Positions 1 to 64,000 of a stretch of 64,000 bases of DNA are shown in pieces. The stretch lies in assembly GCA_041191945.1 (NCBI GenBank), contig JBEENX010000004.1, positions 7,051 through 71,050 on the forward strand, given 5' to 3'. The notes under the pieces were generated by a model that was not told where the DNA came from, did no database searches, and worked only from the letters and a program-made list of their open reading frames with translations. The position numbers and the translations under genes were made by a program. The number at the start of each line of letters is the position of its first letter. The first letter of the stretch is position 1. This DNA comes from Bacteroidota bacterium (lineage in GTDB: Bacteria > Bacteroidota > Bacteroidia > Flavobacteriales > Flavobacteriaceae).

Positions 1-1
1 T

Positions 2-403
2 GTCGCTATCAAAGAAGCTTCGGGAGATTTGGTACAAGGATTTCAGTTGTTGAAAACAAAACCAAAAGATTTTTTAGTTATTTCGGGAGACGATATGACG
101 GCTTTGTCTTTAATTTTAGCAGGTGGTTCTGGAGTTATTTCGGTTATTGGGCAAGGTTTTCCTGCTGCTTTTTCAGAAATGATTCGTTTGGGATTAAATC
201 GTAAAGTAGATCAGGCGTTCCAAATTCAATATGAGTTGTCTGATTGTATTGATATGATTTTTGAACAAGGAAATCCGGCAGGAATCAAACAAGTGTTTCA
301 TTCGTTAGGAATAGCAGGAAATACGGTGCGTTTACCATTGGTAACAGTAGATGATTCTTTAGCAAACAGAATTGATTTATTTGTTCAAAAAAGCAAAAAA
401 TAA
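2..403 (+). CDS. dapA: 4-hydroxy-tetrahydrodipicolinate synthase, 3' part (truncated by window start)
   Basis: Frame open from base 2: VAIKEASGD (Schiff-base Lys motif), SGDD, GVISV, NPAGIK, VRLPL. Confidence 0.93.
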
Positions 404-440
404 GTTTAATTTTTTCACATTTTTTTACCAAAAAAATATT

Positions 441-470
441 TTGTAGTCGGCAAATTAATAGCTAAATTTG
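441..470 (+). promoter_or_regulatory. Bacteroidota sigma70 promoter for bamD operon
   Basis: TTG 441-443, 19-nt spacer, TAAATTTG 463-470 (TAnnTTTG consensus). Confidence 0.7.
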
Positions 471-537
471 CCACCTTAACTTCGGTATGTTTTGCATTGA
501 GTCAAAAATTCGAGACAAACATGAATAAAGTAAAAAA

Positions 538-1335
538 ATGAAAAAAATAGTATCACTGTTATTTATTGTTGTTTTTTTGGTTTCTTGTAATGAGTATCAA
601 AAAGCTTTAAAGTCCGAAGATGTGGCTGTAAAATACACTATGGCTACAAAAATGTATGAAGAAAAAAAATACAACAAAGCCATCCGTTTGTTTGAACAAA
701 TAGCCTCTTCTTATAGAGGGAAGCCTCAGGCAGAAAAATTGTTTTATATGTTTTCACAATCATATTACAACACAAAGCAATACTATTTAGCGGGATACCA
801 ATTTGAAAATTTTGCCTCAAGTTATCCCAAAAGTGAAAAAATACAAGAAGCTTCTTTTTTAGGCGCTAAGAGCTATTCGATGTTGTCTCCAGTATATAGT
901 TTGGATCAAACAGATACAAACAAAGCAATTGAAAAATTACAAGCTTTTATTGATACCTATCCAAATTCAGAATATTTAGCTGAGGCTAATGGCATAATGA
1001 AATTGCTGAATGAAAAATTAGAGCAAAAAGTTTTTGAAAATGCAAAAGGATACAATACAATTTCTGATTACAAAGCGGCTATAGTAGCTCTTGATAATTT
1101 TATAGCTGATTATCCTGGAACACCTTTTAAAGAAGAAGCATTATATTATAAATTAGATTCTGCTTACCAATTAGGAATTAACAGTATTCCTTCTAAGATG
1201 GAAGAGCGATTGAATGTAGCAAAGGTAGCTTATGCTAATTTGATTAAGTTTAAAAGCGATACTAAATACAGACAAAAAGCAGACGAAATGTTAGTACGCA
1301 TTGAAAAAGATTTACAAAATTTATTAAATAAATAA
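538..1335 (+). CDS. bamD: Outer membrane protein assembly factor BamD (TPR lipoprotein)
   Basis: Lipobox LVSC, TPR-like repeats (F..YP.S), LDQTDT..AI motif, position before rpoZ-coaBC. Confidence 0.92.
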   Translation: MKKIVSLLFIVVFLVSCNEYQKALKSEDVAVKYTMATKMYEEKKYNKAIRLFEQIASSYRGKPQAEKLFYMFSQSYYNTKQYYLAGYQFENFASSYPKSEKIQEASFLGAKSYSMLSPVYSLDQTDTNKAIEKLQAFIDTYPNSEYLAEANGIMKLLNEKLEQKVFENAKGYNTISDYKAAIVALDNFIADYPGTPFKEEALYYKLDSAYQLGINSIPSKMEERLNVAKVAYANLIKFKSDTKYRQKADEMLVRIEKDLQNLLNK

Positions 1336-1339
1336 AGTC

Positions 1340-1657
1340 ATGGATTTAAAAAAGACGAATGCTCCAGTAAATACAATTACTTACAATAAGTCACTTATTG
1401 AAGAGCCAACAGGTAATGTGTATGAGGCAATAACTATTATGGCTAAAAGAGCAAATCAAATTAATTCTGAAATCAAAAAAGAATTGACTGAAAAATTAGA
1501 AGAGTTTGCAACTTATAACGATAGTTTAGAAGAAGTTTTTGAAAACAAAGAACAAATTGAGGTGTCAAAATTCTACGAAAAATTGCCTAAGCCTCACGCT
1601 TTAGCAGTTCAAGAATGGTTAGACGGGAAAATCTACCACAGAGACTCAAACAAATAA
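1340..1657 (+). CDS. rpoZ: DNA-directed RNA polymerase subunit omega (Bacteroidota type)
   Basis: TGNVYEAI.I.AKRANQI and EQIEVSKFYEKLPKP motifs; context. Confidence 0.9.
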   Translation: MDLKKTNAPVNTITYNKSLIEEPTGNVYEAITIMAKRANQINSEIKKELTEKLEEFATYNDSLEEVFENKEQIEVSKFYEKLPKPHALAVQEWLDGKIYHRDSNK

Positions 1658-1666
1658 AACATTACC

Positions 1667-2908
1667 ATGTCAGTTTTAAACGGTAAGAGAATTTTACTAG
1701 GAGTTTCTGGTGGAATTGCTGCCTATAAAACAGCTTCATTGGTAAGACTATTTATAAAAGCAGGTGCACATGTCCAAGTGATCATGACACCTGCTTCTAA
1801 GGATTTTGTCACCCCACTTACTCTTGCGACATTATCTAAAAATCCTGTTTATTCTACTTTTTACGACACAAAGGATTCCGTTGTTCCTGAAACGCATCAT
1901 GCGATAGAAGAAGGGGTTTGGAACAATCACGTGGAATTAGCACTTTGGGCTGATTTGATGGTAATTGCTCCGACTACAGCCAATACGTTATCCAAAATGG
2001 CTTCGGGGACTTGTGATAATTTACTTTTAGCTACCTATTTGTCGGCAAAATGTCCTGTTTATTTTGCGCCAGCTATGGATTTAGATATGTATAAACATCC
2101 TAGTACGATAGCTAATTTTAAGGCGTTAAACGAATTTGGAAACACCATAATTCCAGCAGAAAGTGGCGAGTTAGCCAGCGGTTTGTCTGGAGAGGGGCGT
2201 ATGGCCGAACCTGAAAATATCCTTGCTTTTATCGAATCTGATTTAGAAAGTAAATTGCCTCTTAAAGGAAAAAAGATATTGATTACTGCAGGTCCAACGT
2301 ATGAAGCGATTGATCCGGTACGGTTTATAGGCAATCATTCTTCTGGAAAAATGGGGTATGATATTGCTTTAAGTGCTGCAAAATCGGGTGCTTCAGTAGT
2401 ATTAGTTTCCGGCCCCTCAAATTGTAAAATACATCATTCAGCAATTGAATTAGTTGCTGTAGTTTCGGCACAAGAAATGTATGACGCTTGTCTAGAGCAG
2501 TATTCTAATGTGGATGTTGCCATTGCAGCAGCAGCAGTAGCTGATTATAAACCCAAAACAATTGCTTCGCAAAAGATTAAAAAATCAGATGCTGAATTTT
2601 CAATTGAGTTAGAAAAAACTAAAGATGTATTGGCTTCATTAGGAGCAGCTAAGACAACACAGTTTTTAATTGGTTTTGCTTTGGAAACTGAAAATGAAAT
2701 TGAGAATGCGAAGTTGAAAATTCAGAAAAAAAACCTAGATTTGATTGTTTTAAATTCGCTTCAAGATGAAGGGGCTGGTTTTCGTAAAGAAACCAATAAA
2801 GTCACTTTTATAGATAAAAATTTCAATATTGAACCAATGGAATTAAAATCTAAAGAAGCAGTAGCAGCTGATATTATAAATAAGATAATAGACCATTTCA
2901 ATGCGTAA
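1667..2908 (+). CDS. coaBC: Bifunctional phosphopantothenoylcysteine decarboxylase/synthase
   Basis: GGIAAYK, PAMDLDM, ITAGPT.E.IDPVRFIGNHSSGKMG, AAVADY, GFALET. Confidence 0.97.
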   Translation: MSVLNGKRILLGVSGGIAAYKTASLVRLFIKAGAHVQVIMTPASKDFVTPLTLATLSKNPVYSTFYDTKDSVVPETHHAIEEGVWNNHVELALWADLMVIAPTTANTLSKMASGTCDNLLLATYLSAKCPVYFAPAMDLDMYKHPSTIANFKALNEFGNTIIPAESGELASGLSGEGRMAEPENILAFIESDLESKLPLKGKKILITAGPTYEAIDPVRFIGNHSSGKMGYDIALSAAKSGASVVLVSGPSNCKIHHSAIELVAVVSAQEMYDACLEQYSNVDVAIAAAAVADYKPKTIASQKIKKSDAEFSIELEKTKDVLASLGAAKTTQFLIGFALETENEIENAKLKIQKKNLDLIVLNSLQDEGAGFRKETNKVTFIDKNFNIEPMELKSKEAVAADIINKIIDHFNA

Positions 2909-3785
2909 TCTAATTGTAGTATTCTTTTTTTTGATTGGCATAACTGCATATTCACAGCAGTTGAATTGTACGGTTACAGTCAATTCACAACAAATCACCA
3001 ATGTTAATCAACAGATTTTTAAAACATTACAATCTTCTTTAACTGATTTTGTCAACAAAACGGATTGGACAGGTCAAGTGATGAAACAGAACGAGAAAAT
3101 CAATTGTTCTATTTATATTAACCTAACTGCGGGATCATCAGATCAATTTTTAGGAACAATTCAGGTACAATCATCACGTCCAATTTTCAATTCTACCTAT
3201 TCTAGTCCCATATTTAATTTTAATGATAAAGATTTTAATTTCAGGTATACTGAATTTGAAAATTTGTTATATAACCCTAATGTCTTTGATTCTAATCTTG
3301 TTGCAGTTATCGCGTTTTATTGTAATCTAATCATTGGTTTGGATGCTGATTCTTTTGCAGAACAATCAGGAACACCTCAATTGGAGGTAGCTCAAAATAT
3401 TGCAAATTTAGCCCAACAAAGTGGTTATAAAGGCTGGACGCAATCAGATGGTAATCAAAACAGGTATTTTTTGATTAACGACTTGTTGTCGCCAACGTTT
3501 AGTGAAGTTCGAATAGCTTCGTTTAATTATAATACTGCTTTGGACGGCATGAGTAAAGATTTGAAAACTGCTAAAGAAAAAGTAAAATTGGCTTTGCTAG
3601 GACTGAATAAAGTACATTCGTTACGCCCCAATGCCTTTTTAACTCGGGTGTTTTTTGATGCTAAATCAGACGAAATTGTTTCTGTATTTTCAGGAGGCCC
3701 TAGTATATCTATTACAGATTTAATAGATAGTTTAAACCGAGTTTCGCCGATGAATTCCAGTAAATGGAGTACTATTAAATATTAA
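2901..3785 (+). CDS. porD: DUF4835 family protein (T9SS component PorD-like)
   Basis: Signal peptide, QLNCTVTVN start, QVQSSRP.FNS.Y motif; conserved position between coaBC and recN. Confidence 0.7.
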   Translation: MRNLIVVFFFLIGITAYSQQLNCTVTVNSQQITNVNQQIFKTLQSSLTDFVNKTDWTGQVMKQNEKINCSIYINLTAGSSDQFLGTIQVQSSRPIFNSTYSSPIFNFNDKDFNFRYTEFENLLYNPNVFDSNLVAVIAFYCNLIIGLDADSFAEQSGTPQLEVAQNIANLAQQSGYKGWTQSDGNQNRYFLINDLLSPTFSEVRIASFNYNTALDGMSKDLKTAKEKVKLALLGLNKVHSLRPNAFLTRVFFDAKSDEIVSVFSGGPSISITDLIDSLNRVSPMNSSKWSTIKY

Positions 3786-3805
3786 ATTCAAGCCAAATAG
3801 CTGTA

Positions 3806-5458
3806 ATGATAACATCACTATCGATAAAAAACTATGCTTTGATTGAAAAACTAGCTATTGATTTTTCAAAAGGGTTCTCTATAATTACTGGAGAAACAGG
3901 AGCGGGTAAGTCGATAATTTTGGGAGCTATGGGCTTGGTTTTAGGTAAGCGCGCCGATTTAACGTCCCTAAAAAACAAAGAAGAAAAGTGCGTTATTGAA
4001 GCTTATTTTGATATTTCAAAATACAATTTGCAAGCCTTTTTTGAAGCCAATGATTTGGATTATGAAGACGAAACGATAATTCGTCGAGAAATTCTACCTT
4101 CTGGAAAATCAAGAGCTTTTATTAATGATAGTCCGGTAAATTTACAAGAATTACAGGATTTGAGTTTGTTTTTGATAGATATTCATTCGCAACAGCAAAC
4201 ACAAGAATTATCAGATGAAACGGTACAATTCAAAATTATTGATGCTATTGCCGCTAATCAACAAGAAATCACTCAGTATCAATCCCTTTTAAAAAGCTAT
4301 AAAGAAGACAAATCCAATTTGAACTCGCTCTTAAAAAAGCAAGCCGAATCCATTAAGGAACAAGAATACAATACTTTTTTATTAAATGAATTGGTTGCTG
4401 CCCAACTGAAATCAGGAGAACAGGAGCAGTTGGAAGCTGATTTTGAAAAACTGAATAATGTAGAAACCATTAAAGAGGCGGTAGATAAATCTTTGGCTTT
4501 AGCCAATGAAGAGCAAATCGGAGTGTTGTCTACCTTGAAGGAGATTAAAAATGCTTTGCAAAAAATTAGCTCTTTTGCTCCAGAATATGCGTCTTTGTTA
4601 GAGCGCATTACAAGTTTAGTAATTGAGTTGGACGATATTTCAGATGAATTAACTAATTGTTCCGAAAAATTAATCAATGATCCAGAACAATTGGATTTGA
4701 TTAGTCAAAAATTGCAGTTGATTTTCAATTTGCAAAAGAAACACCAAGTGACTACTGTTGACGAATTATTGGCTATCCAGACTACATTAGAAAACACTTT
4801 ATTTGAATTAGGTAATTTAGAAAGTGATATTGCTACATTGACTCAATCGATTCAAGATAAAACGAGTCAATTAGATGCGTTGGCACAAGCCATTCATCAA
4901 AAAAGAACAAATGCCATTCCTGTTTTATCCGATAAATTAATTGCTATTTTAGCCACATTAGGAATGCCTAACGTTCGTTTTAATATTGAAATCAAAGCTA
5001 CTGATAACTATTACCAAAATGGGAAAGATGAAATTCAGTTTTTGTTTTCTGCGAATAAAGGAACTGATTTTGGTTTGTTGAAAAAAGTCGCTTCGGGAGG
5101 GGAGATGTCCCGAATTATGTTAGCGGTAAAATCAATTTTAGCACATTATTCTAAATTGCCAACGTTGATTTTTGACGAAATTGATACAGGAGTTTCGGGA
5201 GAGATTGCTATGAAAATGGGAGAGATCATGAAAGAAATGAGTCAAAATATGCAACTGTTTGCGATTACCCATTTGCCACAAATTGCGGCTAAAGGAGATG
5301 TTCATTTTAAAGTATATAAAGCTACTGTTGGAGACGATACACAATCGGATTTACAGTTACTAAATGAGGAAGAAAGAGTGCTAGAAATTGCCCAGATGTT
5401 ATCTGGAGCAGTAGTGTCTGATTCGGCTCTAAATCACGCCAAATCCTTGTTGAACTAA
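3806..5458 (+). CDS. recN: DNA repair protein RecN
   Basis: Walker A TGETGAGKS, coiled coil, ASGGE.SR.ML, FDEIDTGVSG, ITHLPQIAA. Confidence 0.97.
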   Translation: MITSLSIKNYALIEKLAIDFSKGFSIITGETGAGKSIILGAMGLVLGKRADLTSLKNKEEKCVIEAYFDISKYNLQAFFEANDLDYEDETIIRREILPSGKSRAFINDSPVNLQELQDLSLFLIDIHSQQQTQELSDETVQFKIIDAIAANQQEITQYQSLLKSYKEDKSNLNSLLKKQAESIKEQEYNTFLLNELVAAQLKSGEQEQLEADFEKLNNVETIKEAVDKSLALANEEQIGVLSTLKEIKNALQKISSFAPEYASLLERITSLVIELDDISDELTNCSEKLINDPEQLDLISQKLQLIFNLQKKHQVTTVDELLAIQTTLENTLFELGNLESDIATLTQSIQDKTSQLDALAQAIHQKRTNAIPVLSDKLIAILATLGMPNVRFNIEIKATDNYYQNGKDEIQFLFSANKGTDFGLLKKVASGGEMSRIMLAVKSILAHYSKLPTLIFDEIDTGVSGEIAMKMGEIMKEMSQNMQLFAITHLPQIAAKGDVHFKVYKATVGDDTQSDLQLLNEEERVLEIAQMLSGAVVSDSALNHAKSLLN

Positions 5459-5476
5459 AGATTTGGTTTATATTTG
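5447..5476 (+). promoter_or_regulatory. Bacteroidota sigma70 promoter for fabV
   Basis: TTG 5447-5449, 19-nt spacer, TATATTTG 5469-5476. Confidence 0.65.
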
Positions 5477-5522
5477 CACATAACTAAACAACAACAAATA
5501 GTAAATAATTAGAATTAAAGAT

Positions 5523-6713
5523 ATGATTATAGAACCTAGAATGAGAGGATTTATTTGCTTGACAGCTCACCCAGCTGGATGCGAGCAAAATGTAAAAAAT
5601 CAAATTGCTTTTGTGCAATCTAAAGGCGCTATTGATGGCCCAAAACGTGTATTGGTTATTGGAGCTTCTACGGGATTCGGATTAGCATCAAGAATTACAA
5701 GTGCTTTTGGCTCTAACGCTTCTACCATTGGTGTGTTTTTCGAAAAAGCACCAGCTGAAGGTAAAACAGCTTCTCCGGGATGGTATAATTCTGCTGCTTT
5801 TGAAAAAGAAGCTACTAAAGCAGGTTTGTATGCCAAAAGTATCAATGGAGATGCTTTTTCTGACGAAGTGAAACAACAAGCCATTGATTTAATTAAAGCC
5901 GATTTAGGTCAGATTGATTTAGTAATTTATAGTTTAGCTTCACCAGTGCGTATGCACCCAAAAACAGGGGTTTTGCATCGTTCTACTTTGAAACCAATTG
6001 GCGGTACGTTTACCAATAAAACGGTTGATTTTCATACTGGAAATGTGACACAAGTTTCTATTGAACCTGCTAACCAAGAAGATATCGATAACACTGTAGT
6101 AGTTATGGGTGGCGAAGATTGGGCAATGTGGATGAATGCTTTAAAAGACGCTAATGTATTGGCAGAAGGAGCTACCACTGTGGCCTATTCGTATATTGGA
6201 CCAGAAGTAACCGAAGCGGTATATAGAAAAGGAACTATCGGTCGTGCCAAAGATCATTTGGAAGCAACTGCTTTTGAAATTTCTAAAGACTTAGCTCCGT
6301 TGAACGGTAAGGCGTATGTTTCTGTAAATAAAGCATTGGTAACTCAAGCCAGTTCGGCTATTCCGGTGATTCCATTGTATATTTCATTGTTATATAAAAT
6401 AATGAAAGCAGAAGGAATTCATGAAGGTTGTATCGAACAAATCCAACGTTTGTACCAACAACGTTTGTACACAGGACAAGCCGTTCCAACCGATGATAAA
6501 GGAAGAATTCGTATTGACGATTGGGAAATGCGCGATGATGTACAAGCTAAAGTAGCGGCATTGTGGAAAGAATCTACTACCGAATCATTGCCAGAAATTG
6601 GTGATTTAGCAGGATACAAACAAGATTTCTTAAACCTATTTGGTTTTGGATTTGAAGGAGTAGATTATTTGGCTGATGCTAATGAAATGGTACAAGTACC
6701 AAGTATTTCTTAA
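5523..6713 (+). CDS. fabV: Enoyl-ACP reductase FabV / trans-2-enoyl-CoA reductase
   Basis: RGFICLTAHP.GC, GASTG.GLASRI, YSLASP, YSYIGP...Y..GTIG.AK. Confidence 0.95.
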   Translation: MIIEPRMRGFICLTAHPAGCEQNVKNQIAFVQSKGAIDGPKRVLVIGASTGFGLASRITSAFGSNASTIGVFFEKAPAEGKTASPGWYNSAAFEKEATKAGLYAKSINGDAFSDEVKQQAIDLIKADLGQIDLVIYSLASPVRMHPKTGVLHRSTLKPIGGTFTNKTVDFHTGNVTQVSIEPANQEDIDNTVVVMGGEDWAMWMNALKDANVLAEGATTVAYSYIGPEVTEAVYRKGTIGRAKDHLEATAFEISKDLAPLNGKAYVSVNKALVTQASSAIPVIPLYISLLYKIMKAEGIHEGCIEQIQRLYQQRLYTGQAVPTDDKGRIRIDDWEMRDDVQAKVAALWKESTTESLPEIGDLAGYKQDFLNLFGFGFEGVDYLADANEMVQVPSIS

Positions 6714-6735
6714 TACTATCATTGAATTAAAGTAG

Positions 6736-6762
6736 AAAATGCACCCGAATGGGTGCATTTTT
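6736..6762 (+). terminator. Intrinsic terminator after fabV
   Basis: AAAATGCACCC-GAAT-GGGTGCATTTT plus T tract. Confidence 0.85.
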
Positions 6763-6863
6763 ATTTGCCTTTTTGGTTGAAAAGTATTCTTGCTACCAAT
6801 AGGGTATAAAGACTATATTTGTATATCAATCCAAACAAGGAATTACTATTTTTAACTTAGAAT

Positions 6864-7862
6864 ATGCATTTTTCTCTTATTATACCGGTGTATAACCGTC
6901 CTGACGAAGTAGATGAGTTATTAGAAAGCTTAGCTAAAACCACGTATCAAAATGATTTTGAAATTGTCATTGTAGAAGATGGCTCAACCATCCCTTGTGG
7001 AGAAGTGATTCAGAAATACATGGCGCAATTGAATATTGCTTATTTCTATAAAGAAAATTCAGGTCCTGGAGATTCTCGTAATTACGGGATGGCTAAGGCT
7101 AGTGGTGATTATTTTATCATTTTTGATTCGGATTGTATTATACCTGCTCAGTATTTGGACGAAGTGGACAAAGCATTAAAAGTAGATTATGTAGATTGTT
7201 TCGGTGGGCCAGATAAAGCATTGAATAGTTTTTCAGACATTCAAAAAGCGATCAACTTTGCGATGACCTCGTTTTTAACTACAGGAGGTATTCGAGGTGG
7301 ATCAGAGAAAATAGGGAAATTTCAACCGAGAAGTTTTAACATGGGGTTGTCTCGCAAAGCCTTTGAAGCGTCTAAAGGTTTTGGTAATATTCACCCAGGA
7401 GAAGATCCGGATTTATCTATTCGTTTGTGGAATTTGGGTTTTGAAACCCGATTATTTTCTAAAGCATTTGTATATCACAAAAGACGAATTGATTGGGATA
7501 AATTTTCGATTCAAGTGAGTAAGTTTGGTAAAGCCAGGCCTATCCTGAATAGTTGGTATCCAGAACATAATAAGTTGACTTTTTTATTTCCAACAGCTTT
7601 TATTTTGGGATTTTTTCTTTCAGTAGCCTTATTGCTGTTAACGTTTGATTATTTTTTACAATTGTATATGTTGTACTTCTTTATTTTGTTTGTAACTTCA
7701 AGTATTCAAAATAGAAATTTAAAAATAGGGTATTTGTCCTTGATTGCGGTTTGGAAACAATTTTATGGTTACGGTTTAGGATTTTTAGAATCGTATATCA
7801 AAGTGATTGTTTTAAAACGCCAACCAGAAGTAGCCTTTCCTTATTTGTTTTTTAAAAAATAA
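6864..7862 (+). CDS. Glycosyltransferase family 2
   Basis: IIPVYNRP, EDGS, DSD (DxD), GEDPDL, C-terminal TM helices. Confidence 0.9.
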   Translation: MHFSLIIPVYNRPDEVDELLESLAKTTYQNDFEIVIVEDGSTIPCGEVIQKYMAQLNIAYFYKENSGPGDSRNYGMAKASGDYFIIFDSDCIIPAQYLDEVDKALKVDYVDCFGGPDKALNSFSDIQKAINFAMTSFLTTGGIRGGSEKIGKFQPRSFNMGLSRKAFEASKGFGNIHPGEDPDLSIRLWNLGFETRLFSKAFVYHKRRIDWDKFSIQVSKFGKARPILNSWYPEHNKLTFLFPTAFILGFFLSVALLLLTFDYFLQLYMLYFFILFVTSSIQNRNLKIGYLSLIAVWKQFYGYGLGFLESYIKVIVLKRQPEVAFPYLFFKK

Positions 7863-7865
7863 CAA

Positions 7866-8462
7866 ATGACAAAAATTATCGGTTTAACAGGAGGAATTGG
7901 CAGTGGTAAAACAACTATTGCTGCTTATTTAAAATCGTTAGGAATCCCTGTGTTTATTGCCGATGATGAAGCTAAAAAACTAATGCAATCCGTAGCAGTT
8001 TTAGCTGAAATAAAAGCGGTTTTTGGTGAAGCTGTTTTTGAAAAAGGAGTATTGAATCGACAAGAATTAGCAGCAATTGTTTTTTCGAATTCAAATAAGC
8101 TGGCTCAACTCAACAGCATTATTCATCCCGCAGTTAAGCAACAATTTGAAATTTGGCTTGACCAATACCAGTCGGCTCCTTTTGTGGTTTATGAAGCTGC
8201 TATTTTATTTGAAAGTGGTAGTTATCAAAATTGTGATTATATAATAACTATTACGGCTCCTTTAGAAGATAGAATTGCACGTGTAATGCAACGTGATAAT
8301 AGTTCGAAAGAACAGGTTTTGAATCGAATTAATGTGCAATGGACCGATGATCAGCGGGTGGCTAAAAGTGACTTTGTAATTGATAATAGTGATCTTCAAA
8401 ATGCAAAATCAGCTATTGGTAAAATTCTTAAAATTTTAAAGATTCAGCAAAATGAAGACTAG
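7866..8462 (+). CDS. coaE: Dephospho-CoA kinase
   Basis: IGLTGGIGSGKTT, LNSIIHPAV, EAAILFE. Confidence 0.96.
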   Translation: MTKIIGLTGGIGSGKTTIAAYLKSLGIPVFIADDEAKKLMQSVAVLAEIKAVFGEAVFEKGVLNRQELAAIVFSNSNKLAQLNSIIHPAVKQQFEIWLDQYQSAPFVVYEAAILFESGSYQNCDYIITITAPLEDRIARVMQRDNSSKEQVLNRINVQWTDDQRVAKSDFVIDNSDLQNAKSAIGKILKILKIQQNED

Positions 8463-8463
8463 A

Positions 8464-8516
8464 TGTTAATATTTGGTTAATGTATTATTTATTATATTGT
8501 TAAAATACTAAATTTG
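8464..8516 (+). promoter_or_regulatory. Promoter of two-component operon with tandem GTTAA repeats
   Basis: TGTTAAT 8464 and GGTTAAT 8475 (11-bp phase), TGTTAAA 8498, TAAATTTG 8509-8516. Confidence 0.5.
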
Positions 8517-8521
8517 TTTTG

Positions 8522-10108
8522 ATGAGTAAGCTGTTTTTTAGATTGTTGGTTTTGCTAATGAGTTTGTCCCTAATTGGGATTATTCTTGTTCAGGTGTATT
8601 GGTTCAACACCTCTTTTCAAAATAACGATGAACAATTTAAATTTCATGTAAAACAAGTGCTTGGTAATGTTGCTGAAAAGTTGCAAAAACAAGAGGCGTA
8701 TAGTTTTTATGATAAGTACAATCACTTGAAAGATAGTACGGGTAAAATTCCTAAGAAAGATGATTTATTAGAATTTACGTATGTTCAGAAAAATTTAAAA
8801 ACGAATAAAACTATTGTTTATTCAAATAGTATTATTGCAGAAGATTTTAATATTAATTCCTCGCTCTTTGATAAAAAAACAGATAGTTCAAAGTTTTTCA
8901 AAAACTTTAGTTCTAAACGTGTTACTGAAATTTATAATAATAAACCACTAGATAATTCTTTGTTAGAGCAGAGTTTAATTCCAGATGAAAGGATTGAAAA
9001 ATCAGGAAATTTGGATGTGCTAGACAATGCGCAATTTGAAATTTTCTATAAAGATATTGCTACTGCAATGCCACTTGAAGAAAGAGTGTCAGCAGATAAT
9101 ATCCGAAAGTTAATTAAGAAAGAATTAGAAGAGTACGGAGTAAATACTAAGTTTGAGTTTGGAATTTATAGTAATGGTACTGCTACCAAAGTAAAATCAG
9201 CTGATTTTAGATACAATAGCAATAACAGTTACTCGATTCCAATTTTAACGGATAATGAAGGACATGAGCAATACAAATTATTGGTGTCTTTCCCGTATAA
9301 AAAACGCTATTTATTGTCTGAATTGGTGAGTATTACAATACTTTCAATCGTTTTTACGTTAATTATTATTATCGCATATACAAGTGCTTTGAGTCAGTTA
9401 ATTCGCCAACGTCAAATTTCCGAAATCAAAACAGATTTCATTAATAATATGACGCATGAATTCAAGACTCCTATTGCAACCATAAATTTAGCATTGGATG
9501 CTATTAGAAATCCAAAAATAATTGATGATAAAGAGAAAGTGTTGCGTTATCTTCAAATGATTAGAGATGAGAATAAGCGTATGCATGCTCAGGTAGAAAA
9601 CGTGCTGAGAATTTCTAAATTAGAGAAAAAAGAATTAGAAATTGATAAAGAATCCAATCATGTAGAAGATATTATTAATGATGCAATTGAACATGTTAAT
9701 TTGATTTTGGAAGATAGAGGAGGTTGTATTACAACTCATTTTGAGGCCACCAGAACAACGGTATTGATTAATGATAATCATTTTACTAATGTTATTGTGA
9801 ATATGTTAGAAAATGCAATTAAATACTCTCCAGACGCACCTGAAATTGATATTTATACAGAGAACATCAAAGATATGGTTTTGATTAAGATTCAAGATAA
9901 AGGTTTAGGAATGAGTAAAGTAGCTCAAAAAAGAATTTTTGAGAAGTTTTACAGAGAACATACAGGAGACATCCATAATGTGAAAGGTCACGGTTTAGGA
10001 TTAGCTTATGTAAAAAGAATAGTTGAAGACCATAATGGTCAAGTATATGTAGAAAGTGAAAAAGGGAAAGGAAGTACCTTCATAATAAAATTACCACTAA
10101 TAAATTAA
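8522..10108 (+). CDS. Sensor histidine kinase (RprX-like)
   Basis: Two TM helices, H-box FINNMTHEFKTP, N-box NAIKYS, G-boxes DKGLG and GHGLGL; ATG at 8522 preferred. Confidence 0.93.
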   Translation: MSKLFFRLLVLLMSLSLIGIILVQVYWFNTSFQNNDEQFKFHVKQVLGNVAEKLQKQEAYSFYDKYNHLKDSTGKIPKKDDLLEFTYVQKNLKTNKTIVYSNSIIAEDFNINSSLFDKKTDSSKFFKNFSSKRVTEIYNNKPLDNSLLEQSLIPDERIEKSGNLDVLDNAQFEIFYKDIATAMPLEERVSADNIRKLIKKELEEYGVNTKFEFGIYSNGTATKVKSADFRYNSNNSYSIPILTDNEGHEQYKLLVSFPYKKRYLLSELVSITILSIVFTLIIIIAYTSALSQLIRQRQISEIKTDFINNMTHEFKTPIATINLALDAIRNPKIIDDKEKVLRYLQMIRDENKRMHAQVENVLRISKLEKKELEIDKESNHVEDIINDAIEHVNLILEDRGGCITTHFEATRTTVLINDNHFTNVIVNMLENAIKYSPDAPEIDIYTENIKDMVLIKIQDKGLGMSKVAQKRIFEKFYREHTGDIHNVKGHGLGLAYVKRIVEDHNGQVYVESEKGKGSTFIIKLPLIN

Positions 10109-10112
10109 GATT

Positions 10113-10817
10113 ATGGAAAATAGCAATAAAAGAATACTTTTAGTAGAAGACGATCTAAATTTTGGGGCAATCTTAAAAGATTATTTATTATTAAATGATT
10201 TTGATGTGACATTAGCCAAAAATGGAATGGAGGGTTTTGAGAAATTCAAAAAAGATAATTATGATTTGTGTATTTTGGATGTCATGATGCCATACAAAGA
10301 TGGGTATACTTTGGCCAAAGAAATAAGAGAGAAAAATTCGGAAGTTCCAATTATCTTTTTAACCGCAAAATCGATGAAAGAAGACGTGTTAAAAGGCTAT
10401 AAAGCGGGTGCAGATGATTATTTGAATAAACCTTTTGATTCAGAAGTGTTGCTGATGAAAATCAAAGCTATAATCCAGAGAAAGTCATCGGATGTTAAAA
10501 CCGAGCAAGTACAGTTTGAATTTAATGTGGGTAAATTTCACTTAAATTCTAAATTGAGATTTTTAACCTATCAAAATGAAGAACCAATTAAATTGTCTCC
10601 AAAAGAGAATGAATTGTTAAAAATGTTAATTCTTCACGAAAATGATTTAATGCCAAGAGAATTGGCTTTGACAAAAATTTGGAGAGATGATAACTATTTT
10701 ACTTCTCGAAGTATGGATGTGTATATCGCTAAACTAAGAAAGTATTTGAAAGCGGATGAGAATGTTGAAATTTTAAATATCCATGGAGAAGGTTTCCGAT
10801 TAGTAATTAAAAAATAA
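10113..10817 (+). CDS. rprY: OmpR-family response regulator (RprY-like)
   Basis: LLVEDD, LDVMMP, KPF; winged helix with IWRDDNYFTSRSMDVYIAKLRK. Confidence 0.85.
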   Translation: MENSNKRILLVEDDLNFGAILKDYLLLNDFDVTLAKNGMEGFEKFKKDNYDLCILDVMMPYKDGYTLAKEIREKNSEVPIIFLTAKSMKEDVLKGYKAGADDYLNKPFDSEVLLMKIKAIIQRKSSDVKTEQVQFEFNVGKFHLNSKLRFLTYQNEEPIKLSPKENELLKMLILHENDLMPRELALTKIWRDDNYFTSRSMDVYIAKLRKYLKADENVEILNIHGEGFRLVIKK

Positions 10818-10854
10818 GATCCGTTTTTAAAAATAAAAGAAGGATCAATTTTAG

Positions 10855-10892
10855 AATGCCCCAAAAGTGTACACTCTTTTGGGGTATTTTTA
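10855..10892. terminator. Hairpin terminator between convergent genes
   Basis: AATGCCCCAAAAG...CTTTTGGGGTATT followed by T tract. Confidence 0.7.
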
Positions 10893-10925
10893 TGGAAAGA
10901 AAAGTCAAGTATGATTGTGCATGAA

Positions 10926-11399
10926 TTAGAATTTATATCTAATTCCTAAAGCAATATCAGCACCATAATTGTTGTCAAAATAACCATGTCCACCAAATTC
11001 AGGTCTGTAATCTAATGAAAGTAAAATAGGAGTCTCTTTGAAATTGTACTCAATTCCAACATCTCCAGCGACATAAGCAAAACTACCATTGCTACCGGTA
11101 GTACTCCAACTTCCTAAGCCAGCACCAGCACCAGCATACCAATTGAAATTGTTGTCAATTTCCCAAACCCATTGATAAATCCCTGTCAATTTAAAAGCAC
11201 TCACATCACGATTGTTTCTCCAGCCTAAATCAGCTTCTAATCGATTGTTGTCTGATAAACCTTTTTGATATGAAATTTCAGCACCAAAACCATTGTTGTC
11301 TCCCAAACGTAATCCTAATGCATTTTTTGAAATCTCTTGAGCCTGTGCAGTAAATCCTAATCCCATTAGCATTACTGCTGATACAATTATTTTTTTCAT
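10926..11399 (-). CDS. Small outer-membrane beta-barrel protein
   Basis: Signal peptide, alternating beta strands, C-terminal LGIRYKF. Confidence 0.8.
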   Translation of the reverse strand: MKKIIVSAVMLMGLGFTAQAQEISKNALGLRLGDNNGFGAEISYQKGLSDNNRLEADLGWRNNRDVSAFKLTGIYQWVWEIDNNFNWYAGAGAGLGSWSTTGSNGSFAYVAGDVGIEYNFKETPILLSLDYRPEFGGHGYFDNNYGADIALGIRYKF

Positions 11400-11587
11400 A
11401 GTAATTTATTTTAACTAGTTTAATCAAAAAACGCACCAAAAAGAAATAAATTGTGTTGTTTTTGTATTTAAAATCACTGTTTAGTAGTTATTAAAAAGGA
11501 AATTAATTAGTTACGAATTGAAAAACTTTGAACCTTAAATTTTTAAACTTTAAACTAAAATGGTACTTTTGTTCAAAACTAATTATA

Positions 11588-12652
11588 ATGGCAGGAAATA
11601 GCTACGGAACACTTTTTAGAATCACTACTTTTGGAGAATCACATGGAGAAGCTTTAGGCGGAATTATTGATGGATGTCCTCCAGGTATTACAATCGATTT
11701 AGAGGCAATCCAATTAGAAATGGCAAGAAGAAAGCCAGGTCAATCGGCTATCGTTACACAACGAAAAGAACCAGATGATGTTCAATTTCTTTCTGGAATT
11801 TTTGAAGGAAAGACAACGGGTACGCCAATTGGTTTTATCATTCCAAATACCAACCAAAAGTCAGACGATTATTCCCATATAAAAGATAATTACAGACCGA
11901 GTCATGCCGATTATGTGTATGATCAAAAATACGGTTTTCGTGATTATCGTGGAGGAGGCAGAAGCTCGGCACGTGAAACTGCAAGTAGAGTAGTAGCAGG
12001 TGCTGTTGCCAAACAGATGTTGCCTGAGATTAAAATAAATGCTTATGTTTCTTCTGTGGGACACATTCATTTAGATAAAAAGTACCAAGAGTTAGATTTT
12101 TCAAAAATAGAAAGCAATCCCGTACGTTGTCCTGATGAGGAATCAGCAGCCGTAATGGAAGAATACATTCGTGAAATTCGCAAACAAGGAGACACTGTTG
12201 GAGGTGTAGTAACTTGTGTTATTCAGAATGTTCCAGTTGGATTGGGCGAACCTGTTTTTGACAAATTGCATGCCGAATTAGGTAAAGCCATGCTTTCTAT
12301 CAATGCAGTAAAAGGATTTGAATTTGGAAGTGGTTTTTGTGGTGCCGAAATGAAAGGGAGTGATCACAATGATTTGTATTTAGCAGATGGAACTACCAAA
12401 ACCAATCTTTCAGGAGGAATTCAAGGCGGAATCAGTAACGGAATGGATATTTATTTCCGAGTAGCTTTCAAACCAGTTGCTACGATTATGCAAAAACAAG
12501 ATGCTTTAGATAATAAAGGGAATATTGTTGAAATGACGGGTAAAGGTCGTCATGATCCTTGTGTAGTACCTCGTGCAGTACCTATTGTTGAGGCTATGGC
12601 AGCTATTGTTTTAGCTGATTTTTATTTGTTAAATAAAACGTATTCAAAATAG
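11588..12652 (+). CDS. aroC: Chorismate synthase
   Basis: [30 protein letters not shown]; ATG 11588 lies downstream of promoter TACTTTTG 11564-11571. Confidence 0.97.
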
Positions 12653-12658
12653 TAATTA

Positions 12659-12735
12659 AGAGCTATTTCCTGCTGTACGCTGTATCTCTGCCGGCGAACC
12701 CCGCCGTCACAGGATGCCGCTTCCATCAGGGCTAA
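12659..12735 (-). ncRNA. Flavo-1-like structured RNA / intergenic repeat
   Basis: GC-rich island; minus strand TAGCCCTGATGGAAGCGGCATCCT...CGGCGGGGTTCGCCGG...GATACAGCGTACAGCAGGAAATAGCTC with nested stems; family assignment from memory, needs Rfam check. Confidence 0.55.
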
Positions 12736-12752
12736 CCAAAAACCAATAAATA

Positions 12753-14018
12753 ATGAAACAAGAGACACAAAAATCGTCTTTCCTTTCGGGCTTGACAGGG
12801 CAAATCCTGCTTGCAATGATTGTAGGAGCTATTTTAGGAATTGTTATTCATACTAATTGTACTGATGAGATAGCGCAATCATTTAGTTCTAAGATTAAAA
12901 TGCTAGCTACAGTTTTTATCCGTCTAGTACAAATGATTATTTCTCCCTTGGTATTTACAACATTGGTTGTGGGTATCGCTAAACTAGGTGATATTAAGGC
13001 TGTTGGTAGAATTGGAGGTAAAGCACTAGCTTGGTTCTTTACCGCTTCTTTTATTTCGTTATTACTCGGAATGTTTTTTGTTAATGTTTTAGAACCAGGT
13101 GTTGGTTTAAATCTTTCTAATATTGATGTAGCAGCAGCTTCAGAGGTTACGGCTAAAACGCAGACCTTATCTTTCGAAAACTTTATTGAGCATATTGTGC
13201 CTAAAAGTGTCTTTGAGGCTATGGCTACCAACGAAATTTTGCAAATAGTAATCTTTTCGATTTTCTTTGGTTTAGCCGCGGCAGCTCTTGGAGATAATGC
13301 TAAACCAGTAATAAATGCTTTAGACAAGACTTCTCATATCGTTTTGAAAATGGTCAATTATGTGATGAAGTTTGCACCTATAGGTGTTTTTGGAGCTATA
13401 GCAGGAGTTTTTGCAGTGCGAGATTTTCAAGAATTAGCAATGACTTATTTTAAATATTTTGGTTCGTTCTTGATTGGTATTTCTTCTCTTTGGATCGTAT
13501 TAATTTTGATTGGATATGTTTTCTTAAAATCAAGAATGTCCATTTTATTAAAAAGAATAATGAGTCCTTTGATTGTAGCATTTGGAACTACAAGTAGCGA
13601 AGCGGTTTTCCCTAAATTGACAGAAGAATTAGAACGCTTTGGTGTAAAAGATAAAATAGTTTCGTTTATGCTACCTTTAGGCTATTCCTTTAATCTGGAC
13701 GGAAGTATGATGTACATGACTTTTGCTAGTATATTTATTGCTCAAGCTTATGGTGTGCATCTCGATTTAGGAACACAAATGACAATGCTTTTAGTTTTAA
13801 TGTTAACAAGTAAAGGGATTGCAGGTGTGCCAAGAGCTAGTTTGGTTGTTGTAGCTGCTACTTGCGGAATGTTTAAAATTCCTGTTGAAGGTATTGCTTT
13901 AATTTTGCCAATTGACCATTTTTGTGATATGTTCCGTACAGCGACCAATGTTTTAGGAAATGCCTTAGCTACTTCCGTAGTTGGTCAATGGGAAGATGAT
14001 ATAGAAGCAAAACAATAA
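12753..14018 (+). CDS. Dicarboxylate/amino acid:cation symporter (GltP/DctA family)
   Basis: FIRLVQMII.PLVF, AFGTTSSE, GYSFNLDGS, SKG.AGVPRAS, DMFRTATNV.GNA. Confidence 0.93.
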   Translation: MKQETQKSSFLSGLTGQILLAMIVGAILGIVIHTNCTDEIAQSFSSKIKMLATVFIRLVQMIISPLVFTTLVVGIAKLGDIKAVGRIGGKALAWFFTASFISLLLGMFFVNVLEPGVGLNLSNIDVAAASEVTAKTQTLSFENFIEHIVPKSVFEAMATNEILQIVIFSIFFGLAAAALGDNAKPVINALDKTSHIVLKMVNYVMKFAPIGVFGAIAGVFAVRDFQELAMTYFKYFGSFLIGISSLWIVLILIGYVFLKSRMSILLKRIMSPLIVAFGTTSSEAVFPKLTEELERFGVKDKIVSFMLPLGYSFNLDGSMMYMTFASIFIAQAYGVHLDLGTQMTMLLVLMLTSKGIAGVPRASLVVVAATCGMFKIPVEGIALILPIDHFCDMFRTATNVLGNALATSVVGQWEDDIEAKQ

Positions 14019-14046
14019 TTCAACTCTAAAACTGAATATAGAATTG

Positions 14047-14077
14047 AAAACAGAAGTCCAAAAGCTTCTGTTTTTTT
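14047..14077 (+). terminator. Intrinsic terminator
   Basis: AAAACAGAAG...CTTCTGTTTT plus T tract. Confidence 0.75.
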
Positions 14078-14087
14078 GTGTTTTAAA

Positions 14088-14270
14088 TTATATAAAAAGA
14101 GGGTCGTTTTCTTGAGCATACATTTGTGCTAACAAAAAATAGGTATCATCTAAATGGGTGTTAGACATGTTCGTATTTGAGGGTTTACTATACTGTTTTT
14201 TGCGAGTCGTTTGTTTGTATCTTGGATTCATTAGTTTAGTTTTTTTTAGAATGTATTTTGCAGTGTTCAT
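14088..14270 (-). CDS. Small hypothetical protein (60 aa)
   Basis: ATG start, non-overlapping ORF ending at the terminator. Confidence 0.5.
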   Translation of the reverse strand: MNTAKYILKKTKLMNPRYKQTTRKKQYSKPSNTNMSNTHLDDTYFLLAQMYAQENDPLFI

Positions 14271-14301
14271 GGCAGTCAGTCTTTTAAATTATAAATAAAT
14301 C

Positions 14302-14338
14302 GAATCGTTACGTCTTTAGGCAAAAGACGCAACGATTC
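14302..14338 (-). terminator. Long hairpin downstream of hsp20
   Basis: GAATCGTTACGTCTTT...AAAGACGCAACGATTC inverted repeat. Confidence 0.6.
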
Positions 14339-14378
14339 TTTGCAAGTAAGAACTTAGTATATTCTTACTTACAATTTT

Positions 14379-14837
14379 TTACTCAATAGCAATTGTTTTA
14401 CTACTTTTCTTTTTACTACCTTCTTTTTTGGCAATTTCTACATGAAGAATACCGTCTTTGTAATTGGCTTGAATTTTATTCTCGTCAATATATTCAGGTA
14501 AAGTAAATGATCTGAAAAAAGATTGATAATTAAATTCTTTTCGGAGGTAATTGTCTTTTTTTCTAGATTCTTCTTTTTCTTCTTCTTTCTCAGATGAAAT
14601 AAGTAGCGTGTTATTATCAATTTCTACTTTAAAATCCTCCTTTTTCATACCTGGCGCCGCTAATTCTACTTGTAATTTAGTATCTGTTTCTTTTAAATTT
14701 ACAGAAGGTAAATTACTACCAATTGAGGAGAAGTTTCTGTCTGTCCAATCGAAGATGTCTCTTGAAAATAAATCATCGATAAAATTACTTGTTGGGAGTA
14801 ACGGCAATAAGCTGTTTCGTTTTACTAAAGTTTCCAT
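14379..14837 (-). CDS. Hsp20/alpha-crystallin small heat shock protein
   Basis: PSVN..ET, ELAAPG..KEDF, EF.Y.SF.RSFTLP, A.Y.DGIL. Confidence 0.95.
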   Translation of the reverse strand: METLVKRNSLLPLLPTSNFIDDLFSRDIFDWTDRNFSSIGSNLPSVNLKETDTKLQVELAAPGMKKEDFKVEIDNNTLLISSEKEEEKEESRKKDNYLRKEFNYQSFFRSFTLPEYIDENKIQANYKDGILHVEIAKKEGSKKKSSKTIAIE

Positions 14838-14976
14838 ACTATTACAATTTAAATGTTTGTGATTAAGAGTAGCAAACTTAAATAAGATACTAGTTAACGA
14901 GATTTAATTTAACACATAAAACGTTGTAAATTAAATTATTACCGACAAAAGGTATCACAAAAAAAACGCTGATAAA

Positions 14977-16230
14977 TTAATACCAGCGTTTTTTATTTTT
15001 TTTAGAAGCGTTAGATTTTCTTGATTTTTGATTTTTTCCACTACGATTAGTAGATGGGTTTGTTTTTTCTAGACTTCCATCAGGTCGGTCGGTATGCCAA
15101 GGATAAGGATGTTCAGTGATAGTTTTTACATCAACTCTAATTAATCTTTGAATATCTTTCCAATAGGGATGTTCATCTTTGCTGCAAAAAGAAAGCGCAA
15201 TTCCTTCATGTCCCGCTCGACCTGTTCTACCAATTCGATGAACGTATGTTTCTGGAATATTTGGTAAATCGAAATTAATTACAAAGGGGAGTTGATCAAT
15301 ATCTATTCCACGAGCAGCAATGTCTGTAGCAACAAGAATATTAACCTCTTTATTTTTAAAAGATTCTAATACACGTTGTCTCGCACTTTGAGATTTATCT
15401 CCATGAATAGCTTCAGCAGCAATATTTTTTTTTCGTAATGATTTTACAACATTGTCTGCTCCGTGTTTAGTTCTTGTAAAAACTAATACATCAGATAGTT
15501 TTTCATTTCGGATTAAGTGATACAGTAAATTTCTTTTTTCACTTTTTTCAACAAAGTAAATTTGTTGTTTCACTTTCTCTGCAGTAGAAGAAATAGGTGC
15601 TACTTCTACTCTGGCAGGATTTTTTAAAAATAGTTCGGCTAATTCTCTAATAGCTAGCGGCATAGTGGCTGAAAACAATAATGTTTGTCTATTGTTTGGG
15701 GTTAATTTTACAATTTTCTTTACATCATTGATGAATCCCATGTCAAGCATCTGATCGGCCTCGTCAAGGACTAAAGTATGTAAATTATCAAAATCAATAA
15801 ATCCCTGTTTATGTAAATCGAGTAAACGGCCAGGAGTACTTATTACTACATCAATTCCTTTTTTTAGTACATCAACTTGTGGAATTTGAGATACACCACC
15901 AAAAATAGTGGTTTGAGTTAGATTCGTATATTTGGCATAAGTATCAAAATTTTGACCAATTTGTATTGCTAACTCTCTGGTAGGAGTAACAATTAAGGCT
16001 CTAATTTGTTTGCTTTTTTTTGAAGAACCTACAATTCTATGCAGTTGGTGAATGATGGGGATCGCAAATGCAGCTGTTTTTCCTGTCCCAGTTTGTGCAC
16101 AACCAATTACGTCTTTGCCTTCTAAAATATATGGAATTGCTTGTTCTTGAATCGGAGTGGGTTGAGTATAGCCTTCTTCATAAACGGCTTTTTGAATACT
16201 TTTTGAAAGTGATAAATCTTCGAATAACAT
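14977..16230 (-). CDS. DEAD-box RNA helicase (RhlE-like)
   Basis: PTPIQ, AQTGTGKT, PTRELA, DEAD, SAT, ARGID, HRIGRTGR; basic tail. Confidence 0.95.
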   Translation of the reverse strand: MLFEDLSLSKSIQKAVYEEGYTQPTPIQEQAIPYILEGKDVIGCAQTGTGKTAAFAIPIIHQLHRIVGSSKKSKQIRALIVTPTRELAIQIGQNFDTYAKYTNLTQTTIFGGVSQIPQVDVLKKGIDVVISTPGRLLDLHKQGFIDFDNLHTLVLDEADQMLDMGFINDVKKIVKLTPNNRQTLLFSATMPLAIRELAELFLKNPARVEVAPISSTAEKVKQQIYFVEKSEKRNLLYHLIRNEKLSDVLVFTRTKHGADNVVKSLRKKNIAAEAIHGDKSQSARQRVLESFKNKEVNILVATDIAARGIDIDQLPFVINFDLPNIPETYVHRIGRTGRAGHEGIALSFCSKDEHPYWKDIQRLIRVDVKTITEHPYPWHTDRPDGSLEKTNPSTNRSGKNQKSRKSNASKKNKKRWY

Positions 16231-16301
16231 ATTTTTTGTTTAAACTTGTTGCAATGAGTACAACAATATTGGACAAAGATAGTGTTATTATTTTTGATGT
16301 A

Positions 16302-17366
16302 TTAATTTTGTAATCCTTGTGGATGAAGATTCGTTTTTTCGGTATTAGATTTTATAAAATCAGTAATTAGATGGCCAATAATCTTACCAACTAAGTGGTC
16401 GTTTTTTTCTTCTCCTAAATCAGGAGCTCCTTCGCAGAGGTGTAAATAGGTTGCGTTTTGAAATTTTCCAAAAAAAGAAACAAAACGTCTTAATTCTTCT
16501 ACAGAAAAGCCAGTAAGCGTCATGGTACTACTGGCAATATTTGGGACAGCTCCTAGATCGATTTCTAGTCCAAAGGCTTCTTGATTGATAAAATCTAAAG
16601 CCTTTACCATTTCGTGCTCAAATTCTTTCTCTTTTCTAATATTAATACTATCATAAGTGACATATCGAACACGATCTTCAATTTTTTTTAATGTATCTAA
16701 AACACTTTTTGAAGTATAATTTTCATGCAATCCAAAAATAAAATATTTTTTCAAGAAACCTTCTTCGTAAGCATAAGAGAAAGCATTACCACTGTGGCGA
16801 CCTTCTAAAATTCTAAAATCAGAATGGGCATCAAAATTAATTGCATTGATAGGTTTTCCCTTGGCTAAAGCAGTTCCTTTAATGTTGCCATAGGCATTGT
16901 TGTGCCCTCCACCAATGATAATTGGTGTTTTCCCTAATTTTATAATATTAAAAATTATATGAGAAACTTCTTTATCTATTTGTTCTACTAATTGACTTAA
17001 TTTAGATCGGTCATCAATATCGTTGAAATCTAAATGTTTTACTTCTTCCATTTCACTAGCAACATTGAGTTGACCTAGAACGACAATTTGATTTCCTTTA
17101 CAAAATCGATTGTGTTGAATGTTGGCAATACTTTTTATGGCACTATTCCAAGCAGATGCTGCTCCAGGCCTACCATAATTAGCCCTGATTCCAATGTCTT
17201 CAGGTATTCCAAAAATCACGAATTGAGCGTCACAAGTAGCTAAGAATTGTAATGGATCAATTCCTTTAGGTACAGTAATCATTTTCTCGCCAAATTTGAT
17301 TTCTCCATTCCTGTGATTTGTAATTTTACCAAGTTCGGTTATTGTAAAAGGAATTAGTTTATCCAT
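16302..17366 (-). CDS. hutG: Formimidoylglutamase (arginase family)
   Basis: GIPEDIG.RAN.GR.GA, GGGHNNAYG, INFDAHSD. Confidence 0.8.
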   Translation of the reverse strand: MDKLIPFTITELGKITNHRNGEIKFGEKMITVPKGIDPLQFLATCDAQFVIFGIPEDIGIRANYGRPGAASAWNSAIKSIANIQHNRFCKGNQIVVLGQLNVASEMEEVKHLDFNDIDDRSKLSQLVEQIDKEVSHIIFNIIKLGKTPIIIGGGHNNAYGNIKGTALAKGKPINAINFDAHSDFRILEGRHSGNAFSYAYEEGFLKKYFIFGLHENYTSKSVLDTLKKIEDRVRYVTYDSINIRKEKEFEHEMVKALDFINQEAFGLEIDLGAVPNIASSTMTLTGFSVEELRRFVSFFGKFQNATYLHLCEGAPDLGEEKNDHLVGKIIGHLITDFIKSNTEKTNLHPQGLQN

Positions 17367-17475
17367 TTCGATTTTTTTAAATCAAAAATACTATAAATGT
17401 CTTAAAATACCTTGTGTCATCTCAATATATTGTTACTTTTGTAAAAACTATTAAACTATAAACATAAAAATTAAG

Positions 17476-18351
17476 ATGGAAAATCAAAAAAGCAATTCAA
17501 ATTTGAAAGCTGTCGTAGTTGTATTACTATTATTGCTTTTAGGAAGTTTAGGATACATTTTTAAAATGTCAACTGATGCCGAAATTGTTCGTACAGAATT
17601 GAAGACAACATTAACGGAGAAAGAATCAGTAATGAAAGATTTGCAGGAGTTGAAAGCAACTTATGATGCTGCTATTGCTGAGAATACAACAATGTCTGAA
17701 GAGTTAATCAAAGAAAGAGATAAGGTGGTTGCATTGATGGAAGAATTGAAACAATCCAAAGGAGATGTTTCTAAATTCAAAACTCAATTAACATCTTTGC
17801 AAAGTAACATGAAAGTATTACTAGCTGAGAACGACAATTTGAAAAAACAAAATGTTGTTTTAACTACACAGCGTGATAGCACAAGAGTTGTTTTAGTAGA
17901 GTCAAAAAAAGCTAATGAGGTTTTAACAGCTCAAAATACAGATTTATCAAAAACAGTAGAGAAAGGATCTATTCTTACAGTTTTGAATACTAAAGGAGCG
18001 GCTTATAAAGTAAGAAGTTCAGGAAGACAAATTGAAACAGAAAAAGCCAATAGAGCTGATATTTTGAAAGTTAGTTTTACAATTGCTGAAAATAAAATTG
18101 CTAAATCAGGATTGAGAACTTATTACGTTCAAGTTATAGATAGCGAAAATAATGTAGTAGGTGACAAGAAAACAGAAAATTTTGGTCCAAAGTCATTGAC
18201 TTATAGTTTTACAACTAGTGTAAAATATGATAATAAGACTGTTGATGTATCAGAAGATTTAGCAGGTAAAAATTTTGCAAAAGGAACTTATTTTGTAAAT
18301 GTTTATGATAAAGACGAGTTAGTTTCTAAAACTAGTTTTAGTTTAAGATAA
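17476..18351 (+). CDS. Membrane-anchored coiled-coil hypothetical protein with beta-rich C-terminal domain
   Basis: N-terminal TM helix, long heptad region, C-terminal KGTYFVNVY. Confidence 0.75.
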   Translation: MENQKSNSNLKAVVVVLLLLLLGSLGYIFKMSTDAEIVRTELKTTLTEKESVMKDLQELKATYDAAIAENTTMSEELIKERDKVVALMEELKQSKGDVSKFKTQLTSLQSNMKVLLAENDNLKKQNVVLTTQRDSTRVVLVESKKANEVLTAQNTDLSKTVEKGSILTVLNTKGAAYKVRSSGRQIETEKANRADILKVSFTIAENKIAKSGLRTYYVQVIDSENNVVGDKKTENFGPKSLTYSFTTSVKYDNKTVDVSEDLAGKNFAKGTYFVNVYDKDELVSKTSFSLR

Positions 18352-18372
18352 TAGGACTTATTTAGAGCTATC

Positions 18373-18402
18373 AAAAAAGGGAGCATTATTGCTCCCTTTT
18401 TT
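18373..18402. terminator. Bidirectional terminator ending the arg operon
   Basis: AAAAAAGGGAGCA-TTAT-TGCTCCCTTTTTT. Confidence 0.85.
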
Positions 18403-18419
18403 ATTATAACTTAGTTTTG

Positions 18420-19700
18420 TTAATAAGCACGTTTCATCTTGTCTTTTATAGCATCCAGACACAAGTTATTGATACTTCCTTCATGAGTGTGTTTGGTAGC
18501 TTTAGGCGATTGGAATGTGCCATTTTCTAATTGTTCAGCAACTGCTTTGTAGGCATCTCTAAACGGAATTCCAGCAACGACCATTTCATTTAAGGAATCA
18601 ACCGTAAAAAGATAGTCGTATTTTTTATCGTCTAAAATATGTTCTTTCACCGTAATGTCTTTGATAGAGAAAATAGCAATATCCAAGCAGGCTTTTAAAT
18701 TTTGAATCGCTGGAAATAAACCTTCTTTCAATAATTGTAAGTCTCTATGGTAGCCACTTGGTAAATTATTGGTAATCAATGTAATTTCATAAGGCAAAGC
18801 TTGAATTTTGTTGCATTTTCCACGAATCAATTCAAATACATCAGGGTTTTTCTTGTGAGGCATAATGCTTGAACCTGTTGTAAGATGAGATGGCAAGCTG
18901 ATGAAGTCAAAATTTTGACTCATATACAAACACACATCCATTGAAAATTTTGCCAAAGTTACCGCCACGCTACTCATAGCAAACGCGACTGTTTTTTCGG
19001 CTTTCCCACGACTCATTTGGGCAGCTACAGCATTGAATTTTAAGGTTTCAAATTGCAATTCTTTTGTGGTAAACGTTCTATTTATAGGGAAAGAGCTACC
19101 GTAACCTGCTGCAGAACCTAGTGGGTTTTGGTCTACCACTTTTAGTGCAGCATTCAACATTGTAATATCGTCAATCAAGCTTTCTGCATAGGCCGAGAAC
19201 CACATTCCAAAAGAAGAAGGCATGGCAATTTGTAAATGCGTATAACCAGGCAACAACACATTTTGGTGTTTGTCAGCTGATTCCATCAATAAATCAAAAA
19301 GAACTTTTACTTGTTCTTTGAGTTCTTTGACAACATCTTTTAAATACAAATGGACATCGACTAAAACTTGGTCGTTACGAGAACGTGCCGTATGGATTTT
19401 TTTTCCAGCATCGCCTAATTTAACCGTAAGTAAGTATTCAATTTTGGAGTGCACGTCTTCAAAACTGTTTTCGATTTCAAAATTGCCTGCTTCGACATCT
19501 TTGATAATGTCTTCCAAAGCAAGAACCAATGAAGTGGTTTCTGAATCGGTTAACAAACCAATTTGACCTAACATTTTAGCATGAGCAATAGAACCCAATG
19601 CATCATATTTAGCCAAAACTAAATCCAATTCTCTGTCGTTTCCAACAGTGAAGTGCTCTATTTGTTTATCTGTGGCGATTCCTTTTTCCCAAAGTTTCAT
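18420..19700 (-). CDS. argH: Argininosuccinate lyase
   Basis: EDVH, HTARSRNDQV, PGYTHLQ, GSSIMPHKKNPD. Confidence 0.97.
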   Translation of the reverse strand: MKLWEKGIATDKQIEHFTVGNDRELDLVLAKYDALGSIAHAKMLGQIGLLTDSETTSLVLALEDIIKDVEAGNFEIENSFEDVHSKIEYLLTVKLGDAGKKIHTARSRNDQVLVDVHLYLKDVVKELKEQVKVLFDLLMESADKHQNVLLPGYTHLQIAMPSSFGMWFSAYAESLIDDITMLNAALKVVDQNPLGSAAGYGSSFPINRTFTTKELQFETLKFNAVAAQMSRGKAEKTVAFAMSSVAVTLAKFSMDVCLYMSQNFDFISLPSHLTTGSSIMPHKKNPDVFELIRGKCNKIQALPYEITLITNNLPSGYHRDLQLLKEGLFPAIQNLKACLDIAIFSIKDITVKEHILDDKKYDYLFTVDSLNEMVVAGIPFRDAYKAVAEQLENGTFQSPKATKHTHEGSINNLCLDAIKDKMKRAY

Positions 19701-19710
19701 AATTCTAATT

Positions 19711-20781
19711 TTATTGCTTGAAAAAATCCGTTAGTATTTTAATATACAATTGAATTCCTTCTTCTATTTCGTTAATAAATATAAATTCGTCAGCTGAGTG
19801 GGAGCGAAGCGTTTCTCCAGGGCCTAATTTTAAGGATTGGCAACTCAACACCGATTGGTCTGATAAAGTTGGCGAACCATAAGTACTTCTTCCAAGTGCA
19901 ATTCCGGCTTGTACTAAACCGTGGTGTAACGGAATTGATGAAGCGTTCAAATGCATGGAACGGGGATTAATTTCAGCATTTACATGACTTTTTACGGTGG
20001 CTAGAATCTCAGTATTACTGTAACAGTCATTCACTCGAATATCCACAACTAAATGACATTCGGCAGGCACTACATTATGTTGTTTTCCGGCACTTACTTG
20101 AGTTACAGTCATTTTAACAGGTCCTAAAACTTCTGATATTTTTTCAAATTGATAGGTTTTGAACCAATCAATCACTGGCATCGCATTGTAAATAGGATTG
20201 TCTTCATTTTGGTGTGCAGCATGGCTAGCAGTTCCTTTGACAACAACATCCAATACTAACAAACCCTTTTCGGCTATAGCCAATTGCATTAAAGTAGGCT
20301 CACCCACAATAGCACAATCCAATTCAGGTAAGTGTTTCAATACACTATTCAAGCCATTCTTTCCGCTACTTTCTTCTTCTGCAGAAGCAACAATAACTAT
20401 GTTGTATGGTAAATTTTCTTGCGAATAAAAATGAACAAAAGTCGCTAGAAGCGAAACCAAGCAACCTCCGGCATCATTACTTCCTAATCCAAATAATTTA
20501 CCGTCTTTCACAATGGCTTCAAAAGGATCATTAGTGTAGCCTTGGTTGGGTTTTACAGTATCATGATGTGAATTCAATAAAAGCGTGGGTTTACTTTTGT
20601 CAAAATGTTGGTTGAAAGCCCAAATATTGTTGTTCTCTCTTTGAAAAGGAATCCCATTTTGGGTAAACCAATTCTCTATTAATAGTGCCGTTTGATCTTC
20701 TTCACTAGAAAAAGAAGGAGTTTCAATTAGCGCTTTTAATAAGGCAATAGCTTCTTGTGTAAGGATTTCTATAGTCTTCAT
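19711..20781 (-). CDS. argE: M20 deacylase, ArgE-like (acyl-citrulline/ornithine deacylase)
   Basis: LNSHHDTV, GSNDAGG, AEEE, GEPT, H.ADE; operon context. Confidence 0.85.
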   Translation of the reverse strand: MKTIEILTQEAIALLKALIETPSFSSEEDQTALLIENWFTQNGIPFQRENNNIWAFNQHFDKSKPTLLLNSHHDTVKPNQGYTNDPFEAIVKDGKLFGLGSNDAGGCLVSLLATFVHFYSQENLPYNIVIVASAEEESSGKNGLNSVLKHLPELDCAIVGEPTLMQLAIAEKGLLVLDVVVKGTASHAAHQNEDNPIYNAMPVIDWFKTYQFEKISEVLGPVKMTVTQVSAGKQHNVVPAECHLVVDIRVNDCYSNTEILATVKSHVNAEINPRSMHLNASSIPLHHGLVQAGIALGRSTYGSPTLSDQSVLSCQSLKLGPGETLRSHSADEFIFINEIEEGIQLYIKILTDFFKQ

Positions 20782-21563
20782 AAAGTTATTGTCGTATAAG
20801 TAGCCGTTTTGTTTTGCAACATTCGGTGGTGTCCAATTCTAATTTGTTTTACCCCTTTAGATAAACTGTTGAAACAGTTGTCTAATTTAGGAATCATTCC
20901 GGAATGAATGGCTTGTTCTGCTTTTAATTTGGCATACAAATCCGGATTAATCTCTTCAATAACTGAAGTGTCATCTTCTGCATCAAATAAAACACCTGGT
21001 TTTTCAAAACAATAGGTGAGTGTAACCTCATAAACAGAAGATAGAGCAATAGCTAATTCGCTCGCAATAGTATCAGCATTAGTGTTTAATAATTGGCCTT
21101 TTCCGTCGTGTGTAATGGCACAAAAAACAGGGGTTATTCCTGTTTCAAGTAAACGGGCTAACAAAGTAGTATTGACTTGTTTTACATCGCCTACAAAACC
21201 ATAGTCGATTGTTGGATGGTTTCGTTTGTCAGATAAAATTAAATTGCCATCAGCTCCAGAAAATCCCATAGCGTTAGCGCCATTGGCTTGTAATTGTGCA
21301 ACTACTTCTTTATTGATTTGGCCAGCATAAACACCCACTACTACTTTGAGCATTGGGGCGTCGGTAATTCTACGTCCGTCAATCATTTGAGGAACCAATC
21401 CCATGCTTTGTGCTAATTTAGTAGCTGATTTCCCGCCTCCATGTACTAGAATGGTATTACCTTCTAAAGCAGCAAAATCAGCTAAGAACGAAGTTAATTC
21501 GATAGGGTTATCAATGATATTCCCTCCGATTTTTATAATGGATACGGATTGCTTATTTTCCAT
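20778..21563 (-). CDS. argB: Acylglutamate kinase
   Basis: IKIGG, VHGGG, GRRITD, NTNADTIA, GMIPKL. Confidence 0.95.
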   Translation of the reverse strand: MENKQSVSIIKIGGNIIDNPIELTSFLADFAALEGNTILVHGGGKSATKLAQSMGLVPQMIDGRRITDAPMLKVVVGVYAGQINKEVVAQLQANGANAMGFSGADGNLILSDKRNHPTIDYGFVGDVKQVNTTLLARLLETGITPVFCAITHDGKGQLLNTNADTIASELAIALSSVYEVTLTYCFEKPGVLFDAEDDTSVIEEINPDLYAKLKAEQAIHSGMIPKLDNCFNSLSKGVKQIRIGHHRMLQNKTATYTTITL

Positions 21564-22500
21564 CTTTTAGAATTTTTTGCAAAACCAATTGCGCTGCATA
21601 CGTTCGGTTATTGGCTTGTTCAATTACAACTGAATTTTCGCTATCAATCACTTCGTCTGCCACGATGACATTACGTCTTACAGGCAAACAGTGCATGAAT
21701 TTGGCATTGTTAGTCAACTTCATTTTTTCAGCAGTAACAGTCCAATTTGGATCTAAATTAGTTACTTTTCCGTATTCCTTGTAATTACTCCAGTTTTTAG
21801 TGTAAATGAAATCGGCATTTTCAAATGCTTTGTTTTGGTCGTATTCGATTTTTGAATCTTTTGTAATCTCAGGATTCAGCTCATAACCTTCTGGGTGCGT
21901 AATTACAAAATCAGCGTCTTGCAATTGCATCATTTGCACAAATGAATTAGCAACAGCCTGAGGTAAAGCCTTTGGATGTGGCGCCCAAGATAAAACTACT
22001 TTCGGACGGTGTGCTGTTTTGTGTTCTTCCATTGTGATGGCATCTGCCAAAGATTGTAAGGGGTGTCCCGTAGCACTTTCCATATTCACGATTGGCACCG
22101 TAGCATATTTCAAAAATCCAGACAATACGGTTTCAGCATTGTCTTTTTCTTTGTCAGTCAATCCTGCAAAAGCTCTAATAGCAATGATGTCGCAATACTG
22201 TGATACCACTTGAGCTGCTTCTTTGATGTGTTCAGAGGCACCTTGATTCATCACCGCTCCATCTTCAAATTCGAGTGTCCAACCTTCATTGGTAAAGTTC
22301 ATCACCATCACATTCATTCCTAAGTTCAACGCCGCTTTTTGCGTACTCAAACGTGTTCTTAAACTAGGATTAAAGAATAACATTCCTAAGGTTTTATTCT
22401 CGCCTAAGGCTTTATTTTGCAATGGATTTTTTTTGATTGCAATCGCTTCTTTTACCCATTCTTGAAGCGAATCTATTTCTTGTATGTTGATGTAATTCAT
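21553..22500 (-). CDS. argF': N-acyl-ornithine carbamoyltransferase ArgF' (probably N-succinylornithine type)
   Basis: FFNPSLRTR, WTLEF, HPLQ, WAPHP..LPQAV, HCLPVRRN: AOTCase/SOTCase subfamily signatures. Confidence 0.88.
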   Translation of the reverse strand: MNYINIQEIDSLQEWVKEAIAIKKNPLQNKALGENKTLGMLFFNPSLRTRLSTQKAALNLGMNVMVMNFTNEGWTLEFEDGAVMNQGASEHIKEAAQVVSQYCDIIAIRAFAGLTDKEKDNAETVLSGFLKYATVPIVNMESATGHPLQSLADAITMEEHKTAHRPKVVLSWAPHPKALPQAVANSFVQMMQLQDADFVITHPEGYELNPEITKDSKIEYDQNKAFENADFIYTKNWSNYKEYGKVTNLDPNWTVTAEKMKLTNNAKFMHCLPVRRNVIVADEVIDSENSVVIEQANNRTYAAQLVLQKILKDGK

Positions 22501-22514
22501 TACTTTATTTTTTT

Positions 22515-22567
22515 TGGACGCTGATTCAACGGATTCGCTTTGCGAAGACGCAGATAATAGCGGATTT
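22515..22567 (+). repeat. Left arm of imperfect inverted repeat flanking GxxExxY gene
   Basis: TGGACGCTGATTCAACGGATTCGCTTTGCGAAGACGCAGATAATAGCGGATTT. Confidence 0.85.
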
Positions 22568-22596
22568 ATTATTTTATATTCAATTGATTACTTTTT

Positions 22597-22977
22597 TTAT
22601 TTTCTATAATTTTCAAAAATTTTTCTTTTAAATTCAGGTTTTTTACCAAAGTTTAAAAGTAAACCAACTTCACAATCTGTACTTCTTAAATAATTTAAAA
22701 TTTGATTTTCAAAATCTTTCACAATACAATCAGCAGCTTTTAATTCTAATATTACTAAATCTTCCACTACTATATCAGCATAATATTCACCAACTTCAAC
22801 TCCTTTGTAATAAACACTAATTTTCTTTTGAGCTTCAACTTTATACCCTTTGTTTTTTAATTCTAAAAATAAAGAGTTTTGATATACTTTTTCTAGAAAA
22901 CCATATCCTAATTCATTATAAACTTCATAAAATGTTTTAATTATGCCGTCTGTTAATTCTTGATGTAATAATTCCAT
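22597..22977 (-). CDS. GxxExxY protein (PD-(D/E)XK nuclease-like)
   Basis: GFLEKVY motif, YADIVV..LVILELK, QILNYL, GLLLNFG; ATG at 22977. Confidence 0.92.
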   Translation of the reverse strand: MELLHQELTDGIIKTFYEVYNELGYGFLEKVYQNSLFLELKNKGYKVEAQKKISVYYKGVEVGEYYADIVVEDLVILELKAADCIVKDFENQILNYLRSTDCEVGLLLNFGKKPEFKRKIFENYRK

Positions 22978-22992
22978 AAAAATAATTTTCAA

Positions 22993-23046
22993 AAATCTGT
23001 TTCAATCTGTGTTTTCACGAAGTGAATCGGTGTTATCCGTGTTCCA
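22993..23046 (-). repeat. Right arm of imperfect inverted repeat flanking GxxExxY gene
   Basis: Reverse complement TGGAACACGGATAACACCGATTCACTTCGTGAAAACACAGATTGAAACAGATTT; 34/50 identical to left arm by manual alignment. Confidence 0.85.
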
Positions 23047-23047
23047 A

Positions 23048-23818
23048 TCAAATAATCTTCGTAAAAGGAATCTCGTTTTCTAAGGCTTTTAAAATGAAAT
23101 TATCTTCTAGTCCGTTGACAATCCAAGTTTCGATATTGGCGGCTTTGGCTATGGCTGCCGAATCAATTTTGGACTGCATTCCGCCCGTTCCGTGGGAGGA
23201 TTTGGCTTCGCCAATTTCTTTTTCTAAAGTTTGTAAATCCGTCACTAAACGAATCGTTTCAGGATGCGTATCGTGAATAGAGGCTTTAGTGTAAATTCCG
23301 TTGGTATTGGTTGCGATAATCAAAATATCAACATCCAATAAAACAGCTGTTAAAGCCGCTAATTTATCGTTATCCCCAAATTTAATCTCATCAGTTGATA
23401 CGGTATCATTCTCGTTAATAATTGGAATATAATTATTTTTTACCAAAACATCAATTGTGTTCACAATGTTTACTTTGGTTTCGGTTTTTTCAAAATCAGC
23501 ATACGAAAGCAAACATTGCGACGTATGCAAGCCTAAATCGCTAAAATTCTCATGGAATATCCGCATTAAATGGGGTTGACCAATAGAAGCTAAGGCTTGC
23601 TTTACAAAAATTTCGTTATCTGGAGCTTCCAGTTTAACAAATTGTTTTGCCGCAGCAATAGCTCCTGAACTTACAATTACAAACTCGTAATCGTCTTTCA
23701 GTGCTGCAATTTGCATCCCAATATCTTCAATCTTCCCTCTCGAAATATGATTGGTTTCTTTGGTGAGTGTGTTGCTTCCTATTTTTAATAAAATTCTTTT
23801 TTTACCTGATTTGTCCAT
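23048..23818 (-). CDS. proB: Glutamate 5-kinase (no PUA domain)
   Basis: LKIGS, VSSGAI, PIINEND, FGDNDKL, GTGGM.SKI. Confidence 0.95.
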   Translation of the reverse strand: MDKSGKKRILLKIGSNTLTKETNHISRGKIEDIGMQIAALKDDYEFVIVSSGAIAAAKQFVKLEAPDNEIFVKQALASIGQPHLMRIFHENFSDLGLHTSQCLLSYADFEKTETKVNIVNTIDVLVKNNYIPIINENDTVSTDEIKFGDNDKLAALTAVLLDVDILIIATNTNGIYTKASIHDTHPETIRLVTDLQTLEKEIGEAKSSHGTGGMQSKIDSAAIAKAANIETWIVNGLEDNFILKALENEIPFTKII

Positions 23819-24998
23819 CTCCGTAAATATACCATTTATTAGTTACCAAGTGCTGTAAGCCGATAGGGCCGCGTTGGTGTAATTTATCTGTGCTAATGGC
23901 TAATTCGCCTCCTAATCCAAATTGCCCTCCATCTGTAAATCGAGTAGAGGCGTTGTGATATACTGCTGCCGAATCTACATTGTTCATAAATTCTTGTGCT
24001 GTAGCCTCATTTTCTGTTATAATGGAAGCCGAATGTCCTCCGCAATACTGATTAATTTTTTCAATAGCTTCTTGGTCAGAATTTACCGTTCCAATTACAA
24101 TTTTGTAATCCAAAAACTCTTCGTACCAAATCAAATCGGATTCAATTGGAGTCACGCCTGTTACAGCCGCTACTTTTTGGTCACCCAAAACAGTTACGTT
24201 ATACTGTTGTAATAATTCAACTATTTGTTTAGTAAAAAAATCCCAATTACTTAAATTTGTGTTGATTAAAACTTTATCTAAAGCATTGCAAACTGAAATA
24301 TTCGAGGTTTTACCATTGATGATAATAGCGGTTGCTTTTTCTAAATCAGCTTCTTGATTGATGTAAACAAAATTGTTTCCGCGACCACTCACAATGACAG
24401 GACAGGTAGCATGTTGTTTTACAAAAGCAATTAATTGTTCGCCACCACGAGGAACTATTAAGTCCACACGCTGTGTTGGTTTTTCTAAAAAAGCTTGGAT
24501 TTCGGTTCGATTGTAATTGAGGTATTCTACCCAATTTTCCGAAACTTCATTTTCTCTCAAGGCCTGGTGCCAAAGTGCAACAATTTTTAAATTGGAAAGC
24601 AAAGATTCTTTACCGCCTTTCAAAAGGATTTTATTTCCGGATTTAAAAGCAATACCACCTGCTTCAACAGTAACATCGGGACGTGATTCGTAAATAATCA
24701 TTACCGTGCCAAAAGCAGCTGTTTTATTAGTGATTTTCATTCCTTTTTCATGAACAAAATGAAAGCGTTCTACTCCAATAGGATCGTCTTGGCTTGCCAA
24801 TTGCTGCATTGACAAAATCATTCCGTCAATTTTAGCATCGTCAACTAATAGACGTTTTTCCATAGCTAAATCAGCTCCAGAATAATTATCCAAGTCTTGC
24901 TTGTTGATAGCTTTAAGATTGGCTCTTTCTTCTTCAAGAAGCGTTGCCATTCGGCTTAAAACTGCATTTCTTTTTGCTATTGAAAGTAGTGTACTCAT
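23802..24998 (-). CDS. proA: Glutamate-5-semialdehyde dehydrogenase
   Basis: IYESRPDVT, LKGGKE, PRGG, VCNA, NASTRFTDGGQFGLG.E..IST.KLH.RGP. Confidence 0.96.
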   Translation of the reverse strand: MSTLLSIAKRNAVLSRMATLLEEERANLKAINKQDLDNYSGADLAMEKRLLVDDAKIDGMILSMQQLASQDDPIGVERFHFVHEKGMKITNKTAAFGTVMIIYESRPDVTVEAGGIAFKSGNKILLKGGKESLLSNLKIVALWHQALRENEVSENWVEYLNYNRTEIQAFLEKPTQRVDLIVPRGGEQLIAFVKQHATCPVIVSGRGNNFVYINQEADLEKATAIIINGKTSNISVCNALDKVLINTNLSNWDFFTKQIVELLQQYNVTVLGDQKVAAVTGVTPIESDLIWYEEFLDYKIVIGTVNSDQEAIEKINQYCGGHSASIITENEATAQEFMNNVDSAAVYHNASTRFTDGGQFGLGGELAISTDKLHQRGPIGLQHLVTNKWYIYGDGQIR

Positions 24999-25002
24999 GA
25001 AA

Positions 25003-26142
25003 TTAAGATTGAATTTCGTCTAAACTTTCTCTTAAAGCAATGATAAAAGTATCTATGTCTTTCTTTTTGATTATCAGAGGAGGAAGAATTCGTAATAGAT
25101 TTTTGTTATTGGCATTTCCAGTAAAAATATGCTTGTCAATAATCATTTTTTTACGCAGTTCATTGATTTCAAAATCAAATTCAACGCCAAGCATCAATCC
25201 TTTTCCTTTTATCTTTTTTACTTCAGGAATTTGTTGAATCGCTTTTAAGAAATAAGCATATACTTCGTTGACATTGTCCATTAATTTTTGGTCTTTAATG
25301 ACATCCAAAACCGCAATTCCTGCTGCACAGGCTAAATGGCTTCCGCCAAAAGTAGTACCTAATAAACCGTAACTCGCTTTGAATTTTGGCGAAATTAAAA
25401 TTCCGCCAATTGGAAATCCGTTCCCCATTCCTTTTGCCAAACAAATAATGTCAGCTTTGATGTTGTGGTGCTGGTGTGCAAAGAATTTTCCTGTTCTTCC
25501 ATAACCTGACTGTACTTCGTCTAAAATGAGAACAACCTCATGTTGAGCGCAGACTTTTTCTAAGTTTTGGAAAAATTCGGTAGTTCCTTCGTCCAATCCG
25601 CCCACACCTTGAATTCCTTCAATAATTACACAACAAACATCGCCTTTTTTCAATTCGGCTTCAACCAATTCAATTTGGTTTAAAGGCAAAAAGGTAACTA
25701 CTTGTTGCGCGTTTAAAGGCGCTACAATTTTTTTGTTATCGGTTACTGCTACAGCTGCCGAAGTTCTTCCGTGAAAAGAGTTGTTAAATGCAATAACACG
25801 TGATTTATTGTTATGGAAAGAAGCTAGTTTAAGCGCGTTTTCATTGGCCTCAGCCCCAGAACTACACAAAAACAAACTGTAATCCTCATAACCAGATAAT
25901 TTTCCTAATTTTTCAGCTAATTCTACTTGCAATGGGTTTTGTATTGCATTGGAATAAAACCCAATAGCATCCAATTGATTTTTTAATTTCGATACATAGT
26001 GCGGGTGGGCGTGACCAATAGAAATTACGCCGTGACCACTGTATAAATCTAAATATTCTACACCCTTATCGTCTGTAATAGTGCAATCTACTGCTTTTAC
26101 AGGGGTGATATTGTATAAAGGATAAACGTCAAATAAATTCAT
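25003..26142 (-). CDS. argD: Acylornithine aminotransferase (class III PLP)
   Basis: SGAEANE, FHGRT, DEVQSG.GRTG, AKG.GNGFP, GTTFGG. Confidence 0.93.
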   Translation of the reverse strand: MNLFDVYPLYNITPVKAVDCTITDDKGVEYLDLYSGHGVISIGHAHPHYVSKLKNQLDAIGFYSNAIQNPLQVELAEKLGKLSGYEDYSLFLCSSGAEANENALKLASFHNNKSRVIAFNNSFHGRTSAAVAVTDNKKIVAPLNAQQVVTFLPLNQIELVEAELKKGDVCCVIIEGIQGVGGLDEGTTEFFQNLEKVCAQHEVVLILDEVQSGYGRTGKFFAHQHHNIKADIICLAKGMGNGFPIGGILISPKFKASYGLLGTTFGGSHLACAAGIAVLDVIKDQKLMDNVNEVYAYFLKAIQQIPEVKKIKGKGLMLGVEFDFEINELRKKMIIDKHIFTGNANNKNLLRILPPLIIKKKDIDTFIIALRESLDEIQS

Positions 26143-26150
26143 AATAAGTC

Positions 26151-26261
26151 TCCCCTGACCCCTCCAAAGGAGGGGAATTGAGCAACGGGGAAATTGTTTT
26201 ATAAGTTCATAGTTTTTATAATTATTTCTTTATTTATTTCCCCCTTTGGGGGATAGGGGGC
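26151..26261. repeat. Inverted pair of REP-like CCCC-loop-GGGG hairpins between argC and argD
   Basis: TCCCCTGACCCCTCCAAAGGAGGGGAA (26151-26177) and TTCCCCCTTTGGGGGATAGGGGGC (26238-26261). Confidence 0.75.
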
Positions 26262-27238
26262 TAAAATCCACAAGGCTTTAAATGCAATCCTGTGGTTTCT
26301 TCTAAGCCAAATAACAAGTTCATGTTTTGAATCGCTTGTCCAGAGGCTCCTTTGGTTAAATTGTCAATTATGGATGTAATTAAAAGCCGGTTTCCTTTTT
26401 TCATCAAACTGATAATACACTTGTTGGTTTGAACTACTTGTTTCATGTTGATATTAGTAGTAGTAACCGTTACAAAGGGTTGGTCAGCATAATAGGCTTC
26501 GTATTTTGCTACGATTTCTTCCAAACTATCTGTTACGGTAGTGTATAGGGTAGCAAAAATACCTCTAGCGAAATCCCCTCTGTTAGGAACAAATAGCAAT
26601 TCGTTTGGATATCCCGCTTGCAATTGCTGAATACTTTGGTTGATTTCGCCCAAATGTTGGTGTTCAAACGCTTTGTAGTGCGACATATTGTTGTTTCTCC
26701 AACTGAAGTGTGTGGTTTCTGAAGGACTTACTCCAGCCCCAGTACTTCCTGTTGTTGCGTTGATATGAACATCTTCTTTGAGCAATCCGTTTTTTGCCAA
26801 AGGCAATAAAGCCAATTGTATAGCGGTGGCAAAACAACCTGGGTTGGCAATATAATTCGCCGATTGGATAGCTGTTTTGTTCAATTCAGGTAAACCGTAA
26901 ACAAATTGTTTTCCATCAAATTCAGCGTCTTTGGTCAATCTAAAATCGTTGCCTAAGTCGATAATTTTAGTGTCGTTTGAAAATTGGTTTTGTTCTAAAA
27001 ATGCTTTTGATTTTCCGTGACCCAAACACAAGAAAACCACGTTAACGTTAGGGTTTACTTGATCTGTAAAATTCATTTCAATATCACCCATCAAATCATG
27101 ATGAGCAATCGATAAAGGCTTACCAGCATTGGTCGTGCTGTACACAAAATCTAGAGTAGCATTGGGATGAAACATCAAAATTCTGATGAGTTCTCCCGCT
27201 GTATATCCAGAACCTCCAATTATTCCAACTTTAATCAT
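26261..27238 (-). CDS. argC: N-acyl-gamma-glutamyl-phosphate reductase
   Basis: GGSGYTAGEL, YGLPE, ANPGCF, DNL.KGASGQA.QN.N. Confidence 0.96.
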   Translation of the reverse strand: MIKVGIIGGSGYTAGELIRILMFHPNATLDFVYSTTNAGKPLSIAHHDLMGDIEMNFTDQVNPNVNVVFLCLGHGKSKAFLEQNQFSNDTKIIDLGNDFRLTKDAEFDGKQFVYGLPELNKTAIQSANYIANPGCFATAIQLALLPLAKNGLLKEDVHINATTGSTGAGVSPSETTHFSWRNNNMSHYKAFEHQHLGEINQSIQQLQAGYPNELLFVPNRGDFARGIFATLYTTVTDSLEEIVAKYEAYYADQPFVTVTTTNINMKQVVQTNKCIISLMKKGNRLLITSIIDNLTKGASGQAIQNMNLLFGLEETTGLHLKPCGF

Positions 27239-28424
27239 GGCTTAGTTGATTTACTGATGAAAATATATTTTGTGCGTTTCCTAAAATCTTAATGAATCCT
27301 TTGGCATCTTCTGAAGTCCACGCATTGTTCATTTCGCCATATTGTCCAAATCCAGTATTCATCAAATCATTTTTAGATTCGATTCCGTCCAATGAGAAAT
27401 GATACGGTTTCAAAGTTACCGTTACAGTTCCGTTAACTGTTTTTTGAGTGTCTTCCAAGAAGGTTTCAATATTACGCATTACGGGATCTAAGAATTGTCC
27501 TTCGTGGAATAACATTCCGTACCAGTTGCCTAATTGCTCTTTCCAATATTGTTGCCATTTGCCTAATGTGTGTTTCTCTAGCAAATGGTGTGCTTTGATG
27601 ATAATTAATGGCGCCGCTGCTTCAAAACCAACTCTACCTTTGATTCCGATAATGGTATCACCCACGTGAATGTCTCTACCAATAGCGTAGGCATTTGCTA
27701 ATTTTTCTAAAATCACAATGTTATTTGGCGGCGTGTCTTTTTTGCCATTTACGGCAACCAATTGTCCTTCATTAAATTCCAAAGTTACTTTTTCTTCGCC
27801 TTGTTTTTGCAATTGAGAAGGGTAAGCCTCGCTTGGTAATGCTTCGTGAGACGTTAACGTTTCTTTTCCACCTACACTAGTTCCCCAAAGTCCTTTGTTG
27901 ATGGAATATTGTGCTTTTTCCCAAGAATAGTGAACACCATTTTTAGCTAAATAGTCTACTTCTTCCTGACGTGATAATTTCAAATCACGAATAGGAGTGA
28001 TGATTTCGATTTCGGGAGCGATGGTTTGGAAAATCAAATCAAAACGAATTTGGTCGTTTCCAGCACCAGTACTTCCGTGAGCAATAGCGCTTGCACCAAC
28101 CGATTTAGCATATTTAATCGCTTCAATCGCTTGAAAAACACGTTCAGCACTTACAGAAAGCGGGTAGGTGTTGTTTTTTAATACGTTTCCGTAAATTAAA
28201 TATTTGATCGCTTTATCATAGTATTTGTCAAGAATAGTAAGGTTAGCGTGTTTAGCACTTCCTAATTCGTAGGCTCTGTCTTCGATAGCTTGTAGTTCCG
28301 CTTCATCAAATCCTCCTGTATTGATTAATACGGTATGAACTTCATATCCTTTTTCGTTTTTTAAATATTTTAGGCAATAGGAGGTGTCTAATCCTCCGCT
28401 ATAGGCTAATACAACTTTTTTCAT
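27231..28424 (-). CDS. argG: Argininosuccinate synthase
   Basis: LAYSGGLDTS, AHGSTGAGNDQ.RF, IGIKGR..FE. Confidence 0.96.
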   Translation of the reverse strand: MKKVVLAYSGGLDTSYCLKYLKNEKGYEVHTVLINTGGFDEAELQAIEDRAYELGSAKHANLTILDKYYDKAIKYLIYGNVLKNNTYPLSVSAERVFQAIEAIKYAKSVGASAIAHGSTGAGNDQIRFDLIFQTIAPEIEIITPIRDLKLSRQEEVDYLAKNGVHYSWEKAQYSINKGLWGTSVGGKETLTSHEALPSEAYPSQLQKQGEEKVTLEFNEGQLVAVNGKKDTPPNNIVILEKLANAYAIGRDIHVGDTIIGIKGRVGFEAAAPLIIIKAHHLLEKHTLGKWQQYWKEQLGNWYGMLFHEGQFLDPVMRNIETFLEDTQKTVNGTVTVTLKPYHFSLDGIESKNDLMNTGFGQYGEMNNAWTSEDAKGFIKILGNAQNIFSSVNQLSHD

Positions 28425-28431
28425 GGTATAA

Positions 28432-29049
28432 TTATTTTTTTAAGAATAAGGCTTCTTTGATTTTTTTTAATCTATTAAGTACTTTTACGTTAAAGGGGTG
28501 TTTTGGCGGAATTTTTTGTTTTTCCTTTGGGTCATACAACATTCCAGTACACAGACACATTTTGTTGTCTTTACTTTTTAAAATTTCATAGTTGGTACAG
28601 GTTTGACATCCTTTCCAAAAACTTGGGTCGGTAGTTAATTCAGAAAAAGGAACCGGTTTGTATCCTAAATCCGAATTGATTTTCATTACTGCTAAACCAG
28701 TAGTGATTCCAAAAACCTTGGCATCAGGATATTTTTGAAGCGAATAATCAAATACTTTTGATTTGATTTTTTTCGCCAAACCGTGATTTCTATAATCTGG
28801 GTGAACAATTAAACCCGAATGCGCTACAAATTTTCCGTGTTCCCAACTTTCGATATAACAAAAACCAGCAAACTTACCATCAGCTAGCGCAATGATAGCG
28901 TCTTTGTTTTCCATCTTTTTTTGGATGTATTCCGGAGTTCTCTTGGCAATTCCAGTTCCTCTTAATTTAGCAGAGGTTTCAATGGTATCGCAGATTTCTT
29001 CCGCAAACTTATAATGCTCTTCTTGAGTTACAACAATTTTAATATTCAT
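28432..29049 (-). CDS. GNAT acyltransferase, putative Bacteroidota ArgA (N-acylglutamate synthase)
   Basis: RGTGIAKR, SGLIV.P.YR..GLA, C-terminal CxxC...CxC; first long gene of the arg operon, which has no other argA/argJ. Confidence 0.75.
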   Translation of the reverse strand: MNIKIVVTQEEHYKFAEEICDTIETSAKLRGTGIAKRTPEYIQKKMENKDAIIALADGKFAGFCYIESWEHGKFVAHSGLIVHPDYRNHGLAKKIKSKVFDYSLQKYPDAKVFGITTGLAVMKINSDLGYKPVPFSELTTDPSFWKGCQTCTNYEILKSKDNKMCLCTGMLYDPKEKQKIPPKHPFNVKVLNRLKKIKEALFLKK

Positions 29050-29262
29050 TTCAAGAGTTGAATTTTATAGTAGATGAAACAATAGCAATTTGTTTTGAAC
29101 CTATTGCGTTCCAAGTCATAGACCACTTATTGAAAGTGTTCCAGCTCAGTGCTAAAGGATTTAAAATGTAATTCTTAGGATATATACATCCAGTGTCAAA
29201 CGAAAATGATTTCAAAACGGTAAATTGAAAAATGAATAAATGATTAAAACATATTATGGATA

Positions 29263-29349
29263 CTATATAGATAGTGTCCGTACCTCGGGAGAGGTAATCA
29301 AAATGTTTATCCGTGATAAAGAAGTTATATGTAAACTGATTTTATTCAT
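29263..29349 (-). CDS. Candidate leader peptide of the arg operon, MNKISLHITSLSRINILITSPEVRTLSI (not in ORF track)
   Basis: ATG 6 nt after a TATTTTTG promoter element; both Arg codons are CGG; internal hairpin TACCTC-TCCC-GAGGTA. Confidence 0.55.
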   Translation of the reverse strand: MNKISLHITSLSRINILITSPEVRTLSI

Positions 29350-29355
29350 CGAGGA

Positions 29356-29363
29356 CAAAAATA
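29356..29363 (-). promoter_or_regulatory. -7 element of arg operon promoter
   Basis: TATTTTTG on minus strand; no clear -33 TTG. Confidence 0.6.
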
Positions 29364-29437
29364 CAACTTTTTTTATAAAATCGGGACGATTGTGTGTTTT
29401 CTAACATTTTTTTACTGCAATGTTAGGATGTGTAAAT

Positions 29438-29471
29438 AAAAAAAACTCGTTGAATTTAATTCAACGAGTTT
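29438..29471 (-). terminator. Intrinsic terminator
   Basis: AAACTCGTTGAA-TTTAA-TTCAACGAGTTT with A tract on the left. Confidence 0.8.
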
Positions 29472-29479
29472 GTAAGCAA

Positions 29480-30664
29480 TTAATTTCGTAACGGATTTTG
29501 GTTCAAAATTCCTTTGAGTTTGTTTTTTAAATCTTCACCTGCATCGTAGATCATTTGTTCATTGCTAGGAAAAGGGACTGTTTTTTTATCAAAATTTGGA
29601 AAATAACTATCGTCAGCAGCTCTTCGATCTCCTTTGTAGTTGGCATAGATATTTTCAAAAATGAATTCACTACTTAACGGAAAGCTTTGTAACAACTGAT
29701 TGTTTGCCCAGTTACTATAGTCTACTTTAGCAGTAATCATACAGGATTTGAATTGTCTAAATTCGTTTACTTTAACAGTAACATCTTTAAAATTGTCAAC
29801 AAAAACGACTTTTCCTTTTTCGTCCAACACCTCTTTACCATTGGCATCAATTAATTTTTTTTGTCCGTCTTTGATGCGGCGTTCTTTGATGAATTCTTTC
29901 TCTTTGATTTGCTCTGGCGAAATGATTATTTCTCTAAAGCGAATGCGAACTCCAAAATCGTAGCGAATTCCATCTTGTTCCGTATTGTGATACACGGTCC
30001 ATTTGTCATTCAAGCCATAGGTATTGAAATCCAATAAATCATTTTGTAACCGAACTGGAATAATCATATTGGTTTCGTTTTTTGTACTGACTAAAACATA
30101 ATCAGAACCTTTGAATTTGGCTTCTTTGAGCAATTCGTTTACGTCTTTGAAATTGGGATTTATTTGGTTTAAATAGGTAAAATCGTCAAAGGCTTTGCGG
30201 AAATCCATTTTATTAGTGCTCTTAAGTAAGGCTTTGGCATTGGTATACAAATAATTAGAAAGGGCGTTTTTAGTTGCAACCAATTTGTTGTTGTAATTTT
30301 CAAATGCAAAAACAGCAGTGCGATTTTCTTTGAATAATTGCAGTGGAAGCAAGGGTTTTATTTTTTCTTGTCGGTTGTTCAACCCAACGTAAAGTTGGTA
30401 AACGCATTCTATTTGTGCGGGATTATTTTCTTTTTCGAGTACGTTTAACGTGTTGGTATCTCTTTCTTTGGCTTTGGCGAAAGCCTCTTCTAAAAGAGAT
30501 ACATATTCTTGTTTGCTCTTTTTGTCTTTATTGGAAGCTAAACTTGAAACGGCTATGGAAATGGCATTGTCATAATCGCCAGAGTGTACCAGTCCTTGAG
30601 TGTGTTTTAGGGCGCAATTCGAGAGTAGTAATAAAAGACTAAGTAAAAATGTAATTTTTCTCAT
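29480..30664 (-). CDS. Hypothetical lipoprotein
   Basis: Lipobox LSNC; helical N-half, beta-rich C-half. Confidence 0.8.
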   Translation of the reverse strand: MRKITFLLSLLLLLSNCALKHTQGLVHSGDYDNAISIAVSSLASNKDKKSKQEYVSLLEEAFAKAKERDTNTLNVLEKENNPAQIECVYQLYVGLNNRQEKIKPLLPLQLFKENRTAVFAFENYNNKLVATKNALSNYLYTNAKALLKSTNKMDFRKAFDDFTYLNQINPNFKDVNELLKEAKFKGSDYVLVSTKNETNMIIPVRLQNDLLDFNTYGLNDKWTVYHNTEQDGIRYDFGVRIRFREIIISPEQIKEKEFIKERRIKDGQKKLIDANGKEVLDEKGKVVFVDNFKDVTVKVNEFRQFKSCMITAKVDYSNWANNQLLQSFPLSSEFIFENIYANYKGDRRAADDSYFPNFDKKTVPFPSNEQMIYDAGEDLKNKLKGILNQNPLRN

Positions 30665-30843
30665 AAAATTTGGGTTTAGATAGTTTTGGGATATGTTATT
30701 TTCAAAAATGGTGCCATCTGAAAAAGAATGTGTTTCTCTTGTTAATTAATTTGTTAAAAAATACTACGCCAAATATATTGGTAACGCACTATTTAGCCAA
30801 CGATTTTTTGTATTTTTGCGACAAATTAACAAAAACTACACAA

Positions 30844-32118
30844 ATGCAACGCGACGAACAAATTTTTGACCTTATTTTAGAAGAACAAGACAGACAAATT
30901 CACGGAATAGAATTAATTGCATCAGAAAACTTTGTAAGTGACGAAGTAATGGAAGCTGCGGGTTCTGTTTTGACTAACAAATATGCAGAAGGATACCCTG
31001 GAAAAAGATACTACGGAGGTTGTGAAGTAGTAGATATTGTTGAACAAATTGCGATTGACAGAGCTAAAGAATTATTTGGCGCTGAATATGCTAACGTACA
31101 ACCACACTCAGGTTCTCAAGCCAATACTGCAGTTTACCACGCTTGTATTAAACCAGGTGATACTATTTTAGGATTTGATTTGGCTCACGGTGGTCACTTG
31201 ACTCACGGTTCGCCAGTGAATTTTTCTGGACGTTTGTACAACCCTGTTTTTTATGGTGTTGATAAAGAAACAGGACGTTTGGATTATGATAAAATTCAAG
31301 AAATTGCGACTAAAGAGCAACCCAAATTAATTATCGCTGGAGCTTCGGCTTATTCTCGTGATATGGATTTTGCTCGTTTCAGACAAATTGCGGATAGCGT
31401 TGGTGCTATTTTATTGGCTGATATTTCGCACCCAGCAGGTTTAATTGCTAAAGGATTGATGAGCGATCCGTTGCCTCACTGTCATATTGTAACTACTACA
31501 ACACACAAAACATTGCGTGGACCACGTGGTGGATTGATTTTGATGGGTAAAGATTTTGAAAACCCATTTGGTTTAACTACTCCAAAAGGAGAAATCAGAA
31601 TGATGTCTAATTTATTGGACTTGGCTGTTTTTCCTGGAAACCAAGGAGGACCGTTAATGCATATTATTGCTGCAAAAGCAGTAGCCTTTGGCGAAGCTTT
31701 GAAAGATGAATTCTTTACGTATGCTATGCAATTGCAAAAAAATGCAAAAGCAATGGCAGATGCATTTACTAAAAGAGGATACGAAATCATTTCAGGAGGT
31801 ACTGATAACCACATGATGTTGATTGACTTAAGAAACAAAAACATTTCTGGTAAAGACGCTGAAAATGCGTTAGTAAAAGCAGAAATCACTGTAAATAAAA
31901 ACATGGTTCCATTTGATGATAAATCACCATTTGTAACTTCTGGAATTCGTGTAGGAACGGCTGCAATTACTACTCGTGGTTTAGTAGAAGAAGATATGGA
32001 AACTATTGTAGCACTTATTGATAAAGTCTTGATGAATCACACTGACGAAGATGTAATCGAAGAAGTAGCTGCTGAAGTAAACGAAATGATGAGCGAAAGA
32101 CCTATTTTCGTTTTCTAA
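30844..32118 (+). CDS. glyA: Serine hydroxymethyltransferase
   Basis: [33 protein letters not shown]; ATG 30844 lies after promoter TATTTTTG 30811-30818. Confidence 0.98.
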
Positions 32119-32141
32119 TTTTTTAAATTTCAAATTCAAAT

Positions 32142-32189
32142 TATAAGGTTTTGTTTTTACGGAAAGTAATTGCAAAACCTTATTTTTTT
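32142..32189 (+). terminator. Intrinsic terminator after glyA
   Basis: ATAAGGTTTTG...CAAAACCTTAT plus T tract. Confidence 0.7.
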
Positions 32190-32235
32190 AATTGCTAAAC
32201 TGAACTTGAAATCTTAAACCTGAAACAAAAATTTT

Positions 32236-32829
32236 ATGTCCATACTGAGATTAAAACTGCCTACCGACCCAAGATGGGTAAATATTGTTGAGAAAAATAT
32301 TGAAGAGATACTGACAGATCATGCTTGGTGCGAACAAAAAGCCGCTACCAATGCGATTACCATCATTACACACAATTCGGAATACCAAGATTTAGTGCAG
32401 GATTTATTGGCTTTAGCCAAAGAAGAAATTGACCATTTTGAACAAGTACACAATTTGATTATCAAACGCGGACTAAAATTAGGTCGTGAGCGTAAAGATG
32501 ATTATGTGAATGAGTTGTATTTGTATATGAAGCGAAGTAGTAACGGAAGTAGAGTTTCGGGTTTAGTAGAACGTTTGTTGTTTTCGGCGATGATTGAGGC
32601 TAGAAGTTGCGAGCGTTTTAAAGTGCTTTCTGAAAACATTGAAGACCCAGAATTAGCCACATTCTACCGTGATTTGATGGAAAGTGAAGCAGGACATTAT
32701 ACGACTTTTATTGGCTATGCCCGAAAATACGGAGAAGGTATTGATGTAGAACAACGCTGGAGAGAATGGCTAGAATTTGAAGCCTCGATTATTACTAATT
32801 ATGGCAAAAGCGAAACCGTTCACGGGTAG
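32236..32829 (+). CDS. miaE: tRNA-(ms2io6A37) hydroxylase (ferritin-like di-iron)
   Basis: L.DHAWCEQKAA, EEIDHF, IEARSCERF, ESEAGHY. Confidence 0.92.
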   Translation: MSILRLKLPTDPRWVNIVEKNIEEILTDHAWCEQKAATNAITIITHNSEYQDLVQDLLALAKEEIDHFEQVHNLIIKRGLKLGRERKDDYVNELYLYMKRSSNGSRVSGLVERLLFSAMIEARSCERFKVLSENIEDPELATFYRDLMESEAGHYTTFIGYARKYGEGIDVEQRWREWLEFEASIITNYGKSETVHG

Positions 32830-32881
32830 TAAAATCAATATCAAAATTCAAAGTTCAAAATTCGTTGTTCAATAGTGAAAT

Positions 32882-32958
32882 CTTATATTTCCTTATATTC
32901 CTTATATGGTTAAAAACAATTTCCAAATCTAACAAGTCTAACAATCTAACAAGTCTAA
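32882..32958 (+). repeat. Short tandem repeat tracts: (CTTATAT)x3 and a 17-bp-period duplication
   Basis: CTTATAT at 32882, 32892, 32901; AATCTAACAAGTCTAA at 32926 and 32943. Confidence 0.75.
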
Positions 32959-32964
32959 TTTCAA

Positions 32965-33462
32965 ATGCTTACAATACAACAAGGTTTACCATCCGATACG
33001 GCAACAATTCGGGATATTGCTTATAGAACTTGGCCAGATACGTACGGCAACATTGTTCCAGCGGCTCAATTGGAGTACATGTTGGAATTGTTTTATTCGG
33101 ATGAAGCCTTGATAGCGCAAATGGAGGAGAAGGGGCATCAATTTATTTTGGTGAAAGAAAGTGACGTCGTGTTAGGTTTTGCTTCTTACGAACACAACTA
33201 TTTGGGACAAAACACCACTCGATTGCACAAGATTTATTTACTACCCGAATCACAAGGCAAAGGCGCTGGGAAGTTGTTGATCGATGCAGTAGTGAAAGCA
33301 GCTACAGATAACCAATCTGAAGTAGTGTCTTTGAATGTGAATCGATTCAATACAGCAGTTACTTTTTATCAAAAAATGGGTTTTGAAATTGTAGGCGAAG
33401 AAGACGTTGCTTTAGACCACGGTTACCTGATGGAAGACTACAAAATGGAATACAAGATATAA
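32965..33462 (+). CDS. GNAT family N-acetyltransferase
   Basis: LHKIYLLPE.QGKG.GK.L, LNVNR.N.A..FY.K.GF. Confidence 0.92.
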   Translation: MLTIQQGLPSDTATIRDIAYRTWPDTYGNIVPAAQLEYMLELFYSDEALIAQMEEKGHQFILVKESDVVLGFASYEHNYLGQNTTRLHKIYLLPESQGKGAGKLLIDAVVKAATDNQSEVVSLNVNRFNTAVTFYQKMGFEIVGEEDVALDHGYLMEDYKMEYKI

Positions 33463-34032
33463 TTACTCCACAATAATACTGTGTTTATCCAACAATCCTT
33501 TAAGGCCTTCTAAAGCGAAAATTGCTTTTTTAATCTTCGTTTTCTCAGGGTCAATGGTATAATTGTAGCTGGTTTTAAAATTAGCTTTTGAGGCATTGGC
33601 TTTGTCGAATTCGGCGCGATACAAATCGCAATGATCAAATACTACTTCTGATAAATCGGTCGCCATAAAATCAACCGCAATCAAACTACAGTGTGCGAAT
33701 ACTGTTTCTTTTAGTTTTAGGGTGTAAAATTTAGAAAAATCCAAGTTACAACGGTTAAAGGCAATTTCAAAAATTAATTTGTCGCACATAGCAAAATTAA
33801 TGTCTTGCATTTTACAGTTGTTGAAACGTACCGTTCTCAAAGCAGTATGATTGAGTTTGGTACTATTGAAATTGCAATTGGTAAACGTACACTCAATAAA
33901 AGTAACACCAATAAAATTACAAGCGGTAAAATCACAATTGATAAACTGACAGGATTCAAATTCTTTGAGATGCATGGCTTCCTCACCATAAGAGGTGTCT
34001 TGGTAAGTGATATCAAAGAAATAGTTGGTCAT
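33463..34032 (-). CDS. Pentapeptide repeat protein
   Basis: Regular x-x-F-x-x / C-x-F/L 5-residue periodicity. Confidence 0.9.
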   Translation of the reverse strand: MTNYFFDITYQDTSYGEEAMHLKEFESCQFINCDFTACNFIGVTFIECTFTNCNFNSTKLNHTALRTVRFNNCKMQDINFAMCDKLIFEIAFNRCNLDFSKFYTLKLKETVFAHCSLIAVDFMATDLSEVVFDHCDLYRAEFDKANASKANFKTSYNYTIDPEKTKIKKAIFALEGLKGLLDKHSIIVE

Positions 34033-34192
34033 ACAATAGTTTAGTTCCTGTTGGGGCTAAATTACTTATTTCTGTTGGTAAATCACAAGTCCTCTGGAAA
34101 CATTGTGTTTTCTTATGGGTACAAATTAGAAAGAATTTTCAGTATATTTGTTTGGTAACGTTGTGTAAAAGGTTTGGTTTGAATTAATTACA

Positions 34193-34238
34193 GGCATGAG
34201 CAAGATGCTCCCGCTAGCAGGGGGTAGAATGCTAGCGG
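34193..34238 (+). repeat. REP-like GC-rich element
   Basis: GAGCA-AGA-TGCTC hairpin, then CCGCTAGCA/TGCTAGCGG 9-bp inverted repeat around GGGGG. Confidence 0.65.
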
Positions 34239-34286
34239 ATAGATTTCCTATGAACTTACATAATCAAGAATTTAAAATACATTTTT

Positions 34287-34607
34287 ATGGGTATGGAAAA
34301 ATTTCAAAATAAATACATTCTGTTTTTAGTTGTTTTCTTTTTTGTTTCGTGCATGTCAAAAAAGGAAAAGGCTTTATCAGATGCTTATGCAGAATTTAAT
34401 TATCAAGTTAATGATTTAAGATTAGATGTTAAAAAATTTAAAGGCCCAGTAAAATTAAAAAAAGACGATAGAAATTTTTATCCAAGAAAAAATCATGTTT
34501 TATATGGATGGAATAGCATCATGAAAAAGAAAACAGTTTGGATTTATGTTGAAGTTGACACTACATTTGAAAAAGATCCTAGTGTTTCTTATTCTAACAA
34601 TTGGTAA
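34287..34607 (+). CDS. Small hypothetical lipoprotein
   Basis: Hydrophobic signal with FVSC lipobox; very AT-rich. Confidence 0.7.
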   Translation: MGMEKFQNKYILFLVVFFFVSCMSKKEKALSDAYAEFNYQVNDLRLDVKKFKGPVKLKKDDRNFYPRKNHVLYGWNSIMKKKTVWIYVEVDTTFEKDPSVSYSNNW

Positions 34608-34743
34608 TTTATCAATATTAGTGAGGTAATGTGGTAATGTTTACTCTGTAAAAAACAAATTTAAAATAGATTTTTTTATAAATAAAAGTTAATCAATAAG
34701 GCATAAGTTTGGTTAGTGTATCAAAGTTAGTGATGACTTAAAT

Positions 34744-34836
34744 TTCCCCCCAGCTGGCGAATGATTTTATGCTAGTACAGCACCACGTGAATAGATTAAC
34801 TACGTTGAATTACATTTCGCGCGGGAGCAGGGGGAA
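34744..34836. repeat. Two divergent REP-like elements ending AGC(A/T)GGGGG
   Basis: Minus strand TTCGCCAGCTGGGGGG (about 34746-34761); plus strand TTCGCGCGGGAGCAGGGGG (34816-34834). Confidence 0.55.
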
Positions 34837-34879
34837 TAGCCGGATATATTGATACAAAAATAGATAATGAATAAAATTT

Positions 34880-35092
34880 ATGATAGAAGATATTATTTTA
34901 CCGTTAGCAAGTTTTATTATAGGTATTACTTATTCCAAATGGCTTTATAAATCAAACGGAAATAGTTTTTTTGAAGAAACAGACGATGATTTATTTTCAA
35001 AATCACAGACTCTTAAAGGTTGGGCAGCAGGTTTAATATTAATTATAGTGGGTGTATTATTTCTTATAAAAGGGGTGTTAAAACATTGGTAA
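34880..35092 (+). CDS. Small two-TM hypothetical membrane protein
   Basis: Two hydrophobic segments separated by an acidic loop. Confidence 0.6.
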   Translation: MIEDIILPLASFIIGITYSKWLYKSNGNSFFEETDDDLFSKSQTLKGWAAGLILIIVGVLFLIKGVLKHW

Positions 35093-35270
35093 TATGGAGT
35101 GTATCGAAATTAGGCATAACTTATAATCAACAAGTTATTATATCGATAACCGCACTACTAAAGTCTGTTTATTGTGAGTTAACTTCTTTGAAATAATGAC
35201 CAAAATTTGAAAATTACTCGACAGGATTACATATCCAGTAAAGCTCCGCTTTGAAAATACCCTTAAAACA

Positions 35271-35301
35271 AAAAAACGCTCAAGCGAGCTTGGCGTTTTT
35301 T
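35271..35301. terminator. Bidirectional terminator downstream of tRNA-Arg
   Basis: AAAAAACGC.CAAG...CTTGGCGTTTTTT. Confidence 0.7.
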
Positions 35302-35321
35302 CTTATAATGGTATTTATTCG

Positions 35322-35395
35322 TGACCTCGACAGGATTCAAACCTGTAACCTTCTGAGCCGTAATCAGATGCGCTATTCAGTTGCGCCACGAGGCC
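35322..35395 (-). tRNA. tRNA-Arg(ACG)
   Basis: GGCCTCG acceptor, GCGC D-stem, TCTGA-TTACGGC-TCAGA anticodon arm, ACAGG-TTTGAAT-CCTGT T-arm; no encoded CCA; promoter TATATTTG 35408-35415. Confidence 0.97.
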
Positions 35396-35489
35396 TTATT
35401 TCGGGTGCAAATATAGGCAAAATTGGTAGATATCCAAATTGAAAACTAAAAAATAACTTCTTTTTTAAGAGCAATCCAGCGAGATGGGT

Positions 35490-35633
35490 TTATTTATCTA
35501 AGGCTCTACAGGTTACATAATAGCGGTATCCTATCAATGCCATCTGCCATTTCTTTGCTTTGGTGACGTCTAGGCCTTGTTTGGTTAAACTTGGCAATAG
35601 TAGTTTGTTGATTTTGGCTAATATTTTGAACAT
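35490..35633 (-). CDS. Small basic protein, 47 aa (not in ORF track): MFKILAKINKLLLPSLTKQGLDVTKAKKWQMALIGYRYYVTCRALDK
   Basis: ATG with A-rich leader to TAA; resembles from memory a conserved small Flavobacteriaceae protein. Confidence 0.75.
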   Translation of the reverse strand: MFKILAKINKLLLPSLTKQGLDVTKAKKWQMALIGYRYYVTCRALDK

Positions 35634-35653
35634 TATCTTTTTTTGGTAAAAAT

Positions 35654-35683
35654 AAAAAAGACCATCAATATAATGGTCTTTTT
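35654..35683 (-). terminator. Intrinsic terminator
   Basis: AAAAAAGACCAT...ATGGTCTTTTTT. Confidence 0.75.
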
Positions 35684-35688
35684 GTTAT

Positions 35689-36591
35689 TTATTTCTTTTT
35701 TGATTGCTTTGGAGTGGCCTTCTCTAAAGCGATTCGGGCTTTTTCTAATTCCTCTTTTGCCTTAATCATTTCGTCTTTGGCTTTTTCCAATTCTGATTTT
35801 TCATCGGCATTCGTATCTTCAGAACGCATCATTTTTTTGATTTTTTTCTTGAAGTCTTGAATGCCTTTTTCATTTCGTAAATCAAATTCGCCTAAAGGGT
35901 TTGCTTCTGTAGTTCCAAAACTATCGGTATCAATTTCAGCATCTTTTTTGATTTTTTCAATTTCTTCAGCAGTGTAATCGTCTTTTCCTGAAATAACTTC
36001 GCCATCTTCAATAATCAAGTCTTTTTTATTCGGTTTTTTGATGATTATTTTGGACTTTTTAGATGATTTCGGAGCATCGTTTTTGTCAGAGAAATTAAAT
36101 CTGAAATTATCAGTTGAAGGATTGCCGTCTTCATCATGGAAGCCAAATTGCTTTAATGCTTCTCCATTAGGCACACCATTAAAGAAAAAATTACTCATTC
36201 CATTGGAATTGGCAGGCGATCCAAAGCCAATTTCGTTTCCAGATTTGTAAAAACTAATTGTAGAAATAGGCGATTGTTGGTTGAGTTTTAATTCGCCCTT
36301 ATTTCCTTTTTCATCTTCGTAGCTCACTTTTAAGCCGGTGATTTCGTTTTTGGCATTGCGTTTCACATCCGAATAATTGATGGTTACACCGTATTTTTTT
36401 AGTGCTTTTACATCGTCATTCATTTCTGATTCGGGTGTGGTTTTGTTCCAAGTCATCACCACATCGTCTAAAGTGTTGTTGATTTCTAAGCGGTCTTGGT
36501 TTTTCTTATTTTGTGCCAATACAGCAACAGAGCCACCAATAATTAAAGTAAAAGCAAGTGCTAATGTAAAATACTGTTTTTTGGTATTCAT
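35689..36591 (-). CDS. Secreted hypothetical protein sharing a domain with the adjacent M56 protein
   Basis: Signal peptide (ATG 36591), VKRN...EI.G.K domain, C-terminal coiled coil. Confidence 0.8.
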   Translation of the reverse strand: MNTKKQYFTLALAFTLIIGGSVAVLAQNKKNQDRLEINNTLDDVVMTWNKTTPESEMNDDVKALKKYGVTINYSDVKRNAKNEITGLKVSYEDEKGNKGELKLNQQSPISTISFYKSGNEIGFGSPANSNGMSNFFFNGVPNGEALKQFGFHDEDGNPSTDNFRFNFSDKNDAPKSSKKSKIIIKKPNKKDLIIEDGEVISGKDDYTAEEIEKIKKDAEIDTDSFGTTEANPLGEFDLRNEKGIQDFKKKIKKMMRSEDTNADEKSELEKAKDEMIKAKEELEKARIALEKATPKQSKKK

Positions 36592-36771
36592 AGTAAACAA
36601 TTTAATTAATACGACTGATTTTTGTTTTTAACGAAGCAAACCTATTAATTGATTTTTAGACCCAAAAATACCTTTGCAAAAATTTAACGTAATTAACTTT
36701 TTGATAAGAAAACAATTTGCTTTGATTTCAATTGTGTTTATCGTTAAAAATAACAGTATTGTAATAAATTT

Positions 36772-36804
36772 AAAAAGGCGTTCAAAATTATTGAACGCCT
36801 TTTT
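36772..36804 (-). terminator. Terminator after M56 gene
   Basis: AAAAAGGCGTTCAA...TTGAACGCCTTTTT. Confidence 0.8.
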
Positions 36805-36822
36805 AATACTGAAGTTAAGGGA

Positions 36823-38850
36823 TTACTTTCTTAGTCTTGAATTCATTTTGGATTGGTATTCTTCCATTTTTTTATTAAAGATTTCCATTTGTTCCTCAAA
36901 TGCTTTCATTTGGGGTTCCATTTGTTTGTTGAATTTCTCCATTTGCTCGTCAAATGCTTTTATTTGAGGTTCAATGGCTTCCATTTTTTTATTAAAATCT
37001 TCCATTTTTCTTTCGAATTCCTTCCATTCTTTTTCGTTACCACTTTTAGGATTTCCTTTAGGAGCTCTGGGAGCTTTTGGGAAAATTAATGATTTAGGTG
37101 TCTTTAAAGAAAACGTTGGAGGAGTGGGTGGAGTAGGTGGTGTTGGATAATCATTATTATCTGACATTTCATTGATTGACTTTGAAATCATTCTAATTTC
37201 TTTATTTGATTTCCCTTTTATTATATTAATCGATTTAATAGTTTTAGGATTAATTTTATTCATTTCGTCTTTAGAAATTACTCTATTATCAAGAAGAATT
37301 TCAGGGTCATCATTTACAAAATTAGAACTAGTTACTATTCTAATTTCTCCATTTGATTTACCTTTTTTTACATCAACCGATTTTATTGTTTTAGGATTAA
37401 TTTTATCCATTTCGATTTTAGAAATCTCCTTATCATTAAGGTAAATTATTGTTTCAGGATTAATTGTAGACGGTGAATTACTTTTAACAGCGGTAATTTT
37501 TACATCATTATTTGAATCGGAGCGATTTACAATAAAAACGTTATCTTGAGGTTCGTCTTTTGATAATCTACTAACTAGTACTCTATCCTGTTTTAAATTT
37601 GTAGTATCTGTGCTATCTGTTTCACTTCCTATTAATGAAGCAGTGGCTATGTTAGACAGCTCTTTAAAACCAATACTTTTCTTATTGTATTCATCTTGCT
37701 CATTATAAATTTCTATAGTTTTTATAGGCTCGTTTCCTCTAACTTCTTTTACAGTTTTTGTTTTAGGATTCTTTTTTGAAGTTAACTCTAAACGTATTGC
37801 AATGATTTCTCCGTCTTTATTACGTTTAATATTATTTATTTTTAGAGTAGTATCATCTGTAGTAAAACTTTTCTGAATTGCTTTAATTTCATCATCTGTT
37901 GTTTTTGAAGTGATTAAATTATCGGATTCAACTTCGGTATAATAGCCAACAACTTTTGAATTTACTACAATTTTGGTTTGCGCAATAGTTTTGATTTGGA
38001 ATAAAAGAACAAAGCCCACTAATGCCGGAAGTATTAAAGTGTATTTCCAAGAGTTCCATTTTTTTGATTGATTTCTGTTTAACATAACGATTCGTTTTTT
38101 GATTAATGATTGATAAAAGGGATTCGTAATACTTAATGATTGTTGTTGAGCGACTACCTTTACAAGTGTTTTTTGATATTCGTATTTGCTTTCAACTTGT
38201 TCCAATGAATAATTGTCGGCAATGAATTCTAAATTTTGCAACATCGCTTTTCGGTACAACCAAATGATTGGATTAATCCAAAACAACGCGCAGAAAACTT
38301 TTGAGAACAGTACATCAATGGAATGGAATTGTTTGACGTGAATACGTTCGTGCGTTATAATATGGGCGTATTCCTCTTTAGAAAAAAGAGTAGGATTAAT
38401 GACTATGTATTTAAAGAAAGAAAATGGATTTTCTGTCGAGTTAGAAAAAATTAAAGTGAAATTGGTGTCTTTCTGTTTGTTTAATTTGATAATCTTATTA
38501 AAAAAAGAAGCAATTTCGATTCCTACTTTTAGTATAATAATTAGGGAAACCAACACATAAGCTGAACTGAAAATTAGCGACCAATCCATAGGTTCTTCTG
38601 TAACAGTTCTAATTGTTGTATCGTCGTCTAGTGGAACCACTTCGATGTATTTAGAAATTGGTTCTGGGTCAACCCAAACGGTTTTAGTAAAAGTAATTAA
38701 GGGTAAAACAATTGACGTTACCAGTCCTGTTAATAAATACCATCGATTGCCAACGTAAAAAGTTTCTTTACGAAGGAATGCTAAATACAATAAATAGAAT
38801 GCTATGATGAGCCCATTTACTTTAGCAAAATAGAGTAGGAAGTTTTCCAT
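36823..38850 (-). CDS. M56 family metallopeptidase (BlaR1/MecR1-like sensor)
   Basis: TM region, PFSFF, HERIH (HExxH), W.NP..W, EFIAD, IKKRI.M; periplasmic repeats. Confidence 0.93.
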   Translation of the reverse strand: MENFLLYFAKVNGLIIAFYLLYLAFLRKETFYVGNRWYLLTGLVTSIVLPLITFTKTVWVDPEPISKYIEVVPLDDDTTIRTVTEEPMDWSLIFSSAYVLVSLIIILKVGIEIASFFNKIIKLNKQKDTNFTLIFSNSTENPFSFFKYIVINPTLFSKEEYAHIITHERIHVKQFHSIDVLFSKVFCALFWINPIIWLYRKAMLQNLEFIADNYSLEQVESKYEYQKTLVKVVAQQQSLSITNPFYQSLIKKRIVMLNRNQSKKWNSWKYTLILPALVGFVLLFQIKTIAQTKIVVNSKVVGYYTEVESDNLITSKTTDDEIKAIQKSFTTDDTTLKINNIKRNKDGEIIAIRLELTSKKNPKTKTVKEVRGNEPIKTIEIYNEQDEYNKKSIGFKELSNIATASLIGSETDSTDTTNLKQDRVLVSRLSKDEPQDNVFIVNRSDSNNDVKITAVKSNSPSTINPETIIYLNDKEISKIEMDKINPKTIKSVDVKKGKSNGEIRIVTSSNFVNDDPEILLDNRVISKDEMNKINPKTIKSINIIKGKSNKEIRMISKSINEMSDNNDYPTPPTPPTPPTFSLKTPKSLIFPKAPRAPKGNPKSGNEKEWKEFERKMEDFNKKMEAIEPQIKAFDEQMEKFNKQMEPQMKAFEEQMEIFNKKMEEYQSKMNSRLRK

Positions 38851-38851
38851 A

Positions 38852-39211
38852 CTAGTCCTTTTTTTCGATTAAAGCTAAAATTTCACGGAGCTCTTCAGCC
38901 GATATTTTCTCTTCTTCAGCAAAATAGGAAACTAAATTTTTATACGAACTATTAAAATAATTCGTAATAGCGGTATTCATAAATGCTTTTCGATACTCCT
39001 CGATTGGAACTATAGGGAAGTACTGGTGGGTTTTTCCGTAGGCATTGTAACCTACATACCCTTTCTCTTCTAAATTTCGAACAATTGTTGAGAGTGTATT
39101 GTAGTGTGGCTTATCCTCTACAATTTCTTCCATAATGTCTTTTACAAAAGCTCTTTTCAGCTTCCATAAAATGTGCATTATTTCTTCTTCTTTGTTGGTT
39201 AGTTTTTGCAT
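38852..39211 (-). CDS. BlaI/MecI/CopY family repressor
   Basis: LT.KEEEIM..LW, HYNT.ST..R.LE.KG. Confidence 0.95.
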   Translation of the reverse strand: MQKLTNKEEEIMHILWKLKRAFVKDIMEEIVEDKPHYNTLSTIVRNLEEKGYVGYNAYGKTHQYFPIVPIEEYRKAFMNTAITNYFNSSYKNLVSYFAEEEKISAEELREILALIEKKD

Positions 39212-39230
39212 GGCTATAAATTTTATAGAC

Positions 39231-39295
39231 CAAACATAAAACTATTATTTTAGTTATACAACTATTTTTGTAGTTATTTAACTAAAATTTTAGTT
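39231..39295 (-). promoter_or_regulatory. blaI-like promoter with three palindromic operators AACTA-N6-TAGTT
   Basis: Operators at 39240-39255, 39260-39275, 39280-39295; TATGTTTG -7 element at 39231-39238. Confidence 0.85.
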
Positions 39296-39306
39296 TTTGA
39301 AGAGTT

Positions 39307-40521
39307 TTACTGGGTTTGTTTAAGTAATCGTTGCAACCAAATGCAACATAAAACAGCTAGTACACCTAAAGTTCCCATAACAAACCAATTGGCTTGGTAA
39401 TTCCATTGACTAATGATTTCTAATCCCATTTTAGAACTGGTAATGTGTGCCAAACTAAAACTCATGGTAAATAAAGCCATATAGCGTCCTTCATGGCCTT
39501 TAGGAGCACGACTTAGAGCAAAAGAATTAGAGAATGGAAAAATGAACATTTCTCCAAAAGTGATAAAAAGTAAACTAATAATTAAGATACCTGCCCAAGC
39601 GTTGAACAACAACACAAAGAAACTAATCGCCATTAAGATACAACCCCAAAGAATGATGCTCAGTTTACTACTATCTTTGCGTTGGCAATAGCTCACAATG
39701 GGCATTTCTAGAAAGAAAATGAGTATGCCGTTGAACGATAAAATTAATCCACTTTGAAATTCGGTTAAACCAAAATGCTCACTATGATAGAGCGGAAGCG
39801 TGGTAAATAATTGGAAAAATAAGACCGCAGTAATGAAACAAACGAATAAGAAAATCCAAAATATTTTGTCTTTAAACACCGATTCACGCTCGGATTCGGC
39901 TTGTTTTTTTGCAATCAAATCTTCAGGTACTTTTTTTTCTTTGACCAATACGGCAAATAGTACAATAGCAATGATGCAGGTACTTCCATCGACCCAAAAT
40001 AGTGCTTGATAGCCTTGACTCAAAATAATGAGTCCTCCTAAAGCGGGACCTGCGGCAAAACCAAGATTGACGGCTAAACGTACCAAAGTTAAGGCGCGGG
40101 TTCGGTTTTCGGGTTTGGCATAAGTGCTTAACGAAACAAACATAGCAGGACGAAACATATCGGCAATAACCATGATGCTAAACATACTCACACACAATGC
40201 CCAAAACGAGGTAACGTATTGCAAGAAAAAGAAGAGTACGCCGCTGGTAAACAAACTGAAAATCATGATTTTGTAAAAACCAATTTTATCTGATAATTTT
40301 CCACCCAACCAAGAGCCTAGCATCGAACCAAAACCAAAACACACCATTATCCAGCCGACTTGTGAATAGGAAAGATGCAAGTCTTCTTTAAGGTATTTGG
40401 ATAAAAAAGGCAACACCATAGTTCCTGCACGATTGATAAAGGTTATCAATGCCAAAATCCAAACTTCTCTTCGAAAGCCTCTAAAATTATTGATGTAACG
40501 TTGCAGTCCTGATTGAATCAT
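39307..40521 (-). CDS. MFS transporter
   Basis: About 12 TM helices, GG.LSDKIG motif A; ATG 40521 after promoter TACCTTTG. Confidence 0.92.
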   Translation of the reverse strand: MIQSGLQRYINNFRGFRREVWILALITFINRAGTMVLPFLSKYLKEDLHLSYSQVGWIMVCFGFGSMLGSWLGGKLSDKIGFYKIMIFSLFTSGVLFFFLQYVTSFWALCVSMFSIMVIADMFRPAMFVSLSTYAKPENRTRALTLVRLAVNLGFAAGPALGGLIILSQGYQALFWVDGSTCIIAIVLFAVLVKEKKVPEDLIAKKQAESERESVFKDKIFWIFLFVCFITAVLFFQLFTTLPLYHSEHFGLTEFQSGLILSFNGILIFFLEMPIVSYCQRKDSSKLSIILWGCILMAISFFVLLFNAWAGILIISLLFITFGEMFIFPFSNSFALSRAPKGHEGRYMALFTMSFSLAHITSSKMGLEIISQWNYQANWFVMGTLGVLAVLCCIWLQRLLKQTQ

Positions 40522-40648
40522 AGTGTAGTTTGTAGGGCAAAGGTACCAACTTTTAGTCAAGGATTTATTTTTTGAAATAAATTTCATTTGCTTTGAAATC
40601 GCTTTGTTTTCTTTTGGATTGTAGTATTTTTGCTGAAAAGATATTCAG

Positions 40649-41251
40649 ATGAAAAAGTTACTTGTATTGGTACTGTTGGTACAGTTTGGTTTTGGCTTTA
40701 GCCAAGAACAATTTAGTTTGGCTGCGGTAGAAAAATTTCAAAACGAATTGAATGCAGAATATGCTGATGCCAAGACAAGTCCGTTATTGCCTGAAGATTT
40801 AAAAACATTTCATTCTTTAGAGTATTATCCTGCCAATGAAAAGTTTTTTGTGGTGGCAAAATTTATCCGCACGGAAAATGAACAACCTTTTGAAATGAAA
40901 ACGTCTACGGATAGAAGGCCTGTTTATGTGAAATACGGAGAAGCGCATTTTAGCATTGAGAGTCAGGTTTTTCAGCTTAATTTGTACAGAAATATTGAAT
41001 TGTCTAAAAAGGAGCAGTACAAAGACTATTTGTTTTTACCTTTTTCTGATTTGACCTGTGGAAATGAAAGTTACATAGGAGGGAGGTACATCGATATGAA
41101 AATCCCAAAAGGAGATACGATAGTGATTGATTTTAATACAGCTTACAATCCGTATTGTGCTTACAGTTACAAGTATTCGTGTCCCAAAGTTCCTTTGGAA
41201 AACGATTTGAAAATAGCAGTTCGCGCCGGAGTTAAAAAATTTCATGACTAA
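40649..41251 (+). CDS. DUF1684 domain protein
   Basis: Signal peptide; FLPF.D.T.G.ESY.GGRY, DFN.AYNPYCAY...SCP. Confidence 0.9.
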   Translation: MKKLLVLVLLVQFGFGFSQEQFSLAAVEKFQNELNAEYADAKTSPLLPEDLKTFHSLEYYPANEKFFVVAKFIRTENEQPFEMKTSTDRRPVYVKYGEAHFSIESQVFQLNLYRNIELSKKEQYKDYLFLPFSDLTCGNESYIGGRYIDMKIPKGDTIVIDFNTAYNPYCAYSYKYSCPKVPLENDLKIAVRAGVKKFHD

Positions 41252-41901
41252 TGAACTATTTTAATCTGCATACTCATCTTTATACGAATCAGGACGATGT
41301 TTTGGAATTAGTCAATCAATATCCTCAGGAGTTTACCAATGCAATTCCGTTTTACTCTATCGGAATTCATCCTTGGTTTATTGTGGAAGATCGTATCGAA
41401 GCTGATTTGGCTATCATTGAAAGTAAATTAAACGAATCCAATTGTTTAGCAGTGGGTGAGTGTGGCTTAGACAAGCGAATCGCAGTTCCTTTTGAATTAC
41501 AGCAAACCGTTTTTAAACGCCAATTGCTTTTAGCGGAACAGTACCAAAAACCAGTTGTGATTCATTGTGTAGCGGCTTTTCAGGAATTGATTGCTATTAA
41601 AAAAGAATTGAAGATTTCGATTCCAATTTTGATTCATGGGTTTTCTAAAAATGAGCAAGTAGCCAAGGAATTACTAGCCAATGGCTGTTATGTTTCATTT
41701 GGGAAGTATTTAGTGCGAATGCCCCAATTGGAAACGGTTTTTCGTGCGATGCCCAATGACCGATTTTTTTTAGAAACCGATACCGATGAGCAAACGATTC
41801 AAGAAGTGTATGAATTGGCTGCACAATACAAAGGAATTTCAGTGGCTCAAATACAAGAACTAGTGAATACCAATTTTAAAACAGTTTTTAAAACAACATA
41901 A
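41251..41901 (+). CDS. TatD family hydrolase
   Basis: HTH (His-x-His), GIHPW, GECGLD, IHCV, IHGF, LETD. Confidence 0.92.
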   Translation: MNYFNLHTHLYTNQDDVLELVNQYPQEFTNAIPFYSIGIHPWFIVEDRIEADLAIIESKLNESNCLAVGECGLDKRIAVPFELQQTVFKRQLLLAEQYQKPVVIHCVAAFQELIAIKKELKISIPILIHGFSKNEQVAKELLANGCYVSFGKYLVRMPQLETVFRAMPNDRFFLETDTDEQTIQEVYELAAQYKGISVAQIQELVNTNFKTVFKTT

Positions 41902-41931
41902 ACAAATAACCGCATAAACAAATAATTAAAT

Positions 41932-42663
41932 ATGGCAGAGTGGACAGAAAGAGCCGAATTATTATTCAAAAAAGAAGGATTAGAAAAGTTACAAAACGCT
42001 AAAGTGTTAGTCGTTGGATTAGGAGGCGTAGGATCTTTTGCAGCTGAATTTTTAGCAAGAGCAGGAGTTGGTAACCTAACTATTGTTGATGGCGATGTGG
42101 TGGATATTACCAATATCAACCGACAATTACCTGCGTTACATTCTACCGTTGGTCAACCTAAAATTACCATTGTAGGCGATCGTTTAATGGATATTAATCC
42201 TGAATTACAACTCACACGAATCCAAGAATTCCTTTCGCCAGAGCGCGCTTATGAATTGGTTTCAACCGACTTTGATTACGTTTTGGATTGCATTGATAGT
42301 GTGACGCCAAAATTGAATTTAATTATGGCAGCTAAAAGAAAAGGAGTGAAAATAATTAGTAGCATGGGAGCTGGTGGAAAAATGGAAGCCGCTAAAGTGA
42401 AAGTTACCGATATTAGTAAAACTGAAAACTGTCATTTGGCCCGAACTATTAAACGACGTTTAAAAGCTGAAAAAATATACAAAGGAATCAAAGTGGTTTT
42501 TTCTTCGGAAATTCAAGACGAAACTAGTTTAAAAATTACCGATGGACAGAATTTTAAAAAATCGTTTTATGGTACTAATAGTTATATGCCGGGATTATTT
42601 GGGTTGTATGCTGCCGAAACGGTGATTCGCTATTTGTTGAATAAAGAAATTACTAAAGAATAA
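41932..42663 (+). CDS. tcdA: tRNA threonylcarbamoyladenosine dehydratase
   Basis: GLGGVGS, D.D.VD.TNINRQ, DCID, SMGAGGK. Confidence 0.88.
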   Translation: MAEWTERAELLFKKEGLEKLQNAKVLVVGLGGVGSFAAEFLARAGVGNLTIVDGDVVDITNINRQLPALHSTVGQPKITIVGDRLMDINPELQLTRIQEFLSPERAYELVSTDFDYVLDCIDSVTPKLNLIMAAKRKGVKIISSMGAGGKMEAAKVKVTDISKTENCHLARTIKRRLKAEKIYKGIKVVFSSEIQDETSLKITDGQNFKKSFYGTNSYMPGLFGLYAAETVIRYLLNKEITKE

Positions 42664-43319
42664 TGATACAAACTGTGATTTTTGATATGGACGGCGTAAT
42701 TGTCGATACGGAACCCGTTCATCGTTATGCGTATTACAAACAATTTGCAGAATTGAATATCGAAGTAACCGAGGCAATGTATACTTCGTTTACAGGCTTT
42801 TCGACTCGAAACACGTTTCAAACTTTAAAGGAAAATTTTCAATTGGAACATGAGGTAGAGGATTTGATTCAGCGAAAAAGAAGTATTTTTAATGATGCTT
42901 TTGACACCAAAGAAGATTTAGAATTATTGGAGGGAGTTCGTGATTTAATAGAAGATTTACATCAAAATGGAATTCAATTGATTGTGGCGTCTTCGGCCTC
43001 TAAAGTGACTATTGACCGTGTTTTTACTCGTTTTGGATTGCATGATTTTTTTACGCATATTGTAAGTGGCGAAGATTTTCCAAAGTCCAAACCACATCCC
43101 GCTATTTTTGAACATGCGGCTTCTTTATCCATTGCTCCAAAAGAAAATTGTATCGTAATTGAAGACAGTACTAACGGAGTGAAAGCAGCAAAGGCGGCAG
43201 GGATTTTTTGTGTGGGATACAATAGTGAACATTCTAAAGACCAAAACTTGGAGGAAGCAGATAGGATAATCAATCACTTTAACGAGTTGAATGCTACTAT
43301 TGTTAAGACCTTAAATTAA
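42663..43319 (+). CDS. HAD family hydrolase (beta-phosphoglucomutase-like)
   Basis: FDMDGVIVD, KPHP, IEDS.NG..AA. Confidence 0.92.
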   Translation: MIQTVIFDMDGVIVDTEPVHRYAYYKQFAELNIEVTEAMYTSFTGFSTRNTFQTLKENFQLEHEVEDLIQRKRSIFNDAFDTKEDLELLEGVRDLIEDLHQNGIQLIVASSASKVTIDRVFTRFGLHDFFTHIVSGEDFPKSKPHPAIFEHAASLSIAPKENCIVIEDSTNGVKAAKAAGIFCVGYNSEHSKDQNLEEADRIINHFNELNATIVKTLN

Positions 43320-43386
43320 AAAATCATTATACTACTATTTAGCAATTTGAATTTGTAAATTTGAAAACTTTAAAAAATTAATTTCT

Positions 43387-44232
43387 ATGAAAAAAATAAT
43401 TATTGCAGCAACCATTTTGATTGTTCATCTTACAACTCAAGCACAGATTAAAACGCCTCAAGCGAGTCCTAGAGCCGTACTTACTCAAATGGTAGGTTTG
43501 ACAGAGGTGGAGGTCAATTATTCTAGACCGGGTGCTAAAGGCAGACCCGTTTTTGGAAATTTAGTTCCGTTTGGTAAACTGTGGCGAACAGGTGCCAATG
43601 AAAACACAACCATTTCTTTTAGTGATGATGTTATTATTGATGGTAAAGTATTGAAAAAAGGAAAATATGCGTTGTACACGGTGCCAAGAATTGAAAGTTG
43701 GGATATTATTTTTTATACCACTACTGACAATTGGGGATTACCACAAGAATTTAATGAAGCCAATGTAGCGCTTAGAACTACGGTAAAAGAAGAAGCATTG
43801 TCAAAACCTGTTGAAAGTTTAACGATTGGTATTGCTGGTTTGGATACTAATTTTGCATTTTTAGAGATTTTCTGGGAAAACTCTTATGTAGCTTTGAAAT
43901 TTGAAGTGCCTACTCAAAAAACAGCTATGGCAAGTATTGACAAAGTATTGGCAGGACCTACAGCAAATGATTATTATTCAGCAGCTAATTTCTTGTATCA
44001 ATCTAATAATGATTTGGCAAAATCACTGGTTTATGTAAATAAGTCATTAGAGTTGAGTAAAGATAAACCGTTTTGGTTTTTGCGATTAAAATCGTTGATT
44101 CAGGCAAAACAAGGTGATAAGTCAGGGGCTATTGAAACGGCAAAATTATCTTTGGAAGCGGCAGAAGAAGCTAAAAATCAAGATTACGTAAAAATGAATA
44201 AAGACAGTATTGCCGAGTGGAGTAAGAAGTAA
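43387..44232 (+). CDS. DUF2911 domain protein
   Basis: PQASP, YSRP..KGR..FG.LVP....WRTGAN; C-terminal TPR-like helices. Confidence 0.9.
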   Translation: MKKIIIAATILIVHLTTQAQIKTPQASPRAVLTQMVGLTEVEVNYSRPGAKGRPVFGNLVPFGKLWRTGANENTTISFSDDVIIDGKVLKKGKYALYTVPRIESWDIIFYTTTDNWGLPQEFNEANVALRTTVKEEALSKPVESLTIGIAGLDTNFAFLEIFWENSYVALKFEVPTQKTAMASIDKVLAGPTANDYYSAANFLYQSNNDLAKSLVYVNKSLELSKDKPFWFLRLKSLIQAKQGDKSGAIETAKLSLEAAEEAKNQDYVKMNKDSIAEWSKK

Positions 44233-44250
44233 TTTGCTATTCATTGCAAT

Positions 44251-44286
44251 AAAAAAATTCCGTTTCAATTGAAACGGAATTTTTTT
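44251..44286. terminator. Bidirectional terminator
   Basis: AAAAAAATTCCGTTTCAATTGAAACGGAATTTTTTT perfect palindrome. Confidence 0.88.
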
Positions 44287-44288
44287 AT

Positions 44289-46013
44289 TCAGCTAACAAA
44301 AGCTCTTTGATTTTTGAATAGCAATCGTTCCAAAAGCCAAGCAATTACAATTGTCAATAGCGCACCTATGAAGTTGAGCCATAAATACCCTAATTTTTCT
44401 TCGCCACTTGGGTAAATATAAATGGCAAAGTAGTAAATGATAAAGATGGTAATTTGGCTAAAAATAGCACTGTAAAATATAGCATCCGATTGCACTCTTT
44501 TGGAATAAATACCAACCAAAAATATTCCTAACACAGTTCCGTAAAAAATAGATCCGATGATATTAACCAATTGAATTAAGTTTTCAAATAAGGTGCCAAT
44601 ACACGCAAAAAGAATGGCAATTATTCCCCAGAATAGTGTAAATAATTTGCTGGCATTGAGGTAATGTTTCTCTGATTTTTCTTCTCTTAGATTCCGTTTG
44701 TAAATGTCAATTGTAGTGGTCGATGCCAAGGCGTTCAATCCCGAAGCGGTTGACGACATTGCGGCTGAAATAATCACAGCCAATAACAAACCAATTAGTC
44801 CTTTAGGTAAATAATTTAATATAAAATGAAAAAACACATAGTCTTTATCGTTCGTTTCGCTATGAATATCTGCTTTCGAAATGATTTCTTTGGCACGGTC
44901 TCTTAAGTCTTTTTCTTTGTCAGACAAGGCAATCATTTCTTTTCTAAGAATTGGATTGTCATAATCTTGATTGAGCTGATCGATATACAAGAGGTTGATT
45001 ACTTTTTTGTCTTCAGAAACCAGTTCTAATTTTTTTTCTAATGCATGGTATTCTTTCTTATATGGCGATTTTTCGACTATAATTTTATTATTCGGATTGA
45101 AATTTAACGGCACTGGATTGAACTGAAAGAATACAAAAACCATAACTCCTGTCAAAAGGATAAAGAATTGCATAGGGACTTTTAATAGCCCGTTCATCAA
45201 TAGCCCCATCTGACTTTCTCGTACCGATTTACCTGATAAATAACGTCCTACTTGAGATTGGTCTGTGCCAAAATAGGCTAAAGCCAAGAAAAATCCGCCT
45301 GTAATTCCGCTCCAAAAGGTATATTTTTCTTCAGGATCTAATGAAAAATTGAGAATGTTCATTTTGTCATTGGCACCTGCGATGTGCATGGCATTGCTGA
45401 AATTCATGTCGTTGGGCAGGTAATACAAGATCCAAAAAAAGGTAATTAACATCCCTAATAAAATGATGAACATTTGCTGTTTTTGAGTTACATTGACCGC
45501 TTTGGTTCCACCAGTTACAGTGTAAATAATAACTAATACACCAATAATAATGTTAAGGTAATTGATGTTCCAACCCAATAAGGCCGACAGAATAATAGCC
45601 GGCGCATAAATAGTCAAACCTGTACCGAGACCTCTTTGGAATAAGAATAAAAAAGCCGCTAAAGAACGCGTGCGCAAATCAAATCGTTTGCCTAAATATT
45701 CGTAGGCGGTATAGACTTTGTATTTGTGATAAATGGGAATAAAGGTTACACATACAATGACCATGGCTATGGGTAAACCAAAGTAAAATTGAACAAATCC
45801 CATTCCGTCATGATAGGCTTGTCCGGGAGTTGATAAAAAGGTAATCGCACTGGCTTGTGTTGCCATAACAGAAAGCCCTACCACATGCCAAGGAGTTTCA
45901 TTACTTCCAAGAATATAGTCTTCAACGTTTTTACTTCCGTTGGTTTTCCAAGCACCATAGATTACTATAAATAGTAAGGTAACAACGAGTATGATCCAGT
46001 CAAATAATTGCAT
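44289..46013 (-). CDS. Sodium:solute symporter
   Basis: ATQASAITF, TAYEYL..RF, GG.KAV, DQSQV.RYL, AAMSS..S.LNA. Confidence 0.93.
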   Translation of the reverse strand: MQLFDWIILVVTLLFIVIYGAWKTNGSKNVEDYILGSNETPWHVVGLSVMATQASAITFLSTPGQAYHDGMGFVQFYFGLPIAMVIVCVTFIPIYHKYKVYTAYEYLGKRFDLRTRSLAAFLFLFQRGLGTGLTIYAPAIILSALLGWNINYLNIIIGVLVIIYTVTGGTKAVNVTQKQQMFIILLGMLITFFWILYYLPNDMNFSNAMHIAGANDKMNILNFSLDPEEKYTFWSGITGGFFLALAYFGTDQSQVGRYLSGKSVRESQMGLLMNGLLKVPMQFFILLTGVMVFVFFQFNPVPLNFNPNNKIIVEKSPYKKEYHALEKKLELVSEDKKVINLLYIDQLNQDYDNPILRKEMIALSDKEKDLRDRAKEIISKADIHSETNDKDYVFFHFILNYLPKGLIGLLLAVIISAAMSSTASGLNALASTTTIDIYKRNLREEKSEKHYLNASKLFTLFWGIIAILFACIGTLFENLIQLVNIIGSIFYGTVLGIFLVGIYSKRVQSDAIFYSAIFSQITIFIIYYFAIYIYPSGEEKLGYLWLNFIGALLTIVIAWLLERLLFKNQRAFVS

Positions 46014-46016
46014 AAT

Positions 46017-46121
46017 TTAAGCGTATAACTGCATTATAAAATAAAAAAACAGGATATAAATGGCATTAATAACGAGTACCCAAGTATAACTTTTTTTCCA
46101 TATTTTGGTTTTTGACTTCAT
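46017..46121 (-). CDS. 34-aa single-TM protein upstream of the symporter (not in ORF track): MKSKTKIWKKSYTWVLVINAIYILFFYFIMQLYA
   Basis: Basic N-terminus plus hydrophobic helix; stop lies 3 nt before the symporter ATG. Confidence 0.7.
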   Translation of the reverse strand: MKSKTKIWKKSYTWVLVINAIYILFFYFIMQLYA

Positions 46122-46157
46122 CCTTGATTAATTTCTCGTTCGTAGTACTAATTAAGT

Positions 46158-46694
46158 TTAATCTGTAAAATCAGTAGGTTCAAGATCAGTATTAATGATT
46201 GAAACTCCTTTTTGTAATAGTAAGTTGTTTGGGTAAATAATACGTTCCCCTTCTTTGTTTACCATACTAATATAAAAGGCACTGATATCCTCGATTTCGG
46301 CAATCACAGGAAAATCTTTGTCATGAATATGAATGGTATCTCCAATTTTAAAAGGGAAGGAAAAAAATAAAATAATTCCTGAGGTGATGTTACTTAAAAT
46401 AGACCATTGCGCCACCATTGCTACACCTACAACTGTTGCGATAGAAGAGATAGCCAAAATAATATCTTTGGCATCAACCCCCCAAATAATAATTAAAGCT
46501 ACAATTAAGAGAATATTAATTAGTAAATGCAGGTATTTGATTACCAAATTTGTTCTTCTTTCTATAGTTTGGCTCAGACGGGCATAGCGACGTACTAATT
46601 TGGTGGTAATTACCCGTAATAGTACCAGTAGTATCAAAACAATCCCAGTACCAATAGCTTCGCGTGCAAAATCGTTGAAAAATGAAATGTACAT
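46158..46694 (-). CDS. Small-conductance mechanosensitive channel family protein
   Basis: Three TM helices, LSNITSG..L....PFKIGD, PN..L. Confidence 0.88.
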   Translation of the reverse strand: MYISFFNDFAREAIGTGIVLILLVLLRVITTKLVRRYARLSQTIERRTNLVIKYLHLLINILLIVALIIIWGVDAKDIILAISSIATVVGVAMVAQWSILSNITSGIILFFSFPFKIGDTIHIHDKDFPVIAEIEDISAFYISMVNKEGERIIYPNNLLLQKGVSIINTDLEPTDFTD

Positions 46695-46697
46695 AGT

Positions 46698-47285
46698 TTA
46701 GTTGTCTAAATGGTTTAAATAATCAAATACTTTATCTGTGGGCATTCCCATTACATTGGTGTACGAACCTTCTATTTTGGCAACACCAACAAAACCAATC
46801 CATTCTTGAATTCCGTAAGCTCCCGCTTTGTCATACGGTTTGTAATGGTCTAAATAATAGTGAATGGCTTCGTCGCTTAAGGTATTGAATGTTACTTTGG
46901 TCACTTCAAAAAGAGTGTCTGTTTTGTCTTTCGTTTTAAAACAAACCGAAGTAATGACTTCGTGAGTGGTATTCGATAACGATTTTAAAATAGTAAAAGC
47001 ATCTTGTTCATCTTTGGGTTTCCCCAAAGCCGTGTTGTTGTGCCAGACTATGGTGTCGCTCGTGATTAGAATTTCGTTATCAATTAATTCTCCTTCAAAA
47101 GCATTCGCTTTTAGTTCCGCTAAATAATTCGTTATTTCTTCTGCTTTCAATTCGGGAGGATAAATTTCTTCAACTTCTTTGAGCCGAATCTCAAAATCCA
47201 AATCCAAATCTTTGAAAAATTGTTGGCGTCTCGGCGAACCCGAAGCTAAAATCAATGAATAATTGGCTAATTTATTTCTAAGCAT
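46698..47285 (-). CDS. maf: Maf family nucleotide pyrophosphatase
   Basis: ILASGSPRR, SDTIV, GKP, DKAGAYGIQ, NV.G.P. Confidence 0.94.
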   Translation of the reverse strand: MLRNKLANYSLILASGSPRRQQFFKDLDLDFEIRLKEVEEIYPPELKAEEITNYLAELKANAFEGELIDNEILITSDTIVWHNNTALGKPKDEQDAFTILKSLSNTTHEVITSVCFKTKDKTDTLFEVTKVTFNTLSDEAIHYYLDHYKPYDKAGAYGIQEWIGFVGVAKIEGSYTNVMGMPTDKVFDYLNHLDN

Positions 47286-47297
47286 TGGATTGAATCG

Positions 47298-47825
47298 TTA
47301 ATCGTGTTTTCCGTCAAAGTTCTCCATCCATTTCCCTTGTACTTTCATCACCTGTTCAATCACATCGCGAACAGCTCCCTTTCCACCATTTTTATGTGAA
47401 ATATAAGTCGAAATGGATTTGATTTCAGGACTAGCGTCTTGTGGACAAGTAGGTAAACCTACTAATTTCATCACGTGATAATCTGGAATGTCATCGCCCA
47501 TGTACAGAACTTGTTCTGGTTTGATGTTGTAAATATCGGTGTATTCATCAAAAGTAGCTACTTTATCAGGTGTTCCTAAATGAATATCGGTAATTCCTAA
47601 ATTGCGTAACCGAACACGAACTCCTTCGTTACTTCCGCCTGAAATAATACATACATTATAACCGCAATCTACGGCTGATTTTAGTGCATATCCATCGCGA
47701 ATATTCATTGTACGTAACATTTCACCTTCGGTAGAAACAAAAACAGAACCGTCAGTGAGTACGCCATCAACATCAAAAATAAAAGTAGTGATGTCGTTCA
47801 TAATTTCTTTATAGCTTTTTGCCAT
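47298..47825 (-). CDS. kdsC: KdsC family phosphatase (KDO 8-phosphate phosphatase)
   Basis: FDVDGVLTDG, DGY, GDDIPD, GG.GAVR. Confidence 0.88.
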   Translation of the reverse strand: MAKSYKEIMNDITTFIFDVDGVLTDGSVFVSTEGEMLRTMNIRDGYALKSAVDCGYNVCIISGGSNEGVRVRLRNLGITDIHLGTPDKVATFDEYTDIYNIKPEQVLYMGDDIPDYHVMKLVGLPTCPQDASPEIKSISTYISHKNGGKGAVRDVIEQVMKVQGKWMENFDGKHD

Positions 47826-48570
47826 TATCTTGTATAGATTGAGTTAGTAGTGTATAAATTTTAGATTGGGTAGCATCAGTCAAAAACTGTTGATGTGCCT
47901 CAATAGTGGTAAGGTCATTGCGTTTTGCAGGCCCTGTTTGGGCTTCTTTTGGCGAAAGCGTCATAATTTTATTCGCCGTTTCCTGAATTAAAGGTTTCAA
48001 AATCTCAAAAGGAATTTGATTGTTTTCACAAATTTCATGTCCTATTTGGTATAAATGATTGACAAAATTATTCACAAACACGGCTGCTACGTGCAAGGCT
48101 TTTCGTTGTTCAGAATTGATTTCGTACACCGCATTTGAAATGGCATTAGCAAGTTGGTTCAAGGTTTGTAAATCCTCTTTATTTTCGGTTTCTAAGCAAA
48201 TTGGTATTGTTGTAAAATCAACTGCTTTGTCTTTGGAAAACGTTTGTAACGGATAAAAAACGCCACGACGATTTTTAGTAGCTAAAGCACTTAAAGCGAC
48301 CGTTCCCGAAGTATGAACTACCAATCGGTTTTCAAAAGGGAGCTGTGCTGAAACCTCAGCAATAGCATCGTCAGCTACTGCTATGATATACACATCGGCA
48401 ACTTGTAATTGGTTGTAGTCAGAAGTAATACGATTCAAATTGAGTAGGTGAGTGATACGTTCTTTATTGCGTGCCCCTACCTGAACCAATTCGATTTCAC
48501 TATTCGATTGAAAAGCCTGAATCAAATGATGCGCTACATTTCCAGAACCAATAATACTTACTTTAGTCAT
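47809..48570 (-). CDS. Rossmann-like and DUF2520 domain protein
   Basis: IGSGNVA, HTSG, FYPLQTFS, H.AAVF..NF.N, QTGPA.R.D. Confidence 0.88.
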   Translation of the reverse strand: MTKVSIIGSGNVAHHLIQAFQSNSEIELVQVGARNKERITHLLNLNRITSDYNQLQVADVYIIAVADDAIAEVSAQLPFENRLVVHTSGTVALSALATKNRRGVFYPLQTFSKDKAVDFTTIPICLETENKEDLQTLNQLANAISNAVYEINSEQRKALHVAAVFVNNFVNHLYQIGHEICENNQIPFEILKPLIQETANKIMTLSPKEAQTGPAKRNDLTTIEAHQQFLTDATQSKIYTLLTQSIQDNGKKL

Positions 48571-48725
48571 AGTTGCAAATTTAGCAAAAAAATGAAGAGT
48601 TTAGTCCTCGTTATTTGAAATCATAACCCCTCTTAATTTTGAATTAAATTAACAAGTGTCCCATTATAGAAGTCAACATTTTTAAGTACTTTTGTCGCAC
48701 TTTTACAAAATATAATTCCTTACTA

Positions 48726-51700
48726 ATGGATAAAAAAATAAGCTCAATTTTGTTTTCTACTCGCTTAATGGCGGTTCTTTTTATAGTTTTTGCGGTGGCG
48801 ATGGGAGCAGGAACCTTCATTGAAAGTAAATACAATACAGATACAGCCCGAATTTGGATATATAATTCGTGGTGGTTTGAAGTGATTATGGTGTTCTTCA
48901 TGATTAATTTCATTGGAAATATTAAGCGTTACCAATTGCTAAAGAAAGAAAAATGGGCTACTTTAGTATTGCATTTGGCTTTTATTTTTATTCTGCTAGG
49001 GGCTTTTATTACGCGGTATATTAGTTATGAAGGAGTGATGCCCATTCGCGAAGGCGCAACAGAAAACAAAGTGTATTCTGATAAGACCTTTTTAACCGTT
49101 TTTGTCGATGGGGAGTACAAAGGTGAAATGAAACGACGTGTATTTGAAAAGCCGTTAGTGCTTTCTCCAGTAACCAAAAATGATTTCACACTTTCGGGAG
49201 AATTTGATAATGATCCTTTTGAGGTGCGTTATGTCAATTATATTATGGGTGCTAAACAAAAAATTACACCAAATGCTAAAGGAACATTGTATTTAAAATT
49301 AGTAGAAGCTGGCGAGGGTGGTCGAGAAGAGCATTTTTTGAAAGAAGGAGAAGTACAGAATATTCATAACGTGTTGTTTGCATTGAATAAACCTACAGCA
49401 GGCGCTATTAATATTGATACAAAAGGTGCTACACCTACCATTCAAACCCCTTTTGAAGGTAATTTTATGCGAATGGCAGATAAACTTCAGGGTAAAGTCG
49501 AAAAAGACATTGTACAACCTTTGATGATGCGTTCGCTGTACTCTATTGGCGAAAAACGATTTGTTTTTCCGGATGTTCCCACTCGAGGAACTATTGCGTA
49601 TGAATCCAACAATGATTTCAAAGCCAAAAATCACGAAGATGCTTTAGTGATTAAGTTGAAAGCCGAAGGTCAGGAAAAAGAAGTAACTATTTTGGGTTCT
49701 AAAGGAAAAACAGGTGAACCGAAAACAGTAAAAATAGGTAATAAAGACTATTCTTTCTTTTTTGGAAGTAAAACTTACGATTTGCCTTTTACTATCAAGT
49801 TGAATGATTTTATTGCAAAAAAATACCCCGGAACAGAGAAAAGTTATTCGGCTTTTGAGAGCCAAGTAACGGTTAAAGATGCGACAGATTCATTTAATGC
49901 AGAAATCTATATGAATCATGTTTTGGATCATAAGGGCTATCGTTTTTTTCAATCGTCTTTTGATCCTGATGAAAAAGGAACGGTATTGTCTGTTAACCAT
50001 GATTTTTGGGGAACCAATATCACGTATTTAGGATACTTCCTTTTGTATATTGCTATGATGGCCATTTTATTTACTAAGCATTCTCGTTTTGCTGATTTGA
50101 AACGAAAATTGGAAGTCGTGAAATCGAAGAAAGCCAATTTACTTTTGGTGTTAGTTCTACTGTTGAGTTGGAATGGCTGGTCTCAAGAGCACAATCATAG
50201 GCATGAGACAACAACTTCGCACAATCATTCCGGTCATAGTCAAAAAATGCCCTCTTTAAAAGAAATTGATTCTTTGATTGCAAAATATAAAGTTTCTGAA
50301 GAACATGCGGCTCAATTTGGGCGTTTGATTATTCAGGACGCGGGTGGAAGAATGAAACCGATTAACACCTTTTCTTCTGAATTATTGCGAAAAGTAAGTC
50401 ATTCGGATACCTATAAAGGGATGAATTCAGACCAAGCTTTTTTATCTATGACGCAATATGCTAGTGCTTGGATTCAGGTACCTATTATTTATATCAAAGC
50501 TGGAAATGACAGTATTCGTAAAATCATCGGGATAGATTCCAAAGCGAAGTTTGCTCCTTTTATTTCTTTTTTTGATGCCAAGGGAAATTATAAGTTATCA
50601 CCTTATTTAGAGGAGGCTTTTAAAAGTGCTAATCCCAATCAGTTTGAGAAGGATTTTATTGAAACAGATAAAAAAGTGAATTTGATGGAATCGGCTTTGA
50701 GTGGTAGAATTTTGAAAATTTTCCCTATTCCAAACGATCCAAATAGCAAATGGATTTCGTATTTAGAATTGAACGAATCAGGCATGAAAGGTATGGATGC
50801 TACCTATACAAAGAGTATTTTGCCTTTGTATTTTGGGACAATAAACACGGCCGCTATTTCTAATGATTACAAATCGGCGAATGAATTATTAGAAAGTTTA
50901 AAAGGTTTTCAAAAGAAGTTTGGAAGTACCGTTATGCCTTCGGAAGATAAAATTGATTTAGAGATTGCCTATAATAAATACGATGTTTTTAAAGGTTTGC
51001 CGTATTGGTATTTAACAGCGGCAGTAGTGATGTTATTATTAACAATAGTTGAATTATTCAAATCCAGAAAATCGATTCGTGTAGCCATTAATGTGACTCA
51101 TGTTGGTATTGGTTTCCTTTTTCTATTACATACTTTAGGTTTAGTTGCCCGTTGGATAATTTCGGGACACGCTCCTTGGAGTAATGCGTATGAATCGATT
51201 ATTTATGTGGCTTGGGCTACGATGTTTTTTGGTTTGGCTTTCGACAGAAAATCAAAATTGACAGTAGCCTCATCGGCATTTGTAACGGCGATGATTTTGA
51301 TGGCGGCTTATATGAATTGGATAGACCCTGAAATTGCTAATTTACAACCGGTATTGAATTCGTACTGGTTGATGATTCACGTGGCAGTAATTGTGGCAAG
51401 TTATGGCCCTTTTGCTTTGGGAATGATTTTAGGATTAGTTTCGTTACTTTTGATTTTGTTTACGAATGAAAAAAACAAAGCCAAAATGGATTTGAATATT
51501 CAGGAGTTGACGTATATTAACGAAATGGCATTGACTATTGGATTGATTATGCTAACTATTGGAAACTTCCTTGGCGGACAATGGGCTAACGAAAGTTGGG
51601 GACGTTACTGGGGATGGGATCCAAAAGAAACCTGGGCCTTAATTAGTATTATGGTGTATGCTTTTGTAATTCATGCAAGATTTGTACCTGCTTTGAGAGG

Positions 51701-51905
51701 GAAATGGATTTTTAATCTGATGAGTATGGTGGCTTTTGTTTCTATTTTATTTACTTATTATGGAGTTAATTTTCATTTAGTTGGATTGCATTCGTATGCC
51801 AGTGGAGAGGCGAAATCATTAAGTTGGATTTGGGAAACGCTAGGAGGGATTACTTTGTTAGGAGCAATTACGTATCCAAAATATAAAAAATATTATAAGA
51901 AATAA
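48726..51905 (+). CDS. ccsA: Fused cytochrome c biogenesis protein CcsBA (system II)
   Basis: N-terminal ResB-like region; WWD motif WANESWGRYWGWDPKETW, WLMIHV, GLHSYA; His-rich linker. Confidence 0.93.
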   Translation: MDKKISSILFSTRLMAVLFIVFAVAMGAGTFIESKYNTDTARIWIYNSWWFEVIMVFFMINFIGNIKRYQLLKKEKWATLVLHLAFIFILLGAFITRYISYEGVMPIREGATENKVYSDKTFLTVFVDGEYKGEMKRRVFEKPLVLSPVTKNDFTLSGEFDNDPFEVRYVNYIMGAKQKITPNAKGTLYLKLVEAGEGGREEHFLKEGEVQNIHNVLFALNKPTAGAINIDTKGATPTIQTPFEGNFMRMADKLQGKVEKDIVQPLMMRSLYSIGEKRFVFPDVPTRGTIAYESNNDFKAKNHEDALVIKLKAEGQEKEVTILGSKGKTGEPKTVKIGNKDYSFFFGSKTYDLPFTIKLNDFIAKKYPGTEKSYSAFESQVTVKDATDSFNAEIYMNHVLDHKGYRFFQSSFDPDEKGTVLSVNHDFWGTNITYLGYFLLYIAMMAILFTKHSRFADLKRKLEVVKSKKANLLLVLVLLLSWNGWSQEHNHRHETTTSHNHSGHSQKMPSLKEIDSLIAKYKVSEEHAAQFGRLIIQDAGGRMKPINTFSSELLRKVSHSDTYKGMNSDQAFLSMTQYASAWIQVPIIYIKAGNDSIRKIIGIDSKAKFAPFISFFDAKGNYKLSPYLEEAFKSANPNQFEKDFIETDKKVNLMESALSGRILKIFPIPNDPNSKWISYLELNESGMKGMDATYTKSILPLYFGTINTAAISNDYKSANELLESLKGFQKKFGSTVMPSEDKIDLEIAYNKYDVFKGLPYWYLTAAVVMLLLTIVELFKSRKSIRVAINVTHVGIGFLFLLHTLGLVARWIISGHAPWSNAYESIIYVAWATMFFGLAFDRKSKLTVASSAFVTAMILMAAYMNWIDPEIANLQPVLNSYWLMIHVAVIVASYGPFALGMILGLVSLLLILFTNEKNKAKMDLNIQELTYINEMALTIGLIMLTIGNFLGGQWANESWGRYWGWDPKETWALISIMVYAFVIHARFVPALRGKWIFNLMSMVAFVSILFTYYGVNFHLVGLHSYASGEAKSLSWIWETLGGITLLGAITYPKYKKYYKK

Positions 51906-51928
51906 AATAGAAAAGGTATATTAATATT

Positions 51929-51960
51929 AAAAAAAGGTTCAATTAGTTGAACCTTTTTTT
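51929..51960. terminator. Bidirectional terminator
   Basis: AAAAAAAGGTTCAA-TTAG-TTGAACCTTTTTTT. Confidence 0.85.
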
Positions 51961-53137
51961 AATTAAAGCGTTTTTGTCGTAATAATCTAATCAAAAATTC
52001 TTGAGGAGATACACCTGTAACGTCTTTGAAACTAATAAAGAAAGTATTGTATGAAGTAAATCCAATTTCTTTGGCTAAAGATTCATATGTATTTGTTGTT
52101 AAATATCCTGCATTAATTAATTCTAATCCATCATAAATTCGAACAATTTTTTTGTATTCAGGGAAAGATATTTTAGAATGATATTTAAATAAGAAAGAAA
52201 GATGACTTTTAGGGATATTTAATTTGTTTGCTAAATCAGAAAGAGAAAATTTAGCATCTCGATAGGATTGATTATGAAATGAAAATTGATCTACTTCTTG
52301 CATATATTGAAATATGGTGTTTTTTATTTTTTCATTTAATTGATTGTCTTGTACATTGTTGATTTGAGATATAGGAGATTTGCTCCAAAATGCAATTGTT
52401 GCATTATTCATTTTCTTATGTTCATTTATTTTTGCATTTAAATAATTATAACCATATAGAATTTCAGGAGAGACAATGATTTTAAAGAAAAGAATAAGCC
52501 AAAAAACACTAGGTATCCATTGATAACTTGTAGCATACGCATAGTTGTCATTATTGATTTCCCAAAATAAAATTAAGATGACTCTTGCGCCAACAATAAT
52601 TAAAAAAGAAAAAAGATAAATAGTCCACTTTTTAATGAGTTGATTTTGTTTGATAACCACTTCTATTTCTCCTTTTCTATTCCAAACGTTTTTATAAAGT
52701 ATTTTATAAATTAATATATAATAAAAAAGGGTGTATAATGTAAAGAAGATGTAATAGTAATAGTTTACATGTTCAATTTTTAAATATTGATTATCAAATA
52801 AATAATCTATAATATTAAATCCAGTAGGAATAATTAAGTGAATTAAATTTTTAAAATAAATTGTTTTGCAGTCCTTTATTAGGTTTTCAAAATACAAGTA
52901 ACTACAAGGTACAATTATTATTAGTAGGTTATTATAATCATGTAATATTTCTTCAATAAAGCTATTTTTTTGAATTTTAAATACAGCAATTGATAGCATG
53001 CGAACTGCTACAATTAGGAATGTGATAACAAGATAAACATTAGTAATTCTATTTGATTTGTACCGTAATAGAATTAGAAATATGGTTAGAAATCCAACGA
53101 GTCCCGAAAATAAAACAATTAAATTTTCTATCATCAT
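51959..53137 (-). CDS. Membrane-bound AraC-family transcriptional regulator
   Basis: About 7 N-terminal TM helices; C-terminal HTH SLSDLA..L.IP..HLS ... LA.E.GF.S..TF...FK..TG.SP. Confidence 0.92.
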   Translation of the reverse strand: MMIENLIVLFSGLVGFLTIFLILLRYKSNRITNVYLVITFLIVAVRMLSIAVFKIQKNSFIEEILHDYNNLLIIIVPCSYLYFENLIKDCKTIYFKNLIHLIIPTGFNIIDYLFDNQYLKIEHVNYYYYIFFTLYTLFYYILIYKILYKNVWNRKGEIEVVIKQNQLIKKWTIYLFSFLIIVGARVILILFWEINNDNYAYATSYQWIPSVFWLILFFKIIVSPEILYGYNYLNAKINEHKKMNNATIAFWSKSPISQINNVQDNQLNEKIKNTIFQYMQEVDQFSFHNQSYRDAKFSLSDLANKLNIPKSHLSFLFKYHSKISFPEYKKIVRIYDGLELINAGYLTTNTYESLAKEIGFTSYNTFFISFKDVTGVSPQEFLIRLLRQKRFN

Positions 53138-53454
53138 TTAATGTACAATAAATAATAAACTTAAATTGATTGATGAGGGGGAAATATTTGATATCAGAAG
53201 ATTACTTTGCAAAAATAACCTTTTTTATTTGTTATAATGAAGCTCACGTAGCCTTATTTGTTCTTAAACAAGTTACTAAAATTCTAAAAAAGGATACTAT
53301 TTATTAAAAAGATTTAATTTTTAAAACTTAAATAGTTACTAATTGTCTTAAATGGATTATTTAATTCTTCAAATTTTATCATGTGGTAAGTTGATCAATT
53401 TTCTGAAGTCTAACTATTTAGTAGTATTGTATTCTTGTAAATTCCTATATTTTT

Positions 53455-53937
53455 ATGAAAAGAACATTACTATTTATTTTAATAGGTTTTCCTATTTACA
53501 GTCAACAATTGCATCATCAAATGCTTTCTTCACAAGGTGTTTCAAACACCCTTTTAAGTGGTGTTAAAGTCAGTCAAACTGTGGGACAACAAAGTGTTAT
53601 TGGAAACTATAATTTTCCGACTACCATAGTTAGTCAAGGTTTTCAAAAAAATCTTCTCTCCAAGTCAGATGTTTTTGTTTTAGCAGATAAAATAAATACG
53701 ATTGTCTATCCAAACCCTTTTGTAGATCAAATTCACTTTCACTTTTCGAAACCTTTAAATGGTCTTATCTCGATAACAATTTTTGATATTCTAGGAAGAC
53801 TTGTTTACAAAGATCAAAAAGAAGTTATTAATAACACTATTAACATAGATAATCTTCAATTTCCTGATAATGAATACTTGGTAAAATTGTCAGGAACTAA
53901 TTTTAATTACTCAACTCAATTAATCAAATCCAAATGA
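53455..53937 (+). CDS. Small T9SS type A sorting domain protein
   Basis: Signal peptide; SQTVGQ...QGFQ N-part; CTD VYPNP, I.IFDILGR.V, Y.VK, final strand TQLIKSK. Confidence 0.88.
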   Translation: MKRTLLFILIGFPIYSQQLHHQMLSSQGVSNTLLSGVKVSQTVGQQSVIGNYNFPTTIVSQGFQKNLLSKSDVFVLADKINTIVYPNPFVDQIHFHFSKPLNGLISITIFDILGRLVYKDQKEVINNTINIDNLQFPDNEYLVKLSGTNFNYSTQLIKSK

Positions 53938-54554
53938 AAAGAAAACTACTAATTTTATTTTTTATCTTAAGTGCTGTTACTGCACATTCTCAGGAAATAT
54001 CCTTTGCTATTGGGACTAATTTTACGCAGTACAATTTAAAGAATCCAGAGACATTTATTGGAACTCCGTTGCAAACGGGTTCAGGATCTAGTTGTGAAAT
54101 AGCATATCTAGATACTACCAATCAAAACAAATTATTTTATGAAATTGGAATAGGAATCAATGAATATAATGCACTGGCTGGAACCACTGCAAATTCGTAC
54201 CGATGGACTACAAAATCTTTTGGGGCACGATTAGGATTAGAATATGAATTATTCAATTTAGGTAAAGTCCAATTAAGACCACAAATAGGGATGAATTTTT
54301 CAACAATAGTGTATGGGAAGCAAGAAATAAACGGTGCTATTTTTGATATTCGAAATAATTCTGATTTTTCTGGAATTAAGTTAATTCCTTATTTAGGAAT
54401 AAAGGCCAAATATAAATTAGCAGATAACACTTCAATATCCTTTGGTTATAATAATTCTATTTCTTTTAAACCGACACTTACAAACAAAGAATATTTAACA
54501 ATAACTTCTAGTCAAATTGTTTTTGGTCTTCATTTTAACATTAATAATAAATAA
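53934..54554 (+). CDS. Outer-membrane beta-barrel protein
   Basis: Signal peptide, amphipathic strands, C-terminal FGLHFNI; overlaps upstream stop (ATGA). Confidence 0.75.
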   Translation: MKRKLLILFFILSAVTAHSQEISFAIGTNFTQYNLKNPETFIGTPLQTGSGSSCEIAYLDTTNQNKLFYEIGIGINEYNALAGTTANSYRWTTKSFGARLGLEYELFNLGKVQLRPQIGMNFSTIVYGKQEINGAIFDIRNNSDFSGIKLIPYLGIKAKYKLADNTSISFGYNNSISFKPTLTNKEYLTITSSQIVFGLHFNINNK

Positions 54555-54556
54555 AT

Positions 54557-57500
54557 ATGAAAAAAATAGTACTCTTAATTACGCTACTTTTTTCTGTAGT
54601 AACTTTTGCTCAGAATCAAGGAATTACCTACCAAGCCGTATTGTATAATACAAAAGGTGAGTCTTTACCAGGAATTAATAATCCTACCTCTCCTATGATA
54701 AACAAATCGGTTTGTTTGCAATTCTCAATTATAGATAGCAATTCACAAATAGAATACCAAGAGAAAGCTACAGTTATAACCGATGCTTTTGGAATGGTTA
54801 ATCTAGTGATAGGAAACGGAACCCAAACAGGAGGATATGCTTCTTCATTTGCAACAATTGTCTGGTCAAATGGACAAAAAAAATTGAAAGTTAGCCTCGA
54901 TCAGACAGGAAATTGTACAGTATATGAAGAGATAAATAATCAATTATTAACTTATGTGCCTTATGCTTTAAATGCGAGTAACGCTACTACTGTTTCAGGT
55001 GTTGTTGGGATTGCTAATGGAGGGACTAACGCAACAACTATTTTAGGTGCCAAAACAAATTTACAATTACAAAATGTAGATAATACTAGTGATTTAAATA
55101 AACCAGTTAGTACAGCAACACGAGTTGTCTTAGATACTAAAGTTGATAAAGTAACTGGTAAAGGATTGTCAACAGAAGACTTTACAACTGCTGAAAAAAC
55201 TAAGTTAGCTTCTTTGACAGGTACTCCTGATTTAAGCGGTTATGCTACTGTTACATCGCTTACTGATGCTGTTACAAATAAATTTGTGGACTTGACAACG
55301 AATCAATCTATAGCAGGAAATAAAAATTTCACCTCAGATATTCAAGTAAATGGTTTGACTATAGGAAAAGGTAAAGGACAAAATGATCAAAATACAGCTG
55401 TTGGTGCGGGTGCTTTAAATTCGAGTAATAGTAATGGAACAAGAAATACTGCTGTAGGTGCTTTAGCCTTAGCAAATTATGCTGGAACTACTTTTGATAA
55501 CAACACAGGTGTAGGTTATTTTAATATGATTGGGTTAACTACGGGTTATGGAAATACTTCTCTTGGAGCTGAGACAATGTTTAATGTAGGAGCAGCATCC
55601 AATAATACGGCGATAGGAAATCAATCCCTGATTAATGCTGCAGGAGATAATAATGTTGGTGTAGGTGCCCGTTCTGGAGATGGTTTGACCACTGGAACTA
55701 ATAATACATTTTTAGGAACTCAAGCTAGGACATTGGGAAGTTCGTCTACAATTTCTAATTCAACAGCTTTAGGTTATGATGCTGTTGTATCTACCAATAA
55801 TACCATCCAACTTGGTAATACAGCTATTACTGATGTAAAAACTAATGGTGCAATTACTGCTACAAAGTTTAAAATTCCAAATGGTACAGCTTCTCAATTC
55901 TTGATGGCTGATGGATCAGTATCTAATTCTGCAGGGGTTCCATACAGTGGCGCTACGACTTCTGTTAATTTAGGGAATAATAATTTACAAGCTAATCAGA
56001 TAACAACAAATAGCCTATCAGTTGGTAATATTAATAACATGGCTGTTGGAATGAAAGGAACTGGTGAAACTAATTATTTTGGTAATGGTTCAATGGCTTA
56101 TTCACCTGGAGGTTTTGCCAATACTGCTTTTGGAACTTTAACGCTTTCAGAAACCCAAGGCGATGAAAATACAGCTTTAGGTTCGCAAGCTATGCGTAGT
56201 AATACTACTGGAGCTAAAAATACGGCTGTTGGTAGAGCTAGTTTGGGCGGAAATTTAACAGGGAGTAGTAACACAGCTATTGGTTATAACACTAGAGTAG
56301 GTAGTAATAATCTAACAAATACAACTGTTATTGGAGCTAATGCAATAGTATCTGCAAGCAATACAATTCAATTAGGAGATACTAATGTAACTAGTGTAAA
56401 AACAAGTGGTAAATTAACCACAGGTTCCATAACATTACCTAACACAGATGGAACATCGGGTCAAGTTTTATCAACAAATGGATCTGGTGTGGTGTCTTGG
56501 ATTACACCATCTTCAGTAAATACTTCTAATTTAGTTGATTTGACAACGAATCAAACCGTTGCAGGAAATAAAACATTCTCAGGTATAACAACTGTTTCAA
56601 ATACGACAGCTTCTACAACTACAACATCAGGAGCTCTCGTTGTTGCTGGAGGTGCTGGTATAACAGGTAATGTTAATGTAGGAGGTAATGAAACTATATC
56701 AGGGAGTTTAGGAATTGGAACTACTGCCACAAATTCATCTGCAGCTCTTGAAGTTAATTCTACCACAAAAGGAATCTTATTCCCTCGAGTTACACTAGCA
56801 CAGAGAGATTTGATAGCTTCTCCAGCTAAAGGATTAGTGGTAATGTGTACTGATTGTGGTCAGACAGGTGGTGAATTAGGAGAGCTACAAGTATTTAATG
56901 GATCCAGATGGACTAATGCAGTTGGTACAGATGCTTCTGGGGTTTCTGCAGGGGTAGGAGTACCTGCTATCGGATCGAGTTTTCAGGGAGGTTTAGTAGC
57001 TTATATTCTAGCACCAACGGATCCAGGATATGAAGCAGGAAAAATAAAAGGACTCATAGTTACTGCTACGGATATCTCATCGGCTGCAGGAATAAGATAT
57101 GATGCAGGTACTGCTATTTTAGGCATTAATAATGTTGGAACTGCTATAGGAACAGGTTTAGCCAATACAGTTGCATCTTATACTGCTTATGGAAGTGTAA
57201 ATAGATCAATTCCTAAAATTGCCATGGATTATTCAGTCGTTGAAAATGGAGTTACCTATGATGATTGGTACATACCTTCAAGAGATGAGTTGTTAAAAAT
57301 TCATGCAAACAAAGCTTTATTAGGTAGTTTCCCTTCTTCGAGAGGATATTGGTCTTCCAGTCTTTGGACAAATAGTCAAGCATTAACAATGGTCGTTTTT
57401 TCAGATACAAGAGGGTACTATGGAGGAGATGGAACAGATGATGGTAGAAATAGAGTACGATTTGTAAGATCTTTTTCTATACCAATTCAGACTACTATAA

Positions 57501-58201
57501 CAGCTACTAATTTTAATGGAAATGCTACATCTGCGACCAATGTTTCTGGAGTAGTAGCTATAGCCAATGGAGGAACTGGCGCTACCACAGCAACAGGTGC
57601 TATTAATGCTTTGTTGCCTAGTCAAGCAAGTGCTAATGGAAAAGTGTTAACATCTGACGGTACTAATGTGAGTTGGTCTTCTCCAGGAGGAAATACCCAC
57701 TATGTAGGTGAATCGTATGGTGGTGGAATTGTATTTTATACTTATGATAATGGAGCTCATGGTTTGATTGCTGGCGTTGGAGGTAATTTGACTTACAAAT
57801 GGTCTACCGCAATAACTCCTATTGCTGCTAGATCAAAAGGAGTTTTAGGCGGAAAAGTCAATTCCATGTTAATATTGTCTAATATGAAAATAGAATCATC
57901 TATTTATGCTGCTCAAGCTGCTAATGAATATTCAGTTACTTCCAACGGTTTTACTTTTGGAGACTGGTATCTTCCTTCGATGGATGAAATGTGTTTACTA
58001 AAAGATTTTTGTGTCGCTAATAATTCAAATATTTTAGTGAGTGGAAGAGAATATTGGACATCAAATGATGATGATGTAAGAAGTGATGGTGTTGCATGGC
58101 AATTTGTATATAATGGGGGAGCTACAGTATGTAATGACCCGGGACATAGAGTACAATGGAGATCTGTGCTTAACTATATTGTGCCAATTAGAGCATTTTA
58201 A
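54557..58201 (+). CDS. Large modular surface fibre/adhesin-like protein with two DUF1566 (Lcl)-like domains
   Basis: Signal peptide, QGITYQAV N-domain, NTA.G..AL beta-roll repeats, DWYIPSRDEL..YWSS..VRFVRSF and DWYLPSMDEM..YWTS..IRAF domains. Confidence 0.82.
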   Translation: MKKIVLLITLLFSVVTFAQNQGITYQAVLYNTKGESLPGINNPTSPMINKSVCLQFSIIDSNSQIEYQEKATVITDAFGMVNLVIGNGTQTGGYASSFATIVWSNGQKKLKVSLDQTGNCTVYEEINNQLLTYVPYALNASNATTVSGVVGIANGGTNATTILGAKTNLQLQNVDNTSDLNKPVSTATRVVLDTKVDKVTGKGLSTEDFTTAEKTKLASLTGTPDLSGYATVTSLTDAVTNKFVDLTTNQSIAGNKNFTSDIQVNGLTIGKGKGQNDQNTAVGAGALNSSNSNGTRNTAVGALALANYAGTTFDNNTGVGYFNMIGLTTGYGNTSLGAETMFNVGAASNNTAIGNQSLINAAGDNNVGVGARSGDGLTTGTNNTFLGTQARTLGSSSTISNSTALGYDAVVSTNNTIQLGNTAITDVKTNGAITATKFKIPNGTASQFLMADGSVSNSAGVPYSGATTSVNLGNNNLQANQITTNSLSVGNINNMAVGMKGTGETNYFGNGSMAYSPGGFANTAFGTLTLSETQGDENTALGSQAMRSNTTGAKNTAVGRASLGGNLTGSSNTAIGYNTRVGSNNLTNTTVIGANAIVSASNTIQLGDTNVTSVKTSGKLTTGSITLPNTDGTSGQVLSTNGSGVVSWITPSSVNTSNLVDLTTNQTVAGNKTFSGITTVSNTTASTTTTSGALVVAGGAGITGNVNVGGNETISGSLGIGTTATNSSAALEVNSTTKGILFPRVTLAQRDLIASPAKGLVVMCTDCGQTGGELGELQVFNGSRWTNAVGTDASGVSAGVGVPAIGSSFQGGLVAYILAPTDPGYEAGKIKGLIVTATDISSAAGIRYDAGTAILGINNVGTAIGTGLANTVASYTAYGSVNRSIPKIAMDYSVVENGVTYDDWYIPSRDELLKIHANKALLGSFPSSRGYWSSSLWTNSQALTMVVFSDTRGYYGGDGTDDGRNRVRFVRSFSIPIQTTITATNFNGNATSATNVSGVVAIANGGTGATTATGAINALLPSQASANGKVLTSDGTNVSWSSPGGNTHYVGESYGGGIVFYTYDNGAHGLIAGVGGNLTYKWSTAITPIAARSKGVLGGKVNSMLILSNMKIESSIYAAQAANEYSVTSNGFTFGDWYLPSMDEMCLLKDFCVANNSNILVSGREYWTSNDDDVRSDGVAWQFVYNGGATVCNDPGHRVQWRSVLNYIVPIRAF

Positions 58202-58221
58202 TTTAAAATTTTTAATTTCTT

Positions 58222-58255
58222 AAAATAAGCTGCCCATCAAGCAGCTTATTTTTTT
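58222..58255 (+). terminator. Terminator after fibre gene
   Basis: AAAATAAGCTGC...GCAGCTTATTTT plus T tract. Confidence 0.85.
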
Positions 58256-58276
58256 ATATTTACATTAAAAAAACAT

Positions 58277-58864
58277 ATGAAACTAACTACTTTAACCTGT
58301 TGTATTGCATTTCTTTTTAGTTGCCAAAACAAAGCGCAAAACGCTACTGTAACTGCTACTAATTCTAAAATGACTCCTATGACGAAACAATCTATTCATC
58401 AATTTAAGGTTACTGATTTGTCTGGTAATTCTTTTGATTTTGCTTCTTTAAAAGGGAAAAAAGTAATGGTAGTCAATACCGCTTCTAAATGTGGCTTAAC
58501 ACCGCAGTACAAAGATTTAGAATCGTTGTATAAAACTTATAAAGACCAAGGATTTGTTATTGTTGGTTTTCCGGCTAATAATTTTGCTTCGCAAGAACCC
58601 GGAACCAATGAAGAGATTGCACAGTTTTGCCAATTGAATTACGGAGTTTCTTTTCCAATGATGGCTAAAGTTTCGGTGAAAGGAAATGATATGTGCGAAG
58701 TGTATCAGTTTTTGACGCAACAATCTAAAAATGGTGTACAAGATTCTCAAGTGGAATGGAATTTCCAAAAATATTTGTTGAATGAAAAAGGAGAATTAGT
58801 AAAAGTGATTTCGCCAAGAACGTTGCCAACAGATGCTGAAATTGTCAATTGGATTAAAAATTAA
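58277..58864 (+). CDS. Glutathione peroxidase family protein (Cys type, lipoprotein signal)
   Basis: VNTASKCG.TPQY, GFP.NNF..QEPG, WNFQKYL; lipobox LFSC. Confidence 0.94.
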   Translation: MKLTTLTCCIAFLFSCQNKAQNATVTATNSKMTPMTKQSIHQFKVTDLSGNSFDFASLKGKKVMVVNTASKCGLTPQYKDLESLYKTYKDQGFVIVGFPANNFASQEPGTNEEIAQFCQLNYGVSFPMMAKVSVKGNDMCEVYQFLTQQSKNGVQDSQVEWNFQKYLLNEKGELVKVISPRTLPTDAEIVNWIKN

Positions 58865-58866
58865 AT

Positions 58867-58899
58867 AAAAAAAGGTTGTCTATTGACAACCTTTTTTTT
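58867..58899. terminator. Bidirectional terminator
   Basis: AAAAAAAGGTTGTC-TATT-GACAACCTTTTTTT. Confidence 0.85.
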
Positions 58900-59392
58900 A
58901 TAAAATGAGTTGAACAAAAACCGAGTCCAACCATCTGTCAAATTTAAAACCCGATTCTTTGATTATACCTACCGTTTTGAATCCGAATTGATGATGAAAG
59001 TCAATACTTTTTTGATTTTCGGCATCAATAACGCCAATCATAGTATGCAATCCTTGTTCTTTTGCTAAGTGAATTAATTCGGTTAGTATCAGTTTTCCAA
59101 TGCCCAATCCTTGACTATTCTGGTTGACATAGACAGAATGCTCAACGGTGTATTTATAGGCTTCTCTAAATCGAAATTCAGAGTACATTCCGAAACCAAC
59201 TACAGCACCATCATTTTCGGCCACAATTACAGGAAACCCTGCTTGTAGTTTTGATTCTAAAATCGATTCTTGTTGTGCTAAACTCCGAATAGAATAATCG
59301 TATAAAGCTGTAGAATGTAAGATGTTATAATTGATAATATCAAGTATAGCTCCTGCGTCTGATTTTTGGTAATCCCGAATTGTAATTGCCAT
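58898..59392 (-). CDS. GNAT acetyltransferase (phosphinothricin/methionine sulfoximine acetyltransferase-like)
   Basis: FR.REAY..TVEHSVYV...QG.G.G, N..SI.FH...GF, GFKF.RWLD. Confidence 0.9.
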   Translation of the reverse strand: MAITIRDYQKSDAGAILDIINYNILHSTALYDYSIRSLAQQESILESKLQAGFPVIVAENDGAVVGFGMYSEFRFREAYKYTVEHSVYVNQNSQGLGIGKLILTELIHLAKEQGLHTMIGVIDAENQKSIDFHHQFGFKTVGIIKESGFKFDRWLDSVFVQLIL

Positions 59393-60618
59393 TATTTTTT
59401 TTTCTTTGGAGCGGGTTTCACTATTGTTTTTTGTCGTTCTAAAAGATCCGCAAGCAATTTATCAGCTTCTTTGCCATCCCATCCCATGCTGGTGCTAAAC
59501 GCTTTTGCTTTTTTAGTCATGACAATAGCTACGGGAATGTTGTTTAATTTTCTTTGAACACGGGCTTCAAGTAAAATTCCGTCATACGATTCTTCTAATT
59601 CATTGGAATGTTTAATCCAGCTTAAGGATTGGTTCAGACTAGGTGCATCCGTTGAATTTCGCATTACATTTAAAACAATCTCTTTGATGTTTTTTGGGCT
59701 ATTCCAAACGTATTTTTTGATATTTTCAGTGGCTAGTTTTTTATATTGGGTCCAATCTTTATTGGTTTCATAATGATCTAAATCGTATTGAAATAACAAC
59801 GAATCAATAACTGGAGCTGTAATTGTTTTTGCAATAGCACGTTGTTTAGTATAATTAGCCGTATCACTTGTTTTTACAATAGGTTTTAACAGTTCAATTA
59901 CACTATTTTTAAACTTATCATTGACTCTTTTTTGAGATGTAATAGCAGCAAAAGCCTGTTGATTGTTAATCACAAATAGGTATTCTCTTGAGCTAATATC
60001 ACTTACTCCATTAGTAAAAATTTTCCAATTAATCTCACTAACCATTTTTTCATCAGGAAGTTGTTCAAAATATTCATGTGCAATCGGATTTAATTCTTTC
60101 CTATCGTTACCTTTTTTAAGCGCAACTAAATAACGCATTAAATTGATTCCATTGGTTTTATCTTTTTCATATTCGGCTTTTAGAAAAGGTAATTGTTGTT
60201 TAGGATTTAAAGCGATTTTTACTTCCGCAAGAAATTTGTCTTTTTTTAATTCACCTGTAAAACGAGCTAGTTCTATTCCATTAGTGTCAAGCACTAAAAA
60301 AGTAGGGAAGGTTTTGATGTTGTATTTGCTTTTGAAAGATTCAGAACCTGCTTTTTCAAAATCTAATCCTGCAAAAACATAATTGGTATTCATAAAAGCA
60401 ATTACTTCTTGATCCTTTAAAGTAGTAGCTTTAATGTTTTTACAATGCGGACACCAATTGGCATAAACCATATAAAAAACAGGCTTATTTTCAGTTTTAG
60501 CACGTTGAATAACAGCTTCTAAACCACTTTCATCAAAACGAATAGAATCTTGTGCGTAAATTGTAAAAGTAAATAATAAAAAAAATAAACTAATTAAGTG
60601 TTTCAAGTGGGGCTTCAT
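59392..60618 (-). CDS. Periplasmic thioredoxin-family protein
   Basis: Signal peptide, WCPHC, FPTF cis-Pro loop, helical C-terminal region. Confidence 0.88.
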   Translation of the reverse strand: MKPHLKHLISLFFLLFTFTIYAQDSIRFDESGLEAVIQRAKTENKPVFYMVYANWCPHCKNIKATTLKDQEVIAFMNTNYVFAGLDFEKAGSESFKSKYNIKTFPTFLVLDTNGIELARFTGELKKDKFLAEVKIALNPKQQLPFLKAEYEKDKTNGINLMRYLVALKKGNDRKELNPIAHEYFEQLPDEKMVSEINWKIFTNGVSDISSREYLFVINNQQAFAAITSQKRVNDKFKNSVIELLKPIVKTSDTANYTKQRAIAKTITAPVIDSLLFQYDLDHYETNKDWTQYKKLATENIKKYVWNSPKNIKEIVLNVMRNSTDAPSLNQSLSWIKHSNELEESYDGILLEARVQRKLNNIPVAIVMTKKAKAFSTSMGWDGKEADKLLADLLERQKTIVKPAPKKKK

Positions 60619-60767
60619 AGCAAAGTATTTATATGTTGATCACAAATATATTTTGTTTTTTAGAATTCACCTCAAATTTATATTGGATTTTACTAACAGA
60701 ATAGAATTACAATTGTAAATTTGTTCTTCATTTGAGTTTTTATTCTAAAAAAGAAGTATTGAACATC

Positions 60768-62423
60768 ATGTTATACCCCAAAATACCTTTGGCGCAAAGC
60801 CTCTTGGAGATTTTTTTAGCCAAAGGAATTACTAATATAATCATTTCGCCTGGTTCACGAAATGCGCCTTTAACGATTGGTTTTGCCTCCAATCCCGCTT
60901 TTCAATGTTACAGTATTGCCGATGAGCGTTCAGCAGGTTTTTTTGCTTTAGGCATAGCCCAGCAAACTAAAAAACCAGTGGCTTTAGTTTGTACTTCGGG
61001 GTCGGCATTATTGAATTATTACCCTGCTTTTGCAGAAGCTTTTTACAGCCAAATTCCTTTAATTGTTCTTTCTGCCGATCGTCCTCAAAGTAAAATAGAC
61101 ATTGGCGACGGTCAAACCATTCGTCAAGAAAATGTATTTGCAAATCATTCGTTATGCAATGCTAATTTACACGAATTAGCCAGTCAAGAAAATGATATAA
61201 AAATTAATGAAGCCTTGGATACGGCTTTCGCCAAAAAAGGACCGGTACACATAAATGCTCCGTTTGAAGAACCTTTGTATGAAACGGTTGAATCCTTGTC
61301 AGTACAACCTGTTATCACTCATCCTCAATTGATTCCTTCAACTCTTTCGGATTTGAGTGCTTTCGCCAAAATTTGGAATCAATCTACAAGAAAAATGATT
61401 TTGGTGGGGGTAAATGAGCCGAATGCTATCGATGACGAAACACTTAATTTTTTTGCAAATGATGAGTCGGTAACTGTTTGGACAGAAACGACTTCGAATG
61501 TGCATCATCCTAGTTTTATTACGAATATTGATACGATAATTACACCTTTTACTAGTGACAATTTCGAGGATTTTCAACCGGAAATACTGGTGACTTTTGG
61601 AGGGATGATCGTGTCTAAACGAATCAAGGCTTTTTTACGAAAATACCAACCCAAACACCATTGGCACATTGATACATTACGAGCCTATGATACTTTTGGA
61701 GCTTTGACTCAGCATTTTCAAGTTAGTCCGCAAGCGTTTTTTAATCAGTTTCTTCCGTTGACAATATCGGTAATTAGCGATTATGCGCAACGATTAGAGA
61801 ATGTTAAACAAAATAGGAGGGTAAAACACGACGCCTATTTGGCAACAATTCCGTTTTCAGATTTTAAGGTTTTTGATAAAGTTATTCCACGTTTACCTAA
61901 GAATAGCCAACTCCAAATTAGTAATAGTTCAGCCATTCGTTATGCACAATTGATTCCAATAGATACTTCTATTGAAGTGTATTGCAATCGAGGAACGAGT
62001 GGAATAGATGGCGCTACTTCGACAGCTATTGGAGCGGCTGTTGCCAATAAAAAACAAACTACTTTTATAACTGGGGATATTGGATTTTTATATGATACTA
62101 ATGCCCTTTGGAACAATTATATCCCGAAAAATTTCAAAATTATTCTAATCAATAATGGAGGAGGAGGGATATTTAGGATTCTCCCAGGTCATAAAGAAAC
62201 ACCTGTTTTTAACACTTTTTTTGAAACTTCGCATTGCCTTACTGCTGAACATTTAGCTAAAATGTATGGTTTCAATTACAGTATAGCTAGTGATGAAAAC
62301 AGCTTAGAAAAGGCGTTGACAAATTTATTTGCTACTAACGACCGACCTGCTTTATTGGAAGTATTTACACCAACTCGTGAAAACGATACTGTTTTGCTGA
62401 ATTACTTTAAGAATTTAGTATAA
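60768..62423 (+). CDS. menD: SEPHCHC synthase
   Basis: ISPGSRNAPL, DERSAGF.ALG, CTSGSA, NRGTSGIDG, GD..F.YD, NNGGG.IF; ATG 60768. Confidence 0.96.
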   Translation: MLYPKIPLAQSLLEIFLAKGITNIIISPGSRNAPLTIGFASNPAFQCYSIADERSAGFFALGIAQQTKKPVALVCTSGSALLNYYPAFAEAFYSQIPLIVLSADRPQSKIDIGDGQTIRQENVFANHSLCNANLHELASQENDIKINEALDTAFAKKGPVHINAPFEEPLYETVESLSVQPVITHPQLIPSTLSDLSAFAKIWNQSTRKMILVGVNEPNAIDDETLNFFANDESVTVWTETTSNVHHPSFITNIDTIITPFTSDNFEDFQPEILVTFGGMIVSKRIKAFLRKYQPKHHWHIDTLRAYDTFGALTQHFQVSPQAFFNQFLPLTISVISDYAQRLENVKQNRRVKHDAYLATIPFSDFKVFDKVIPRLPKNSQLQISNSSAIRYAQLIPIDTSIEVYCNRGTSGIDGATSTAIGAAVANKKQTTFITGDIGFLYDTNALWNNYIPKNFKIILINNGGGGIFRILPGHKETPVFNTFFETSHCLTAEHLAKMYGFNYSIASDENSLEKALTNLFATNDRPALLEVFTPTRENDTVLLNYFKNLV

Positions 62424-62453
62424 AAAAGGAGTTTATTAATTAACTCCTTTTTT
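62422..62453. terminator. Bidirectional terminator
   Basis: AAAAAAGGAGTT...AACTCCTTTTTT. Confidence 0.82.
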
Positions 62454-62454
62454 A

Positions 62455-63807
62455 TTATTTCATAGGGATAGGAAATACGGGCAGACTAGTATGCCCTAAT
62501 TCATCAACGGATTGTATGGCAAAGAAATAATTATCTTTAGAATATGGAATAGTAACCGAAGTTTCTTTTACAAAAACAGTTTTTTCCCAATGCGAAGAAG
62601 AAGTTTCTCTAATTAACACATTGTAACCATATACTTTTTTTCCTTCGGGAGCATTCCAAACTAAATCGGAAAAATTAGTCAATTCGCTTATTTTGATACC
62701 AACATTAGTTGGTGCTTTTGGCGCCCAACCTAAATTAGACAGAGAAGCAAGATTAGCACAAGTCACTTTTCGCATGTATTCAAAATCCATGAATTCGGGT
62801 AAATCACCAAATTGAGTTCCTTTTTCAAAACGTACATCTTGGTGTTGATGATCGTAGTTTTCGTTCATTTCGCAAAGGCGAACTGCTGTAAAACCGTTTT
62901 GAGAAAATGGAGTGTGATCACCGCCACGTAAAAATCGGTCGTTTCGATAGACCAATTGAATGTTTAATTGATCTACATATTGACTAGTTGTAGATTTAAT
63001 ATACCGGGCTAATTGACGGGAAGGACTATCATTTTCTCGATTAGTTGCTTTACGAATTTTAGCTTCAGCTTCCGTTTCTAAATAGGGAATCGTTTCGCTA
63101 AAAACACGCACGTTGACGTTGTCGCGCAATCCTGTTCCGTTAGATAAACTATTCCCAATCATATCGTTGTTTAGCATTGCAACGATGTTCCAATTTTCTT
63201 CTTTGGCTTTGTCGGCCAAATGCTTAGCCCCATATAACCCTTGTTCTTCACCTACCACAGCCACAAAAATGATAGTAAAAGGGAATTCTCTTTTACACAT
63301 GATTCGGCTAATTTCCATCATAGCGGCTACTCCAGAACCATCGTCATTAGCTCCTGGAGCATCAATGGTCGTATTCATTACATCAGAGGCACGAGAATCA
63401 AGATGACCACTAATTAGTAAAACTCTATTATCTGTTGGATCAGTACCTTTTAAAGTCGCCATGACATTGCCTAATTGACTGTCAGTTGCTATTCTTTTTC
63501 CATCAGCTTTAACAGAAAAATAATCAATTACTGCAGTCATTCTTCCATTAGATTCTTTTGCATATTTATCAAATTCTGATTTTACCCAACGTTGTGCGGC
63601 ACCAATACCTCTTGTATTGCTTTTGGTATCACTAAGGGTATGGCGTGTGCCAAAAGAAACTAGTTTGTTAATAGTAGTTTGCATAGTAGCAGCACTTACT
63701 TCTGAGATCATTTTTTTTATTTCAGGATCATTTATAGAGGTTTGTGCATTAGTTATTTGGAATGGTAACCCTATCGAAACAATAAATATAAAGGAAAGAA
63801 TTTTCAT
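62455..63807 (-). CDS. M28 family metallopeptidase with C-terminal FN3-like domain
   Basis: GHLDS, GANDDGSG, GEEQGL.G, NNDM, GGDH, H...D; signal peptide from ATG 63807. Confidence 0.9.
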   Translation of the reverse strand: MKILSFIFIVSIGLPFQITNAQTSINDPEIKKMISEVSAATMQTTINKLVSFGTRHTLSDTKSNTRGIGAAQRWVKSEFDKYAKESNGRMTAVIDYFSVKADGKRIATDSQLGNVMATLKGTDPTDNRVLLISGHLDSRASDVMNTTIDAPGANDDGSGVAAMMEISRIMCKREFPFTIIFVAVVGEEQGLYGAKHLADKAKEENWNIVAMLNNDMIGNSLSNGTGLRDNVNVRVFSETIPYLETEAEAKIRKATNRENDSPSRQLARYIKSTTSQYVDQLNIQLVYRNDRFLRGGDHTPFSQNGFTAVRLCEMNENYDHQHQDVRFEKGTQFGDLPEFMDFEYMRKVTCANLASLSNLGWAPKAPTNVGIKISELTNFSDLVWNAPEGKKVYGYNVLIRETSSSHWEKTVFVKETSVTIPYSKDNYFFAIQSVDELGHTSLPVFPIPMK

Positions 63808-64000
63808 AGCTATTAATTTTAAATTATTCAAAGTTACTTAAAGTGTTTGTTATAACAATATCATTTTTTACAAGATGAAAATTTAGAATATTGTAAGTTA
63901 AATAGAAGTAATTTTATGAAGTGACAACGACTTTCTTAAAGTATGATTTTTATTAATTGATAAAATAATTTTAATAATTCGTAAAGTATTACTACAATTA

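Follow-up and report, generated by a model that had tools for sequence, protein, structure and literature searches.

A GxxExxY gene of the PD-(D/E)XK fold flanked by inverted, structured repeats in an arginine operon of a Flavobacteriaceae bacterium

Introduction

To our knowledge, the arrangement of a nuclease gene between copies of its own structured repeat has so far been seen in only two other nuclease families. In the REP/REPIN–RAYT system (REPtron), a single-copy nuclease-type gene is flanked by inverted hairpin repeats that are dispersed extragenically, often as inverted doublets, and different gene clades go with different repeats; RAYT is a HUH/Y1 transposase resembling TnpA of IS200/IS605. 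In the Ssn family, most GIY-YIG genes are flanked by 20–50-nt hairpin repeats that the enzyme cuts as single-stranded DNA (PMC11893778). These small single-domain nucleases and their NTS repeats (SRM), which stand on both sides of the gene and elsewhere in the genome, form co-evolving protein/repeat pairs (PMC11893778). The ORF-bearing intervening sequences (IVS) of 23S rRNA in Coxiella and Leptospira (S23p/PF05635) hold an ORF of ~120 aa in the loop of terminal inverted repeats with tandem heptamers, leave intact the transcribed unit into which they are inserted and have long been suspected to be former mobile elements (PMC4990558). Specifically, the Coxiella IVS of the PF05635 family has a 28-bp stem and GACAGAT heptamers and is excised by RNase III (PMC4990558). 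MITEs and TIR transposons possess terminal inverted arms with several direct sub-repeats and occur as gene-less derivatives at unrelated loci. Additionally, heptamer repeats between co-oriented ORFs have been described, without a link to a gene (PMC4692102).

GxxExxY proteins (PF13366/TIGR04256) constitute a large and widespread family. In a survey of the superfamily, PF13366 is listed as of unknown function and as having undergone multiple transfers (PMC3424549), and in the literature we found no account of a repeat-armed cassette design for this family.

The GxxExxY gene described here (gx), which lies in a flavobacterial arginine operon, resembles each of these systems in part. With REP/RAYT it shares the inverted hairpin repeats around a single-copy nuclease-type gene, their extragenic dispersal, often as inverted doublets, and the pairing of gene clades with different repeats. 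Unlike RAYT, it has a PD-(D/E)XK fold, its arms of ~52 nt carry four phased cores around a 5-bp hairpin and are not GTAG-type REPs, and their copy number is low (3 here and 0–89 in relatives), mostly at intercistronic gaps in operons. With Ssn/NTS it shares the small single-domain nuclease, the hairpin repeats on both sides and elsewhere in the genome and the matched evolution of protein and repeat. Cleavage of the repeat has been demonstrated for the GIY-YIG fold of Ssn, whereas it is putative for the PD-(D/E)XK fold of gx, whose arms add tandem phased cores. As in the ORF-bearing IVS, a small ORF is enclosed by terminal inverted repeats within a transcribed unit that is not disrupted; however, the IVS sits in helix 25 or 45 of 23S rRNA with a PF05635 ORF, whereas the gx cassette sits in an mRNA operon between proB and argF' with a PF13366 ORF, and the mismatch classes of its arms carry no RNA-level signature. 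The inverted arms with direct sub-repeats and the gene-less derivatives recall MITEs and TIR transposons. Distinct from these, the cassette has no transposase of any known class and shows no target-site duplication, either in 18 gene-less doublets or among the junction alleles. No transposase domain was found in the unit, as the preliminary description of this DNA had stated.

Results

A PD-(D/E)XK-fold protein encoded between proB and argF'

The window, that is, the whole 64,000-nt stretch of DNA analysed, carries on its minus strand an arginine operon with the order argG-argC-argD-proA-proB-[gx]-argF'-argB-argE-argH. The features around gx are as follows.

23048..23818, minus strand: proB (glutamate 5-kinase), upstream neighbour; stop codon at 23048-23050
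22993..23045, minus strand: upstream arm (in transcript sense); four CNGAT cores and a hairpin; nhmmer E 5e-10
22597..22977, minus strand: GxxExxY gene (gx), 126 aa; ATG at 22977; PF13366 and TIGR04256 profile matches; PD-(D/E)XK fold
22516..22567, plus strand: downstream arm; four CNGAT cores and a hairpin; nhmmer E 5e-14
21553..22500, minus strand: argF' (carbamoyltransferase), downstream neighbour; ATG at 22500

The 126-aa reading of gx, starting at the ATG at 22977, is consistent with all homologues. The upstream arm lies 2 nt from the proB stop, and the outer end of the downstream arm lies 15 nt from the argF' ATG. Each arm is ~52 nt long, and one arm is identical to the reverse complement of the other at 35 of 52 positions, the downstream arm matching the upstream arm when it is read on the plus strand. 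The placement of gx between proB and argF' within two imperfect inverted arms, as given in the preliminary description, is thus confirmed, and its proposal of an insertion between cistrons that leaves the operon unbroken is supported: the cassette occupies an intercistronic gap, and the neighbouring cistrons are unbroken. The gx cassette is co-oriented with the arg operon and is probably expressed from it.

The sole Pfam match of gx is PF13366 (PDDEXK_3), with 134.8 bits (cut-off 22; E 2e-39), and the match to TIGR04256 reaches 132.1 bits (cut-off 35; E 1e-38). Residues G24, G26, E29, Y32, D68, E78 and K80, which include the GxxExxY motif and the catalytic D-ExK, are invariant among 39 sequences and are all present in gx. 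The AF2 model of gx (pLDDT 93.5) displays a compact PD-(D/E)XK core. Its best Foldseek matches are Cas4 SSO0001, 3ijm, lambda exonuclease and Hjc, with TM of 0.4–0.6, which places gx in the PD-(D/E)XK superfamily without assigning it a specific function; a search of solved structures with the gx sequence gave no match. Among orthologous copies, dN/dS is 0.09 for gx and 0.05 for proB and argF', and the JC distance between arms among orthologous cassettes is 0.24–0.26, against a dS of ~1.5 in the flanks and ~1.0 in gx. The low dN/dS of gx and the low arm distance relative to synonymous sites indicate that the gene and its arms are both constrained in place.

Four phased cores around a covarying hairpin

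Both arms read RCNGAT-N3-RCNGAT, a hairpin, and RCNGAT-N3/4-RCNGAT, which is exactly the four-core-plus-hairpin layout described earlier. The hairpin is TTCAC-TTC-GTGAA (23014-23026) in the upstream arm and TTCGC-TTT-GCGAA (22534-22546) in the downstream arm. When 56 arms are aligned, the four GAT cores show no variation at A and T and almost none at the adjoining C and G, whereas the spacers vary. The cores are spaced by ~10, 21–22 and 10 nt, placing them roughly on one helix face. Pairing in the hairpin is kept in 97% of cells, and whole pairs switch together (CG 31 and UA 23; GC 35 and AU 16; CG 49 and AU 2), with no one-sided intermediates and no G:U. None of 500 shuffles reached the observed covariation score, so the hairpin covariation first seen between the two window arms holds in the wider alignment. 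The presence of five stem types (TTCGC, TTTGC, TTCAC, TTTAC and TTCGA) implies several independent double changes; the TTCAC/GTGAA stem of the window is one of these, and both of its substitutions are CpG transitions. Covariation of this kind argues for a single strand that folds, not for a duplex operator.

An HMM built from the arms of orthologous cassettes finds only three solid sites in the 1.85-Mb window genome (E 5e-14, 5e-10 and 4e-10), namely the two flanking arms and one solo arm. Rfam covariance models gave no match at E <= 1, and promoter and terminator scans returned nothing relevant, with no terminator-like signal on the transcribed strand. Three other CNGAT-N3-RCNGAT matches occur in the window; two of them, on inspection, lack arm structure and appear chance-like, and the arm HMM finds no arm at the third (46161).

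The cassette is one of several alleles of a variable junction

Junction DNA was searched against 150 species of the genus. Among 52 species, the proB/argF' junction holds the orthologous cassette in 13 (12 in addition to that of the window), gene-less arms of the same repeat family in six, gene-less palindromes of other units (TTAATCG, AATTAGA, CACGAAT and ATTCATA) in 28, other genes in four and a 2-nt gap in one. On the proB+argF' tree, these states call for no fewer than 26 changes; species with the cassette alternate with others that are separated from them by very short distances. In one species (L015), the order is proB, cassette, complete TTAATCG palindrome and argF', and its nearest kin have the cassette or the palindrome alone.

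In a metagenome scan by argF', 13 contigs were at least 96% identical to the argF' of the window; the metagenome loci L155-L166 come from lake populations. Only two of these bear the cassette, one being the window's own strain; nine have spacers of 57–75 nt with other small palindromes, and in one argD immediately precedes argF'. Among the contigs without the cassette, L156 is the closest, its flanks being 95–97% identical to those of the window (dS 0.16–0.19), whereas the cassette-bearing contig L163 is much more distant, with a flank dS of ~0.9–1.06. The occurrence of the cassette in 13 of 52 species, together with its absence from so close a contig, means that the gene is not fixed at this junction, in agreement with the earlier view of gene and arms as a discrete unit. 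Among close relatives, gene and arms appear, disappear or give way to other sequence together.

Differences between junction alleles extend through the entire spacer, beginning with the final codon and stop of proB and ending ~9 nt before the argF' ATG; in relatives, this end of proB changes together with the junction allele. Empty sites or target duplications, which the preliminary description had proposed to look for by aligning proB-argF' junctions across the genus, did not emerge: neither a target-site duplication nor a clean empty site was present among the 52 species junctions, 80 metagenome loci and 18 gene-less doublets, and every allele replaces the whole spacer. Exchange of alleles by homologous recombination could explain the polymorphism. 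A search beside the junction for a recombination tract gave no clear signal beyond ~60 nt.

At the site-A loci L004-L017, and in L155 versus L163, the synonymous divergence of gx is consistently about half that of proB and argF'. Recent transfer was considered as the cause of the lower gx dS (~0.5–0.65 of the flank value; 0.055 versus 0.41 in one pair) and set aside, as no sharp boundary shows up in sliding windows and the difference may be due mostly to AT-rich composition.

Gene-less arms are dispersed in relatives

A strict arm pattern, consisting of the hairpin and both neighbouring cores, was searched in 151 genomes. It matches 0–89 times per genome, with 3 matches in the window genome and 18–48 in ten relatives; the reversed control pattern has no match in any of the 151 genomes. 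Gene-less arms form 18 face-to-face doublets of 110–146 nt at no fewer than 16 unrelated loci, with A/T-rich flanks and no fixed duplication, and two longer gene-less doublets have other palindromes nested inside. At one locus (L144; G090 C10:45025-45646), the two arms of a CNGAT doublet enclose a CATAGA-type palindrome, whose unit forms the arms of another GxxExxY clade. A solo CNGAT arm of the window genome (L105; contig C2:110034-110084) lies 7 nt after a stop codon and has the TTT hairpin loop that is genome-specific and also found in the window's downstream arm.

An intact cognate gene is present in 10 of 19 genomes with at least six arms and in 11 of 132 with fewer, an association that is confounded by phylogeny. 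The genome with 89 arm matches (G081) has no cognate GxxExxY gene. In this genome (L147-L154), back-to-back CNGAT arm pairs lie inside a composite repeat of ~270 bp with terminal inverted repeats (CAATGTCATTAAGTTAAG). The abundance of arms in G081 without a cognate gene, many of them belonging to the composite repeat, weakens the case for taking arm copy number as proof that the nuclease drives their spread.

Other GxxExxY clades carry other repeat units

Each of five complete genomes of the genus contains 4–9 GxxExxY copies, nearly all with inverted arrays of 2–4 short units, which supports the suggestion that arms of the same kind stand beside other GxxExxY genes. Protein clades track unit families (CNGAT, CATTAAG, CATATAAG/CATAGA, CGCAAAG and CACGAAT) across non-orthologous sites; the exception is the CGCAGAT unit, which occurs with two distant protein clades. 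Within the CNGAT clade, the site-A copies group with a set of hairpin-armed copies from another shared site (support 97/95), to the exclusion of the bioF-site copies and of a second, hairpin-less lineage at that other shared site. All five checked genomes with hairpin-armed second-site copies lack argF'. Nesting of the second-site copies within the site-A copies, considered as proof of a directed move, was discarded, as site-A monophyly survives the AU test (p 0.38). A further site was colonised independently, as indicated by two species that have unrelated GxxExxY clades with different units there. Many copies are common to several species at the same site and decay in place, suggesting that they are mostly old residents.

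Two further GxxExxY loci are found in the window genome. One (L001; contig C23, ~1430-1890) lies between rfbB-like and rfbA-like genes, its upstream flank having ACGAATT-type units and its downstream flank four AATTCG units; G123 also has a copy at this site, and the one found there in G065 has decayed. The other (L003; contig C3, ~1440-1700) is a truncated GxxExxY gene (63–76 aa) between sua5-like and cca-like genes, inside a perfect 18-nt inverted repeat of two GCAGATT units, and has intact orthologues at this site in G123 and G096. Directly upstream of a GxxExxY gene in another genome (L039:1006-1554; G023), seven arms stand in tandem at a period of ~83 nt, and two gene-less inverted pairs lie downstream.

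The same genomes also contain 4–9 genes each of PF05635, the four-helix-bundle family of the 23S rRNA IVS, with four in the window genome (contigs C2, C5, C8 and C13). In five genomes (L107-L126; G008, G065, G085, G096 and G123), PF05635 genes lie in inverted unit arrays with a period of ~8 nt that abut the stop and start codons of their neighbours. That two unrelated small proteins have this packaging in common makes it less likely that mobilisation is due to the nuclease itself and leaves room for a role at the RNA level.

Mismatches between arms and folding of the transcript

Across 17 cassettes, the 181 arm-to-arm mismatches comprise 38 sense-wobble, 52 antisense-wobble and 91 transversion changes. 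In the window, 8 of 17 mismatches belong to the A/G or C/T classes that are wobbles only on the non-transcribed strand. The plus-strand wobble count of the preliminary description, seven, was thus roughly right, but the meaning of these mismatches is another than the one it gave. The departures of the upstream arm from the family consensus are mostly CpG-to-CpA/TpG transitions, which account for many of the window mismatches and reflect erosion, not design.

The inner arm halves match at 0.83 within elements and 0.76 between elements, in part because changes in both arms are common to whole clades, and the outer halves keep a conserved left/right difference with no within-element matching (p 0.52). 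The RNA of a well-preserved orthologue (L009), whose arms are 85% matched, is predicted to fold into a long-range stem of ~50 bp (z −9.9), and for the window transcript no long-range stem is predicted (z −1.7). Given these mismatch classes and the window fold, the idea of a plus-strand fold-back with wobbles is left unsupported, and fold-back of the plus strand or the mRNA with wobble tolerance was rejected as a candidate on both counts. The window copy is an old, vertically inherited resident in decay, with arms 67% matched, a pre-ATG spacer shortened to 14 nt and an intact gene.

Discussion

Taken together, the gene and its two arms very probably constitute a discrete, optional cassette of a nuclease and its cognate repeat. 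Whether this is an accessory cassette of the selfish type, in which a PD-(D/E)XK nuclease gene is bracketed by inverted copies of its own family-specific repeat, is in our judgement evenly balanced, and this is the explanation we favour. We propose that the nuclease would recognise the cores and the hairpin of the arm, probably as an extruded or single-stranded hairpin, and would nick or cut at the arm, in the way that RAYT acts on REP and Ssn on NTS; this cutting may in turn drive the spread and turnover of arms and cassette. By analogy with these two systems, it is plausible, at slightly under an even chance, that the nuclease acts on its arms, and it is rather doubtful that such activity mobilises the unit. 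Against the selfish-type cassette, most copies are old, vertically inherited residents, and arms persist, and are even most numerous (89), in a genome without the cognate gene.

Three other explanations were weighed. The cassette could be an mRNA intervening sequence whose arms pair in the transcript, so that RNase III cuts the stem, the gx message is released and the insert is harmless, the nuclease being cargo unrelated to the arms. We consider this unlikely. It would account for the ~50-bp stem predicted for the well-preserved orthologous cassette (z −9.9) and for the better match of inner arm halves within than between elements (0.83 versus 0.76), and it has a precedent in the Coxiella IVS, with its RNase III-cut 28-bp stem and GACAGAT heptamers (PMC4990558), and a parallel in the PF05635 genes of the same genomes, which have the same inverted-array packaging in intercistronic gaps. 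However, no wobble signature is seen (91 of 181 mismatches are transversions, and the 38 sense wobbles do not exceed the 52 antisense ones); the outer arm halves keep their left/right difference without within-element matching (p 0.52), the hairpin passes through no G:U intermediates, and the window gene is intact and constrained though its transcript stem is gone (z −1.7). Moreover, the need for a stem leaves the four invariant phased cores, the solo arms and the tandem arm arrays unexplained. Chance similarity, or ordinary intergenic hairpins or terminators unlinked to the gene, has next to no probability: although the AT-rich region contains many short inverted repeats, in the whole genome the arm HMM matches only the flanking sites and one more, the control pattern has no match in 151 genomes, the transcribed strand has no terminator-like signal, and arms stand beside orthologous and paralogous gx genes in dozens of genomes, a family-wide conservation that already refutes it.

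The remaining explanation is a non-mobile module retained by the host, in which the arms are operator-like double-stranded arrays for autoregulation or insulation, bound by the gx protein or a host factor, and the patchy distribution results from homologous recombination at a hypervariable junction. The spacing of the cores (~10, 21–22 and 10 nt, roughly on one helix face) would suit such binding, and the long vertical residence and the purifying selection on gene and arms would suit retention. Both junction alleles predate the divergence of the closest lineages, the final codon and stop of proB go with the allele, and unrelated genes also enter the junction (a GNAT-like gene, a pair of genes inserted together and a gene for a secreted protein), all of which favours this explanation. 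Nevertheless, the same gene-plus-arms lineage resides at several unrelated sites, gene-less doublets are scattered over at least 16 unrelated loci, and the proB/argF' junction and another site have been colonised by different cassette families; the covarying hairpin speaks for a folded single strand, and no recombination tract is detectable beyond ~60 nt. We therefore hold the host-retained module to be quite improbable.

The link between the gene and a cognate structured repeat offers this large family a direct hypothesis, namely specific binding or cleavage of the arm. A selfish-type cassette would also explain a class of short tandem or palindromic intergenic repeats in operons and tie them to the puzzle of the ORF-bearing rRNA IVS. 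If the nucleases are specific for sequence and structure, the clade-specific units would represent a natural library of specificities, as has been argued for Ssn. More broadly, and only tentatively, as we think it less likely than otherwise by a good measure, GxxExxY proteins could be a third, independent fold class of repeat-associated nucleases after the HUH RAYTs and the GIY-YIG Ssn enzymes, each clade cutting its own core-plus-hairpin repeat; the cassette would then be a minimal, transposase-less mobile element of intercistronic gaps, packaged on the same principle as the four-helix-bundle cassettes from which rRNA intervening sequences arose.

Other arrangements at the proB/argF' junction

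In several loci, the proB/argF' gap holds genes without CNGAT arms: a two-gene insert encoding proteins of 214 and 237 aa (L046-L048 and L222), a gene for a secreted protein of 229 aa (L049) or a GNAT-like gene of 168 aa (L217 and L226). At others (L016 of G123, L167, L197, L200, L208, L224 and L231), which include the closest sampled species genome, argD directly precedes argF', and proA-proB, and hence the junction itself, are missing from the operon.
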